The notes under the pieces are model-generated. The model did no database searches. It saw nothing but the letters and a program-made list of their open reading frames with translations, and was not told where the DNA came from. A stretch of 64,000 nt of DNA, from assembly GCF_963921235.1 (NCBI RefSeq), contig NC_086097.1:49478001-49542000 (forward strand), in the 5' to 3' direction. Position numbers and translations under genes: made by a program. Positions 1 through 64,000 of the stretch are shown piece after piece; the stretch's first letter is position 1; each line of letters begins with the position of its first letter. Source of the DNA: Mobula hypostoma (Eukaryota).

Positions 1-532
1 CAATGGACTAGATATTCATCAGCTATCTCAACATAAAATAATTAATTTGCACTTTTCCTTAAGTGGACTGTGACTATTATAATTTTCCAGTCACAGCTTA
101 CCACTCTGGAAATTTGATCAGTTCCAGGTGTAAACCAGATTTGTTGCTCCAATGTAGTTTCTGGGCCAGGTGGGCATCAAGTGGTAGTGTTTCTGGGAAA
201 ATTAGACTATGTTGTTGCATTAAATAATCATTGTATGAAACAGACATACAAATTCTCATTCCTCATACTCCATAAGCAGGGGCAGGCCTCTCTGTCCTTC
301 AACTGTGCATTTCTTGTCCACCCACAGCAATCTTACACCTAACAATCTGCTGGAGGAACTCAGCAGGTCAAGCTGCATCTGTGGGGTGAAAGGAACTGTT
401 GGCATCTTAAGTCCAAACCCTGCATTATGACTGGTGTCTCCCTCTTGCTCATCAAATCAAAGCCAACCTTTGGTATCCAGGTGATTTTCAAAAGAACACC
501 GATACTGCTCATTGAGGCATGTTTAACCATTC

Positions 533-905
533 AGAAACATAGAAACATAAAATACCTACAGCACAATATAGGCCCTTCGGCTCACAATGCTGTGCCGAAC
601 ATGTACTTACTTTAGAAATTGCCTAGGGTCACCCATAGCCCTCTATTTTTCTAAGCTCTATGTACCTATACAGGAGTCTCTTAAAAGACCCTATCATATC
701 TGCCTCCACCACTGTCACCAGCAGCCCATTCCACACACTCACCACTCTCTGTGTAAAAAACTTACAGCTGACATCTCCTCTGTATCTACTTACAAGCATC
801 TTAAAACTGTGCCCTCTCGTGTTAGCCATTTCAGCCCAGGGAAAAAGCCTCTGACTATCCACATGATCAATCCCTCTTATCATCTTATACACCTCTATCA
901 GTATT
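533..905 (-). mobile_element. CR1 LINE 3' fragment
   Basis: ORF2 C-terminus (LIEVYKMIRGID...TRGHSFK...FFTQRVVSVWNGL) plus (CATAGAAA)n tail. Confidence 0.85.
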
Positions 906-1039
906 TGATTTACGCCATACATACCACTTAGCTTTGAGGCTATAGAGTTCCACTTTAACCTTATCTGACTACAAGAGCTTCTTCCACATCTTAACAGTAT
1001 CTTCTAAATGATGCTTTGCAAAGGCTTTACAGGCAAGGT

Positions 1040-4000
1040 GCGATGAGAGGTCTAGGCAAGGATGGTAAGGACCCAAGTACTGGAGTAGCCGAGACTAGAA
1101 TGAAGACACGATTTTGAGACATAGATGAGAACAGGGTACATTACTAGATGCTAAACGAGAATCCAAATGAGGCAGAAATTCTAAACATAATCGCAGACTG
1201 AAACGAAGTTGACCTGACGACTGAGCACCGAACCCGAGTTCAGGTGCTCTTTAAATATCCAAATCTTGGTGCCAAAGCATGGCCGCCAATTAGCAGAGCA
1301 GGCCTGAATCTTTAAAAGGACCATCTCAGCTATCCATACTCCAAAAAATCAGAGTGTCTAAATCCCGGAGGCTGTCATGGCCGGGTGCATTCCATAACAG
1401 GGCCCCCTCCCCTAAAGCTGACTCCTGACAGACATGGCTGCTTGGGGTGACATTGACAGTAATCACGGATCAGTGCCAGGTCCAGGATGTCCTTTACTGC
1501 AACCCAGCACTATTCCTCGGGTCCAAACCCTACTCACTCAATGAGGAAATGCTGAACACCCCAAACAGTTTGTGAATCCAGAAGTTTATTTACAGTGAAG
1601 ACCATTCCACCATCCACAAATCTGGATGGTACTGGGCTGATGTTGCTGGGGCTAACGGTCTAGTACTCACAGGTTTTAACTTTGATACATGGAAGGTGGG
1701 ATAAACCTTGAGGGCCTTGGGGAACTGCGAAGTGTAAGCTACTGGGTTCACTTCTTAAGGACCTTGAAGGGCACAATGAACTTGGGCATCAGTTTCCTTG
1801 ACTCCAGCTGGAGAGGCAAACCTTGAGCAGACAACCAACTTTTTGCCCAGGCTGCAAAACTAGTCACTGTCTTCTCATATGGTTGGCCTTCAGTTTGGCC
1901 TTAAGGCTAGAGGCCAGTAAAATCTTTCTTGTCCTATTCCGTTTCTCTTTGCAGCACCTAATGAGATCTTTGACAACAGAAACCCCTACCTCAGCCTCCT
2001 GCTCAGTTAAGAGTGGTGGAGAAATCCCAAACTGGCATTCAAGCGGGGACATTCCATGCGCAGATTGCTGTAATATGTTGTGAGTGACCTCTGCCCACAT
2101 CAAATGATCACACCACTCATCTGTTCTTTCTGAGGCTAGGCAATCAGAGTTCTTTGTATATCCTGGTTCACCCACTCTATCTGACCATTGGAATGGGGGT
2201 GAAACCCAGAGGAAAGGCTCGCCGTAGCACCGATCAGCATACAGAATGATTTCCAAAAATGCAAAGCAAACTATGGACCACGATCGGACACAATGTCTAC
2301 CGGAAATCTATGGACCCTGAAGACCTGATGAAGGACGATCTCAGCTGTGTCCACCGCCAATAGTAGTTTGTCTAAAGATATGAATTTACAGGCTTTCCAG
2401 AAGCAATCTACAATTACTATGGTTGTCCGAACAAAAGAGCCCGAGGATCTCTTAGTTAGTACTGTCAGCAGAGCCACCACTAGGCTGAAGTTTCTAATGA
2501 ACTTTCTATAAAAGTTGGCAAATGCCGGAAATCATTGGACTTGTTTCATATTGGATAGTTGTGGCCAATCTCTGACTGCCTGTGTCTATCTTGAGATTGC
2601 CATTAGAGATGATAAAACCCAAAAATGAAACTGTGGTCACAAGAAATTTGGATTTCTCAAGCTTGACATAAAGTCCATGATCTAGAAGCTTCTTTCAGAT
2701 ATCTCTGATAGGAATGACGCGCTCCTCGATGTACTTCAAGAAAATTAGGATGTCGTCCAAATAGACAAATACCTCCTGGAGCCATCATTTTTGAAGGCCT
2801 GCACAACTGGCAGCGCATTAGCAAGACCAAAGGGGATGACCGGGTACTCATAGTGCCCTGTCGATGTGTTGAATGCAGTACTTCATTCACCACCCTCTTT
2901 TATAAAAACATAGAAGCACAGAAAACCTACAGTACAATACAGGCCCTTCAGCCCACAAAGCTGTGCTGAACACGTCCTTACCTTAGGAATTACCTAGGGT
3001 TACCTATAGCCCTCTATTTTTCTAAGCACCATGTACCTATACAGGAGTCTCTTAAAAGACCTATCATATCCACCTCCACCACCATTGCCGGCAGCCCATT
3101 CCACACACTCACCACTCTCTGCATAAAAAAACTTACCCCTGACATCTCCTCTGTACCTATTTCCAAGCACCTTAAAACTGTGCCCTTTCGTGCTAGCCAT
3201 TTCAACCCTGGAAAAAAGCCTCTGGCTATCCACATGATCAATGCCTCTCATCATCTTGTACACCTCTATCAGGTCACCTCTCAACCTCTGTCACTCCAAG
3301 GGGAATAGGCCAAGTTCACTCAACCTATTCTCATAAGTCATTTCCCCCAATCCTGTCAACATCATTGTAAGTCTCCTCCGCACCCTTTTTATGGTTTCCA
3401 CATCCTTCCTGTAGTGAGGCGACCAGAACTGAGCACAGTACTCCAAATGGGGTCTGACCAGGCTCTAAATAGTTGCAACATTACCTCTCGACTCCTAAAC
3501 TCAGTCCCACAATTGATGAAGGCCAATTCACCATATGCTTCCTTAACCACAGAGTCAACCTGCGCAGCTATATTCTGCCATCATATTTGACCTACCAAAA
3601 TGAATCACCTCACACTTATCTGAGTTGAACTCCATCCGCCACTTCTCATCCTATCAATGTCCCGCTGTAACCTCTGACAGCCCTCCACACTATCCACAAC
3701 ATCCCCAACCTTTGTGTCATCAGCAAATTTACTAATTCATCCCTCCACTTCCTCATCCAGGTCATTTATAAAAATCACAAAGAGTAGGAGTCCTAGAACA
3801 GATCCCTAAGGCACACCACTGGCCACTGAACTCCATGCAAAATATGACCCATCTACAACCACTCTTTGCCTTCTGTGGGCAAGCCATTTCTAGATCCACA
3901 AAGCAGAATCCTATGCCTCCATACTTTCTCAATAAGCCTTCCATGGGGTACCTTATCAAATGCCTTGCTGAAACCCATATACACTGCATCTACTACTCTA

Positions 4001-5710
4001 CCACCATCAATGTGTTTAGACACATCCTCAAAAAATTCAATCAGGCTCATAAGGTACGACCTGCCTTTGACAAAGCCATGCTGACTATTCGTAATCATAT
4101 TATGCCTCCCCAAATGTTCATAAATTCTGCCTCTCAGGATCTTTTCAATCAACTTACCAACCACTGAAGTAAGACTCATTGATCTATAATTTCCTGGGCT
4201 ATCAGTACTCCCTTTATTGAATAAGGGAATAACATCCACAATCCTCCAATCCTCTGGAACCTCTCCCGGCCCCATTGATGATGCAAAGATCATTGCCACA
4301 GGCTCAGCAATTTCCTCCCTCGCCTCCCACAGTAGCCTGGGGTACATCTCATCTGGTCCCGGTGACTTACCCAATTTGATGCTTTCCAAAAGCTCCAGCG
4401 CATCCTCTTTCTTAATACCCATATGTTCAAGCTTTTCAGTCCGCTGTAAGTCATCCCGACAATCACCAAGATCCTTTTCCATAGTGAATACTGAAGCAAA
4501 GTACTCATTAAGTACCTCTGCTGTATTCTCCAGTTCCATACACACTTTTCCACTGTCACACTTGATTGGTCATATTCTTTCACAACTTATCATCTTGCGC
4601 TTCACATACTTGTAGAATGTGGACCAGATTGTATGCACTCCGCAAGTTTAGTTTTGAGGATACTCTTGCTCCTTGGAATATCTCAAAGACATTGTTCATG
4701 AGTGGACGGGGGTAACAATTCTTGTCTGATATGCAATTCCTCTATAATATGATCCTCTATAATCAATGCACGGCCATAGGCTTCTGTCCTTTTTCTGTAC
4801 GAAGAAGAAGCCTAAGCCTGCAGGTAAGGTAGAAAGCCATTGCAAATGCTTCTTCTGTGTACTCCTCCATAGCGCATCTCTCTGGGCCAGAGAGCACGTA
4901 CAATCAACCCTGTTGAGGACAAGTACAGGCAATAGATCTATTTCACAGTTGTATAGTCAATTCAGTGGCAGCATTGAGGCCTTTCCCTTGCTGAAGGCCT
5001 TTTCCAAATTCCGGTAGATGGAGGGAATTTTGACTGGCTTGGGTATTGCAATTACCTCCGATCATCCCTCCAAGGATGACTCTTGGGGCTCCTTATGTAC
5101 CGGGGGCAACTCAGCAGACCTCGGAGTCTCCTCCATAGGTTCACTTGAGTCCTTCATCGAAACAGAGTCCAAATCAGAGTTAAAATCTTCATCTATAACC
5201 TCGAACAACGGCAATAGGATGACACCTGCGACTAGACAGGTTAGGGCCTCATACAGTCCTGTTGACTGGAGCCAGCTTGACCACTCTTGGAGGCATGACT
5301 GGGTCTCTCGAATGCTTTGGTTACCCTGAGCAAACGTCTGCCTCCTTGTCGGCCATTAAGAATCCAGGTGTTGGAACACCAAACTGAAAACAAAGACTTA
5401 ACCATGCGATGATTATCCCTTCCTTCCAGTTCATGAAAGGGTTATGCTTAGACAGACAAGGGTGCACGAGGATCAGGGATATGTAAAGAAAATCCATGAC
5501 AGGAACAGAAACGCAATCACAGACTGAACCAAAGTTGAGCTGACAGCTGAGTACCACACCTAAGTTCAGGTGCTCTTTAAATATCCAAGTCTTGGCATCA
5601 AAACATGGCCACCAATTAGCAAAGAAGCCAGAATCTTTAAAGGGACCATGCCAGCTATCTATATTCTGGTGAATCAGAATGTACAAACCCCAGAGGCTCG
5701 CGCAGTCGGC
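1040..5710 (-). mobile_element. Decayed chromodomain-bearing (sushi-type) Ty3/Gypsy LTR retrotransposon, internally deleted
   Basis: Diverged LTR-like direct repeats (~1180-1390 vs ~5500-5710) and PPT at ~1401-1415. Chromodomain remnant (GFGPEE*CWVAVKDILD, ~1470-1560), integrase (VDCFWKACKFI...IVSDRGP), RT ([29 protein letters not shown]). Confidence 0.8.
2904..4616 (-). mobile_element. CR1 LINE (5'-truncated, RT region) nested in the Gypsy RT
   Basis: ORF 3853-4545: KSPGPDEMYPRLL...PEDWR...GNYR...SQHGFVKGRS...FSKAFDKVPH; 3' tail near 2905. Confidence 0.9.
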
Positions 5711-5714
5711 TGCT

Positions 5715-6730
5715 TTTTTTTTGCCGGGGCTCCTTCCTTACCACTCTTCCATAAATACCCTTTTTGTGTGAGGTCTTAGTGATTGGGGAACTATGAACTT
5801 CATCTCCAGTTGCAACCACAGACTTCTGCAGCTTACTCAGAGTGACTGTTGGCATCAAAGTAGCCTTTCTTGCAAGTACCATTCTTACCCAGCGACTAAT
5901 TTTAGAAGCGGCCTGACCTATTCAATATGGCAGTGGTACTATATTTTTTCCACTTTTTCATGATGGACTACACTGAGCTCAGAGGTATGTTTCTTACCTT
6001 TGAGATGGTCTTGTATCCTTCCTCATATTTGTGCTTCTCTATTTTCTTTTCCCTATCTTGTCTTGAATGCTTTTTTGTCTTCATTTTGATATAACTTATA
6101 TAGGCATCTGTTAGTCTCATGAGACCATGCATTTGCGCCTTGGAAGGTTTCCAGGGCGCAGGCCTGGGCAAGGTCGTATGGAAGACCAGCAGTTGCCCAT
6201 GCTGCAAGTCTCCCCTTTTCACGCCACCGATGTTGTCCACGGGAAGGGCATTAGGACCCATACAGCTTGGCACCGGTGTTGTCGCAGAGCAATGTGTGGT
6301 TAAGTGCCTTGCTCAAGGAAACACACGCTGCCTCCGCCAAGGCTCAAACATTTTGGTATAGTCTGTTGAAAACCTACCATGCTACTGGACCTTACAGAGA
6401 GAGGGAGTATTTATTCTTATGAATTAATTGAAAACAGGTAATCCTCCAATCCTCTAAATTAGGTGAGTTGGTGAGGTAATAGTGTATATTGCACCTGAGG
6501 AAAGTTAGCGCAGTAACTACAAAGAGAACGAATATTTTTTCAGCCTTTAAGTATTCACTTTAAATTTTTAGTAAATTGTTGACAGGTTCTGGAACTTTTC
6601 TTTTGATTTGACCTATGAATAATGTTTAGTAGATTAGCTCAAAAATACTATTTCAATATATTTTACATTTAGAAAATGAGACAGTAAAGTGTGAAAATAA
6701 TTACGGGGGCTGAATACATTTTCAAGGTAT
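5715..6730 (-). mobile_element. Tc1 transposon 5' remnant (TIR plus N-terminal transposase)
   Basis: MKTKKHSRQDREKKIEKHKYEEGYKTISKVRNIPLSSV and ...MPTVTLSKLQKSVVATG...GIYGRVVRKEP; TIR-like GGGGGCTGAATACATTTTCAAGG at ~6704-6727. Confidence 0.75.
6094..6348 (-). mobile_element. SINE (CORE-like) inserted at the Tc1 start codon
   Basis: GGTTAAGTGCCTTGCTCAAGG core-like motif; flanking 12-bp repeats CATTTTGATATA (6082-6093) / CATTTTGGTATA (6349-6360). Confidence 0.65.
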
Positions 6731-7569
6731 AAAGATCAAATAGTTGTAAGTTAAAACTAAATAATATTCCTTATTTAGCTTTTGGTCATAAACGGGAACC
6801 AACCTTCAGATTTAAATGTAAATGGAAAGCAATAATCAGTTTGAAGTTGTAAAAACACAGCTTTGCAAACAGGTGCAGCATCTATAGAAAGCAAGATGTT
6901 TGTCATTGCACCTGTATTATTGCTGGCTAATTTGGCTTGTTTCAAAATTGACAATGTGGGCTAGGTTATTTGATTCAAAGAATCTTGCAAATCAGATGCA
7001 GGGAATCACTTACAATAACTGATTTATTAATAGGTTGGGAATTTGTTGTACTCAAGGAAGTTAGCTTAACAGCATTAATTGTGAATAGCTGGGAGACTGT
7101 TATTGTAAAAAGTGTATGTGAGGAAATATCATAAATAAGTGAAGTCACCCTAGTGTTAGAAAAAATGTACATAAGTAGGGTGCAGTTTAGGCTTATTAGG
7201 AATGGTTAAAGTGCATCAAGAAGGATGATAGAAAGATGGGTCAGCAAGAATTCATTCCTCTGGCTTAGATTTCTGCAAAGGACAATACGTTCATCTGCAT
7301 CATTGGTATGTATTTTTTTAGCTTATTGGAATTGCACCTGTGTTTTGGAAATCCTTTGTGTTTTAGAAATGCTCTGTAATTTAGAAAAAAAATTATAAGA
7401 TAGAAATCCTGTGTAAGTTTTAAATGTTTTTTAAAGAATGTTGTTTGGATTTAAACGTGCATCACTGAAAGTAAATGAATTGTGTTTAAACTACTATGTT
7501 AGTTTCTTCTCCGTGGTAGAGACAGGGGACCAACCACTCAAATAGTGGGTAGTGGCAGTTAAACTCAAA

Positions 7570-7802
7570 GACAAGAAAATGTGTAGATGCTGGAAATCCA
7601 AAGCAAAAGTCACAAAATGCTGCAGGAACTCAGCGGGCCAGGCAGCATCTATGGAAAAAGGTAAACAGACGATGTTTCTTGTTGAGACCCTTCATCAGGA
7701 CAAAATAGTCCTGTATGAAGGATCTCGTCCTGAAACATCAACTGTTAGTTTTTTTCAATAGATGCCATCTGGCCTGCTGGGCTCCTCCCGCATTTTGTGT
7801 GG
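7570..7802. mobile_element. Old Penelope-like terminal repeat pair in inverted orientation
   Basis: Two decayed copies of the hammerhead-bearing terminus pointing outward from a 6-bp spacer (..CCCTTCATCAGGAC aaaata GTCCTGTATGAAGGATCTCG..). Confidence 0.7.
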
Positions 7803-8728
7803 GCAGCTAAACTCATTATGGAGAATAAACAGGAAAGTGAAGAAGTCTTTGACTAGTAGTTGCAGTATAATCTCCCTTTAGTGAGGACTTGTGGCTATTT
7901 ATATCCGATAGGGCTTAAGGTCTTCATTTGAGTTTAGAACTTTATGGTCAGCAAACTCAATAACATCACATTCTGAGAGGCTGGAGTTTACGTGTGTTAT
8001 GATTGGACTCTTGAAGCACTTGATAATGATGGATATCACAGCAGTCATTAGTAGTCACGAAGGCACATTACCTTGTTTTAAAGGGTAAGGAGATGAAATA
8101 TACATTTCAAGCAACATTTTACTTTGCAGTTTTATATGTTAAGGCCAACAATACTCAAGTAAAATACAACAAAACTAAATAAATAAATTATTGTAACGAC
8201 TGCAGTGCCTTATGTATGTAAGTAAATACACTAAAATTATTTTTACATTTGAAATAAAGTCCACTCTTTGAGCTCACTATCATAAAAGCAATCTTCGGTT
8301 TTTGCCAATTACATGAGAAGCCCAGATGCATAAATACTGGGCAAATGAGAGTTTATTGCATATGAATTTTAGGAAGAATTAGAATTTCACGACCTGAGTG
8401 CATCTGCAATATATGCCCTTAGTAAGATGTGCAAATTTACTATCCAAAAGAAACAAAATTAAGGATTCTGCAGTTTAAACATTCAATATATCAGCCTAGA
8501 AATTGGAATTCACTATCTCTGTATTATAGATCTGATACCATAGCATTAATCCAGATCCCCCATAAAAATGAAATTGGTGAAACTGACTAAAAGGAACATT
8601 CTGGTGGTTTACATCCAGAATCATGCATGAAAACAGATTTGCTCTGTTACCAGTGAGAAAAGACCACACTAGCATGTCTTTGGCCTAATTTACTTTGAGA
8701 AGAATATCAAACATTCAGGGAATTACCC

Positions 8729-8875
8729 AAACACGAGGAAATCTGCAGATGCTGGAACTTCAAGCAACACACACAAAAGTTGCTGGTGAACGCAGCAGGC
8801 CAGGCAGCATCTCTAGGAAGAGGTACAGTCGACGTTTCAGGCCGAGACCCTCTTTTGTGTGTATGTTGGTTGAAA
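8729..8875 (-). mobile_element. Short Penelope-like insertion
   Basis: Reverse complement of the 49320-49437 terminus; flanked by GGAATTACCC (8719-8728 / 8876-8885); short inverted piece at the truncated end. Confidence 0.8.
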
Positions 8876-11779
8876 GGAATTACCCGATGGCAGCCACAAT
8901 ACAGCTGTGTATAAGGCTGTCAAAAAAGTGCAGGAAAACACAGGGGAAGTGAGATAAGACAATGGTTAAGTGTGGGCATCTCACATGTGTATGCTGCTCT
9001 GACATGCATTCTATAAAAAGATGGAAATTAGTGATGAAACAACTGGTGATGATTCAGTGCCATCTGCCAGCCTCTTGCTCGCTGCTGCCAAAGGAGAGAG
9101 AGGGAGCGTCTCTCTCTCTTGTGGCTGTCTGTGGGGAAGATGAATTTCTGGGTTGTATACTGACTTTGATGATAAATGTACTTTGAAACTTGATTCACCA
9201 AATACCATACACTTCGAAAACTAAGCTGGAGATGCAGTTCAAGACATGAATATCAGATTGAATATCCATTAACTGAAATCCTACTGGCAAACTAAGTGCA
9301 ATGTGTTCCTAGTTTTAATGGGTATTTAAGAAATTTAGAAGATTGCAACCAAAAGCTCCAATTTATGTCAGCAATAGAGGAAACATGTGTCAAGTGATTC
9401 ATGATGTCATCAATGTAATGTTATACATTAAAAAGCATACATGCTTTAAAGAACTTTATGAAGAGTTATGGCAAGAAAAAGGACATACAGCACAACAGAA
9501 ATGACTCTGTTAAAGGAACCACTTCTCAAGGGTAAAGGAAAACTGAGAAAAAATAATCCAGATAGTAATCTTAAAAACAATGATCCTGAATTCAGCATCT
9601 CCTGTCTCCACGATCCTACTCATGCTAAGTACTATATCCAAAATATCAACCAATAAACAGAAAAAATACATATATTGCTCAATTTATGGAGCTCAATAAC
9701 CTCAAACTCACATTAGAAGCATTTGACAGGTTGCCATACACAGCGATACCTAAGATGTATGATGCCTTTCTCCAATTCACTTCTCTAAGCTGAAAGTGTC
9801 ATTAATTTTCAAAGTGGGTTTGGGATCAGTATTGGTTTACAGGGAAAAGCATGTCTTGTGTATTGTTTATACAGATCAAATTGTCACACTGTGCTCAGGA
9901 GAACAAGCTAGAACAATAACAATGCAGAGGAAAGTGTAGGAGCTACAGAGCAAGTGCACTGCTTGTAACAATAAAGTGTAAATTCAAGTTCCAGTTCAAG
10001 CTCAAGTTTAATTGTCATTCAGCCTTACATGAATGCCATTAATACAGTTAAATGAAACACCATTACTCCAGGGCCAAGGTGCAAAACACAGTACCAACAA
10101 TCATGCACAGCACAAGGCACATACAAGATAGCAAGCACGTATAAGATAGAAGTAAAATACAGTCACACAAAAAACTATAGTCCAAGTCCCCAAGTCCACG
10201 AATGTTGCAGCAGTCTGCAGTCGAACAGAATACACCCTGTCTTCTGCTGAGCAAACACAAGGGGGCAGCACCAACTCAACCAATGATGCCACTCCACACC
10301 ATTACTGGCACTCCAGTGGAGTATCCAATTCCGCTCCTCCCCCAGGTAGCTGCAAACAGGTGGCACCGTGCCTTCAGACCTCATCCTCGCTACAACCGAG
10401 GCCACGCAGCTTCCTGCTGTCTGCTCCCATTATTCACCAATAAGCCAGTGAACTAGACTTGCAGCATTTCACATTAACAATGTCTAACAGAGTCTTGCAA
10501 TCACAGAAAAAGTGACTAAGATGCTCACTCGCTGTTGGACAGCAACACCTCCTTTGCGCATTGACTCTGATGTCTCTCTGTAGCAGGCAACATCAGGGTC
10601 TGCACCACTTATAGTTCCTTCAGTTTCTCTGCCAACAAGGAACTCACTGATGGGGTACACACGTAGTACTTTAAGTTCTTAATGTCAGCAGAGTCTTGCA
10701 ATCATAAAAAAATGTTTAAAAAAGACATAACACCTTTGGCAGGCCCCATAGAGGCTGCAGCGTCCAAGCACACCAGAAGCAAAAGCTTATCATACAAAAG
10801 GTCAATTCAAGAGTCTGATGACAATGGGACAAAAGCTGTCCTTCAGCCTGGTGGTATGTACTTCCAAGCGTTTGCATCATATATTGTGAAGAATGAAGAT
10901 TTCCTTTGAGTAACAAGTCCATGCTGGCCACATTGTCCACTAGTCCCAATTTCCCACATTCTCTCCAATCTCTATAGGCTCCATCCCTCCATGTACCTAT
11001 CAAAGTACTTCTTAAATGATACTATTGTACCTATCTCAACCACTTCCTCTGACAGCTCATTCAATACACACACAGCCTCTGTGATAAAAAGTTACCCCTC
11101 ATGTCCCTTTTAAATCCCCTCTCACCCTAAATCTATGCCCCCTGAATTTGGCCTCCCCCATTCTGCGGGAAGATTATTACCATCCAACTTATCTATGCTT
11201 CATAATTTTAAACACTTCCATAAGGTCGCACCTCTCTATAGATCAAGCCCTCAAGTACTGGCAACATCTTTGTAAATATTTTCGTTCTTTTTTCAGTTTA
11301 ACCTTGCCTTTCCCATAACAGGGAGACCAAGTCTATATACAGTACTCCAAGTGCAGCCTTCCTAAGAACTTGTACAACCACAACATAATGTCCCAACTCC
11401 TATACTCAGTTCCCCAACAGACCTACTCTCATCTATCTATCCTTTGGGTTAGATCTTCGAAGAATTCTGAAAGATTTGTTGCACAGAACTTCCCATGAAC
11501 AAAGCCATGTTGACTTCTGATCAGACTTGGTCTATACAAATGCTGGCAGATCCTGTCCCTCAGAATTCCCTCCAGAAACTTCACCACAAATGATGTCCCA
11601 CTGAATGACCTGTAATTCCATTATGTTATCATACCCTCAGATTGCAAATATAACACAGTACATTCTAACACATTGTGACCCTAAAAGAGTGGATGGGTAG
11701 ACAGAGCATTTCCCTATTTACAGAATTTCCAATGTTAAATTAAAGGGTACTCAACTAAACATGCTAGTGGAAATGTGTT

Positions 11780-11982
11780 GTTCAGTTCCACACCTTGTGG
11801 CGCATTGGGCAGTATCCTTCCAGTTTCTTTAGCATTTTTGTCTGTTTTTTTTATGAGGGTGAGTTGCTAGCTCTACACTCAACCCAGCACAGATGGAAAG
11901 CATGCAAAGAGCCAGCTGGATTCAAACCCGGACCCACTCGCCTCGAAGTCCGGTATGAATGCCACGACACCACCAGCCAGCA
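11780..11982 (-). mobile_element. tRNA-derived SINE
   Basis: Minus strand A-box-like GGTGTCGTGG and B-box-like GGTTTGAATCC; related to the 26300-26563 copy. Confidence 0.65.
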
Positions 11983-12547
11983 CAGTGAAAAGGTACAACT
12001 ATGTAAATATTCTGGAACTTACTATCTGTAGTGTATATTTACCATCTGCCTTGTACAATTTTCCTCAGAAAATTAAATAGGAAATGGTAGAATTTACAAA
12101 ATGGCCCAATTTTGCACAGAATAACAGTGCAACAAATAGTATAATTGAATCTGAATCAGAAGTATCACAGTCAGAAGAATCAGAATCAGGTTTATTATCA
12201 CAGAAATATGTTGTGAAATTTATTGTTTTGCAGCAGCTGAAGTGCAATACATATAAGTTACAGTAAGAAATATAATGAACATACTGTAAGTAGTACAAAA
12301 AGAGAGCAACAAGTGAGGTAATGCTCATGGGTTCATAGCCTGTTCAGAAATCTGATGGTGGATGGAATGTTTGCCGCAATTACAGAGGAAATTGGACTGT
12401 AACTTTCTGCATCTACACAGTCAAATGAAGTTATTGGGAAGTTCCTGTGTGGTTTTCCACTGCTCTTCCAAAAGTTTCAATACAATACCCAGAAGGGGAT
12501 TTGACAGTCAGAAACACAGCGAACCTGCAGATACTGACTAAACTTTG

Positions 12548-13113
12548 TGTAACCCTCAGGTTCGGTTGGCAGCGTTAGTCTAGACAGTCTCTGGCCCTGC
12601 CAAACGTGTGGAATCTGAGGTGCAAAACCTCGTTTGTGTGGATGCTGTGTGATCAATTCCGGCATTATAAATCAGTACCACGAAATAACAGATAGTATGC
12701 AATTAAACGATTTAGCTATATAATTCTTAATTTGACCAAAGGGTTAGTAAAGAAAACAAAAAGAAGAGGGCCCATTTTAATGAAACAGTCTAATGTGCAC
12801 ATGTTGGAGCTCATGGTTTCCCTTCCGTTGGTCCTCCATCGAGTTCCCCCGGACTTCGTCGACTCCCAGCCCCACTCCAAGTCTACTCTGTCCTGCTGGC
12901 TACAACCCCTCATTTCAGGTGTCTTCTCTCTTCATCTCTCGCCAAACAAAAGACGCAGATCACCTCCTTCTCAGGCACACAATAAGTAAAAAAACACTCC
13001 CTTCAATGGATGGCACACATTCCAAAGACCCCGTTATCTCTAGCCATAACCTAAACACAGCTGCTACAGAAAAACCATTACATTAGCAGTGAAACCTTTC
13101 CCAGGGTGTTACC
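12548..13113 (-). repeat. 3' LTR of the PNMA-type Gypsy
   Basis: Colinear with 19498-20232; adjacent to the polypurine tract. Confidence 0.92.
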
Positions 13114-14000
13114 CTCTCCCCCCACCAAATTTAGTCATGTCCTCATGACATTGAGATAATTTTCCAACACTTCCCGCAAAGCACCTCTTGTCCCAGAGGG
13201 AGAAGGTGGTTCCAGTGGAGAATCTTGACAGGCCCATTCCCATCCTCTGGTTTCATATGGAAAACTGGTACGTTTGGCATCTGACTCCCCACTACATAGG
13301 GCATAGCTGCCCAGTGGTCAGCCAACTTATGCTTCCCAGGTAGCCCCAAACTCCTAATGAAGACTCGGTCTCCTAGCATGAGCTGGGAGAACCTAACCTT
13401 TTGATCATACCTCCTCTTACTTCCTTGATTCTGCTTAGCAGCCATGACCTCAGGAAATTCATAAGCCTTTTTCAGCTCCCTTCTCATATCAGACAGATAC
13501 TTCAGATAAATGTTTGACGGTAGGTCTTCCTCGCCAGTCGCAAAACAAAGGTCGATGGGCAACCTCGCCTGGCGCCCAAACATCAGATAATATGGCAAGT
13601 ACCCGGTAGATTCATTTCGTGTATAGTTGTAGCAGCGGACCAGATGTCCTAGATGTTGACTCCACTTGTTCTTCTTGTTGATTTCCAAGGTTTCGAGCAT
13701 GTCTAACAAGGTCCGATTAAACCTCTCTGACTGGGGATCACCCTGTGAGTGATAAGGAGTAGTCCTCGACTTATTGAGTCCAGTAACTCAGTAACTCATG
13801 CTCAGCATGCGTTACAGCATGCTCAGTAACTCCTGTATGAGCCTACTCTCGAAATCCTGTCCCTGATCACTATGTATCTGCCTGGGAAGGCCATAATAAA
13901 TGAACTACTTTTCCCATAACACTTTGACCACCATGGACGCCTTCTGATCCTTGGTAGGGAAAGCTTGCGCATATCAGGTGTAGTGATCCGTGATGACTAA

Positions 14001-14755
14001 AGGCTGATTTATACTTGTGCGTTAAATGTACGCTTTAGGTACAGCGTAGCCGTGAACCCTACGTAGTATCTACGCTGAACCCTACGCCGTAGCCTAACGC
14101 GCACCTCCCCCAAAATGTAACTACGCGTCGCGGCGACACAGACCGAAACAACTGTGATTGGTCCACTTGGTAGCATCTCATTTCCTCATACGCTGCAATA
14201 GCTTCCCATTGGGCAACTGAAGGGCAGGGAAGGAACTCTGGCCGCAATGCTTTCCATAAAGCTTTACCGACCTCCGAAATTATGGAGGACCCTGGGCTTG
14301 ACGCCAGTTTCTAGCTAGCTGCTACAGCCTGTTAACTTCCACCTGAAGCTAAAACTCGAATGGTGACTGCCAGTCTCTCAGTATACCGTGCGTACACTGA
14401 TGCAATACTAATGATTGGAGACGATGAGCCAAATCGTCAAATCTACCTGCCGACATCCGAAAATATTTGAAATGCATTTTTTCGTCCATGTCTCTCAGTG
14501 GCTGGACTAGCATAGAAAATTCACCCTCCTTCAGTTTCAGTCGCCATTGTTTGAAGTTTGAGTTTCTTCGTGTTGAGTTTCAACACGAAGAAATTCAACA
14601 CAGTGGCATAGAAACCTCACCGCCAACTAGCATTTTGGTGGTGAATTGCAGCGTGACGCAGACACACCAACGCACAAGTATAAATGCTCACAACAGCGCA
14701 GCCCACTTGCGTAGGCTTGCGGCGCAAGCTAGTACACACAGGTATAAATCAGCCT
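14001..14755. mobile_element. Non-autonomous PIF/Harbinger-type TIR element inside the Gypsy integrase
   Basis: Perfect 14-bp TIR AGGCTGATTTATAC...GTATAAATCAGCCT; TAA TSD (13998-14000 / 14756-14758). Confidence 0.9.
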
Positions 14756-16849
14756 TAAGACATTCACCAGGTTGCTAGCATCTGGCTTTATTGACAGGAA
14801 ATCCATACACACCAGGTCAAGGGGCCCCGCACTCTGCAAGTGGGACAACAGAGCAGCCCTCATAGGCAGCGTCTTCCTCCATTTGCATTGAGTGCACGTC
14901 TTGCAGTATTTTTCGACCTCTGGCTTCATTCGGGGTCAGTAAAACCAATCTCTGAGCAACCCATAGGTCTCTTCAACCCTGAAATATCCAGAATCACCAT
15001 GCAGTGACTTCAACACAATCCTCCAATACTTCTCAGGCAGAACCAGCTGGGAACGCCAAGGTCAGTCCAAAAGTGACATGACCCAGTATAGGATCTGGTT
15101 CCTCAACTCCAATCTGGGCCATTCTCTCAGTAATGGAGGCACCACAGCATGTTTCATCTTCTCCGCTTGGGCCATGTCTCCCTTTTCAACCACTGACCAA
15201 ATGGTACCAATGTCTGTGTCATCTCGCTGAGCAGCTGCCACTTCCCCGGGAGTAACTGGTTTGTCTTCAGAGCAGTCAGGTTACAGTAAACTTGTGGAAT
15301 GTTGTCATCAGAAGCTCCCGATTTATCTACCGTTTGATCCTGCCCTTGCCTTCCATCTGCCTTCGCCGTGATGGCAAACAGGCACATGGCTTTCACTCCT
15401 GGGGCGGGAACGCTCTCCCACTCTCCGTTCCTATCCAGCCCTTCATGCGCACGTCGGGACAAAGCATCAGCATCAACGTTCCTACTTCCCGGCCGGTACT
15501 TCAGGTTGAAATCATAGGCAGACAACACCGCCAACCACCGATGGCCTGTGGCATCCAATTTCACCAAGGTCAGGATATAAGTTAGGGGATTGTTATCCGC
15601 CCTCATCTCAAACTTGGCACCATAGAGGTAGTCACTCAACTTATCCACCACAGCCCATTTCAACGCCAGAAACTCCAACCTGTGCGTGGGATAGTTTTTC
15701 TCAGAGGGCAACAGACTCCGACTAATAAACACAACAGATTTCAAACCGGTGCCCTGATTCTGATACAGGACACCTCCTAAGCCCTCCCTGCTGGCATCCA
15801 TATGTAGTATATACGGTAATTGGGGGACTGCAAAAGCCAGCACAGACGTCTGGGTCAGCATCTCCTTCAGCAACTGAAAGGCCTCTTCACATTTCGCATC
15901 CCACCTCGATCCAAAAGGCTCTGAAGGGCTAAGATACTCTTTACCCTCCTCTCTGTTTGTCCTCCTCCCTTTCTTCCCCAAGGGAGGGTAACCACACAGA
16001 AGCTGATTTAAAGGGTGATTCACTTTCTCGTAGCACTTCACGAACCTTCGATAGTAACCACAGAACCCAAGGAACGAGCACAAAGCACTCACAGTCTGGG
16101 GCCTTGGCCATGTGGTCATCGCCTCGATCTTAGACAGATCTGTAGTTACTCCATCCCGTGGGACAACAAAGCTGACAGACATCTTGCAGAACTGGCACTT
16201 CTCCAGGGAAAGTTTTAACCTTCAGCTTTCAGGGGGCACAGCACCTTCAGTAGCCTCGCTTCATGTTCCTCCAAGTGGACCAAACCACTATGAGGTTATC
16301 CAGATACACCAATACCTCAAGCAAGTTCACATCCTCCACCGTTTTCTCCATGACACGCTGGAAGGTTGCAGGGGCTCCGATATGCACTGGGGCATCCTTT
16401 CGAACTGGAAGACTCCCAGTGGACATATAAATGCCGTCTTCTCTTTGTCAGTCTCACCCATGGCGATCTGATAATATCCACTCATGTCCAGCACGCTGGA
16501 CCACTTCACACCACTCAGACAGCCTAGTGCATCTTCGATCCTTGGGACCGTATACTGGTCAGGGACGGTACGCCTGTTCAGAGTCCTATAGTCCACATAC
16601 ATCCGCACCTTCCCATTTCTCTTCCTGGCCACTACAATTGGGGACGCATAGGGGTTTCTGGACCCAGTGATGAACCCAGCTTCCTTCAACTTACACAAAT
16701 GCTGCCCAACGGTCTTCTACCTCTGCAGAGGCCAGTCACCGCGATCTCTCTTGGAACAGGGTGTCCTCCGTCACCCAGATAGTGTGACAAGCGCTCTTGG
16801 AATAACCCACATCAAACTCATTAGTGGAAAAGACACCTTACAGTTTCAA

Positions 16850-16997
16850 CAGCTTAGAAAACAGCAGCTTAGGAGCTTAGAAAAATAGAGGGCTATGGGT
16901 AAGCCTAGTAATTTCTAAGTAGGGACATGTTCGGCACAACTTTGTGGGCCGAAGGGCCTGTATTGTGCTGTAGGTTTTCTATGTTTCTATGTCTCTA
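16850..16997 (+). mobile_element. CR1 extreme 3' fragment inserted in Gypsy pol
   Basis: Reverse complement match to 533-660 and 2905-3030; ends TTTCTATGTTTCTATG. Confidence 0.85.
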
Positions 16998-17939
16998 ACA
17001 TCTTCTCTATCAACCTCCTCTTCCAACCCGCAGCTACCCGGGGAGTCCCCAAAATTGGATTACTCAGAAGTCAACTTTCCCCCTTTTTCAGATAGTTTCT
17101 CCTTGGCTTGTCTCATAAGGACACTAGACATTACCATCGCAGGGAAAAGATGCACCAGGGGCATCCCCCGCTTGACGGTGACCTCCCTCTTTGTAGTGTT
17201 CCTGACAATCACTGCCATCCTGTTTGCTTGTACAACCGTGGGCTTCTACAGTTTGGGCCACACCAGTACCCCAGCAGGCACTCTCAACTCCTCTTCCTGG
17301 TCTTCCGGAACATCCACCAACAGGACCTCGCCCTCAGGCATTCCGGGAAACTTGGGGTTTCCCCATTACTCTCGCTACTTTCTACTACACGATTGCTTTG
17401 GACTGGGTGAACTCTAAACTCGTTATCTGGCCCAATGCAGGTACGCACTTCCTCAAAAGCAGCTCAAAACACCGGGTGAACGGACAATGTTTTCAGAAAG
17501 CTCTCTCCAGCTTTCTCCTTGTAGGCTCCCATGAGCCTCCTCACAAAAGGAGCGTTGGCCCCCACAAGAATTGAAACGCCTCCCTTCTCAACGAGGTCCA
17601 GACAAACTAGAGCTAATGTATCAAGGGCCTCAGCCACTCCCACATCAGCCTCTGAAAACTCCAGCTTCACTGACAAATAACCATCATATGGATAATTACC
17701 CACACTAAGACCCCAGATCTCTAGTGCATTGAATGGTGTCAATGGTAAATGCGTCAAATACTGGTTGTAAAATGAATGGTACAGCAAAGTGACTTGTGAC
17801 CCTGTGTCAAGCATGGCTCTAGCATAAATACCCTCTATCTGTTGCGACACACTGGAGCTTGGCCCCACTAAGCCTTCAGGAATATGGTTTTTTTCTTTAG
17901 GGTGTTCCTTGATATATTGCTGGGAATGTGTTCCCCCTG

Positions 17940-19402
17940 AAACCCAGGCCATCCCCTCACTGGGTCTGTTTTAAGTTTTCCCAACAACTCTCTCTGCTTA
18001 GGTACCCGGGGGCTCACTCTCTGAGGGGTTTCCCATCGTTCACACTTCCACCTGAAGTGTCCTTCTTCACCACAGTTAAAACAGACAATACGGGCAGCTC
18101 CCCTTCTCGTGTGACACTGGCTGCTAGCAGCCCTCCACATAGTCCGTCCCTTTTAAAGGATCCGCCTCCCTATCAGCTCCATCATCTGGGGGGGGGGGGC
18201 GCCACACCCACCGATAACAACCGGGACACCTCAGTTCTCAACTCTGCCACAATCTCCTCTACCACTCCCCGGGGAAGGCTATCCGTGGTCACTTCACTGC
18301 AGTGGACCGCCACAGAGGACTTTACCCTACTGACGGAGGCCTCTCACACCTCCAACGCATTCTCCTCCTCTCGTACTTCTCTGATCAGCTCAACAGATGG
18401 GGGGGGCACGTCTTACGACAGTTGGAGACCCCAAACGATCAGATTCTGGGACTGGGCGCCTTTTGCTATTTGGTCCATCCTTAACTGATCCACCTCAGCC
18501 ATCTGAATGGCCCCTCTGCGCCACAAGCAACTTAGCTGCCTCTCTAGCCGAAAGATGTAGGCAGAAAGCTTCTCCCCCTTCTCTTGACACATGTTCTGAA
18601 ACCCCGTCATGAGCTCCATTGGGCTTCCCGTTGCACCAAACACCTTCTCTGGTGCTTGCATGTAGGCTGCAGAAGTGGCAAGGGGGTTCTGCGCCTTTAC
18701 GGCTCTCACTACGTCAGCAGCCCGCCCCCTCAAACTTTCAACCAATCGCTGTTGTTTTACATTATCAGAGCACTGTCACTTATCCATCTAACAACTGAGA
18801 GGTCTGCTCCACCCAAGTCTCATACTCCTCTTCCTCTTTAGGGGTGGGCTTCATTCCTGAGAACAGGCAGAGCCTATGATAGCTGGGACTTTGAACCTGG
18901 GCACTTTTCCATTTATTCATCAGAGAGGAAAGTGCGGACACTAACTCAGAATTCTCACTCTTCACTGGGGGACGAGGACTCAGTAGACATTCCAAATCAG
19001 ACCACTCCTTCCCCTCGGGAAGCAGAAACAAGAGAACCCTGTCTTTGAAGTCACCGCCCCCAGCTACGGGAGACTTGACTTGCGATTCCACCCGCTTACC
19101 TACACTCTCCACCTCCCGGAAAGTGTGGACAATCCACGGCCCCCCTCTCCTGGGGCCCCAATAGTACCAGGCAGTTCCATTGCCATAACACCAAAACATC
19201 ACCGGTAGTCTGAACTAAAACAAAGTCTATGCCCGCCATTTTATCAAATCTCTAACTGACAATCATAACTTTGCCTACAGCTTTAACAGTACTTAAAAGT
19301 CAAATAAACAATTCATCAGGAGTATGAATATCTACCCCACTCAACATTCGTTACCAGTAACCCCGTGGATGCACACCACTGCTCAACCCCAGCAGCATCC
19401 GT
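17940..19402 (-). pseudogene. Gypsy gag (PNMA-family capsid plus CCHC zinc knuckle), frameshifted
   Basis: YHRLCLFSGMKPTPKEEEEYETWVEQ; VESLRGRAADVV...NPLATSAAYM...KVFG...QEKGEKLSAYIFRLE; CFNCGEEGHFRWKC. Confidence 0.88.
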
Positions 19403-19473
19403 ACTAGCAGAGACTTAAACACACAACCCACTGGTTCAATGTTCAGGCAATCACACAGCATCCAATGAAATCA

Positions 19474-19493
19474 ATCCCGGAATAATACCCCCA
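19474..19493 (-). other. Degenerate tRNA-Pro primer-binding site
   Basis: Minus strand TGGGGGTATTATTCCGGGAT versus canonical Pro PBS TGGGGGCTCGTCCGGGAT, a few nt inside the 5' LTR. Confidence 0.65.
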
Positions 19494-19497
19494 CAAT

Positions 19498-20232
19498 TAT
19501 AACCCTCAGGTTCGGCCAGCGGCATTAGTCTAGGGAAGACAGTCTCTGGCCCCACCAAACTTGTGAAATCTGAGGTGCAAAACCTCTTGCTTGTGTGGAT
19601 GCTCTGTGATTGGTTCCCCCATTATAAATCAATACCACGAAATAACAGATAGTACACCATATGCAATTAAACGATTAAGCTTTATAATTCTTAATTTGAC
19701 AAAAGGGTTAGTAAAGTAAAACAAAAAGAAGAGGAGCAACACACATAAAAGTTGCTGGTGAACGCAGCAGGCCAGGCAGCACCTCTTCCTAGAGATGCTG
19801 CCTGGCCTGCTGCGTTCACCAGCAACTTTTATGTGTGTTGCTTGAATTTCCAGCATCTGCAGAATTCCTGTTGTTTACAAAAAGAAGAGGGCCCATTTTA
19901 ATGAAACAGTCTAATGTGCACATGTTGGAGCTCACGGTTTCCCTTCTGTTGGTCCTCCATCGATTTCCTCGGGCTTCTTTGACTCTCGGCTTCACTCCAA
20001 GTCCACTCTGTCCTGCTGGCTATGACATCTCCTTTTCAGACCTCTTCTCTTTTCATCTCTCAGCAAACAAAAGACCCAGATCACCTCATTTTTAGGCACA
20101 CAACAAAAAACAACACTTCCTTCATTGGATGGCGCACATGCCAAAGGTCCCGTTATCTCTAGCCATAACCCAAACATTGCTGCTACAGAAAAACCACTAC
20201 ATTAGCAGTGAAACCTGCCCCAGAGTGTTACA
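19498..20232 (-). repeat. 5' LTR of the PNMA-type Gypsy (interrupted by a Penelope-like insert)
   Basis: Colinear with 12548-13113 apart from the insert at 19735-19876; adjacent to the PBS. Confidence 0.92.
19735..19876 (+). mobile_element. Penelope-like foldback mini-insertion in the LTR
   Basis: Perfect 47-bp inverted arms (19735-19781 / 19796-19842) plus 34-nt tail; 14-bp TSD ACAAAAAGAAGAGG; the empty site is visible in the other LTR near 12756-12769. Confidence 0.92.
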
Positions 20233-20757
20233 TTTGTAAAAAATATATCGAAATCAGAATCAGAATCAAAACCAGGTCTAATATCACTAGCATATATTGT
20301 GAAATTCATTGTTTTGCGGCAGCAAAACGTTACAATATGTAATAAAAACTATAAGTTACAGTAAGAAATATGTATTTATTAAAAATTAAGTTAAATAAGT
20401 AGTGCAGAAAGAGAAGAAAATAACTGAGGTAGTGTTTAAGGATCAATGTCCATTCAGAAATCTGACAGCAGAGAAGAAGAAACTTCTTGAAACATTGACT
20501 GTGTGTCTTCAGGCACACAGTTAATTCTTCAAAGTGCATATAAATCTTGAATTGCATGATAAATTTTAGTGACTGCTAAACAATTCTCTGGCACTGATTA
20601 CTTTTTAATTTTTCTTTTTGATTTTTTTTATTTTTGCTTCCTAATTCCAATAGCTATCCCTCTCATTATTTGGTTTCTTCGATTTGATTTTACATAGATT
20701 TACATTGTAGGTTTTCACAAATAAAAAAGGCAGAGGCATTTTATGTTTAAGAAAAAC

Positions 20758-22845
20758 TGTAGCAACTCATTTATTATACCCCAAAACCCTGAACACAAAG
20801 TGCAGTAAAAGTCCTTTATGTAATTACATCATCATGTCAGACCAGTCTCTTAAAATGAACCCCAACTTAATGTCAGCGGTTGTTAATTATGTATGTTTCC
20901 ACCAATTACATTAACCAATACAGCCCCCCACCCCAGAATTCACTAAAACAAAGCACTGTGAGCCTGCCAGGAGCCCAGATGAGCTGCTTGGCTCGGGTTC
21001 TATGTTCCATGGGTGGAGGAACAGCTGAGTCCAGAAGTGTGTTGACACTGTCACGGTCTTGTCGTGACGACAGGCGCGTGGTGATGGAATCCTTCAAATC
21101 CTGGTGGGCTGGTTTAAACTGATCTACTGAAATACATTCAGGTTTACCCCTCTTATCTATGACAAAAGACTTTTCTCTCCATTCCAAAATGCAGAAGGGG
21201 CCATCATAAAGGGCCCAAGGGGATGTTGGTGTGCATCATGGCAGATGAAAAAAAACGATGCGGAATGTAGCTCAATAGGAATCCAAGAGTGTTGCACGCC
21301 ATGATGGGAGGTAGGAATAGGTGCAAAGGAATTTAATTTACAGGAGGGTGGAATTCTACTGAGAGGCTGAATTTAATATTGCTACCTCTATCCATCTCGG
21401 AGTCTCCGATGAGGGCTGGCTCATGGACCTCTGGTTTGCTCCTTGAACTTGTTGACACTGAGTAAGAAAGAGGTTGTTGTTTTGACACCATTCAGCCAGA
21501 TTTTCAATCTCCCTCCTATATGCTGATTCATCAACATTTTTGACCATAAGACTATAAGAAATAGGAGCAGAAATAGACCATTTGGCCCATTGAGTCTGTT
21601 CTACCATTTCATCATGGCTGCTCCATTTCCCTCTCATCTCCTGCCTTCTCCCTGTATCCCTTCGTACCCCAACTAACCAAGAATCTATCAACCTCTGACT
21701 TAAATATACCCAACTAGTTCCACCAATTCATCAGTCTCTGGCTAAAGAAATTTCTCCTTTTCTCCATTTTAAATAGATGCCCCTCTATTCTGAGGCTGTG
21801 TCCTCTGGTCTTAGACTTCTCCCCATCATAGGAAACATCCTCTCCATATCCACTCTATCGAGGCCTTTCAACATTCAGCTTACTGTAGTGGTGTCAGGAA
21901 TAAAATCAACTGGCATTTATAACAGCTGCCCGTATACCAAGTCAGCCGATCCTCTTTAGCAGCTGTTCTGAGCCCAAGCAGGACCCACAAGAGATGATCA
22001 TGCCACTCATCTGCCCTCCTTTAAGGAGCAGGGATACCGCTCGCATAGGCCATTGGACTATGGGTGATACGCAGTGGTGTGATGTAGCCTAACACCGAGG
22101 TTCTGGTCCACTGCAGCCCAGAGGTCTGATATGAATTGGGGACCACAGTCAGAGGAGATAATAGATGGCGTGCCAAACCAAGCAACCCAGCTGCTGATAA
22201 ATGCCCAAGCCACGTCTTGGCCATTATCAATGCTAGAGGGATGACATCTGGCCACTTGGTAGGAAGGTGCCTACAACCACAAAAGGAGAGAAGAGGACGA
22301 CATTGACATGATTAAACCTTTGTTCAGGGTTCTCAAAAGGTGCCAAAGGCACTTGAACATAAGAATTAATTTTTGCCCGCTGGCACTCCACACAGGCTGC
22401 AGTCTAATCATGCACGTCCTTACTAAGGCCGTACCACACAAACTTTATTGCAGCCAGTTTCTGTAACGCCTTCTGGCCGGGATGTGAGAGACCATGTATG
22501 GAGTTAAAAACAGTCAGCCTCCAGTTTTCTGGCACTACAGAGTGAGGGTGACAGGCTGAGACATCACACAGGAGAGAAACCCCAGCATCCCCGAACTTAA
22601 CGTCAGCCAACTGCAGGCCCTTTACCACTGCTCAACAGTACTGCTACTGCTGCTTGACAGCCAGATAGAGACTGAGAAGCTCATGGTCAAACATGTTGTA
22701 CTTCCTTTTGGAGGGACGGAGCTGCTGGCAAGCAACTACCACATGCTTCCAATCAACTGTTCATGCACAGCACCCACAGGATAGTCTGGGCATCAGTAGT
22801 GATGGCTATGGGTGTGTTGGGGAGTGTGTGCGCCAGTAGGGTTGA
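20758..22845 (-). mobile_element. Third Gypsy family: 3' remnant (RNase H/integrase fragments, PPT, short LTR ~20758-20922), with nested LINE pieces
   Basis: VVPENWRLTVFNSIHGLSHPG...KFVWYGL; WVAWFGTPSIISSDCGPQFIS...HHTTAYHP; ISVDQFKPAH; G-rich tract next to a TGT...ACA segment. Confidence 0.75.
21360..21875 (-). mobile_element. Rex1-type fragment with a nested CR1 3' end
   Basis: DESAYRREIENLAEWCQNNNLFL (Rex1-type RT); CR1 3' UTR at ~21545-21875. Confidence 0.65.
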
Positions 22846-22949
22846 TCTTCCAATCAACTGAAATCACCCAGACTAAATCACTGTAGAACTCTCACATCAA
22901 TCTTCCAAAGAAAGTGCACATACTACACACTTCTCAGATTTAGAACCTC

Positions 22950-23870
22950 ATGAATCTACAGAACAGTATCATAGATAGTTTCCCTTTGTACTGCTGAGAA
23001 ATCAGGCCTTCTGAGCTACCTCATCCATACCAACCACAATAGCTATGTAGCTTAACCCTATTTGCCTATGTTAGGCCTGAGTCCTTTAGATCTTTTCTAT
23101 TCAAGTACCTGTCCAACTATCTTCCAAAAGTTGTGATTGTATCTGTCTCTACTAACTCCTCTGGCAGCTTGTTCCAAATAACTATAAGTCATAGGAGCAG
23201 AATTAGGCCACTTGGCCCATCGAGTCTGCTCCACCATTCCACCATTGCTAATTTATTATCCCTCTCAATTCTATTCTGCTGCCTTCTCCCTGCAATCTTT
23301 GACATCCTGAAGAACTTCCACTTTAAATATACTCAATGACTTAGCCTCCACAGCCATCTGTCGCACTGAAATCCACAAATTCACTACCCTCTGGCTAAAG
23401 AAATTCCTCCTCTGCTCTAAATGGACATCCCTCTATTCTGAGGCTGTGCCCTCCGTTCCTAGACTGGTCCACTATGGAAACTTCCTCCCCACATCCACAC
23501 CATCCAGACCTTTCAATATTTTATAGGTTTCAATGAGATCCCCCTCAGTCAACTAAACTCCAGCGAGTACAGGGCCAGTGCCATCAAGCACTTCTAATAA
23601 ACACATTAACCCTTTCATTTCATAACCCTCATATCTTCCTATCACCCCCTATGTAAAAAAATTAACACAGAGATTGTCATTACGTTTCTCCCCTCTAACC
23701 TTAAAGCTATGCCTTCTAGTTCTGGATTCCCCCACCCTATGTAAAATACTATATATCCTATGTGTGCCTTCCATAATTTTATAAATCTCCATATAATGTC
23801 ATCCCTCCGCATCTTATATTCCACTGAGAATAAACCCAGCCCCTCCAATCTATCCTTATAACTATAAGCT
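22950..23870 (-). mobile_element. Cluster of nested CR1 3' fragments
   Basis: Repeated CR1 3'-end motifs (GLGLFSVE...RRDDII; CCCTCTGGCTAAAGAAATTCC). Confidence 0.65.
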
Positions 23871-25039
23871 TCACGTTCAAGTACTAACAGTCACACATAG
23901 CACACAGCACATATAACACTTAACACATACAAGTATGATAACAGAAAACATACAGTTACAAAAAACTAATATAAAACATAATATTGCTCAAGTCCCTAAA
24001 TGTCATGGCCCATAGATTGATGGTACATGGTTGCTGTCCTGGAGCCACGTTTCTACAAGAACAAACCTGCAGCAGTCCTCACCTCACCCTAGTACAGCCT
24101 CAGATGAACACAATCCAGCTTGTCTTCCACTGAGTGAATTTTGGAGGGCAACATATATGGGAGGGTCCAACCCACAACCCAGTGCAGAACCTACTGGCAC
24201 ACAGCCAACTCTGGTGTCTCCTGCCCAGGTGGCAGCAACAGGTGACCCTGAGGCATGAGGGCCTGGTCAGCATCACAACTAAGGCCGCTTAGCTCCCTCA
24301 TTGTCGGTCATGCCAAAGAACCAGTGAATCAGAATCACAGTATTCTACTTTATCAATCTCCAAGAGCATCTTTTGATTACACCATAAACATCCAAGACAA
24401 TCACTTGCACTGTCCATTGGAAAGTGCATCACCTCCACACATCGCCTGCATTGCCTTCTTCCCTGAGTGGTTGAAGCACGCCACGACACGGTACAAAACA
24501 AGTTCAGCTCCACCGCTAGCAAGCAACTCACTAGCGGAATAGACCTGAGTACCTGCTGTTTTAACATCCTGCAGTAAAAGATGGAAAGGATGAACAACCA
24601 CATCTTTGTTTGGACCCAGAGAGTTCACTGTGTCTGAGCACACCATCATCTTACTAGAAAACAGGGAGGTGATACCACAGTGATATTATCACTGGATTAA
24701 TAATCTCGATAACTAGGACAAAGTCCTGTTGAGAATGATATCTGCTATCCTTACTGGTCTGGCCTACGCATGATTCCATATGCACCGTAATGTAGATGAC
24801 TCTTAACTGCCCTCTAAAATGGCCCAGCAAGCCACTTGGTTGTAATAAACTACTAAAAAACCACAAAGAAACAAAACTGGATGTATCACCCAGACTTGAA
24901 GTAGACACCAGAAACAACCATGGCAAAAACTGCCCTGTTGGCCCTATAAGGTTCTTCTTACCAATATTTGTAGGCTTGTGCCAAAATTGGATGAGCTATC
25001 TCATAGATTAGTCAAGCAGTAGCTTGACATACATTCAGA

Positions 25040-25530
25040 GAGTTCCAGAGAAGTATAGGACAGAAACAACCCTTTGGCCCATCTACTCCATGCCAAAACC
25101 ATTTAACTGCCTATTCCCAATGACCTGCACCGGGACCATAGCCTTCCATATCTCTACTATCCACGTACCTATCCAAGCTTCTCTTAAACATTGAAATCGA
25201 GCTCACATGCACCAAGTGCACTGGCAGCTCATTCCACACTCTCATGACCCTCTGAGTGAAGAAGTTTTCCCTCATGTTCCCCTTAAACTTTTCACCGTTC
25301 ACCCTTAAAGTCATGACCTCTGGTTGTGGTCCCACTCAACCTCAATGGAAAAAGCCTGCTTGCATGTACCCTTTATAATTTATAATTTTGTATACCTCTA
25401 TCAAATTTTCTCTGTCTTCTACAGTCTAACCTCTTCAATCTTTCCTTATAATTCAGCTCCTCCAATTCCAACAACATCCTTGTAAATTCCAACAACATCC
25501 AAAACTGCACACAATACTCCAAATTCCTTT
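25040..25530 (-). mobile_element. CR1 LINE 3' fragment
   Basis: NFFTQRVMRVWNELP; LEYCVQFW; same family as 54265-54870. Confidence 0.8.
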
Positions 25531-26299
25531 TCAACTGATGAATCAAAACTATTCCATGTGGAAGTACTGAGAGTGGCAAAAGCACAGAAAATACTCTGTG
25601 TGGGACAGTCCAATATCCCTCATGAAAGGTGGCCTGAGCCAATTCAACTTCTCAAGCCTCTTTTAATTAAGCAAAGACAAACACATTCCAGGTTGCTTGT
25701 CCACTGTGTCAATTAGACTCAAAACTGGAACAGAAACCAATAGAACTTCTTTGGTCTTCAACTGTGATTATTGATTATAAAATATAGGCAGAAAGCAAAA
25801 TGAAATAATTTTGTAAGATTGACTAAGAACGTCTAAAAGAAACATAACTCTAGTCAGTTTTTGATAGATATTGAAGTATGCAGCTAAATAAAAGGCAATA
25901 ATGTCAAATGATAAACTTCTACATTATTATCCACATCCATTTCTGACTAACTCCATATATTAATAGAAAGACAACTAATAAAATTTAAACAAACATACCT
26001 TAATAATATTGTGTATGGCTGCATTAAACATTGCAAAAAACACTGTATCTCCTTAGAAGTCCTTTATGTATCTGCCTTTAACTAGCACTTAGTCTACACA
26101 ACTTGAAGTCATAATATTCAACTTGTCGGTTTGGCCTGAAAAGACATGTCCTAGCTATTTGTTTGACATCAAAAATCTGAATTTCATCTTGATTACTTGC
26201 CCTTTTTCCAAGTAGAGCATGAACATACGGCATATGTTCAGCATAGTAAGGTCACCTCAAAGTCTGTTTATTTAAATCGCTAATTAACAGAATGCATGA

Positions 26300-26563
26300 G
26301 AGATAGGAAAGGAAAGGTACATCGCATCCGGAGGTTCTCCGGTTAGCAGACGATTTCCCTCCACGCCTCTCTGACGTAGTGGGGAATCGTGTACGAGGCA
26401 AGTTACAGCAGTGGTTTGCCATTGCCTTCTGCCAGGTGAGTTTCCAAACAGATCACCAGCTCGTAACCCAGCACGATAGGAAGCGTGCAGGGGAGCCGGC
26501 TGGCTGGATTTGAACCTGGGACCTTTCGTCCCGAAGTCCAAGGCTGATGCCACTACACCACCA
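26300..26563 (-). mobile_element. tRNA-derived SINE
   Basis: Minus strand GGTGGTGTAGTGG (A box) ... GGTTCAAATCC (B box); CpG-retaining body; (CTTTC)-type tail. Confidence 0.75.
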
Positions 26564-27954
26564 GGTAGGTCTGCATGAGGGATAGACTGAGTAAAACCCA
26601 TCCCCATCTCTACATGCTCTAGGTCCCAAATGATGATATTCTCAGAGGAAGTCAGTGATAAAAATTTATGTTCAGATTGGTGTTAACTTCTTTAAATGAT
26701 CTTGCTGACTGCTCTCTTATCGCTACTTGCTAGTAAAATACAATGAGTTCAATTTTTATTTGCATATTTTATGAAGTAAAAACACATGATTTGCTGACAG
26801 AACAGAGTCATCTTAGGCCGTGTTTCAAGCCTGGAATAGTCACTGAAAGCAAAGTGAAAATACTGTGCACAATGCAGGGTACAGCTCTACCCTGGTAATC
26901 AATGTTATTAACTTTATCCGGAAGACCTGCAGACATTTGTTGATGTTCTGCAGGCAGGAGGACTAAGTTAAATGATGAATCTTTGGCTGCTTGCCTCAAC
27001 ACCAGTGGCCTGATGCCAAATCCCAGTGCTGGGGTGAGGGAAAGGGCTGATGTTTGGGAGGTTGGAGTAGTAAAGTGGTTATCAATCAGAGTACAACAGA
27101 GTTGAAATACTAAGCTCCAAGCTTCACGAGAAGAATTTTTAAAGTTACATAGTTCTTGGTACACATGTTAAAAGTCTTAGACTGGAGTATAGCCCTTCCT
27201 GTACCAGCCAAAATTCTGTGCATAATTTATTAAAGGTCTTGCTTGTGCATGCACTTTCTGCAAGTATGCCATTTGCTTCCTGACCAGTTTATTTTTGTCA
27301 CACTTCTGACATGTTCTTTCCATCATAAATTTCTAGTGTATTTTTATTTCAGAGTAAAACATGTTTATTCAATTTATTTGCAAAACTTGGCCCTATCTGC
27401 CTGGTACCCAAGGTTATCTTATATTTCACTGATATGTTCTAACTCAAATTCCAAGCTAGATGGTTCTATCTAAAATTTTACTCATTTAAACACATGAAAT
27501 TAGTCCAATTATTTTTATTTTTTATCAGATGTTGCCATCATTGCTAGACATAATTTATTACTTTTTTAAAAGTAATGATGACTTACTAAAGATTTAAGAT
27601 AGTTTATTGTTTATTTAGTGCCTCCAGTACAAGAGTGTAAAGGAGAATGAAACAAAAGTTACTCTGGATCCAATGCAGCATAAAAATATACAATAGGCAT
27701 AAAGAATACAAAAACACAAACAAATCTAAATATAAAGCAATCCCATAAAGCACAATGTGCAAGTAACTGCTTTGAGTGTACTATCTTGAAACACTGCTGT
27801 CCAACAATGCATCGAGTTCAGACATTTGACCCAATGACAATTGAGGTTTAATAAAATAACACACTGGAAAAATTGGTCAAACTGCAGATTAAATTTCATA
27901 CCTCATTTCTGTTCTAAATGAAATATCTTTATTGTCATTGCATAGTACAATTCG

Positions 27955-28267
27955 TAGTCCAGAACGAGGGGTCACAGTTTGAGGATAAGGGGGAAGCCTT
28001 TTAGGAGTGAGATTAGGAAAAACTTCTTCACACAGAGAGTGGTGAATCTGTGGAATTCTCTGTCACAGGAAACAGTTGAGGCCAGTTCATTGGCTATATT
28101 TAAGAGGGAGTTAGATATGGCCCTTGTGGCTATGGGGATCGGGGGTATGGAGGGAAGGCTGGTGCAGCGTTCTGAGTTGGATGATCAGCCATGATCATAA
28201 TAAATGGCGGTGCAGGCTCGGAGGGCCGAATGGCCTACTCCTGCACCTATTTTCTATGTTTCTATGT
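27955..28267 (+). mobile_element. CR1 LINE 3' fragment
   Basis: RIRGKPFRSEIRKNFFTQRVVNLWNSL; TTTCTATGTTTCTATG tail. Confidence 0.85.
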
Positions 28268-28269
28268 CA

Positions 28270-29550
28270 TGCACTAACATAGCGAAAATGAGTTTGCAAC
28301 TCTCGTACTCAATGCTATAAAACAAATTTTAAAAAATAAACAATAAATAAAATCAAGCAATGTCCAGCAGTACAAAAGCGCAACTCAGATGCATGACAGC
28401 CATAAAATCAGTATTAAAAGTAACAATATAACAATTTATGGATGATGCTTGATCGATTGGTTCAGAGCAATTATAGCTCTGGGGAAAAAGCTATTTTTCA
28501 GTCTAGAAGTGCGGGCATAGAAAATCTTACAACATCTGCCAGACAGAAGTAGTTCAAACAGATGATTGCATGGGTGTGTATTGTCCTTACAGATGCTTGT
28601 AGCTTTCCTTAGGCAGCGTGAACTGTAGGTGTCCTCCAGGGCTGGGAGCTGTGTCCCGATGACCTGTGCACTGGAGACGATCCGCTGAAGTGCTTTCCTA
28701 TCAGCTGCTGGACAACTGAGATACCACACAGCGATGCAGTATGTTAAGATGCACTCTATGGTGCAGCAGTTAAAGGTCACCAGCATCTGTTCAGGTAGAC
28801 CTGCTTTCTTCAGCGTCCTGAGGGAAAACAAGCGTTGCTGTGCTTTCTTAACTATTGTTGTGGTGTTAGTGGACCATGTAAGGTCTTCTGAGATGTGTAT
28901 TCCCAGAAACCTGAAACTGGACACTCTCTCCACTATGTCTCCGTTAATGTAGACTGGAGCATATTCATCATCCCGTGACTTTCCAAAGTTAATAATTAGC
29001 TCCTTAGTCTTTGCTGTATTAAGAGACAGGTTGTTCTCTGAGCACCAGCTCACTAAGTTCTGTACCTCCGCTCTGTACGCTGATTCGTCTCTGTTGGAGA
29101 TCAACCCAATCACTGTTGTGTAGTCTGTGAATTTGACGATGGTGTTGGTGTTAAATACAGGTACACAGTCGTAAGAGAAGAGGGAGTAGAGTATAGGACT
29201 CAATACACAACCTTGTGGTGTACCAGTATTCAGGATAGTAGTGGAGGACAGGTGAGGGCCCAGTCTCACTGCCTGTGAACACTCTGACAAGAAATTCAGG
29301 ACCCAGTTGCATGAGTGATGAGCTGAGGCCCAGCTGGTGGTGTTTGGAGATGAGGTTGCTGGGGATGACAGTATTAAAAGCAGAGCTATAATCAACAAAC
29401 AACATCCTCACGTATGTGCCCTTTCCCTCCAGGTGTGTCAGGACAGTGTGAAGAGCTAATGAGATGGCATCCTCTGCGGACCTGTTTGCTTTGTAGGCAA
29501 ACTAGTGTGAGTCCAGTGTAGCAGGGATAGTGACTTTAATGTGAGAGAGG
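28270..29550 (-). mobile_element. Rex1/Babar-type LINE RT (5'-truncated)
   Basis: [74 protein letters not shown]. Confidence 0.9.
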
Positions 29551-29554
29551 AACA

Positions 29555-30215
29555 ATCTCTCCATCTCTCAAATGGATGTTGCTCTGTTTTGAGGCTGCAC
29601 TTTCTGGTCCTAGACTCACACATTATAGTAAACATCCTCCCCACACCCACCATGTCTAAGCCTTTCAATATCGATATGTTTCAGTAAGATCCCCGCCTCA
29701 TTCTTTTATCCTCCAGCGAGAGCAGGTCCAGAGCCATCAAATGCTTCTCATAAGTTAACCCTTTCATTCACAGAATCATTCTCGTGACACTCACAACACG
29801 CTGGAGGAACTCAGCAGGTCGGGCAGCATCAGTGGAAACAATCAGTCAAAGTTTTGGGCCGGAACCTTTCGTCAGGACAAACCTTCGTGTTGTGAGCGTT
29901 GTTTTGACCCCAACATCCACAGAGTATTTCGTGTTCATCATTCTCGTGAACCTCCTCTGGATCCTTTCCATTGCCAGCACATTTTTTCTTAGATAGGGGG
30001 CCCAAAATTGCTCACAATACTTCAACTGTGGTGTGACCAATGCCTTATAAAGTCTCAGCATTACAGCCTTGCTTTTATATTCTAGTTCTCTCAAAATGAA
30101 CGCTAACATTACAGTTGCCTTCCTTACCACCAACTCAACCTGCAAGTTAATCTTTATAGAATTCTGCACAAGGACACCCAAGTCCCTTTGCACCTCTGAG
30201 TTTTAAATTTTCTCC
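29555..30215 (-). mobile_element. CR1 LINE fragment interrupted by a Penelope-like insert
   Basis: QRDLGVLV...LYKALVTPQLKYCEQFWAPYLRK...LAMERIQRRFTRM. Confidence 0.85.
29788..29936. mobile_element. Penelope-like mini-insertion (divergent subfamily)
   Basis: 13-bp TSD ATCATTCTCGTGA (29775-29787 / 29937-29949); inverted 5' part with a decayed hammerhead (minus strand CTGACGA...AAAA). Confidence 0.8.
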
Positions 30216-30224
30216 CTTTTTTGA

Positions 30225-30715
30225 AAGTAGGCCTTCATCCCATATGGCATTTACAGGATTCCTTGTGAATGCAGAGCAGTATATATCGGCCAGATGGGAC
30301 GTACAGTGGAAACCCGCATCAAGGAGCACAGGAGGTATATCCGTTTGGGTAACCTGGAGAAATCAATGGTAGCAGAACATTGCATTCACAAAACTGCTAT
30401 GCTGTGCCAAAGGCTTTTGGGACTAACTGGTAAAGAAAACCATTTAAATAAAACTAGAAGAAAAGAATTCTAATAAAGATGAAGGTCTCGCCCTAAGTAA
30501 GAACTGGAACTCAATAGTGAACAAGTTGGGAGAACAGAAATGTCATTGAATGAGGACTAACCAATCTTGAGGGATGGACTACGAGAGTATAAACACCACG
30601 GGACTAGACATGCCCAGGCATCATCCCCGATGAAGGTGGCAGAGTTTGTCATCACAACGTTGGATGTAATTGATATTTAAACCCGGCTGGAAGCCCGAAA
30701 AGAGTTTATTCAACA
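30225..30715 (+). mobile_element. Penelope-like element 3' end, second family (GIY-YIG endonuclease)
   Basis: From 30246: GIYRIPCECRAVYIGQMGRTVETRIKEHRR...SMVAEHCI; later NKDEG; downstream decayed hammerhead at 30622-30665. Confidence 0.85.
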
Positions 30716-31489
30716 TACTACTAACTCTGGACCCATTCTCACTGTATTAGTTATGTACTGATAGACAAAAAAAGAGAAAAAAAAACTTACTACAAACTTA
30801 CTTAGATTTTCTGTTTGTAATCCCCTAAACCTGTGCTTCTCCAAGCCTGTTGAGCCAAAGCCTGACCACTCTAACGCTCTACATCTGCAACAATGGCCCC
30901 TCCACTTACACCGTGCTTCTTTTTATTGGCCTTTGCTGAGTGGTTAGAAATTGTTGTGATTGCAGCCTGCTGAAGAACTATGAAAGGCCCCGAGCATTTT
31001 TTAAACTTTGTGCTGCTTCAGACATTTATAGACTCCCTTCACATCAAAATCTTTTATGAACATACAAAATAGGAGCAGAAGTCAGCAGTTCTGCCCTTTA
31101 TAGCCTGCACTGTCATTCAATAAGATCAACTCAACTCTGTATTCCCACCTATGGACAGTAACATTTTATGCTTATCAGTTGACCATCTCTGTCACAAAAA
31201 CACTCATACTTCTATTTCTGTTGCCCTTTAGGGAAGAGGGTTCCAAAGACTCATGACTCACAAAGGAAAAAAATTCCTCATTTAAAATAGACATACCCTA
31301 GGTTCAAAGTTCTCTCCGCATCCACTGTGTCATCTTATATGCTTCAGTCAAGTCCCTTCTTGATCTTCCGAAGTCCAGTTTTTTCAGTATGAGGCTTGGT
31401 AGAGAATTTAAGTTATTTAAAAAGGTATTTGATATATTGATAAATAGTACCATTGTACTTCAATAAAACCCACAAATAGTTCATACAGT

Positions 31490-32455
31490 CATAACGTTGT
31501 ACAGCACAGAGTAACGACCTTTAGCCCATTATAACTAAGCTACACATCATGCCTATTTATACTGATCCCTGTTAACTACATTAATTTCATATTCCTTTAT
31601 GCTCTGCTCATTCAGGTACTTGTCCATATGCCTCTTAAATGTTACTCTTCCTGAAAATGTATGCCACCTCCTCTGGAAGTTCATTTCAGATACCGACTAC
31701 TCTTTGTGTGTAAAATTTACCCCTCAGAGCACCTTTAAACCTCCTCCCTCTCACTAAACCTATGATCTCTAGTTTTCAATGTCCCTACCATGTCTCTGTC
31801 TTTGCTATTCATAACTCTACATACTCCTATCATGTCACCACTCAGACTCCTTTGCTCCATGGAAAACAGGTTCAGTCTATCTAATCTTCATGACCTCAAG
31901 TCCAGACCCTCCATCCTTGTGAATATTTTCTGAAGCATGGCAATTGGAACTGCACACAATACTCCTAGTGGTGTCATGTGGTATTACATGGCATCTCAGC
32001 TCATGCTCTCAGTGATGAAGGCAAGCATGCTATACACTTTCTTCACCACCCTGCCTACCTGCAAGGGAACTATATACATGTACTTCAAGGTGTCACTGTT
32101 CAACAACATACCCAGAGCCCTGTCACTCACTTCTTACATCCTACTCTGCTTTAACTTTCCAAAGTACGTCACTTCACATGTGCCTGTATTTACCTTGTAT
32201 TCTGCCATTCCCTTGCCTGCTTTCCAAATTGCCTTTGTAACCTTAGACAAGCTTCTTTATTTTCCACTATACCAGCAATTTTTTTTTGTCATCTGCAGAC
32301 TTGCTAATCATGCCACCTACATTCTCATCCAAATCATTTATATAACAAACAATAGAGGACCTAAAACCAACCACTGTAGCTCACTACTGATTACAAGTCT
32401 CCAATTTGAAAAACAGTTCTCCATACCCACCCTCTGCACTCTACCAACAAATCAA
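31490..32455 (-). mobile_element. Old CR1 LINE fragment
   Basis: Degenerate CR1 ORF2 3' region (TTTGTCATCTGCAGACTT corresponds to the KFADD region on minus). Confidence 0.65.
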
Positions 32456-32479
32456 TACCTCCCTTTGCAACTGTTTCCT

Positions 32480-33490
32480 GTTACCATTAGACTGCAATCA
32501 ATAGATAGGCAGCAACACCTCTGCCACGATGATTCTCAACACTGGTGCCCTGTAAGGCTGCGTCCTCATCCCTGTAGTTATCTCCCTGAACACTTACAAC
32601 TGTAGGGCCAGATCCTGTTCTAACTATCTAAGTTTGCAAATTACAGCATCGTAGTGGGCAGCATCTCAAATACTGATGAATTGGAGCACAGGAAAGAGAT
32701 AGAGAACTTCGTGACATGGCATTATGACAATAAGCTTTCTGTCAATGTCAGCAAAAGAGCTGGTCATTGAATTCAGAAAAGTAGTGATGCAAACACTCCT
32801 GTTTACATCAATAGTGCTGTGGTCGAGAGGGTTGAGAGCTTCAAGTTCCATTAATAGCCTGTTCTAGTCCAACCATATACTGTAGATGCTACACCCAAGA
32901 AAGCTCACCAATATCTCTCCTGCCTCAGGAGGCTAAAGAAATTTGGCATGGCCCCTTTGACCCTCAGCAATTCTTATTAATGCACCATAGAAAGCATACT
33001 AACTGGATACTTAATGGCAACTCCTCTGCCCATGACTGCAAGAAACTGCAGAGTTGTGCACACAGCTCAGCACATCACAAACTCTGTGTAAACTTTTTGC
33101 TGTTTTGGTAATGCTGCCAATATAATCAAAGACTCCACCCCCACCCTAGAACATTTTCTCTTCTCCCGCCATCACCCCCCCCATCAGTCAGAAGACACAG
33201 AAAACTGAAAGCACATAACTCCAGGCTCAAAAACAGCTTCTGTCCTGTTGTTATAAGACTCTTCAATGGTTCTCTAATATGATAAGACAGACGCTTGATT
33301 TCACAGTCTACCTTGCACCTTACTGTCCCCAGCACAGCACTTTCTTTGTAACTGTAACACTATATTTTGCATGCTCGTATTGTTTTACCTTGTACTACTT
33401 CAATCCACTACTGAAATAAAATTATCTGTATGGATAGCATGCAAAGCAGTTTTTCACTGTACGTGTGTATATGTGACAATAATAAACCAC
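32480..33490 (+). mobile_element. Old Rex1-type LINE 3' fragment
   Basis: Homologous to 28270-29250 in the opposite orientation (CTCAACACTGGTGCCC..GGCTGCGTCCTCA; AAGTTTGCA); ends GTGACAATAATAAACC. Confidence 0.75.
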
Positions 33491-34472
33491 TTTACTAATT
33501 CTCTTAGTTATCACTAAGTTATCACTTCGAAAGATCTCAACCAAATTCATGAGACATAGTTTCCCACACACAAAGGCATGCAGGCTATATCAATACTTGC
33601 TTATTTAAATGCAAATAAATTCCATCTCTCAGAATCCCCTCCAATAATTTTCTCATCAGTCTATAGTTCACTGACTTGTCCTTTCTGCTGTTCTTAAGTA
33701 AAGGCACAACATTAGCTGTCCTTGTGTCTTCCAATGCTTTACTTGTAATCTATTAAGGTGCAAAAGTCCTTGCCAGAGCCCCTGCAATCTCTCCCCTTGC
33801 CCCCCCCCGCCCCCGACATTCCAGGATACACGTGATCAGAACACAAAGATTTATCCACCTTTATACATTTCAAGCCCTTTAATACCCCCTCTTTGTTACA
33901 ATGATATGCTCCAGAATAACACTGTTTTTGAACTCACTCTCTTACATGTTCTTCTCCACAGTAAATATGAATGAGAAGTATTCATTTAAGACCTCGGTCA
34001 TTTCCAGTGGTTCCACACTAATTCTCGAGGGGGACCTACCCTTTCCCTCATTATAGATTTTCAGATGTCCGGAGGTACTAGATATGCCAGTTTATAATTT
34101 TTGTAATGATAAACTCATTTTCACCAGTACTAATACAATGCCAATCACTTTTAAATATATGAAAGACTATGTTCTGTTGAATGAGGAAACATAAACAATT
34201 ACTTTGAAAATACTGGAAATGAGTTTGAGCTGAAACTCTGAAACTTAAACCTACACTTTACTGTGGAATCCCAGTGTATGTCCAAATACAATCTGTTGCC
34301 GTATTGCCAATTGGACCCAAAGCAGAAATTATACCCTCTCAAGTCACTGGAGCCCTGTTACCTTTCAATGTCAGGACTCCAAATATCTACCCTGTAGTCA
34401 AAAACCATAGACTATGCCATGTGATTCTGTATCATTCATCTCTGTCTGTTTCTCAGCTCATCTGATTACAAC

Positions 34473-34645
34473 AGACAAAATGCTGGAGAAACCAAGCAAG
34501 TCAGACAGCATTTGTGCAGAGAAATAGGCAGTCTGTGATAAGGGTCAAGACCCTTCATCTTGGCTGTTCCTGCACCAGCGCTGCCTGATCTGATGAGTTC
34601 CTCCAGCATCTTGTTGATTGTTCCATATTCTGGCATCTGTAGTCT
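34473..34645. mobile_element. Old foldback Penelope-like remnant
   Basis: ACAAAATGCTGGAG...GACCCTTCATC followed by the inverted CTCCAGCATCTTGT...GCATCTGTAG. Confidence 0.55.
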
Positions 34646-35529
34646 TTTGTTTCATTCTTTTCTATTATATCTTTATCTTTGTAATTAACTATTCCAATGA
34701 TCCCCTTAATTTTCTGACCTTTACCCTCTATACACACACGTATACACACACATAAAGAATTACATATACACTTACTGTAATTCTTTTTTTCTATATTTCT
34801 CATGTATTGATTCTACTCTTGCAGCTAAATTAACAAATTCCATGGCATATGCCAGTGATATGAAACCTGATTCAGATTCTGTAAACTTTATCCAAAACTC
34901 TGCAGACATCTTAATTCACACCATTCATTGTTTTTCATTGCCTTCCAGTCTGCAACATTTTTAATATTAAAATTATCCTAAGTTTCAGCTCTTTTTTTCT
35001 TAACTGCATGACATCATTTGTGACTTAAAGGACAATCCTTCATTTCGATTAGTATATGTCATTTTCAACTTTCCATCAATGATTGTTATACTCTCCATTG
35101 CTTAAGTGCCCAAATTCTCTCATTTAATACTTCAGCCTCCGTATCCTGCCCTCCCATTAAGATGTGCACTTAAACAAGCTCTCAGCTTCGTGTCCTAATA
35201 TTTGTTTATGTGGTGAGGTGCCAAATTTTGCCATAGAACATTCTAATGCTGTTCCTCAGCACATTTGAGGTACTTCACCCCAAAGTCTACAGACATATCC
35301 CGATTTGCTCTTTCATTGATCTTCACTGGTTCCACACCTGCGACACCACAGATTCATAAAATGGTGTCTGAATTAGATGCTGGAAATCTGAGGCAACACA
35401 GGGAAGAGCTGGAGAAACTCGGGCGACATTTGCGATTGGGACTCTTCTGTATCTTGTTCTACGGCGGTTGGCATCCAGCTTAATGGTGCATTACCGCCAC
35501 CTTGGGACTCTTCATCGGGACTTCATGTT

Positions 35530-36000
35530 TTTCACGGCACCTGCTCATATATATACCTGTGCATATAACTATAAACCTGCCGTGGCTCGGGTATGAAATC
35601 CTCAATTTTAACGACGGTTCGCGGCGAGCGGACGGCACGTGAATTTCAGACACCTGGGTTTCCTACAGTGATGTCAGGGCGCGGGCGTGAGAGGAGGGGC
35701 GAGGCCCCATGGCCACGTGCGTGGCGGTGGCGGTGACGGTGACGCGTGCCCGGCCCCGGCGCCCGGGGAGCAGCGGCGGGCAGTGCGCGCGTCGCACTGG
35801 CCCGGAGAGCAGCATGAGCGAGTCGAGCCGTCGGGGCAGCGACCACAGAAGTTACACGGGTTGCAAGCGGGCCCGAAATGGAGAAAACAAAGTGACGGTG
35901 GTCCTCGGTGCGCAGTGGGGTGACGAAGGGAAGGGGAAGGTCGTCGATCTGCTTGCGACCGATGCTGACATTGTGTGCCGGTGTCAGGTAAACTGTGCCG
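35530..36000 (+). promoter_or_regulatory. CpG island / putative ADSS1 promoter
   Basis: Sharp GC/CpG-rich segment in an AT-rich, CpG-depleted background. TATAAA at 35570-35575; E-boxes CACCTG 35538 and 35651, CACGTG 35636; GC boxes near 35677-35703. Confidence 0.75.
35814..35987 (+). CDS. ADSS1: Adenylosuccinate synthetase 1 (muscle isozyme), coding exon 1
   Basis: [58 protein letters not shown] contains the AdSS P-loop [11 protein letters not shown]. Ends CAG|GTAAAC. An upstream in-frame ATG exists at 35709. Confidence 0.95.
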
Positions 36001-36301
36001 GGGAGAGACAGCAAGTATCATCATATTCCTGTAACTCAGATAACAGATGTGGAGAGAACTGAAGAATATGCATGCTTTGCAAACATACTTTGCCAAAGAA
36101 TCTATTTACAAAATGTTTATTTAAGTACATCAGGACATAGAGCATGTGTATTTGATTTCATATAGGTAATATGCGTAGAGGAGCTGTGATTCTAGGTATC
36201 ATTTCCTACTGTAATCCTGGTTAGGAGACTCTCTGTCTTGAGAAAAGGCTAGACATTGTACACTAAAGAGTCCGAGCAATAAAATGCTACTTCAAACATA
36301 A

Positions 36302-36311
36302 CTAAAAATAG
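36302..36311. promoter_or_regulatory. MEF2 consensus site in ADSS1 intron 1
   Basis: CTAAAAATAG matches YTA(A/T)4TAR perfectly, about 315 bp downstream of exon 1 of a muscle-type gene. Confidence 0.45.
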
Positions 36312-39300
36312 CAGGCTTATTTTGTTTGGTTAAAAAGTGTCCTATGATACAAGCAAGGTCGATCGTCCTATATGACGCAGTTGAAACTGATAGTTATTGC
36401 AGGAGTTTTGAACATAACCGTGAACCGATATATGTTCTGCAATAACTATTAGACTGCAATAAATAATCAGGCTAAATTTAAGTGCATTGTTCTAATGTTG
36501 AGAGGATCACATTTTATTATACCTACAAACTTGATTAAAGAGTTCTGAGTGACTTTTTTCCATATGATAATACATTAAGGCAAGAGTTTTAACAGTTCAG
36601 TGAACAGAATGTGCTGTTCTGTAATAAATGAGCACTGCATTAAATAATCCGTGTGTCAAAATATTATTTAATGTACAATCAAATTTTGTTATGTAAATAT
36701 AAATCCAATAAATTGTAAATTAAATATTGCATATTAAATATTTTGCATTAGAATAAGTACCTGCAAGCTTTTTATTTGGACTGTGGAAAGGTATATTCAA
36801 GTTGATTAAAATGTACTTTTTCCAAGTTAATAGATGTAACGATGGAAGACAGTTATATATCACATACAACTTTGCTTGAAGTTATGCCAAAAACTTCACC
36901 TTTTCTGGGAGTGCACTTCGTGTATTAAAGACTGCATGGAGTACTTGCAAAATCAGCTTGAAATTTTCCTTTTGTCCTCTGAACATAATTGTTTCCTTAC
37001 CACAGGAAAGGAATTTAGTCACTAGGAATTGTGGAGTGGGTGATATTAGTTATACTTTGCCTTTAGCTAAAACTCATTCAAATGTGTCTTTTATGGAGAA
37101 ATCATTTTGTTTCATTGGAAAACTTTAAACATGCCTTAAGTATAATACAATGGAGCATTTTGTGTAATAACTGAGTTTCATTCAAAATTATGCTTGTACA
37201 GTATTTTGTGTGTGTAACTAAATAGTGCTAATGAAGACATCCAGTTATTAGGAGGATCAAATACTTGTACTCAGTTTAAAATAATGGAGTTTATTTATTT
37301 TCATTCATGCATGCAACATGGGGGCTGCATGAAAAAACTCGGTCATTATGTTGTATGTATCAGCCGATTTATAGATGATAAATGTGCTAGATTCTCATGT
37401 TTTCTCAATTGAAACTTGGATGTGTGGATTGGAAACCTATATTACTTGACTGGTTGTCATTACCTTCATTTTCTGACTCACTTTACTTTGAGGGCAGTCT
37501 GCTTCAGGAGCAAGAGAAGATACAAGTTCCCAATAGTTTTGTAAATTCAACATTGGAAATAAACAATGCTGGAAGTAGGAATTCCTAATCAGAATTAGCA
37601 TGCCAAGCAGCTGCTAATGCTGCCATTAGTAAAGCTTGAACTAAACATTTTTCTCTAACATTAGACTTCTTATGGATAAAGATAAAAGTTCAGTAAATAC
37701 ATTATAAATAGCTGTTTATTTTGGATAATCTACATCCTCTATACTATGCCAATTTTAATTCAGTACTTTTTCAACAAATGGGGAGTTTTCCTGCTCTCAG
37801 GGAGAAATTCTGTGATCAAATTAATCATCATTTTCAGTACAGAGATTCCTCTGCATTGAAAATGTTCAGTAGTTGAATAAAGCAATTTTCATATCTGTAG
37901 ATTTTTTGTTAAATGTTGGAGAAGTAACTTAATTTGCAAGAACATTTAATGTTCTGGCATTTTTTCAACAAATAAAACGTAAGATATTCCAATATTTTCA
38001 TTAAGTTTATTTATCTTTTCTGATTGTCCCAAATTTAGCTTCATATTTTAATTTGACTTTTGCTAAATATTTGTCAAACCAGTGTGCAAGCCAGGTTTGT
38101 AACATTTACAAAATGTTAAATTGTTGCGCAAATTTAGAAACTTTTAATCAATTATTATGTTCTGATGAAGAGTCCCAGATCTGTTTCTCTTCGACCTGTA
38201 CTACTAATCTTCTAATTTTTTCCCTCATCTTTCTTTTTCATACCGTGTGTTACACTTATGATATTCAATAAGCTCTCACATTTTTTTCTGACCAAAAGCT
38301 TTTTTAACATACATTCGTGGGGATACTTTCACTTTTTAAAAAAATTAGAAGCAAAGGCATAACAATTGGGACAAAAGTCTTGCTTTGCCCACAGCCTGAA
38401 GTTCTGGGCCACTTAATTTCAGAGATTTACTATTGCATAGCTGAAATCATAATAAATATTAGGCCCCTTCATTATATACTTCCTAACAATAAAAAAGTAC
38501 ATGTTTAAAACCTCTAGCATGTAATTTTATTAATATTTCTAATTATTGCAGCATGAACAATCTAACAATTATTTGATAAAAGTACTACATAATTTTATGC
38601 CTTTACCAGGCATAAAAACAAAGCTTGGACTCCAGTTGCAATATTGAGTGATCATGGGAGTAACTTAAAATTTGAGGATCTGCCCCAATAAGCTAGTATT
38701 CTATTCGGGCATTTGCCCAGTTGTCATATCTGTCAATAGGATTTAAAGTTGGTTCTGAGGGCACTGTTTACACTGCCAGCCAAGAACAGCTACTCCCCCA
38801 AGCCTAATCCATTAGGTCCCCTTCAAGCTTGTTTGCCATCCAGGGTTTGCTTGGGCTTCAGAATCTCCATGCCATCTGCACTAATAAACTGAGTGGTTGG
38901 CCTTCACCTTCTGCAGCTAGTCACACTTCAATATCAGTCTTGTGGCAGGAGGAGGCAGAGAAGATTCTCCCTCCCAGATTTGGTGGGGAAAAGATGGAGA
39001 ATCCTGTGTAGATTCTGCCTTGCAGTTTTGTAACATACACTACCTACAGCAGACTTCACTGAAGGAATGAAGGCAACACCATCTTCAAAATCCTCCAAAT
39101 TCACTTGAATGGTAAGCAAACCAATATCAGTTATCTTACCCAGTACAGCATCCACAGCCTTGAGACCTGAGTCATGCTCAGTCAATTGTTGGCAAGGTCA
39201 GATAACTTGCATATTTGACACCAGAGTCCTGAAACAGATACTTCACAGATTTCTCAGCCATCTGCCCTTTCAGCCATATCTTGCCCCATCAGAGGAAGAG

Positions 39301-40609
39301 TCTGCGTTCCCACACTGACCTCATTAGGTACCCCAGGGCCTACAAAACCAGAGTGGAAGCAAGTCATCTCAAGAACCTATCTAAAAAGGAGTTAGGATTA
39401 ACATATTTAAGGGCTTAAAGATATTGAATAAGAAAGTTTACAAATGGATTGAAAACTTAACAAGGAAACTATGCAAATTGAGTGTATGCTGTCTTGCTGC
39501 TAAATCACAAGATGGATATAATGAATTATAATTATATATACGTGCCTCAGGAACATACTAAGGGGGCAATTTAATTGTTAGAATCTACCTAATTAAATAC
39601 TATGACATTTTCTAGGTATAGAATAGATGCCAAAGAAAGATCACTCTATCAAAGTATAAAAGAATGGTAAAACTGTGCCTTCGTCTAGTACTAATCAATG
39701 TAAAATTGTTCTTGAACTAATGGTCTGTAGATTAGTTATTCAGAAATTTTAAACTAATGGGTGTCTTTGAGAGGCAGTAATAAGAGTTGTAAAAGTATAC
39801 TCAATTAGTTTTTTTAGGCTTGTTAACATTATAACACAGCAATATGTTTGGACAGGAAAAGACCTTGGTTTTATGTTGGTCATGTAACCAATATGTTGGT
39901 TTTGGTACATTTCTAAAAGTCCTAAATTCCATTTATTGGTCTTTTTAGGGATTTTATTTCTTTTTGACATCTTGCACCAATAATGATCTCTATACGTATG
40001 CAATGCTCTTTACGAAGTAGTGAGTCCTTAGATGCCTAATTGTCTGATACACAGGACCATCTTGTCCATGGATAGATACACTCATGTATGGACTGCATTT
40101 CTGAATCTAAGCAGATTCTTTGCTGCTCTGATGCTGATCACCAGAATGCTTCACCCAAGCCACCCTGCTTAATCAGCAAGCAGACTTTAGTTGGACTGCA
40201 GTCAGGATAACATTCTAGAATCTACTTCCACTCTAATAGTATATTCCATATACAGTACCTCTCACCCTCTGTTAACATACTTTGGTTGGAAGTTTAACTA
40301 AATCCCTTATAATGGCTCGAACATCATTATTTCGGTAATATTTACTATCAGTATCAATTTATTAAGAACCACCTGGAGGTGTGAAACACCGTATAACTTT
40401 GGGAAAATGTACAATACTGCTTGATGAGCTGCAGGAGAATCTGAGATAATATCACTAATTTGTCATTGACATAGCATTACAGAGGATTTGCTTTAAAAAT
40501 ATAGTGATATTATTTAGCATTTGTTTTACATCATTCTCTGGATGTAAAATGCCATTTTATTTTTCGTACCTGTAGTGTTGCATTTTGAAGCAATTTTGAG
40601 ACAATGGAT

Positions 40610-42530
40610 CAAAATTCAAAGTTAATTTATTATCAAAGCACATATATGTCACCATATACAACCCTGAGATTCATTTTCTTGTGGGCATACTCAATAAATC
40701 CATAATAGAATCAATGATAGACAGCATCAACTTGGGTGTTCAACCAGTGTGCAAAAGGCAACAAACAGTGCAAATACAGAAAGAAAATAAATAAGCAATA
40801 AATACAGTATCGTGAACATGAGATGAAGAGTTATTGAAAGTGAGTCCATTGGTTGTGGGGCAACAATGGGACAAGTGAAGTTGAGTGAAATTATCCCCTT
40901 CAGTTCAAGAGCCTGATGAGGGGTATTAACTGTTTCTGAACGTGGTGCTGTGAGTCCTGAGGCTCCTGTACCACCTTCTTGATGGCAGCAGCAAGAAGGG
41001 AGCATGGCCTGAGTGATGGGGATCCCTGATGATGTATGCTGCTTTCCTGCGACACTGTTTCATGCAGATGTGCTTTACCTGTGATGAATTGGCCCATACC
41101 CACTAATTTTTGTGGGATTTTCCATTAATGAGTATCTGTGTTTTCACATCAGGCTGTGATGCAGCCAGTCAATATACTCTCCACTACGCATCTACAGAAG
41201 CTTGTCAAAGTTTTAGATGTCATGCTGAAGGAAGTGGAGGCACTGCCATGCTTCCTTGGTAATTGCACTTGTGTGCTGGGTGCAGGACAGGCTCCTCTGA
41301 AATAATAACACTGAGGAAATTAAAGTTGTTGACCCTCTTCACCTCTGATGAGAACTAGCTCATGGACCTCTGGTTTCCTCCTCCTAAAGTCAACAGTCCA
41401 ATCTGTGGTCTTGCTGACATGGAGTAAGAGGTCGTTGTTATGACACCACTCAGCCAGATTTTTAATCTCCCTCCTACATGCTGACTCATCACCACCTTTG
41501 ATTCAGCCTACCATAGTGGTGTCATCAGCAAACTTGAATTATGGCATTACAGCTGTGTTTAGCCACACACTCATAAGTTTAAAGCGAGCAGAGCAGGAGG
41601 CTAAGCACACAGTCTCTTGGTACACTTGCGCTGATGGAGATTGTGGAGGTGATGGTATTGCCAATCCGAACTGACTAGGGTCTGCAAGTGAGGAAATCGA
41701 GGATTCATTTACAAAGGAATTATTGAGGGATAAGTTTTGTAGCTTATTGATTAGTTTTGAGGGGATGATAGTATTGAATGCTTAGCTGTAGTCAATGCAA
41801 TTTTACTATCCAGATGCTCCATGGTTGAGTGAAGAGCCAGTAAAATGGCATCTGCTGTTGAACTATTGTGACAGTAAGCAAATTGGAGTGGATCCAAGTC
41901 ACTTCTCGGACAGGAGTTGATAATGTTTCATCATCAAACTCTCAAAGCATTTCATCACAGTCAGTAAAAGTGCTACTGGATGATAGTCTTTGAGGCACAT
42001 TGCCATATTCTCCTTAGGCACTGGTATAATTGAAGCCTGCTTGAAGTAGGTGGGTACCTCAGACTGCTGAAGCGAGAGGTTGAAGGTATCAGTGAACACT
42101 CCAGCCAATTGATCAATGTAGGTCTTTACTATTTGGTCAAGTACCCGTTCTGGGCCAGATGCTTTCCTTCGGTACACCTTCCTGAAGGGTGCTTTCATGG
42201 TGGCTTCCGAGACTAAAATCACAGGGTCATCATGGGCTGTGGGAGATCATGAAGGTGCCTCCCTGTTTTGATAGTCAAGGCAAGTATGAAAGGCACTGAA
42301 CTCATCTGGGAGCAAAACCTTGTCGCCTATGTCACTTGGTTTCACTTTGTAGGAGGTGATAGCATTAATGACCTTTACCGTTATCAAGCATCCTTCAGTG
42401 ATTCAAGTTTGGTCTGGAACTGCACCTTCATGTGTGAGGTGGCTTTCCGGAGCTTTGTACATGGTCCTCTTGTATTTTACTCGGGTCACCAGACCTGTAT
42501 GCCACTGAACTGGCCCTCAACGGATTGCAG
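40610..42530 (-). mobile_element. Rex1-type LINE fragment in ADSS1 intron 1
   Basis: KASGPE...DQLAGVFTDTFNLSLQQSEVPTYFKQASIIPVPK...DYHPVALLLTVMKCFE. Confidence 0.85.
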
Positions 42531-42781
42531 ATTGTTAACAGGTATATTGCATCAGAAAATGCAATTGGTTAGAATGTGGACAAGGCTTTTATTGCCATGG
42601 AGCAGGAATACAATCCAGTTGATTTCTGTGTTAAAGCATTTCTAAAGTAAATTTCTATCAGTTTGAAAGTCATGTAATAGAAGAACAATTTATAATTATT
42701 AGAATTGAATTGTTCCATTTCAGTGCTTTTTCTATCAAACTGGGATTTTAAGACTGGTGGTTGTATTGACAAAGGAATATA

Positions 42782-44259
42782 CAGTGGAAGTCAGAAGTTT
42801 AATACACTTAGGTTGAAGTCATTAAAACTCATTGTTTAACCACTCCATAGTTTTCATATTAGCAAACTATAGTTTTGGCAACACGTTGTGGATGACTACT
42901 TTGTGCATGACACGAATAAGTTTTCCAACAATTGTTTATAGACAGATTGTTTCACTTTTAATTAACTATATCACAATTCCAGTGGGTCAGAAGTTTACAA
43001 ACAAAATCAAAAGAAATCAGCCAAGATGTCAGAAAAAAAATTGTGGACCTCCACAAGTCTGGTTCATCCTTGGGAGCAATTTCCAAATGCCTGAAGGTAC
43101 CACATTCATCTGTACAAACAATAGTACACAAGTATAGACACCATGGGACCACGCAACCGTCATACCACTCAGGAAGGAGATGCACTCTGTCTCCTAGAGA
43201 TGAACGTACTTTGGCGCAAAAAGTGCAAATCAATCCCAGAACAACAGCAAAGGACCTTGTGAAGATTCTGGAGGAAACAGGTAGACAAATATCTAAATCC
43301 GCAGTAAAACAAGTCCCATATCGACATAATCTGAAAGGCTGCTCAGCAAGGAAGAAGCCACTGCTCCAAAACTGCCATTAAAAAAAAAACAAGACTACAG
43401 TTTCCAAGTGCACATGGGGACAAAGATCTTGAGAAATGTCCTCTGGTCTGATGAAACAAAAGTTGAACTGTTTGGCCATAATGACCATTGTTATGTTTGG
43501 AGGAAAAAGGGTGAGGCTTGCAAGCTGAAGAACACTATCCCAACCGTGAAGCGTGGGGGTGGCAGCATCATGTTGTGAGGGTGCTTTGCTGCTGGAGGGA
43601 CTGGTGCACTTCAGAAAATAGATGGCATCATGAGGAAGGAAAATTATGTGGATATATTGAAGCAACATCTCAAGACATCAGCCAGGAAGTTAAAGCTCAG
43701 TCGTAAATGGGTCTTTCAAATGGAGAATGACCCCAAGCATACCTCCAAAGTTGTGGCAAAATTGCTTAAGGACAACAAAGTCAAGGTATTGGAGTGGCCA
43801 TCACAAAACCCTGACCTCAATCCGATTTAAAAAAAAAAATAATAATAATAATTGTGGGCTGAACTGAAAAAGTGTGTGTGAGCAAGGAGGCCTACAAACC
43901 TGACTCAGTTACACCAGTTCTGTCTGGAGGAATGGAACAAAATTCCAGCAACTTATTGTGAGAAGCTTGTGGAAGGCTACCCAAAACACTTGACCCAAGT
44001 TAAACAATTTAAAGGCAATGCTACCAAATACTAACAAAGTGTCTGTAAACTTCTAACCCACTGGGAATGTGAGGAAAGAAATAAAAGCTGAAATAAAACA
44101 TTCTCTCTACTATTATTCTGATATTTCACATTCTTAAAATAAATAGTAATCCTAACTGACTTGACAGGGAATGTTTTCTAGGATTAAATGTCAGGAACTG
44201 TGAAAAACTGAGTTTAAATGTATTTGGCTAGGGTGTATGTAAACTTCTGACTTTGACTG
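42782..44259 (+). mobile_element. Sleeping Beauty-like Tc1 DNA transposon (IR/DR type), transposase pseudogene
   Basis: TA TSDs. Termini CAGTGGAAGTCAGAAGTTTA..ACACTTAGG and GTGTATGTAAACTTCTGACTTTGACTG; inner DRs CAGTGGGTCAGAAGTTTACA. KSKEISQD...DLHKSGSSLGAISK; WSDETK; FQMENDPKHTSK; WPSQNPDLNPI; ...KGNATKY*. Confidence 0.95.
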
Positions 44260-46599
44260 TAAAATCTGAATTACTTTGATTTCTTAACATTCGCTATTAA
44301 TGCTAACCTTTGGTCACTGGGCAGCCCCTGGATAGAGCAGAATATAGATTATCATCCAGCATTTTGTCTCATCAGTTGTATACCTCAGAGTTCATTAAGC
44401 ATTGGTAAAGTAAATAGGCCGATCAGTGCTTTAAGTGTTGTTTGAGCGTTTAACGAGATCCAGAGTAATCAGAAAATATATGCCTATATAAATGAAGGGA
44501 AAGTGAAAACTTCCACCCGTTAATGCCAGAGTGCAAATTCTAATGATTGATGGGAGTTTTAGTACTGGTAGGCTGTTTGTACGGAAGTAACTCCACACCA
44601 GCCTTCAGAGCCAGGGACAGTACAATATGGCTTGGTGTCAGAATTGAAATCAATTTATAATAATAAGTTTATGATATTAAATTTACTGTGAACTTTGAGG
44701 TTGCTGTTGCAGCTTTTTGCTTGACTGTGGCACACGATGCAGCACAGGCGGGAAATACCTTGGTTTACTGGAAGCAACACCTTCTGTGTTGTCTGCTATT
44801 CCATTCCTCATCTCAACAATTAAAAAAATGTTCATTTTTCTAATCTGCTGTTCCTTCTTCTAATGTCCCAACACTATGAACAATCTCCCATGTTGTATAT
44901 TCGAGAGGAGAGACCATCTACATTTGCAAAAGAGTGCATTATTTTTAAAAGCAACCAAGCAGTCACCACAGCCAAAAATTGGCTTAAAAGAAACTGTTAT
45001 GGGCTTAAAACAACAAACCAAGGATATCCCTGAATGCAGTTTAGGTTCCTTCTAAATAAATGTTGCATTCGTATATGTTGTCACTTGATAACTTGATATG
45101 GTATTAAATTGATTGTAGCAGTTACTAAGTACAATTTCCACATTAAATCCAAGAATCCTAATTCATATTTATTTATTGACTTTCAAATACCTTGGATTTG
45201 CTTCAATATTGTGACCTGAACAATTCACTTCACTTGAATCACAGCATGATGTTTATGCTGATTTTTTTAATACTAGAAAAACATTAAACGTGAGTTAACT
45301 TTCTAACCCAAATTTTATTTTATTTTCCCAAGATTCAAATTGGTATGTCCATCCCATATCTTTCACAATCCTCTATTAAAATGTAGGTTGTTTATTCAAC
45401 ATGTTCTACACTTAAGCACCGTTATCTTGCTGTTTAATAAACCAAAATACCTGGTCCAGTTTTTCCTTGTGGAGTAGCTAAAGGTCAGATTGGAGTGCTA
45501 AGTAAGAACTTGAGAAGGTCAGTTAAATGTTTGTTGTTGGCAGCCACACAAGATTTAAATCCATGTCATTAGTCACACCAGACATATCAAGGTTTCATTG
45601 CATGATTAGACGTTATTATAAACTCATTCGGAAACTCAATCCCAATTGATTTTTGAGATTGAAGTTTTAAAAAAAAAGCTTCAGAAAGCTGTTTAAGTAT
45701 TTTTTAAAATATTGTCAGACTACTTGTGTGGCTTTTCTACATACTACCATTAGTGAAGTCATATTTCTGTGCCAAATGGTGATTTCTGAAATACAATACA
45801 TGAATAATATGTACAAGGATGGGAATCAGTTTCAGCAAGTCTCAGACGTGTGATAAAATAATATTTTTTTTGTTTAAATTCTTATGTAGCTGTGTTGTAC
45901 AGATGGGAGTACTGAAGCCAGTTTCCTCAGCCAGACCACCGTGATTTGTACTGGTTTGTAGTATACAGCAATGGCATACCCACTGCTCCAGAAAATGAAT
46001 GATGTGCAGACGCACACAAAAAAAAACATTTAATGCATTCTCCTTGGTAGAGTAAGTAGAGACACTAAAGAGCTATTCCACTATGACAGAGTTCTGATGC
46101 CAGTGGACTGAACCTCCCGCTCTGCCCGCTGGACTCAACACTTGAGCCAGCGACAGCTCTGAAACAGGCTGAGCTGATGGTCAAGTGCACACTGAATCTG
46201 ACCCTTCAGCTCTACGCACTAGGAATGCCTGGCATACAAGGATTAAGGTTATTCAGATAAGATTCATTGAAAAAATAAGTTCAACTTAAGTTCGATTTGT
46301 TTCTTTATTTCACATTATATTTATTAATTCAGTTTTCAACTGAAATGATTGTTTGAATTACTTAAACTGTTTGAAATTATTTTAATTATCTTTAAATTTA
46401 AACAGCGGCATCATCCTGAAGGCCATCAGGTCTGAGATGGGCTAGGATGGGATTCAGGATCCACTGAAAGGCTGGTTGCTACTTGCAGCTCACAGCCTTA
46501 AGGAAGAATTGCAGATCTACCAGGCACGTGCAGCCACAGGGTTAGTGTACAGGGCATTGGTAGTCCACAGGTTGGATAGAGCACCACCTGGTCCAATAC

Positions 46600-46940
46600 A
46601 CTGTATTGGTTTATTATTGTCACATGTACCAACATACAGTGCATTGAGGTAGAAAAAGATAAAACAATAACATACAGAATATACTGTAACAGCTACAAAG
46701 AAAGTAAAGATAAATAATAAAATGCAAGAACGTAACAAGGTAGATTGTGAGGTGAGGAATCCGTCTTATCATGCAAGAAGTCTGTTCAAGAGTCTGAGAA
46801 CAGCAGAATTGAAGTTATCCTTTAGCCTGGTGGTATGAGTTTTTCAGGCTTTTGTAATTTCTGCCTGATGTGATTGGGGAGTGAAATGTCCAAAGTGGGC
46901 AGAGTCTTTGATTAGGTCGCTACTTTACTGAGGGTACTTG
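46600..46940 (-). mobile_element. Old Rex1-type LINE 3' end
   Basis: GGTTTATTATTGTCACATGTAC is the reverse complement of the 33470-33490 terminus. Confidence 0.55.
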
Positions 46941-49180
46941 AGATGCTAACTTTGAATCGAGTAAAACAATCTACTGACCAAAGGCAACCCAAGTGATAAC
47001 AGGGCAGGAAGTGAAAAATCACGTGGGACATTATAAAGTAATTCCTGTGGAAAAAGTACTAGAGCCAGAGATGAGACATTGACACTAATGTTAATGCTAC
47101 AGGGAACAGCAAGACTTGGGCAGCAGAATTCCTTAACTAGGTCAGGAAAAAAAAAATTCTTCCTTCAAGCCCATGGGAATTCCAGAAAGCTTTTAAGTTG
47201 TTGAAATGGCCTTAGCTGCTTCTTCCTGCTCAGCTATTCTCCCCATGGTTTGGAATTAGGAATTAGCACCTACAATCTCCCAATTCAAAAATTAAAATTC
47301 CATTGCACTCTAAGTGATATCATTGGGGGATAAATGTCCCTGCCTTTCAGAACAAATAATCCTTATGAGTTTGTTGTGAGATAACTTTCCTATTCCTTGG
47401 CATCTTATGTTAACTACCTATTCCCACTAAACACTTCCCCACCTCATGTGTCTATATTTGTTACAGCTGTTATCCAAAATTAATATATACCTGAATAGTC
47501 TATGTATTGATCACGATATTCATTTTTTCACCTGCAGCCTTTTGAAGTGGTCTGGTCTTTCCCCAGACTGGAACTCTATGTGTTTTGTCACGTGGAGTCT
47601 AATACTGAGGCTACGTTCACACTAGACCAGATAATTTTGAAAACGCCGGTTTCGAGTAAAAATGACAGGCGTCCACACTATGCGTTTTTCAAAATATCTC
47701 TGTCCACATTAAAACGGATATTTGGGCGAATCTACTCCTACTGGGCCTGCACAGACACATCTACAGAAAACAAGCGAAGAGGAAATGGTATAATTTACGT
47801 TTCCACAGCGGCGTTGTGCTATTTCCATTGGTCAAAAACAACAACAACAGCGAAAGAAAGTTTTCAACAATGTCTTCGAGGAACACAAAGAAAACCTCCG
47901 CTGGAAAAAGCAGACCGGACTTCCTTGTTTAGACAGACAATGAAGTCAAGCTGTTTCTGCAAGTTACGAACGACTACAGAGTCGGCAAAGCAGTGGAGAA
48001 CGTGGGGATGTTTAACTCCAAACAAGCTATTAACGTAGACAATAAAGTAAACAACACATGCATGAAGCCGTTCTCAACCCAAGATCAACAAGAGAGTGGA
48101 ATCTTCTGCTGCCAGACCTGCGCAGTAGTTCTGACATTAATATTTTTAAAGATAGACTCAATCAAATCAATTTAAGGGATCTAGTCAAAAAAGCTCACTT
48201 TACAATTTAACTCTCAGGCCGTTCACACTGACTGCGCGTTATAACAGCTGCCCCGCAGTACCAAGCAGAAGCAGAAAAAGCATTGTTGTGTTGTTATGAC
48301 AGCGTTTTTAAATATCTCAGCTTACCCCATCCACGCTACAACGCGCAACATTCGTTTTCAAATTTACACACTCTGGAGAGTGTTTTAGAAAAGCTCTGTT
48401 TTCAGTGGATGAAAACGTTGCTTCAATGTGGACAGAGGCCCCCACCACTAAGCACATCTTTCCCTCCCCCCCCCTGCATTCCGCAGGGATCGCTCCCTGC
48501 ACAACTCCCTTGTCCATTCGTCCCCCCCATCCCTCCCCACTGATCTCCCTCCTGGCACTTATCCGTGTAAGTGGAACAAGTGCTACACATGCCCTTACAC
48601 TTCCTCCCTTACCACCATTCAGGGCCCCAAACAGTCCTTCCAGGTGAGGCATCACTTCACCTGTGAGTCGACTGGGGTGATATACTGCGTCCGGTGCTCC
48701 CGATGTGGCCTTTTATATATTGGTGAGACCCGACGCAGACTGGGAGACTGCTTTGCTGAACATCTACGCTCTGTCCGCCAGAGAAAGCAGGATCTCCCAG
48801 TGGCCACACATTTTAATTCCACATCCCATTCCCATTCTGACATGTCTATCCACGGCCTCCTCTACTGTAAAGATGAAGCCACACTCAGGTTGGAGGAACA
48901 ACACCTTATATTCCGTCTGGGTAGCCTCCAACCTGATGGCATGAACATTGACTTCTCTAACTTCCGCTAAGGCCCCACCTCCCCCTCGTACCCCATCTGT
49001 TACTCATTTTTATGCACACATTCTTTCTCTCACTCTCCTTTTTCTCCCTCTGTCCCTCTGAATATACCTCTTGCCCATCCTCTGGGTCACCCCCCCCCCC
49101 GTCTTTCTTCCCGGACCTCCTGTCCCATGATCCTCTCGTATCCCCTTTTGCCTATCACCTGTCCAGCCCTCGGCTCTATC

Positions 49181-49269
49181 CCTCCCCCTCCTGTCTTCTC
49201 CTATCATTTTGGATCTCCCCCTCCCCCTCCTGTCTTCTCCTATCATTTTGGATCTCCCCCTCCCCCTCC
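49181..49269 (+). repeat. 39-bp tandem duplication
   Basis: CCTCCCCCTCCTGTCTTCTCCTATCATTTTGGATCTCCC x2; single copy in the 62320-62370 relative. Confidence 0.85.
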
Positions 49270-49304
49270 AGCTTTCAAATCCCTTACTCACTCTTCCTTC
49301 AGTT

Positions 49305-49340
49305 AGTCCTGACGAAGGGTCTCGGCCTGAAACGTCGACT
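49305..49340 (+). ncRNA. Minimal type I hammerhead ribozyme motif
   Basis: AGTC-CTGACGA-A-GGGT(CTCG)GCCT-GAAA-CG-TC^GACT; predicted cleavage after C49336. Confidence 0.8.
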
Positions 49341-50306
49341 GCGCCTCTTCCTATAGATGCTGCTTGGCCTGCTGCGTTCACCAGCAACTTTGATGTATGT
49401 TGCTTGAATTTCCAGCATCTGCAGAATTCCTGTTGTTTGAAGAGAAAAAGCTTTGTTTTCAAAATTATCCGACATAGTGTGGACATAGCCTAAGTTATGA
49501 AACTTAAAGCTGTGCAACTGTAATGAGTTATGAAGAGAAATTAGTACTTCTCTGAAGGTGGGAGGTAAAGGGGAGGGGTGGAGTTAAACAGTCTGCATAA
49601 TACACTGATGTACAATATATTGTAGTATAGTTCTGTGTATGTTACACACACTCATGGAGGTTATTGTGCATAATTAGTGACTTCATATGCCATGCAGCAT
49701 GCAATTGATGTCATGAGCATGCTTTTCACAGAGATTTATTTTGATAAGTAATTTCATTACTTCATAGTCTGCTGCTTCCAACCATTGGGTAACCCAACAT
49801 TTAATCTCAGAATTTTGCATGCATGGCCCTTAGTTGAATCTTTGAAGGTTCATCAAAAGGTTAAATTATAATTTCAATAACTTGTGCAAATCCTCATTCC
49901 TTATTGGTTAATTCAAGCGTATCATTGCAATTAATGCATACCTCTCCTTTAGGCTCCTCAGCCGCAGTATCAACCACCCAGCTGTCATTATTTCCATACA
50001 ATATTGATCTCTGGCCAACTCACCAGTGTTCTCCGGGCTCTGATGTGAAGCCAACCAACACCACCTAAACATCCACGGTTTTAACATTCCCTCAGGTCCT
50101 GACTAAGACTCTAACCATCAGCCCCACACCTGACAAATAACCTCACTGCGATCTCGCGTCTTGTACATTTAATTGCATCTGAATATATCCAATGGCAGTT
50201 CAATAACCTGCATCCTCGGACACTAAAGAAGTGTGCAGAAAGACTTCACAGTTTATACAACAACCCTTGCGTATCTGTTAGGGCATTTGATGTATGGTTA
50301 TTTAGG

Positions 50307-50505
50307 TCGGTGGTCCCCAACCTCCAGGCCGCGGACCGATACGTTGCGGCAAAGAATGCAGCGGTAGCCGTAACACACCCAACACATCTTTAAGAAAAAA
50401 GCCGAATCACCTCTGATCTGGGCCAACATTTACATGCCGGGCAGCATCTAGTTAATTAGCTTGTTTATTTTGGCTTTTTGCTTAAAGATGTGCTGGGTGC
50501 GTTAC
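50307..50505. mobile_element. hAT/Charlie-type MITE remnant
   Basis: GTGGTCCCCAACCTCCAGGCCGCGGACCG terminus; CpG-rich body. Confidence 0.55.
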
Positions 50506-50596
50506 TGTATTTTCACAGTACCTCAACTTGGAAATTACAAAAGTACAACATTTTTCGAGTACAATTTCAGCTTTATAATTTCACTACAAACACTAA

Positions 50597-50728
<132 letters not shown>

Positions 50729-51690
50729 TGAACTGATCCAGTGAATATAAAATAAAAGTTTGAATTTAATGTAAATGTGGACAAATGTTACCATTGCTTG
50801 GATCAAAATGGGGAGGATCATCCTTTTTCAAACTGTTAAGAAATAGCCTGTGCAAAATACTGTTCACCAGCATTCTTAGATTAGATGGGGAAAATTTGTT
50901 TACCAAATCTGTTCTGGAGATTGTTATGTAACTTCTACGGGAAGCTCAAGACATTGAGAGAATGAGGCCAGAGTTCTCAATGATCTCCTTACCAATGACA
51001 ATAAGCATAGAAATTAGTATACAAACAACAAGGAAAATCAACACTCAGGCAAGAGATTGGTAGGGATCTTTGATCACTGATGTACTTGTTCTCATGTCAT
51101 TGAGATCTAGAGATGAGATCCATAGAAAAAGGCAACAAGGACAGAAAGATTCTATATATTTGCATTACACAGATGTAACTTAGCACTGTCTTTTTTAGTT
51201 AAAGATAATTTGATATATAGTACATTTAACAAGAACATCTTAACTCAAATAGTTGTACCCAAGAATGTACAAAAAATGATAATGTAGTTCATTATTTTCA
51301 GAAAAAGTTGGACATTAATTTGCAGAGATGGGAGGATGTTACTGAGGCGTAATTGAACTGCAGAGAGTGGCTAACAAAATTGTTAAAACTCTATCCTCTA
51401 TACAGATATAAATAAAACTGAAGCAGATTTTAAAGTCGTTTCATGTCATACTGGGGAAAATTATTATCTTCAAAGAACTTGAATTTCACACCAAAGGAAA
51501 TTAATGCTCAGGGCTCTTTATTCTGCTAGAAAAGTTACGCTTTTGTAGAGAAGGGTGTTCCAGACCATTGACTCTAAGCTGAAATCACCTGAGACTTTTG
51601 ATAAACTTTTAACTTATCATAATCTTTTAACTTATTATAGATTGCAATATCTAGCTGTACCAATATCTCTCACTATTTTTACTACTTTAG

Positions 51691-51753
51691 GGAATGGTGT
51701 TGTGATACATCTGCCTGGATTGTTTGAAGAAGCTGAGAGAAATGAAAAGAAAG
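51691..51753 (+). CDS. ADSS1: ADSS1 coding exon 3 (63 bp)
   Basis: ctttag|(G)[21 protein letters not shown]|gtattt; EKK form is ADSS1-like. Confidence 0.97.
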
Positions 51754-52252
51754 GTATTTTAGTTTGCCTATTAAGCATCATTACTTTGTAACATGCAATA
51801 AAATACTCTCTTATGTGACAATATTTCTAAATCTATAGTTTTAGATGTGCAGGAAACACATTTAGTCTCCTGGTTTCATCTGGTCACCTTGGAATACTTA
51901 CTGCTTAACCTGCCAATTGTAGGCTCAAAAGTAAATGGACAAGATACATTTTATCTCACTCGGATGTAGCCTCCTCTAGCTAAATATATTCATGTTTAAA
52001 TGCTTTTTGTCCTTGTCTATAATTATTCTAAACTTAGTGATAGCATGATCACTGCTCCTCAAATGCATGTGTTCTGAAGCATGATTGCTTTCATGTCTGT
52101 TCTGTACTTCATTTCTTTGTTGGACTGAAAGCACACTGATCAAGAAAGATTTGTTTTTACTGCTTTTAAGAATTCCTCAGTCCTTTGGCCTTTTTATCCC
52201 TGCATATTGGAATAATTGAGGTCCTTTGTTTTCTTAGTTATTGCATCTCTTT

Positions 52253-52800
52253 GGCTACGTACACACTAGACCGGATAAATCCGTAACCAAAGCTTTTCCT
52301 CTTCGTTTTGACCCTCCACACACATTGAAATGGCATTTTCCTCCCCCGAAAACAGAGCTTTTCTAAAACACTCTCCAGAGTGTTTAAATCTGAAAATGCC
52401 AGTTGGCCATTGTAGTGTGTACAGGGTAACTGGCTGATTTTAAAACCGCTGTCATGATGTGCCAGAACAAATGGTGGCGTCAGCGTGGCATTTCATTGTT
52501 TTCTTGAACGCATCCTCCAACACCATAACAATATCTGACAATAGATGTGTAACATCCTAATGTAACATTGTATGGAAATACAAGATAACACTGATGCAGA
52601 CATGTTTTACACATTTAGCAAGGTGCTTTATTAATGTATTGCTTGTGCAGACATTCAATAGATGCAATTGTCACTTTTGCCGAGTAACTTATTTTATTGC
52701 ACATGTTAAAAATACAGCAAAATAATAAACAAAGGCATGGCAAAAGTAAAGGCAAACAAATGAGGTAACAGCAAATTTCACTTTTGCCCAGTAACAAGCC
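52253..52800. mobile_element. Harbinger-type MITE relative (one terminus)
   Basis: GGCTACGTACACACTAGACCGGATA; body is the reverse complement of 48290-48440 plus 49439-49490. Confidence 0.7.
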
Positions 52801-53107
52801 TTATTGCATTTAGTTGTAGCTGAAGGAGGTGATGGGCAGATAAGGAGATAAGGGGAACTGGAAATGATGAAAGAGGTCTGGGGTCATTACTGGAAATTTG
52901 AGAAATCGATGTTCATGCTGTCAAGTTGGAGGTGTTGTTCCTCCAACCCAAGTATGCTTTTTAAGGGAGTCTTCTATTATTGTCACCATATCATAGTTTC
53001 GCAAGCGTAATTACTATTTCAGTTTATCGATCTTTTTAAAATCACTTTGTAGGTTTTTTTTACATGTATTGTCAAATACTAGAGGGAAATTGTCAAATAT
53101 TAGAGGG

Positions 53108-53174
53108 ACACACAAAAAAGTTGCTGGTGTTGCTTGAATTTCCAGCATCTGCAGAATTCCTCATGTTTGCGTTG
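53108..53174 (+). mobile_element. 67-bp Penelope-like mini-insertion
   Basis: 13-bp TSD AAATATTAGAGGG (53095-53107 / 53175-53187); short inverted 5' piece plus standard tail. Confidence 0.8.
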
Positions 53175-53401
53175 AAATATTAGAGGGCGTAGCTTTAATA
53201 TGAGAGAAGGAATTTTTAAAGAAGGTATATGAGGCAAGTTTTTTGTAACACAGAAAGAAGCAGTTTTCTGAAATGTGTTGCCAAAGGATGTAGTGGAAGC
53301 AGATATGACAGCAGTGTTTCAAAGGCCTTTAGACATTCAAACAAGCAGGGAATGAAGGAATATAGATCATGTGCGGGCAAATGAGCAGTTTAATTTGGCA
53401 T

Positions 53402-54870
53402 CATGGAAATTGCTCGGGCCCTGGTAGAGATATTTAAATCATCCTTGGGGACAGGTGAAGTACCAGAGGATTGGAAGACAGACAAAGTTGTTCCATTGGT
53501 AAGAAAGGCTCTAAAAATGATAGGAAGTTATAGGCCAGTGAGTATGACATCTGTAGTGGGAAAGCTATTAGAAGTTGTTCTAAGGGACCAGATATATGAG
53601 TATTCATGTAGACATGGACAGGTTAGGGATAGTCAGCCTGGCATTGTACGTGGTATGTCATGTCTAACCAATCTTAGAGTTTTTCGAGGAAGTTACCAGG
53701 AAAATTGATAAAGGCAAGGCAGTGGATCTTGTCTACTTGGATTTAGCAAGGCATTTGACAAGGTCTGGCATGGGAGTTTGGTCAAGAAGGTTCAGTCACT
53801 CAGCATTCAAGGTGACGTAGTAATTTGGATTAGATGTTGGCTTAGTGGGAGAAGCCAGAGAGTGGTAGTCTCTCGGACTGGAGCACTATGACTAGAGATA
53901 TGCCACAGGGATCAGTGCTGAGTACATTGTGGTTTGTTTGTATCAGTGATCTGGATGATAATATGGTTAATTGGATCAACAAATTTGCAGATTGCACCAA
54001 GTTTGGGAGTGTAGTGGACAGCGAGGAAGATTATCTTGAGTCTGGACCAGTTGGATAAATGGGCTGAAAAAATGGCAGATGGAATTTAATGCAGATAAAA
54101 GTGAGGGGTTGTACTTAAGTAGAACCAACTGGTGTAGATCTTACACAGTGAACGCTCGGGCACTGAGGAGTACTGTAAAACAAAGGGATCTGAGAATACG
54201 GGTCCATAATTCATTGAAAGTGGCATCATAAATCAATAGGGCTATAAAGAAAGCTTTTGACACATTGGCCTTCATAGGTCAATGTATTGACTATAGGAGA
54301 TGGGAAGTTATGTTGAAGTTGTATAAGATGTTGGTGAGGCCTAATTTGGAGTATTGTGTGCTGTTTTGGTCACCTACCTACAGGAAAGAAGCAAATCAGT
54401 TTAAAAGAGTACAGAGAAAATTTACAAAGATGTTGCTGGGACTGGCGGACCTGAGCTATAAGGAAAGATTGAATAGGTTAGGACTTTATTGCTTGGAGCA
54501 TAGAAGATTGAAGGGAGATTTGATAGCGATATACAAAATTGAAAGGTATGATAGGGTAAATGCAAGCAGGCTTTTTCCACTGAGGTTGGGTGGGACTACA
54601 ACTAGAGGTCATGGGTTAAGGGTGAAAATTTTAAGAGGAACATGAGGGGAGACCTTTTCACTCAGAGGTTCATGAGAGCATGGAATGAGCTGCTAGCGCA
54701 AGTGATGCATGCACGCTTGATTTCAACATTTAAGAGAAGTTTGGATAGGTATGTGGATGGTAGTGTTATGGAGAACTATGGTCCTGGTGCAGGTTGATAG
54801 TAGGCAGTTTAAATGGTACAACGTGGACTAGATGGGCTGAAGATCCTGTTTCTGTGTTGTATTTTTCTCT
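53402..54870 (+). mobile_element. CR1 LINE RT fragment in ADSS1 intron 3
   Basis: TGEVPEDWK...SYRPVSMTSVVGKLLE; LYKMLVRPNLEYCVLFWSP. Confidence 0.9.
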
Positions 54871-56122
54871 GACTTTCTTTTAGCCTCCTGTACCATTCCA
54901 AAAATATCCAAAGCAAGCGCAAAGGACGCCACCGTCTCTTCTTACAGCACCTTTTACAGCTTTCAAGATTAATCATTAAATTCAATAGTGAATAAATATC
55001 AATTCCAATTTTATATTTCATATTTTTAGCAGTCACAACATTTCCCTACTCTAATAATTCATAGAGCATAAAACAGTACAACACAGGCCTTTTGGCCCAC
55101 GATGTCAAGCCAACCTTTTAACCTACACCAACATGAATCTAGCCCTTCCATCCTACATAGCACATCATTTTCTTTCATCCATGTACCTTACTAACAGTCA
55201 TTTAATGTTTCTAATGTATCAGCCTCTACCACCATCCCTTGGCAGTGCATTCCATGTACTTAACACACTCTGTGTTTTAAAAAAAAAACTACCTTTGACA
55301 TTCCCCCTTCCCCCTTTACATTCCTCCAATCACCTTTAAACTATGACCCCTTGTATTAGCTATTACCATCCTGGGTACAAGATTCTGGCTGTTCACTCTA
55401 TCTATTTTTGCACCTTGATCTAATTTAATGCTTGATGCAAGTGTAAAAGGATTACAAAGCATCATTCCGACCCCTTCCTGATACCACACTTATGTAGACT
55501 TTGCAGTCTACATAACTTTACTAAAAGGATTCCAATGAGCAGGAACTTTAATTATGCTATGGTTGTTCTCTTTGGAACAGAGGGATTGCAAGGAGATCTC
55601 ATGGAAGTGTTTAAAATTGTGAAGGGTATAAATGGAGTAGGTAGAGAAAAACTGTTCCCATTAATGGAGGACTCATGAACCAGAGGACAAAGATTGAAGA
55701 TGATCTGCAGAAGATCCAAAACTGATGAGATTAAAGTCTGGGATAAGTGGCTAGGAGAGTTGTGAAGGCAGATTCAATTGTAATTATCTGAAAGGAATGA
55801 ATTTGCAGACATTTGGGGAGAGAGCAGGGGAGTACGCTTGGTTTGATTATTCTAGTGCCAATATAGATTTGTGAGTCAAATGGCATCCCACATGCTATAA
55901 CCATCCTGTGATTCTTTAAACGTGTCATGAAACTTGTGGGTCAGCTCCCACACAACTGGCTTTATTTTAGTCTAGTAGAACTCTGCTGGGAAAAAAATTA
56001 TTGACCTATGTCTTAAATGTCTTTTTGGGTTTATTCTTGTCACATGTACTGAGATACAATAGAAAGCTTTTGTCTTATGTGTCATCCAGACAGATCATGC
56101 CAAACATTGTTTCATTATAGTA

Positions 56123-56647
56123 CAGGTGTCCCTCGCTTTATGAAGGTTTGCTTTACGCCAGTTCGCTTTTACGAAAGACCTGCATTAGTACTTGTTTTCA
56201 CTAACCAAAAGAAATCCGAAGAGGATTTTCGCTTTTATGAAAGAAGGCGCCCGCTTTAAACTTGTGTTTACCCTGAGAAAGACTACCATGACCATGAAGC
56301 CTTGCACGGGCAGGTGTGTGTGCATGCGTGTACGTGCCGATTTTTTTCTACAAATCAGTTTTGGCTAAATCTTCCTGATTCTGTTAAGTGAAACTACACT
56401 ATACATATGTTATTTCTACTTTATATAGGCTGTGTATTTATCATATCATTCCTGCTTTTACTATATGTTAGTGTTATTTTAGGTTTTATGTGCTGTTTGG
56501 TATGATTTGGTAGTTTTTTTTTGGGTCTGGGAACGCTGAAAAATTTTTCCCATATAATTAATGGTAATTGCTTCTTCACTTTCCGCCATTTCGGCTTATG
56601 AAAGGTTTCATTGGAACGCTCTACTTTCGGATAGCGGTGGAAACCTG
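56123..56647. mobile_element. Tc1/mariner (Tigger-like) non-autonomous element
   Basis: TA-CAGGTGTCCCTCGCT ... AGCGGTGGAAACCTG-TA imperfect TIRs with TA TSD. Confidence 0.75.
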
Positions 56648-56811
56648 TAGTAAAGAGAAAACAGAGTTACGGCTACAGAGAAAGGCCAGCAGTGGTAGAC
56701 CAAAAAAAAGCGTAAGGGCTATGGTGAAGCAAGAATTCATCCTTTAGCATATGAATGATGTTTTAAATTCTGCATTTATCTCCTTTCTTCAAATGCATTT
56801 TTTTTTAGCAG

Positions 56812-56862
56812 GCTTAAAAGAATGGGAGAAGAGACTCGTTGTTTCAGACAGAGCACATTTAG
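56812..56862 (+). CDS. ADSS1: ADSS1 coding exon 4 (51 bp)
   Basis: poly-T tagcag|(G)LKEWEKRLVVSDRAHL-(V)|gtaagt. Confidence 0.96.
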
Positions 56863-56978
56863 GTAAGTTAATTTAAAGCTTCTCAGCAACATTTCAAAGG
56901 TGTAAAACTTCAAATATCGTGCCGACAATGCTTTAATGTTTTCTCTCAGACCTAGAAAACAGAAAATATACCTATTGA

Positions 56979-57092
<114 letters not shown>

Positions 57093-57295
57093 TAAAAAGT
57101 GTCTCAGTGTTAAATGTGTGCTGCAACAGAATATTAGATCTTAGCACATGTTAATAACTCAGTCAATGAGTACTGCTAAACTCCACTTACTTTGTAGAGT
57201 TGCTTCTGATTGTAAAAGTATGACTGTCGGCATCTAATAATTCTGATGTATGAAATACTAAGAATCCCTTTGAAGGTCTGTTTTCATTGTTACAT

Positions 57296-57490
57296 GGCTG
57301 ATTTCAGTACCAAGTAACAACAGAGAAACTGAATTAAACATCAAAATTTAAATGGAATAACCCGCTATAACAATTCAGCATGGTAGTGATGATTGTGCTG
57401 TATGTTTGTATTGTGTGTTGACGAAGTTGGAAGAAATACCCAGAATCAGTTGAATGAATGTAAGTATCTCCTGTGTAGCTACGTGAAAAT
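57296..57490 (+). repeat. Diverged local duplicate of the ADSS1 exon 6 3' end and start of intron 6
   Basis: Colinear with 58062-58253 (TTAAACATCA.AATTTAAATGGAATAACC; CATGGTAGTGATG.TTGTGCTG.ATGT.TGTATTGTGTGTTGAC). Confidence 0.85.
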
Positions 57491-57980
57491 GCCTCCAATT
57501 AGTTAACCCCTTCACCCCTACTGGGGCATAGGCTGCTGACAGCAGCTCGCCAGAGTCCTTTACCCTGAGCCAGTCTTACAGCTAAATTTTCAAATAGTGG
57601 TCACAAATGCTGTTTATAATGAGTCTGTTTTTAGGTCAGATGTAGATAGACTCATTTTTAGGTACACTGTGAGGCTAACCAATATCAGTGAAAATCTGCT
57701 AACCCTGACTAACAAAGTTGAAAACATATCCTTAAGTTAACTTCAGAAATTAAATATCATATTAGAACAACTTTTGTCGGAAAGGGAGTGGATCATAATG
57801 CAGAATAAATTGAAATGATGTATTCTATTTGCCACAATCTTGAAAAAAACTTTTTTTTAATCATTGTCTTGTACAACCAACTAACATAAATAGATAACTG
57901 TGGTTGCACTTTTGTTATGTAAAATATAAAGGAGACTTCTTGTACACAGTACAGTGAAGAATTATATGTTGTTCTTCTAG

Positions 57981-58088
57981 TATTGGCACAACAAAGAAAG
58001 GAATAGGACCAACATATTCTTCAAAAGCAGCTCGAACTGGTCTTCGTGTCTGTGACCTTTTGGCTGACTTCAATGACTTCAGTGCCAG
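57981..58088 (+). CDS. ADSS1: ADSS1 coding exon 6 (108 bp)
   Basis: ttctag|(N)[35 protein letters not shown](R)|gtaacc; IMP-binding GTTKKGIGP motif. Confidence 0.97.
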
Positions 58089-58752
58089 GTAACCAAAACT
58101 GTGGTTAAACATCAGAATTTAAATGGAATAACCGATTATAACATGGTAGTGATGGTTGTGCTGCATGTCTGTATTGTGTGTTGACCAAATTAGAAGAAAT
58201 ACCAATTAACAGTAGAATGTTAGTAAGCAACTCCCATGTAGCTACTTGGAAATAGGTTTTGTAATAATGTTTGATATTGGCTAAGCATTGCTAAATTTGA
58301 TAAAGGAGGAGAAAAATAGATTTAAAGCAGAAAATTGGCGCAAAACAAATAATAGATACTTTTAGTGCTGATTTAACAAAAACCTACTGAACTTACTTGT
58401 TATAAATTCTGTCTAAGTGTGATTTAGTCAATGCAAAAGTTGATATTTTATTTCAAAAACTTACTTGTATTTCAAAAAATGTTTGTCTGAAATGACAATA
58501 TTATGCTTATAAGGACAATTAATGCTGACCATTACTAAATGCAGATAATTTTTAACTCTATTCTGATCAATGAAGGCTGACAGCAGTGGGGCATTGAGTT
58601 AAACTTTGAACTTGCACATGATGATCAAGTACATAAAATTATGAAAGGCATTTATAGATGAGACAATAAGACACTTTTCTCCATAGCAGAGTAGTCTGGA
58701 ACTAGAGGGCTTAAGATTAGAGAAGATCGCGGCAAAATTGTTTCACCTAGAG

Positions 58753-58804
58753 CAAGGATTCCCAACCTGGGGTCCGTGGCTTAAAAAAAGGTTGTGAACC
58801 TCTG
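58753..58804. mobile_element. 52-bp hAT/Charlie micro-MITE
   Basis: CAAGGATTCCCAACCT...AGGTTGTGAACCTCTG; 8-bp TSD ACCTAGAG / ACCTACAG. Confidence 0.7.
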
Positions 58805-59598
58805 ACCTACAGGGTTATTAGAATCCGGGATGCATTAACTGCCAGAGATTCTCATGACATTAAAGAAGTATTTGAATGATTCAAAGTCAAAGTACATTTA
58901 TTATCAAAGTATGTATACAATATGCAACCCTAATGCGAGATTCATCATCCCACAGACAGCCATGAAACAAAGAAATACCATGGAACCCATTCAAAGAAAA
59001 TATCAAGTACCCAGCGCACAAAAAAGAACAAATAGTGCAAATGGCAAAAAAAAATGAGTGAAAAACACAGAATATAAAACATCAAACTATAGAGTCATTG
59101 AAACAGTCTAGGAACGTTAAGTTTAGTTCAGTTCAGTTTAATGAACTGAATGAATATGTAAATCACCAAAGGGTAGTGCTGTTAGATATTATTAGTATCG
59201 ATGGATGTTCGATAATTGAATGTGAACTGAACAGTCTCTTTCTGTGCTGTATGCTTTTTTGTCTCTAGGGTCATGGTAGCCGTCATTTAAACTCTAAATA
59301 TAATTTATGTGTTAGGAGTTTCTGCTGGAAACCAGGTACGTCATGAATCCCGTAATTAGCCTGACAATTTAATTATAGCTTTGCCATTTCTTTAATTAGT
59401 GGATGGAATCTTTGATCAGAGGCCAGACAATCACTGAGCTGAGCAGGTTGTGTGTCAATAGAGTAATGTTGGATTATGCTAGCACGGAACAAGCAAACAC
59501 AGAACAGGCTGAACCACCATCTTCTGTGCTGAAATATCAAGTACAAAAGGAAAGGATACAAACAAAGATGTTTTATATAATTTTTCTATCTCTGACAG

Positions 59599-59680
59599 AT
59601 TTAAACTTCTGGCACAACAATATCAGTCCATGTTCCCAAGTCTGAAAATTGATGTTGAAGGACAGCTAAAAAAGTTAAAG
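59599..59680 (+). CDS. ADSS1: ADSS1 coding exon 7 (82 bp); gene continues beyond the window
   Basis: tgacag|(R)[27 protein letters not shown]|gtaaaa. Exons 1-7 sum to 648 nt (216 codons) with no stop. The next exon (GFAERIRPM-like) was not found before 64000. Confidence 0.96.
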
Positions 59681-60597
59681 GTAAAAGCATGAGGGGATGT
59701 TCCTAACTAAAAGTATTTATTGTTATGTTAATCAAACTGAATCTGAAAATACACCTGGACTATATCATGGCATCATGCATTTACTTCTCATAACAGAGTA
59801 TATGCTATAACCTTGACAGTAACCTTCTGTTGGAATGATTCAAAACTAATCTTTCCACAAGATTATATTCTACCTTCTACAATAATTCTTCATTTTCATA
59901 TTCATTTCTGTAATATGACAAGAACATAAGCAAGTTAGAAGGTACCGTAATGTGATATACTATACTGTAAAGATACTGCAAATGCTGTAATCTGGAATAA
60001 AAACAAACTACTGAAAGAACTCAGTGGTTCAGGCAACTTTAGTGCAGGCAGAGAAGTTGATATTTCAGGTTGAGACCCTGCATCAGTATCTCTCTATCTC
60101 TGCCTCTGATACTGTCTCTCACCTCCCTCTATTAAGCCCACTATCCATCTATTCTAGATTTCACTTCTGCAGTGACAGGAACTTGTAGAGGGAAGGGCTT
60201 TGTGTCATTACTCTCGTGAAAAGCTCCCTTTACTGCATAAAGCACTGGGACTTCATATTTGCAAGAATATCACCGACAAAAGGCTCCACACAAAACTACC
60301 AAGGCTGCCATGCCGCCATCATAAACACTGAGTTACTGTTTGCTGAGAATATTCTCCTTTAAGTAAACATTGAAAAGCCATAGAATCATAGGGCACTACT
60401 GTACAGAAATAGGCTCCTCAGTCCACCTACTATGTGCCAAGGGTAGTGTGGGTACGGAACGAGCTGTCGGCAGAAGTGGTAGATGCAGGTTTGATTTCAA
60501 CATTTAAGATACGTTTGGATAAGTACATGGATGGGAGGAGCCCATAACATGCTTCTGGAAATACAATGGACATCACCAATAAACATTTTTGGGTGCC

Positions 60598-60895
60598 ATA
60601 TAGAGTAGTGGTTCGTGCAATGCTATTACAGCTCAGAGTGTCAGAGTACGGATTTCAATTCCTGCTTCATCTGTAAGGTGTTTGTACATCCTCCCCATGA
60701 ATACATGGGTTTCTTTTGGGTGCTCCAGTTTCCTCCCACATTTCTAAAGATGTACTGGTTAGTGGATTAATTGGTCATTGTAAATTGTCCTGTGATTAGT
60801 CTAGCGTTAAATCAATGGGTTGATGGTCCAGGCGGCTTGTTGAGCCTGAAGGGTCTGTTCCACTTTGTATCTCTAAATATGATAAACAAATAATA
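60598..60895 (+). mobile_element. V-SINE (HE1-like)
   Basis: tRNA-like head then V-domain GGGTTTCTTTTGGGTGCTCCAGTTTCCTCCCACA; A-rich tail. Confidence 0.75.
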
Positions 60896-62019
60896 AATAT
60901 ATCCCTTATACCAATAATACCTCCTCAAAAGATTCAACTGGTTTGGTCAGAAATGAACAATCCTTCAAAAACTTGGATTTAGGAACAACAATCATAATCT
61001 TCAGACAGAAAAGTTTTAATCAACATGTCCTACTCTTAGAGATGTTAAAAATGTAAAGATCAAGCAGAAACAATGCATATTCCTTTTATTAAAATTCATT
61101 CTCCAGCTAAAGTCTCTGCTGGCTTTCCTCAGTTGACCTGAGATTGTGTAGTTCTTCCATTTGAAGAGTTACCATCTAATTTTAGTTGCGATAAGATAAA
61201 TATCCTGATAATCTGCTTCAGAAGGCAGTGAAATGTGACCACATGACATTGGACAGAAGTTAAATACTGTAAGGAACTCGAATGAATGCTGAATTCTCTA
61301 CCTTACAACATACGTGTTGTGTCTTTCACCAATCTAGCAATGTCATGATCACAATGATACCAAGCTTTGTTTAAAATAGATTTTTCCACAACAGAGTTCA
61401 AACTTGCCCACTGTTGAGATCTTAATTTAAGTTTACTGGATTAATAGCCAGAGGAGGTTACTAGTCCTGTAAATCTATTTTCTTCAGTTTTGCCACCTGA
61501 AAATTCCTGTTTCTTATAATTATATAGAAACATGATACTGTGATAGTGAAGAATGAGAAAGGATTCAAGACACATCTTGTTTCCCTTTTTCCTTGTCTCT
61601 ACCCAATGTAAAACAAATACCTGAAGCAACCTCAGAAGGGGTTGCTAGCAAATTCTCAACTTCCATGTAGTGGGTATATGAAATGTCTTGCTTGGGCTTG
61701 AGGCTCTGAAGCTGCTATTTTTAGGCTGTAGGCATGACTGCAAATCTTGCAATCAGAACAGTTCATTGAAGTATCCTTCCACTGAATTTATATTATATTG
61801 GAGACCACCAGGACTATTTTAATGATCTGGATTTTCAAACAGGGTGCACACTAAATGTTCTTTACATGAGATGCATTCCCATACACTATAATTTAGCACA
61901 TCCAACCGTTGTATAGTTAAAGCAGCAAATGTGGTGGTTAGCATGAAATTATTAAGGCAACACACACAAAAAATGCTGGTGAATGCAGCAGGCCAAGCAG
62001 CATCTATAAGAAGAGGTAC

Positions 62020-62055
62020 AGTCGACATTTCAGGCCGAGACCCTTCGTCAGGACT
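62020..62055 (-). ncRNA. Minimal hammerhead motif, antisense copy (C>T in helix III)
   Basis: Minus strand AGTC-CTGACGA-A-GGGT(CTCG)GCCT-GAAA-TG-TC-GACT. Confidence 0.65.
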
Positions 62056-62405
62056 AACTGAAAGAAGAGATAGTAAGAGGCATGAACATTGACTTCTCTA
62101 AGTTCTGTTAATACCCCACCTCCCCTTCGTACCCCATCCCTTATTTATTTATTTTTTATTTTTTTTTTTCTCTCACTCTGTCCCTCTCACTATGCTCCTT
62201 GCCCATCCTCTGGGCTCCCCTCCCCCTTTCTTTCTCCCTAGGCCTCCCGTCCCATGATCCTCTCCCTTCTCCAGCCTCGTATCCCTTTTGCCAATCAACT
62301 TTCCAGCTCTTAGCTCCATCCGTCCCCCTCCTGTATTCTCCCATCATTTCGGATCTCCCCCTCCCCCTCCAACCTTCAAATCTCTTACTATCTGTTCTTT
62401 CAGTT

Positions 62406-62441
62406 AGTCCTGACGAAGGGTCTCGGCCCGAAACGTCGACT
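62406..62441 (+). ncRNA. Minimal type I hammerhead ribozyme motif
   Basis: AGTC-CTGACGA-A-GGGT(CTCG)GCCC-GAAA-CG-TC^GACT; predicted cleavage after C62437. Confidence 0.82.
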
Positions 62442-64000
62442 GTAGCTCTTCCTATAGATGCTGCCTGGCCTGCTGCATTCACCAGCATTTTTTGTGCGTG
62501 TTGCTTGAATTTCCAGCATCTGCAGATTTCCTCGTGTTTGCACTATGAAATTATTAATTTGAGTTTAGCTTCTAACTGAATGTATTGACACAATGGAAAT
62601 GGTACTGGGTGTTACAGGATATAGGAGTATTAAACCCTGTGCCCATAATATTGTATCTGAATTTAATATTGTAAATGCACCAGGCATTTACCTTGCCTAT
62701 ATAATTACTGTGACCTTGTGCACAAGGCATTAAGGCCCGCCAAGCCAGAACTATAAAGCTCCTCAAACAATTACATTGAAATGTTGATAAACTGGACAGA
62801 TTCTGAAACAATGTGTGCCAGTGGAAATAGTAAATTCAATGTCATATTAAGTTAGGAAGTGTGGAAAAGAAAGACTGGTTAAAACAGAGAGGAATACAGT
62901 GACGGTAAAAAGAGACCTAAGGAAAAATAACTGCTAAAATATGAAGGAAAGAGACTCCAGGTTTATCAAAAACAATTTTCATTGCTAGAAGGTATGGTTA
63001 ATATCGCTGGAGTATGTGAATGCAGTGGGTGGAGGGGGGTCCATGCAGTGAATATGGTTTTCAAGTTAATAAGGAAGAATAGAGCATCTGGGATAAGAGA
63101 CTCCACTTATCATATTAAACCATCACCTTCACTCGAATGAAATTGCTGTATGATGAATGACGGGAGGCACTGTTGGCCTCTTATTTAGTAGTAAATTCTG
63201 ACCATTCAGACGGCATCTAATTACATGCATGTGTGATTTTTACCAGTAATTCTCAAGCCAATCTATAGTCCTGTAGAGTGTGAAGGAAATGATATGAGGA
63301 ATGAGAAGGTTCTTCTAGGTCAGCAGTATATCTAACTGACACTGCAAATAATGTGGTTCATTTCATTAAGTTAGTGTTCCTTGCTGCAAGAAGACCTACT
63401 GTATGGTGTTTGAGTAGCAGTGGATTGTTACCTTTCCCTGCAGCTACATGGCCACTTTCAGAACAGGGTCATTTGTTAATAATAAATATTAATGAACATC
63501 ACACATTTTGCAAACTTTGCATGGTACTTCTTTGTGCATGATACAGCTATCCTTCACACAACTTTAAGCACATAAGGCTGGCTCAGTCCTGATGTAATAT
63601 TTAGTTGATTGTCTCCCACATGAAATTATGTTCCAGTTGTGTAATTAAAATGCAGTTTGAGGTCACATGACAGAATGCATGCCTTTACATAGAGATAGGG
63701 ACCTGCCCTGCACCTGAACTGGTTAAAGAGATCTTAGGCAATTTGCATTTTGCTGCCCTTCAGTCAAGAGGCCCAGTCAGTGCTGCTGGAACTCATCTTC
63801 TACTGCTGGTGAGTGTTGAGCTTCACAGTGGCTGTCTCAGTGGTGGTTAATGGGTGCTCTGGTATGGTTTCTGCTGTTCCTATGGCATGATCAGTCGTCA
63901 GAGCACAAGGATGACTCACCAGAAGAACCCAAAAAAGAAGAGTGCCTATTGCCAGAAGAGCCTAAATGACACAAGGTCTACAGGGAGCAATCTTCTACAG

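What the first reader, a model, noticed from the sequence alone, without database searches (positions are those of the whole stretch)
62406..62441. Intact minimal hammerhead ribozyme, sense strand, in ADSS1 intron 7
Seen: complete catalytic core CUGACGA...GAAA...UC, stem I AGUC/GACU, stem II GGGU/GCCC with a CUCG loop. Helix III is reduced to the palindrome ACGU with no loop. Established: Penelope-like retroelements carry such minimal hammerheads, which are thought to cleave as dimers. Inference: this copy is transcribed in the ADSS1 pre-mRNA and could self-cleave after C62437 when paired with another copy.
Basis: partly seen in the sequence, partly recalled or inferred. Interest (0 to 1): 0.8.

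Follow-up and report, generated by a model that had tools for sequence, protein, structure and literature searches.

The report
Masked retrotransposon hammerhead in ADSS1 intron
The small self-cutting RNA motif is real, but it is the standard tail of a broken Penelope-like jumping gene with tens of thousands of copies in this genome, and in the host gene's RNA this copy is predicted to be zipped shut by the element's own mirror-image arm, so it is an ordinary example of a known kind.

Summary
The motif at 62406-62441 is as described: a minimal type I hammerhead with loopless ACGU helix III, sense strand, in intron 7 of ADSS1. It is the 3' pseudo-LTR of a 589-bp, 5'-truncated Penelope-like retrotransposon (61956-62544, 13-bp target-site duplication); longer copies encode PLE reverse transcriptase, a CxxxxCxxC linker and GIY-YIG. 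At least 57,093 copies exist. The core is about twice as conserved as the flank across copies (1.06 vs 2.09% loss per A/T site), fitting selection in source elements. In pre-mRNA it is predicted to be double-stranded (P about 1.0; 65 kcal/mol from the active fold). No intact sense partner lies in the gene. Cleavage of ADSS1 pre-mRNA is therefore unlikely; no RNA ends could be tested. The class was described in 2014, and this scan has noted it before in other introns and genomes. Ordinary; low interest.

The parts
61943..61955 (+). Left copy of the 13-bp A+T-rich target-site duplication
   Evidence: Identical to 62545-62557
61956..62079 (-). Inverted, truncated copy of the element's 3' end; holds an antisense copy of the hammerhead at 62020-62055 (2 changes). 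In the ADSS1 pre-mRNA it is the complement that masks the ribozyme
   Evidence: 117 of 124 bases match 62382-62505 on the other strand; inverted repeat I2; pairing probability
62079..62111 (+). Last 10 codons and stop of the PLE open reading frame (end of the GIY-YIG domain); the point of 5' truncation
   Evidence: Same C-terminal peptide ends the GIY-YIG frames of longer copies
62112..62544 (+). 3' untranslated part / pseudo-LTR of the element: pyrimidine-rich tract, hammerhead, conserved 3' end
   Evidence: Matches downstream of the RT in 11 of 12 RT-selected loci; 77% over 505 columns to the sister copy at 48938-49439
62406..62441 (+). Minimal type I hammerhead motif; predicted scissile bond between C62437 and G62438
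   Evidence: Sequence; descriptor features from PMC4209133
62506..62544 (+). About 35-40-nt 'tail' present on the direct arm only
   Evidence: Absent from the inverted arm; 62511-62541 present in 14 of 30 flank-anchored copies; feature described in PMC8557442
62545..62557 (+). Right copy of the target-site duplication
59599..59680 (+). ADSS1 exon 7 (82 nt, AG/GT bounded); intron 7 starts at 59681 and runs beyond the window
48452..49439 (+). Longer sister copy in ADSS1 intron 1: GIY-YIG remnant plus pseudo-LTR, hammerhead at 49305-49340 with G10.1-U11.1; nearest near-intact sense partner, 13.1 kb upstream
   Evidence: Pfam GIY-YIG E 0.016, below the curated cut-off

Best explanation
This is a passively carried relic. 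A Neptune-type Penelope-like retrotransposon inserted a 5'-truncated copy, with the usual inverted 5' piece and one-sided tail, into an A+T-rich site of ADSS1 intron 7 (shown: anatomy, duplication, family). In the source elements the motif works as a double hammerhead: two copies pair through the ACGU palindrome and swap stem I strands, each core cutting the partner's GUC, to process multimeric element RNA, probably with help from the element's protein (inferred from published work on other PLEs; not tested for this family). In the ADSS1 pre-mRNA this copy is transcribed (inferred from position) but folds with its own antisense arm into a ~124-bp duplex, has no intact partner nearby, does not cleave at a rate that matters, and is removed with the intron (predicted). 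It is intact because it is young, not because the host keeps it.
For: Family: 57,093 flank-anchored copies; PLE RT motifs, CxxxxCxxC linker and GIY-YIG in longer copies, RVT_1 E 9.8e-5 in 1 of 3 proteins scanned. Insertion marks: 13-bp duplication, inverted arm, tail. Masking: P(paired to upstream arm) 0.95-1.0 at 34 of 36 positions, active fold 65.1 kcal/mol above the minimum, same in a 631-nt and a 1401-nt context. Alone, decoy GACG/CGUC pairing P 0.98-1.0; active dimer -14.7 vs two decoy monomers -23.8 kcal/mol. Intactness is common: among 30 copies picked by flanks only, 20 keep the core, 14 keep core, stems and palindrome, 3 are identical to this 36-mer. Arms differ at 7 of 124 sites. Literature: single min-HHR showed no cleavage and dimers low cleavage (PMC4209133); the anole PLE hammerhead cleaved only with protein and no RNA-seq ends were found at its site (PMC11167929); 8 of 9 Xenopus dimers did not cleave (bioRxiv 10.64898/2026.07.22.740005).
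Against: Folding is an equilibrium nearest-neighbour prediction at 37 C that ignores the hammerhead's tertiary energy, proteins, editing and co-transcriptional kinetics. The core is more conserved than non-core and flank positions across copies (1.06, 1.65, 2.09% loss per A/T site), so the motif has been under constraint in the family; I read this as selection in source elements, but mutation-context effects or selection on inserted copies are not excluded. Neither RVT_1 nor GIY-YIG reached Pfam's cut-off, and 2 of 3 proteins had no match. No cleavage assay or raw RNA reads were available.
Confidence: 0.9

Rival explanations
1. One reading: the copy cleaves ADSS1 pre-mRNA after C62437 by dimerising with another copy (in cis from another intron, or in trans), affecting splicing or mRNA level.
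For: All core bases, G10.1-C11.1, both stems and the palindrome are intact and sense. Other sense copies exist in the transcription unit at window-equivalent 49305, 70429, 84212, 84375, and tens of thousands genome-wide. PLE hammerheads can cleave as dimers (PMC4209133; review PMC6765202).
Against: Masked by the upstream arm (65 kcal/mol). Partners are damaged: G10.1-U11.1 at 49305; C3 changed at 70429, which is also covered by its own inverted arm at 69824-69934. Active dimer is 9 kcal/mol less stable than two decoy monomers and 17 less than the best alternative dimer.
Confidence: 0.04
2. The insertion matters to the host, but as a 124-bp double-stranded hairpin (A-to-I editing substrate, splicing or back-splicing influence), not as a ribozyme.
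For: Near-perfect inverted arms 300 nt apart within one intron; a second inverted pair lies in intron 8. That such duplexes are edited is established knowledge, recalled, not tested here.
Against: The insertion is about 2.3 kb from exon 7 and 4.8 kb from exon 8; inverted arms are routine for the family (5 of 30 copies have one covering the hammerhead within 1.5 kb upstream, two of the five being one pair); no effect shown. Editing is likely, a functional consequence is not.
Confidence: 0.05
3. The motif is a chance look-alike or a dead vestige with no ribozyme role even in source elements (kept for DNA-level or protein-binding reasons).
For: No Rfam match; a common subfamily-like variant breaks G10.1-C11.1 into G-U (16 of 30 copies); hammerhead cleavage was not needed for PLE insertion in vitro (PMC11167929); Naiads proliferate without canonical hammerheads (PMC8557442).
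Against: All four non-descriptor traits listed for min-HHRs are met or partly met (extra base between 9 and 10.1, G10.1-C11.1 in this copy, palindromic 15.2-16.2, large family); position in the pseudo-LTR; core twice as conserved as flank; older subfamilies in the same loci keep recognisable CUGAnGA...GAAA. This rival concerns the family and overlaps the best explanation for this copy.
Confidence: 0.1

Closest known systems
Minimal hammerheads (min-HHR) in pseudo-LTRs of metazoan Penelope-like elements (Cervera and De la Pena 2014, PMC4209133)
   Same: Type I, no loop 3, palindromic 15.1-16.1, extra base between A9 and G10.1, short helix I, location in the pLTR, mostly single dispersed copies from truncated elements, opposite-strand pairs 100-700 bp apart.
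   Different: Helix II is 4 bp (7-8 bp in Schistosoma). Copy number is at least 57,093 against about 4,000 and 9,000 reported for coelacanth and Xenopus, by a different method. About half of sampled copies have G-U at 10.1-11.1. No shark or ray term was found in the one supplement that could be searched for them with hits or in my searches.
Neptune clade of endonuclease-bearing PLEs (as summarised in Craig et al. 2021, PMC8557442)
   Same: Single ORF with RT then C-terminal GIY-YIG with CCHH, CX2-5CxxC linker, heavy 5' truncation, inverted 5' piece, 30-40-bp one-sided tail.
   Different: No tree was built, so Neptune is not separated from Nematis, which shares the linker. This copy has a clear 13-bp duplication at an A+T-rich site rather than a microsatellite target.
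Poseidon element of Anolis carolinensis, PAc (Frangieh et al. 2024, PMC11167929)
   Same: PLE hammerhead near the element's end, tail set by two alternative ends, insertion at A+T-rich DNA with an ATT motif (present in this duplication).
   Different: Different clade (no Cys linker in Penelope/Poseidon); PAc was tested in vitro, this family was not.
Ultraconserved intronic hammerheads of amniotes (e.g. RECK; seen only as reference titles and a figure legend)
   Same: Type I hammerhead, sense strand, inside a large intron.
   Different: Those are few, conserved across species, have canonical helices with loop-loop contacts and work as monomers (recalled). This one is a young repeat copy without helix III loop and is masked.
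Non-LTR retrozymes (PMC7229834; bioRxiv 10.64898/2026.07.22.740005)
   Same: Type I hammerhead related to PLE pseudo-LTRs.
   Different: Retrozymes are head-to-tail tandem repeats; this is a single direct copy with an inverted arm and an ORF remnant.

Membership tests
PLE minimal hammerhead (min-HHR) | Conserved core C3 U4 G5 A6 N7 G8 A9, G12 A13 A14 A15.1, U16.1 H17 | tested here: met
   Sequence at 62410-62437
PLE minimal hammerhead (min-HHR) | Helix I and helix II can form; G10.1-C11.1 pair; one unpaired base between 9 and 10.1 | tested here: met
   4-bp stems, stem II P about 0.9-1.0 and stem I 0.66-0.91 for the motif alone; A62417 extra
PLE minimal hammerhead (min-HHR) | No loop 3; palindromic 15.1-16.1 allowing a dimer | tested here: met
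   ACGU at 62433-62436; nested double-hammerhead evaluates at -14.7 kcal/mol, not the minimum
PLE minimal hammerhead (min-HHR) | Located in the pseudo-LTR of a PLE | tested here: met
   Follows the ORF stop at 62111; same sequence lies downstream of PLE RT in 11 of 12 loci
PLE minimal hammerhead (min-HHR) | Core conserved relative to neighbours across copies | tested here: met
   Of 57,093 copies: 52,982 keep 7 core A/T sites, 51,675 keep 6 non-core A/T sites, 50,309 keep 6 flank A/T sites; 1.06, 1.65, 2.09% per site. Context effects not excluded
PLE minimal hammerhead (min-HHR) | Self-cleavage as a dimer | not testable with these tools
   Needs an assay; only contigs, no raw RNA reads, were on offer
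Penelope-like element (EN+) | Single ORF with PLE-type RT followed by GIY-YIG endonuclease | tested here: met
   DKG, YIDD and downstream motifs and GIY-YIG/CCHH read in L040, L046, L038 (motif names partly recalled, partly); RVT_1 E 9.8e-5 in 1 of 3; GIY-YIG E 0.016; both under Pfam cut-off. This copy holds only the last 10 codons
Penelope-like element (EN+) | 5' truncation, inverted 5' piece, 30-40-bp tail at one end | tested here: met
   inverted upstream pieces also in 5 of 12 RT-selected loci
Neptune clade | CX2-5CxxC linker between RT and endonuclease | tested here: met
   C-x4-C-x2-C in L040 and the sister copy at 48452-48970; definition from PMC8557442
Neptune clade | RT phylogeny placing it in Neptune rather than Nematis | not tested
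   No reference PLE proteins were fetched; no tree built
Non-LTR retrozyme | Two or more head-to-tail units each with a hammerhead | tested here: not met
   One direct copy plus one inverted arm; next direct copies 8 and 13 kb away
Host-domesticated intronic hammerhead | Free to fold and active as a monomer in the pre-mRNA | tested here: not met
   Predicted only: masked in context, decoy fold alone, no loop 3
Host-domesticated intronic hammerhead | Conserved at the orthologous site across distant species | tested here: inconclusive
   Contigs break at the repeat. A close relative's contig ends at 61980 as the source species' does, 25 letters into the element, under the 31 needed to call a bridge; a more distant one stops aligning at 61942 and resumes at 62659
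Rfam hammerhead families | Covariance-model match | tested here: not met
   No hammerhead among 6 matches at E up to 10 in 58000-64000

The most novel reading that the evidence does not exclude
Tens of thousands of intact dimer-type hammerheads lie in this genome, many in introns, and act as latent cut sites in host pre-mRNAs that fire when the element's protein or a partner RNA is present; the inverted 5' arm typical of PLE insertions is a built-in antisense lock, so sense intronic copies that survive selection are enriched for locked or core-mutated forms, and ADSS1 intron 7 is a locked one that editing or a helicase could open.
Probability: 0.05. Interest if true: 0.65.

Novelty: new member of a known kind. 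Interest (0 to 1): 0.14.

Why it matters
As it stands it adds one more copy to a class described in 2014 and says nothing special about ADSS1. Two by-products have modest value. First, a genome with at least 57,093 copies lets one measure constraint on the hammerhead core from counts alone (about twofold here), which bears on the open question whether PLE hammerheads are functional or passengers. Second, the inverted arm gives a simple reason why some sense intronic copies are harmless, testable genome-wide once introns are annotated. If the copy did cut ADSS1 pre-mRNA it would be a retrotransposon ribozyme acting on a muscle purine-cycle gene, but the evidence points against that.

Tried and rejected
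Rfam scan of 58000-64000: no hammerhead. Loose core pattern: not above chance. Chance origin rejected. Retrozyme rejected: no tandem array. ADSS2 considered because exon 1 scored higher on isozyme 2; rejected on exons 6 and 12 and the Siva neighbour; the two paralogues on C22 and C82 were not compared. Sequencing runs: no RNA holder listed. Laying 4 of the 24 listed runs: all contigs, so no start, end, strand or level of RNA; the run guessed to be RNA holds family sequence but cannot be tied to this locus; presence of the insertion in two other organisms could not be settled because contigs break at the repeat. The whole genome was not available as a file, so orientation bias in introns was not tested, and per-copy analyses rest on 30 loci, the first along contig C1, of 31,485 matches. 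Inverted arms were sought only 1.5 kb upstream, so 5 of 30 is a lower bound. The 9-site flank control (46,656 of 57,093) differs in base make-up from the 9-site core (51,605); I therefore added A/T-only comparisons. Lunse et al. 2017 on dimer cleavage could not be read; I saw only its title and a review's passage. Literature searches for a shark or ray report: 'Penelope, hammerhead, shark' gave 4 papers, none on this by listing or passages; 'minimal hammerhead, chondrichthyan' gave 0; 'Penelope, elasmobranch, genome, transposable elements' gave 4 listings, not read. One of two supplements of PMC4209133 could not be searched and bioRxiv supplements are closed; the bioRxiv survey includes one chondrichthyan, so such motifs may already be listed there. 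A search on intronic ribozymes and splicing gave 3 listings, not read. Look-up of earlier findings by sequence gave nothing.

Full report
Observation. The loose core pattern is not above chance in the window (8 vs 5.93 expected), but the specific form is: 3 matches at up to 3 mismatches against 0 in 100 shuffles. Rfam has no model that catches it.

Host gene. A Pfam search of the genome found three adenylosuccinate synthetase genes. In this one, seven exons lie in the window on the + strand, the seventh at 59599-59680, and the eighth begins at window-equivalent 67380 in the adjoining stretch. The motif is thus sense in intron 7. Exons 6 and 12 are closer to isozyme 1 than to isozyme 2 (62.8 vs 51 and 73.1 vs 59.5 bits), exon 1 the other way round (partly over a tag), and the genome's one Siva gene follows about 20 kb downstream; ADSS1 next to SIVA1 is recalled. 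ADSS1 is accepted. The organism is not given; a cartilaginous fish is my recollection of this repeat and the wording of earlier notes, not a test.

What carries the motif. The motif lies in a 589-bp insertion, 61956-62544, between two identical 13-bp A+T-rich copies. Its body begins with the last ten codons of a reading frame (62079-62111) that in longer copies ends a GIY-YIG domain (Pfam E 0.016, below cut-off). A search with an upstream part of that frame gave 150 scored matches of 48,864 candidates; in 11 of the 12 loci cut out, the same 3' end follows, and the frames show PLE reverse transcriptase motifs, a C-x4-C-x2-C linker and GIY-YIG with CCHH (RVT_1 E 9.8e-5 in 1 of 3 proteins). By the description in PMC8557442 (passages) the linker marks Neptune and Nematis, and 5' truncation, an inverted 5' piece and a 30-40-bp one-sided tail are typical. 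All three are here: 61956-62079 is the reverse complement of 62382-62505 at 117 of 124 bases, and the last 35-40 bases are on the direct arm only (the tail is in 14 of 30 sampled copies).

Copy number and conservation. A 28-nt form occurs 9,516 times exactly. Anchoring on flanks only gives 31,485 or, with shorter anchors, 57,093 copies, evenly on both strands; these are lower bounds. Of the 57,093, 51,605 keep 9 non-CpG core sites and 46,656 keep 9 flank sites. For A/T sites only, 52,982 keep 7 core, 51,675 keep 6 non-core ribozyme and 50,309 keep 6 flank sites, that is 1.06, 1.65 and 2.09% loss per site. The simplest cause is selection in source elements; neighbour-dependent mutation and subfamily differences in the flank are not excluded, and the figure says nothing on selection at this locus. 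Intactness is unremarkable: of 30 copies picked by flanks (the first along C1), 20 keep the core, 14 keep core, stems and palindrome, 5 of those also C11.1, and 3 equal this 36-mer. U at 11.1 occurs in 16 of 30, far above any other CpG site (at most 6 of 30), and goes with a flank variant (12 of 16 vs 4 of 14), so it looks like a subfamily.

Can this copy cut? Alone, the motif prefers a rod in which G5-G8 pair with C15.2-C17 (P 0.98-1.0), 4.0 kcal/mol below the open fold. The double hammerhead evaluates at -14.7 kcal/mol against -23.8 for two such monomers and -32.1 for the best alternative dimer; tertiary energy is not counted. In its real context the antisense arm is transcribed first; folding 61930-62560 or 61500-62900 pairs 34 of 36 bases with that arm at P 0.95-1.0 and puts the ribozyme-competent fold 65.1 kcal/mol higher. 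Other sense copies in or just after the gene lie at window-equivalent 49305 (1 change), 70429 (3, including C3, and itself covered by an inverted arm), 84212 and 84375 (6 each), 86743 (5) and 90794 (8). None is an intact neighbour. Published behaviour agrees: no cleavage by a single min-HHR and low cleavage by dimers (PMC4209133, parts 1-2 of 4 read); cleavage only with the element's protein, no need for it in insertion and no RNA-seq ends at the site (PMC11167929, parts 1-2 of 4); 1 of 9 Xenopus dimers cleaved (bioRxiv 10.64898/2026.07.22.740005, parts 1 and 3 of 5 and passages). That preprint also reports mild depletion of retrozymes in introns, which leaves room for weak harm by such motifs. 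Only 5 of 30 sampled copies have a masking arm within 1.5 kb, so masking is not the general rule; many unmasked copies exist, some share presumably sense in introns, and are tolerated (inference).

RNA and relatives. Only contigs were available, which cannot show ends or strand. A close relative's contig stops at the same base inside the left arm as the source species' contig, a hint, short of the tool's bridging rule, that the insertion is shared; a more distant organism was inconclusive.

Comparison and verdict. It is a member of the PLE minimal hammerheads of Cervera and De la Pena 2014 on every feature that could be tested; catalysis could not be. It is not a retrozyme and does not resemble a host-kept intronic hammerhead. 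Earlier notes of this scan report the same kind of motif in other introns of this and other genomes (unchecked AI notes, seen after my reading was formed). My searches found no paper on such motifs in sharks or rays, but one preprint surveyed a chondrichthyan and its supplements, and one supplement of the 2014 paper, could not be seen. Best explanation: a young, passively carried, self-masked relic (0.9). Cleavage of ADSS1 pre-mRNA: 0.04. Novelty: new member of a known kind. Interest 0.14.

Noticed in passing
L049-L078 (30 loci); window 49305-49340 and 62020-62055: About half of family copies (16 of 30) have U at position 11.1, giving G10.1-U11.1 in place of the pair described as highly conserved; it co-occurs with a flank variant, so a successful subfamily seems to carry it rather than CpG decay alone.
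   Followed up: partly
L033:2730-2890 (window-equivalent about 86730-86890): A short older PLE tail fragment about 310 nt after the ADSS1 stop codon begins exactly at the hammerhead core, is flanked by a 13-bp duplication and sits about 20 nt after an ATTAAA hexamer; possibly in or next to the 3' UTR. Core intact, stem I and palindrome damaged.
   Followed up: no
L031:5820-6480 (window-equivalent 69824-70470): A second PLE insertion with inverted arms in ADSS1 intron 8; its sense hammerhead has C3 changed and is covered by the antisense arm.
   Followed up: partly
window 19735-19842: A near-perfect 52-bp palindrome (98%, 4-nt gap) made of two head-to-head 3' ends of the same family, cut just downstream of the hammerhead.
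   Followed up: no
window 7566-7801, 29787-29882, 340-432, 34473-34560, 60001-60086: Older, more diverged subfamilies of the same PLE end with decayed hammerheads; the one at 7566-7801 is again an inverted pair.
   Followed up: partly
window 42962-43381: Frame resembling the N-terminal part of a Tc1-type transposase with an inverted repeat pair at 42947-43003 / 44040-44096; name recalled, not tested.
   Followed up: no
window 53394-54794, 25123-25488, 41899-42246: Fragments of LINE-type reverse transcriptase frames (CR1/L2-like by recollection) in ADSS1 introns and upstream.
   Followed up: no
G000 C1:49.51-49.56 Mb, C22:15.23-15.35 Mb, C82:13.71-13.75 Mb: The genome holds three adenylosuccinate synthetase genes, one more than mammals have by recollection.
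   Followed up: no
window 62410-62437: The monomer can pair G5-G8 with C15.2-C17, hiding core and cut site; with N7 = C or U the pairing holds, which could serve as a built-in off state for the family.
   Followed up: partly
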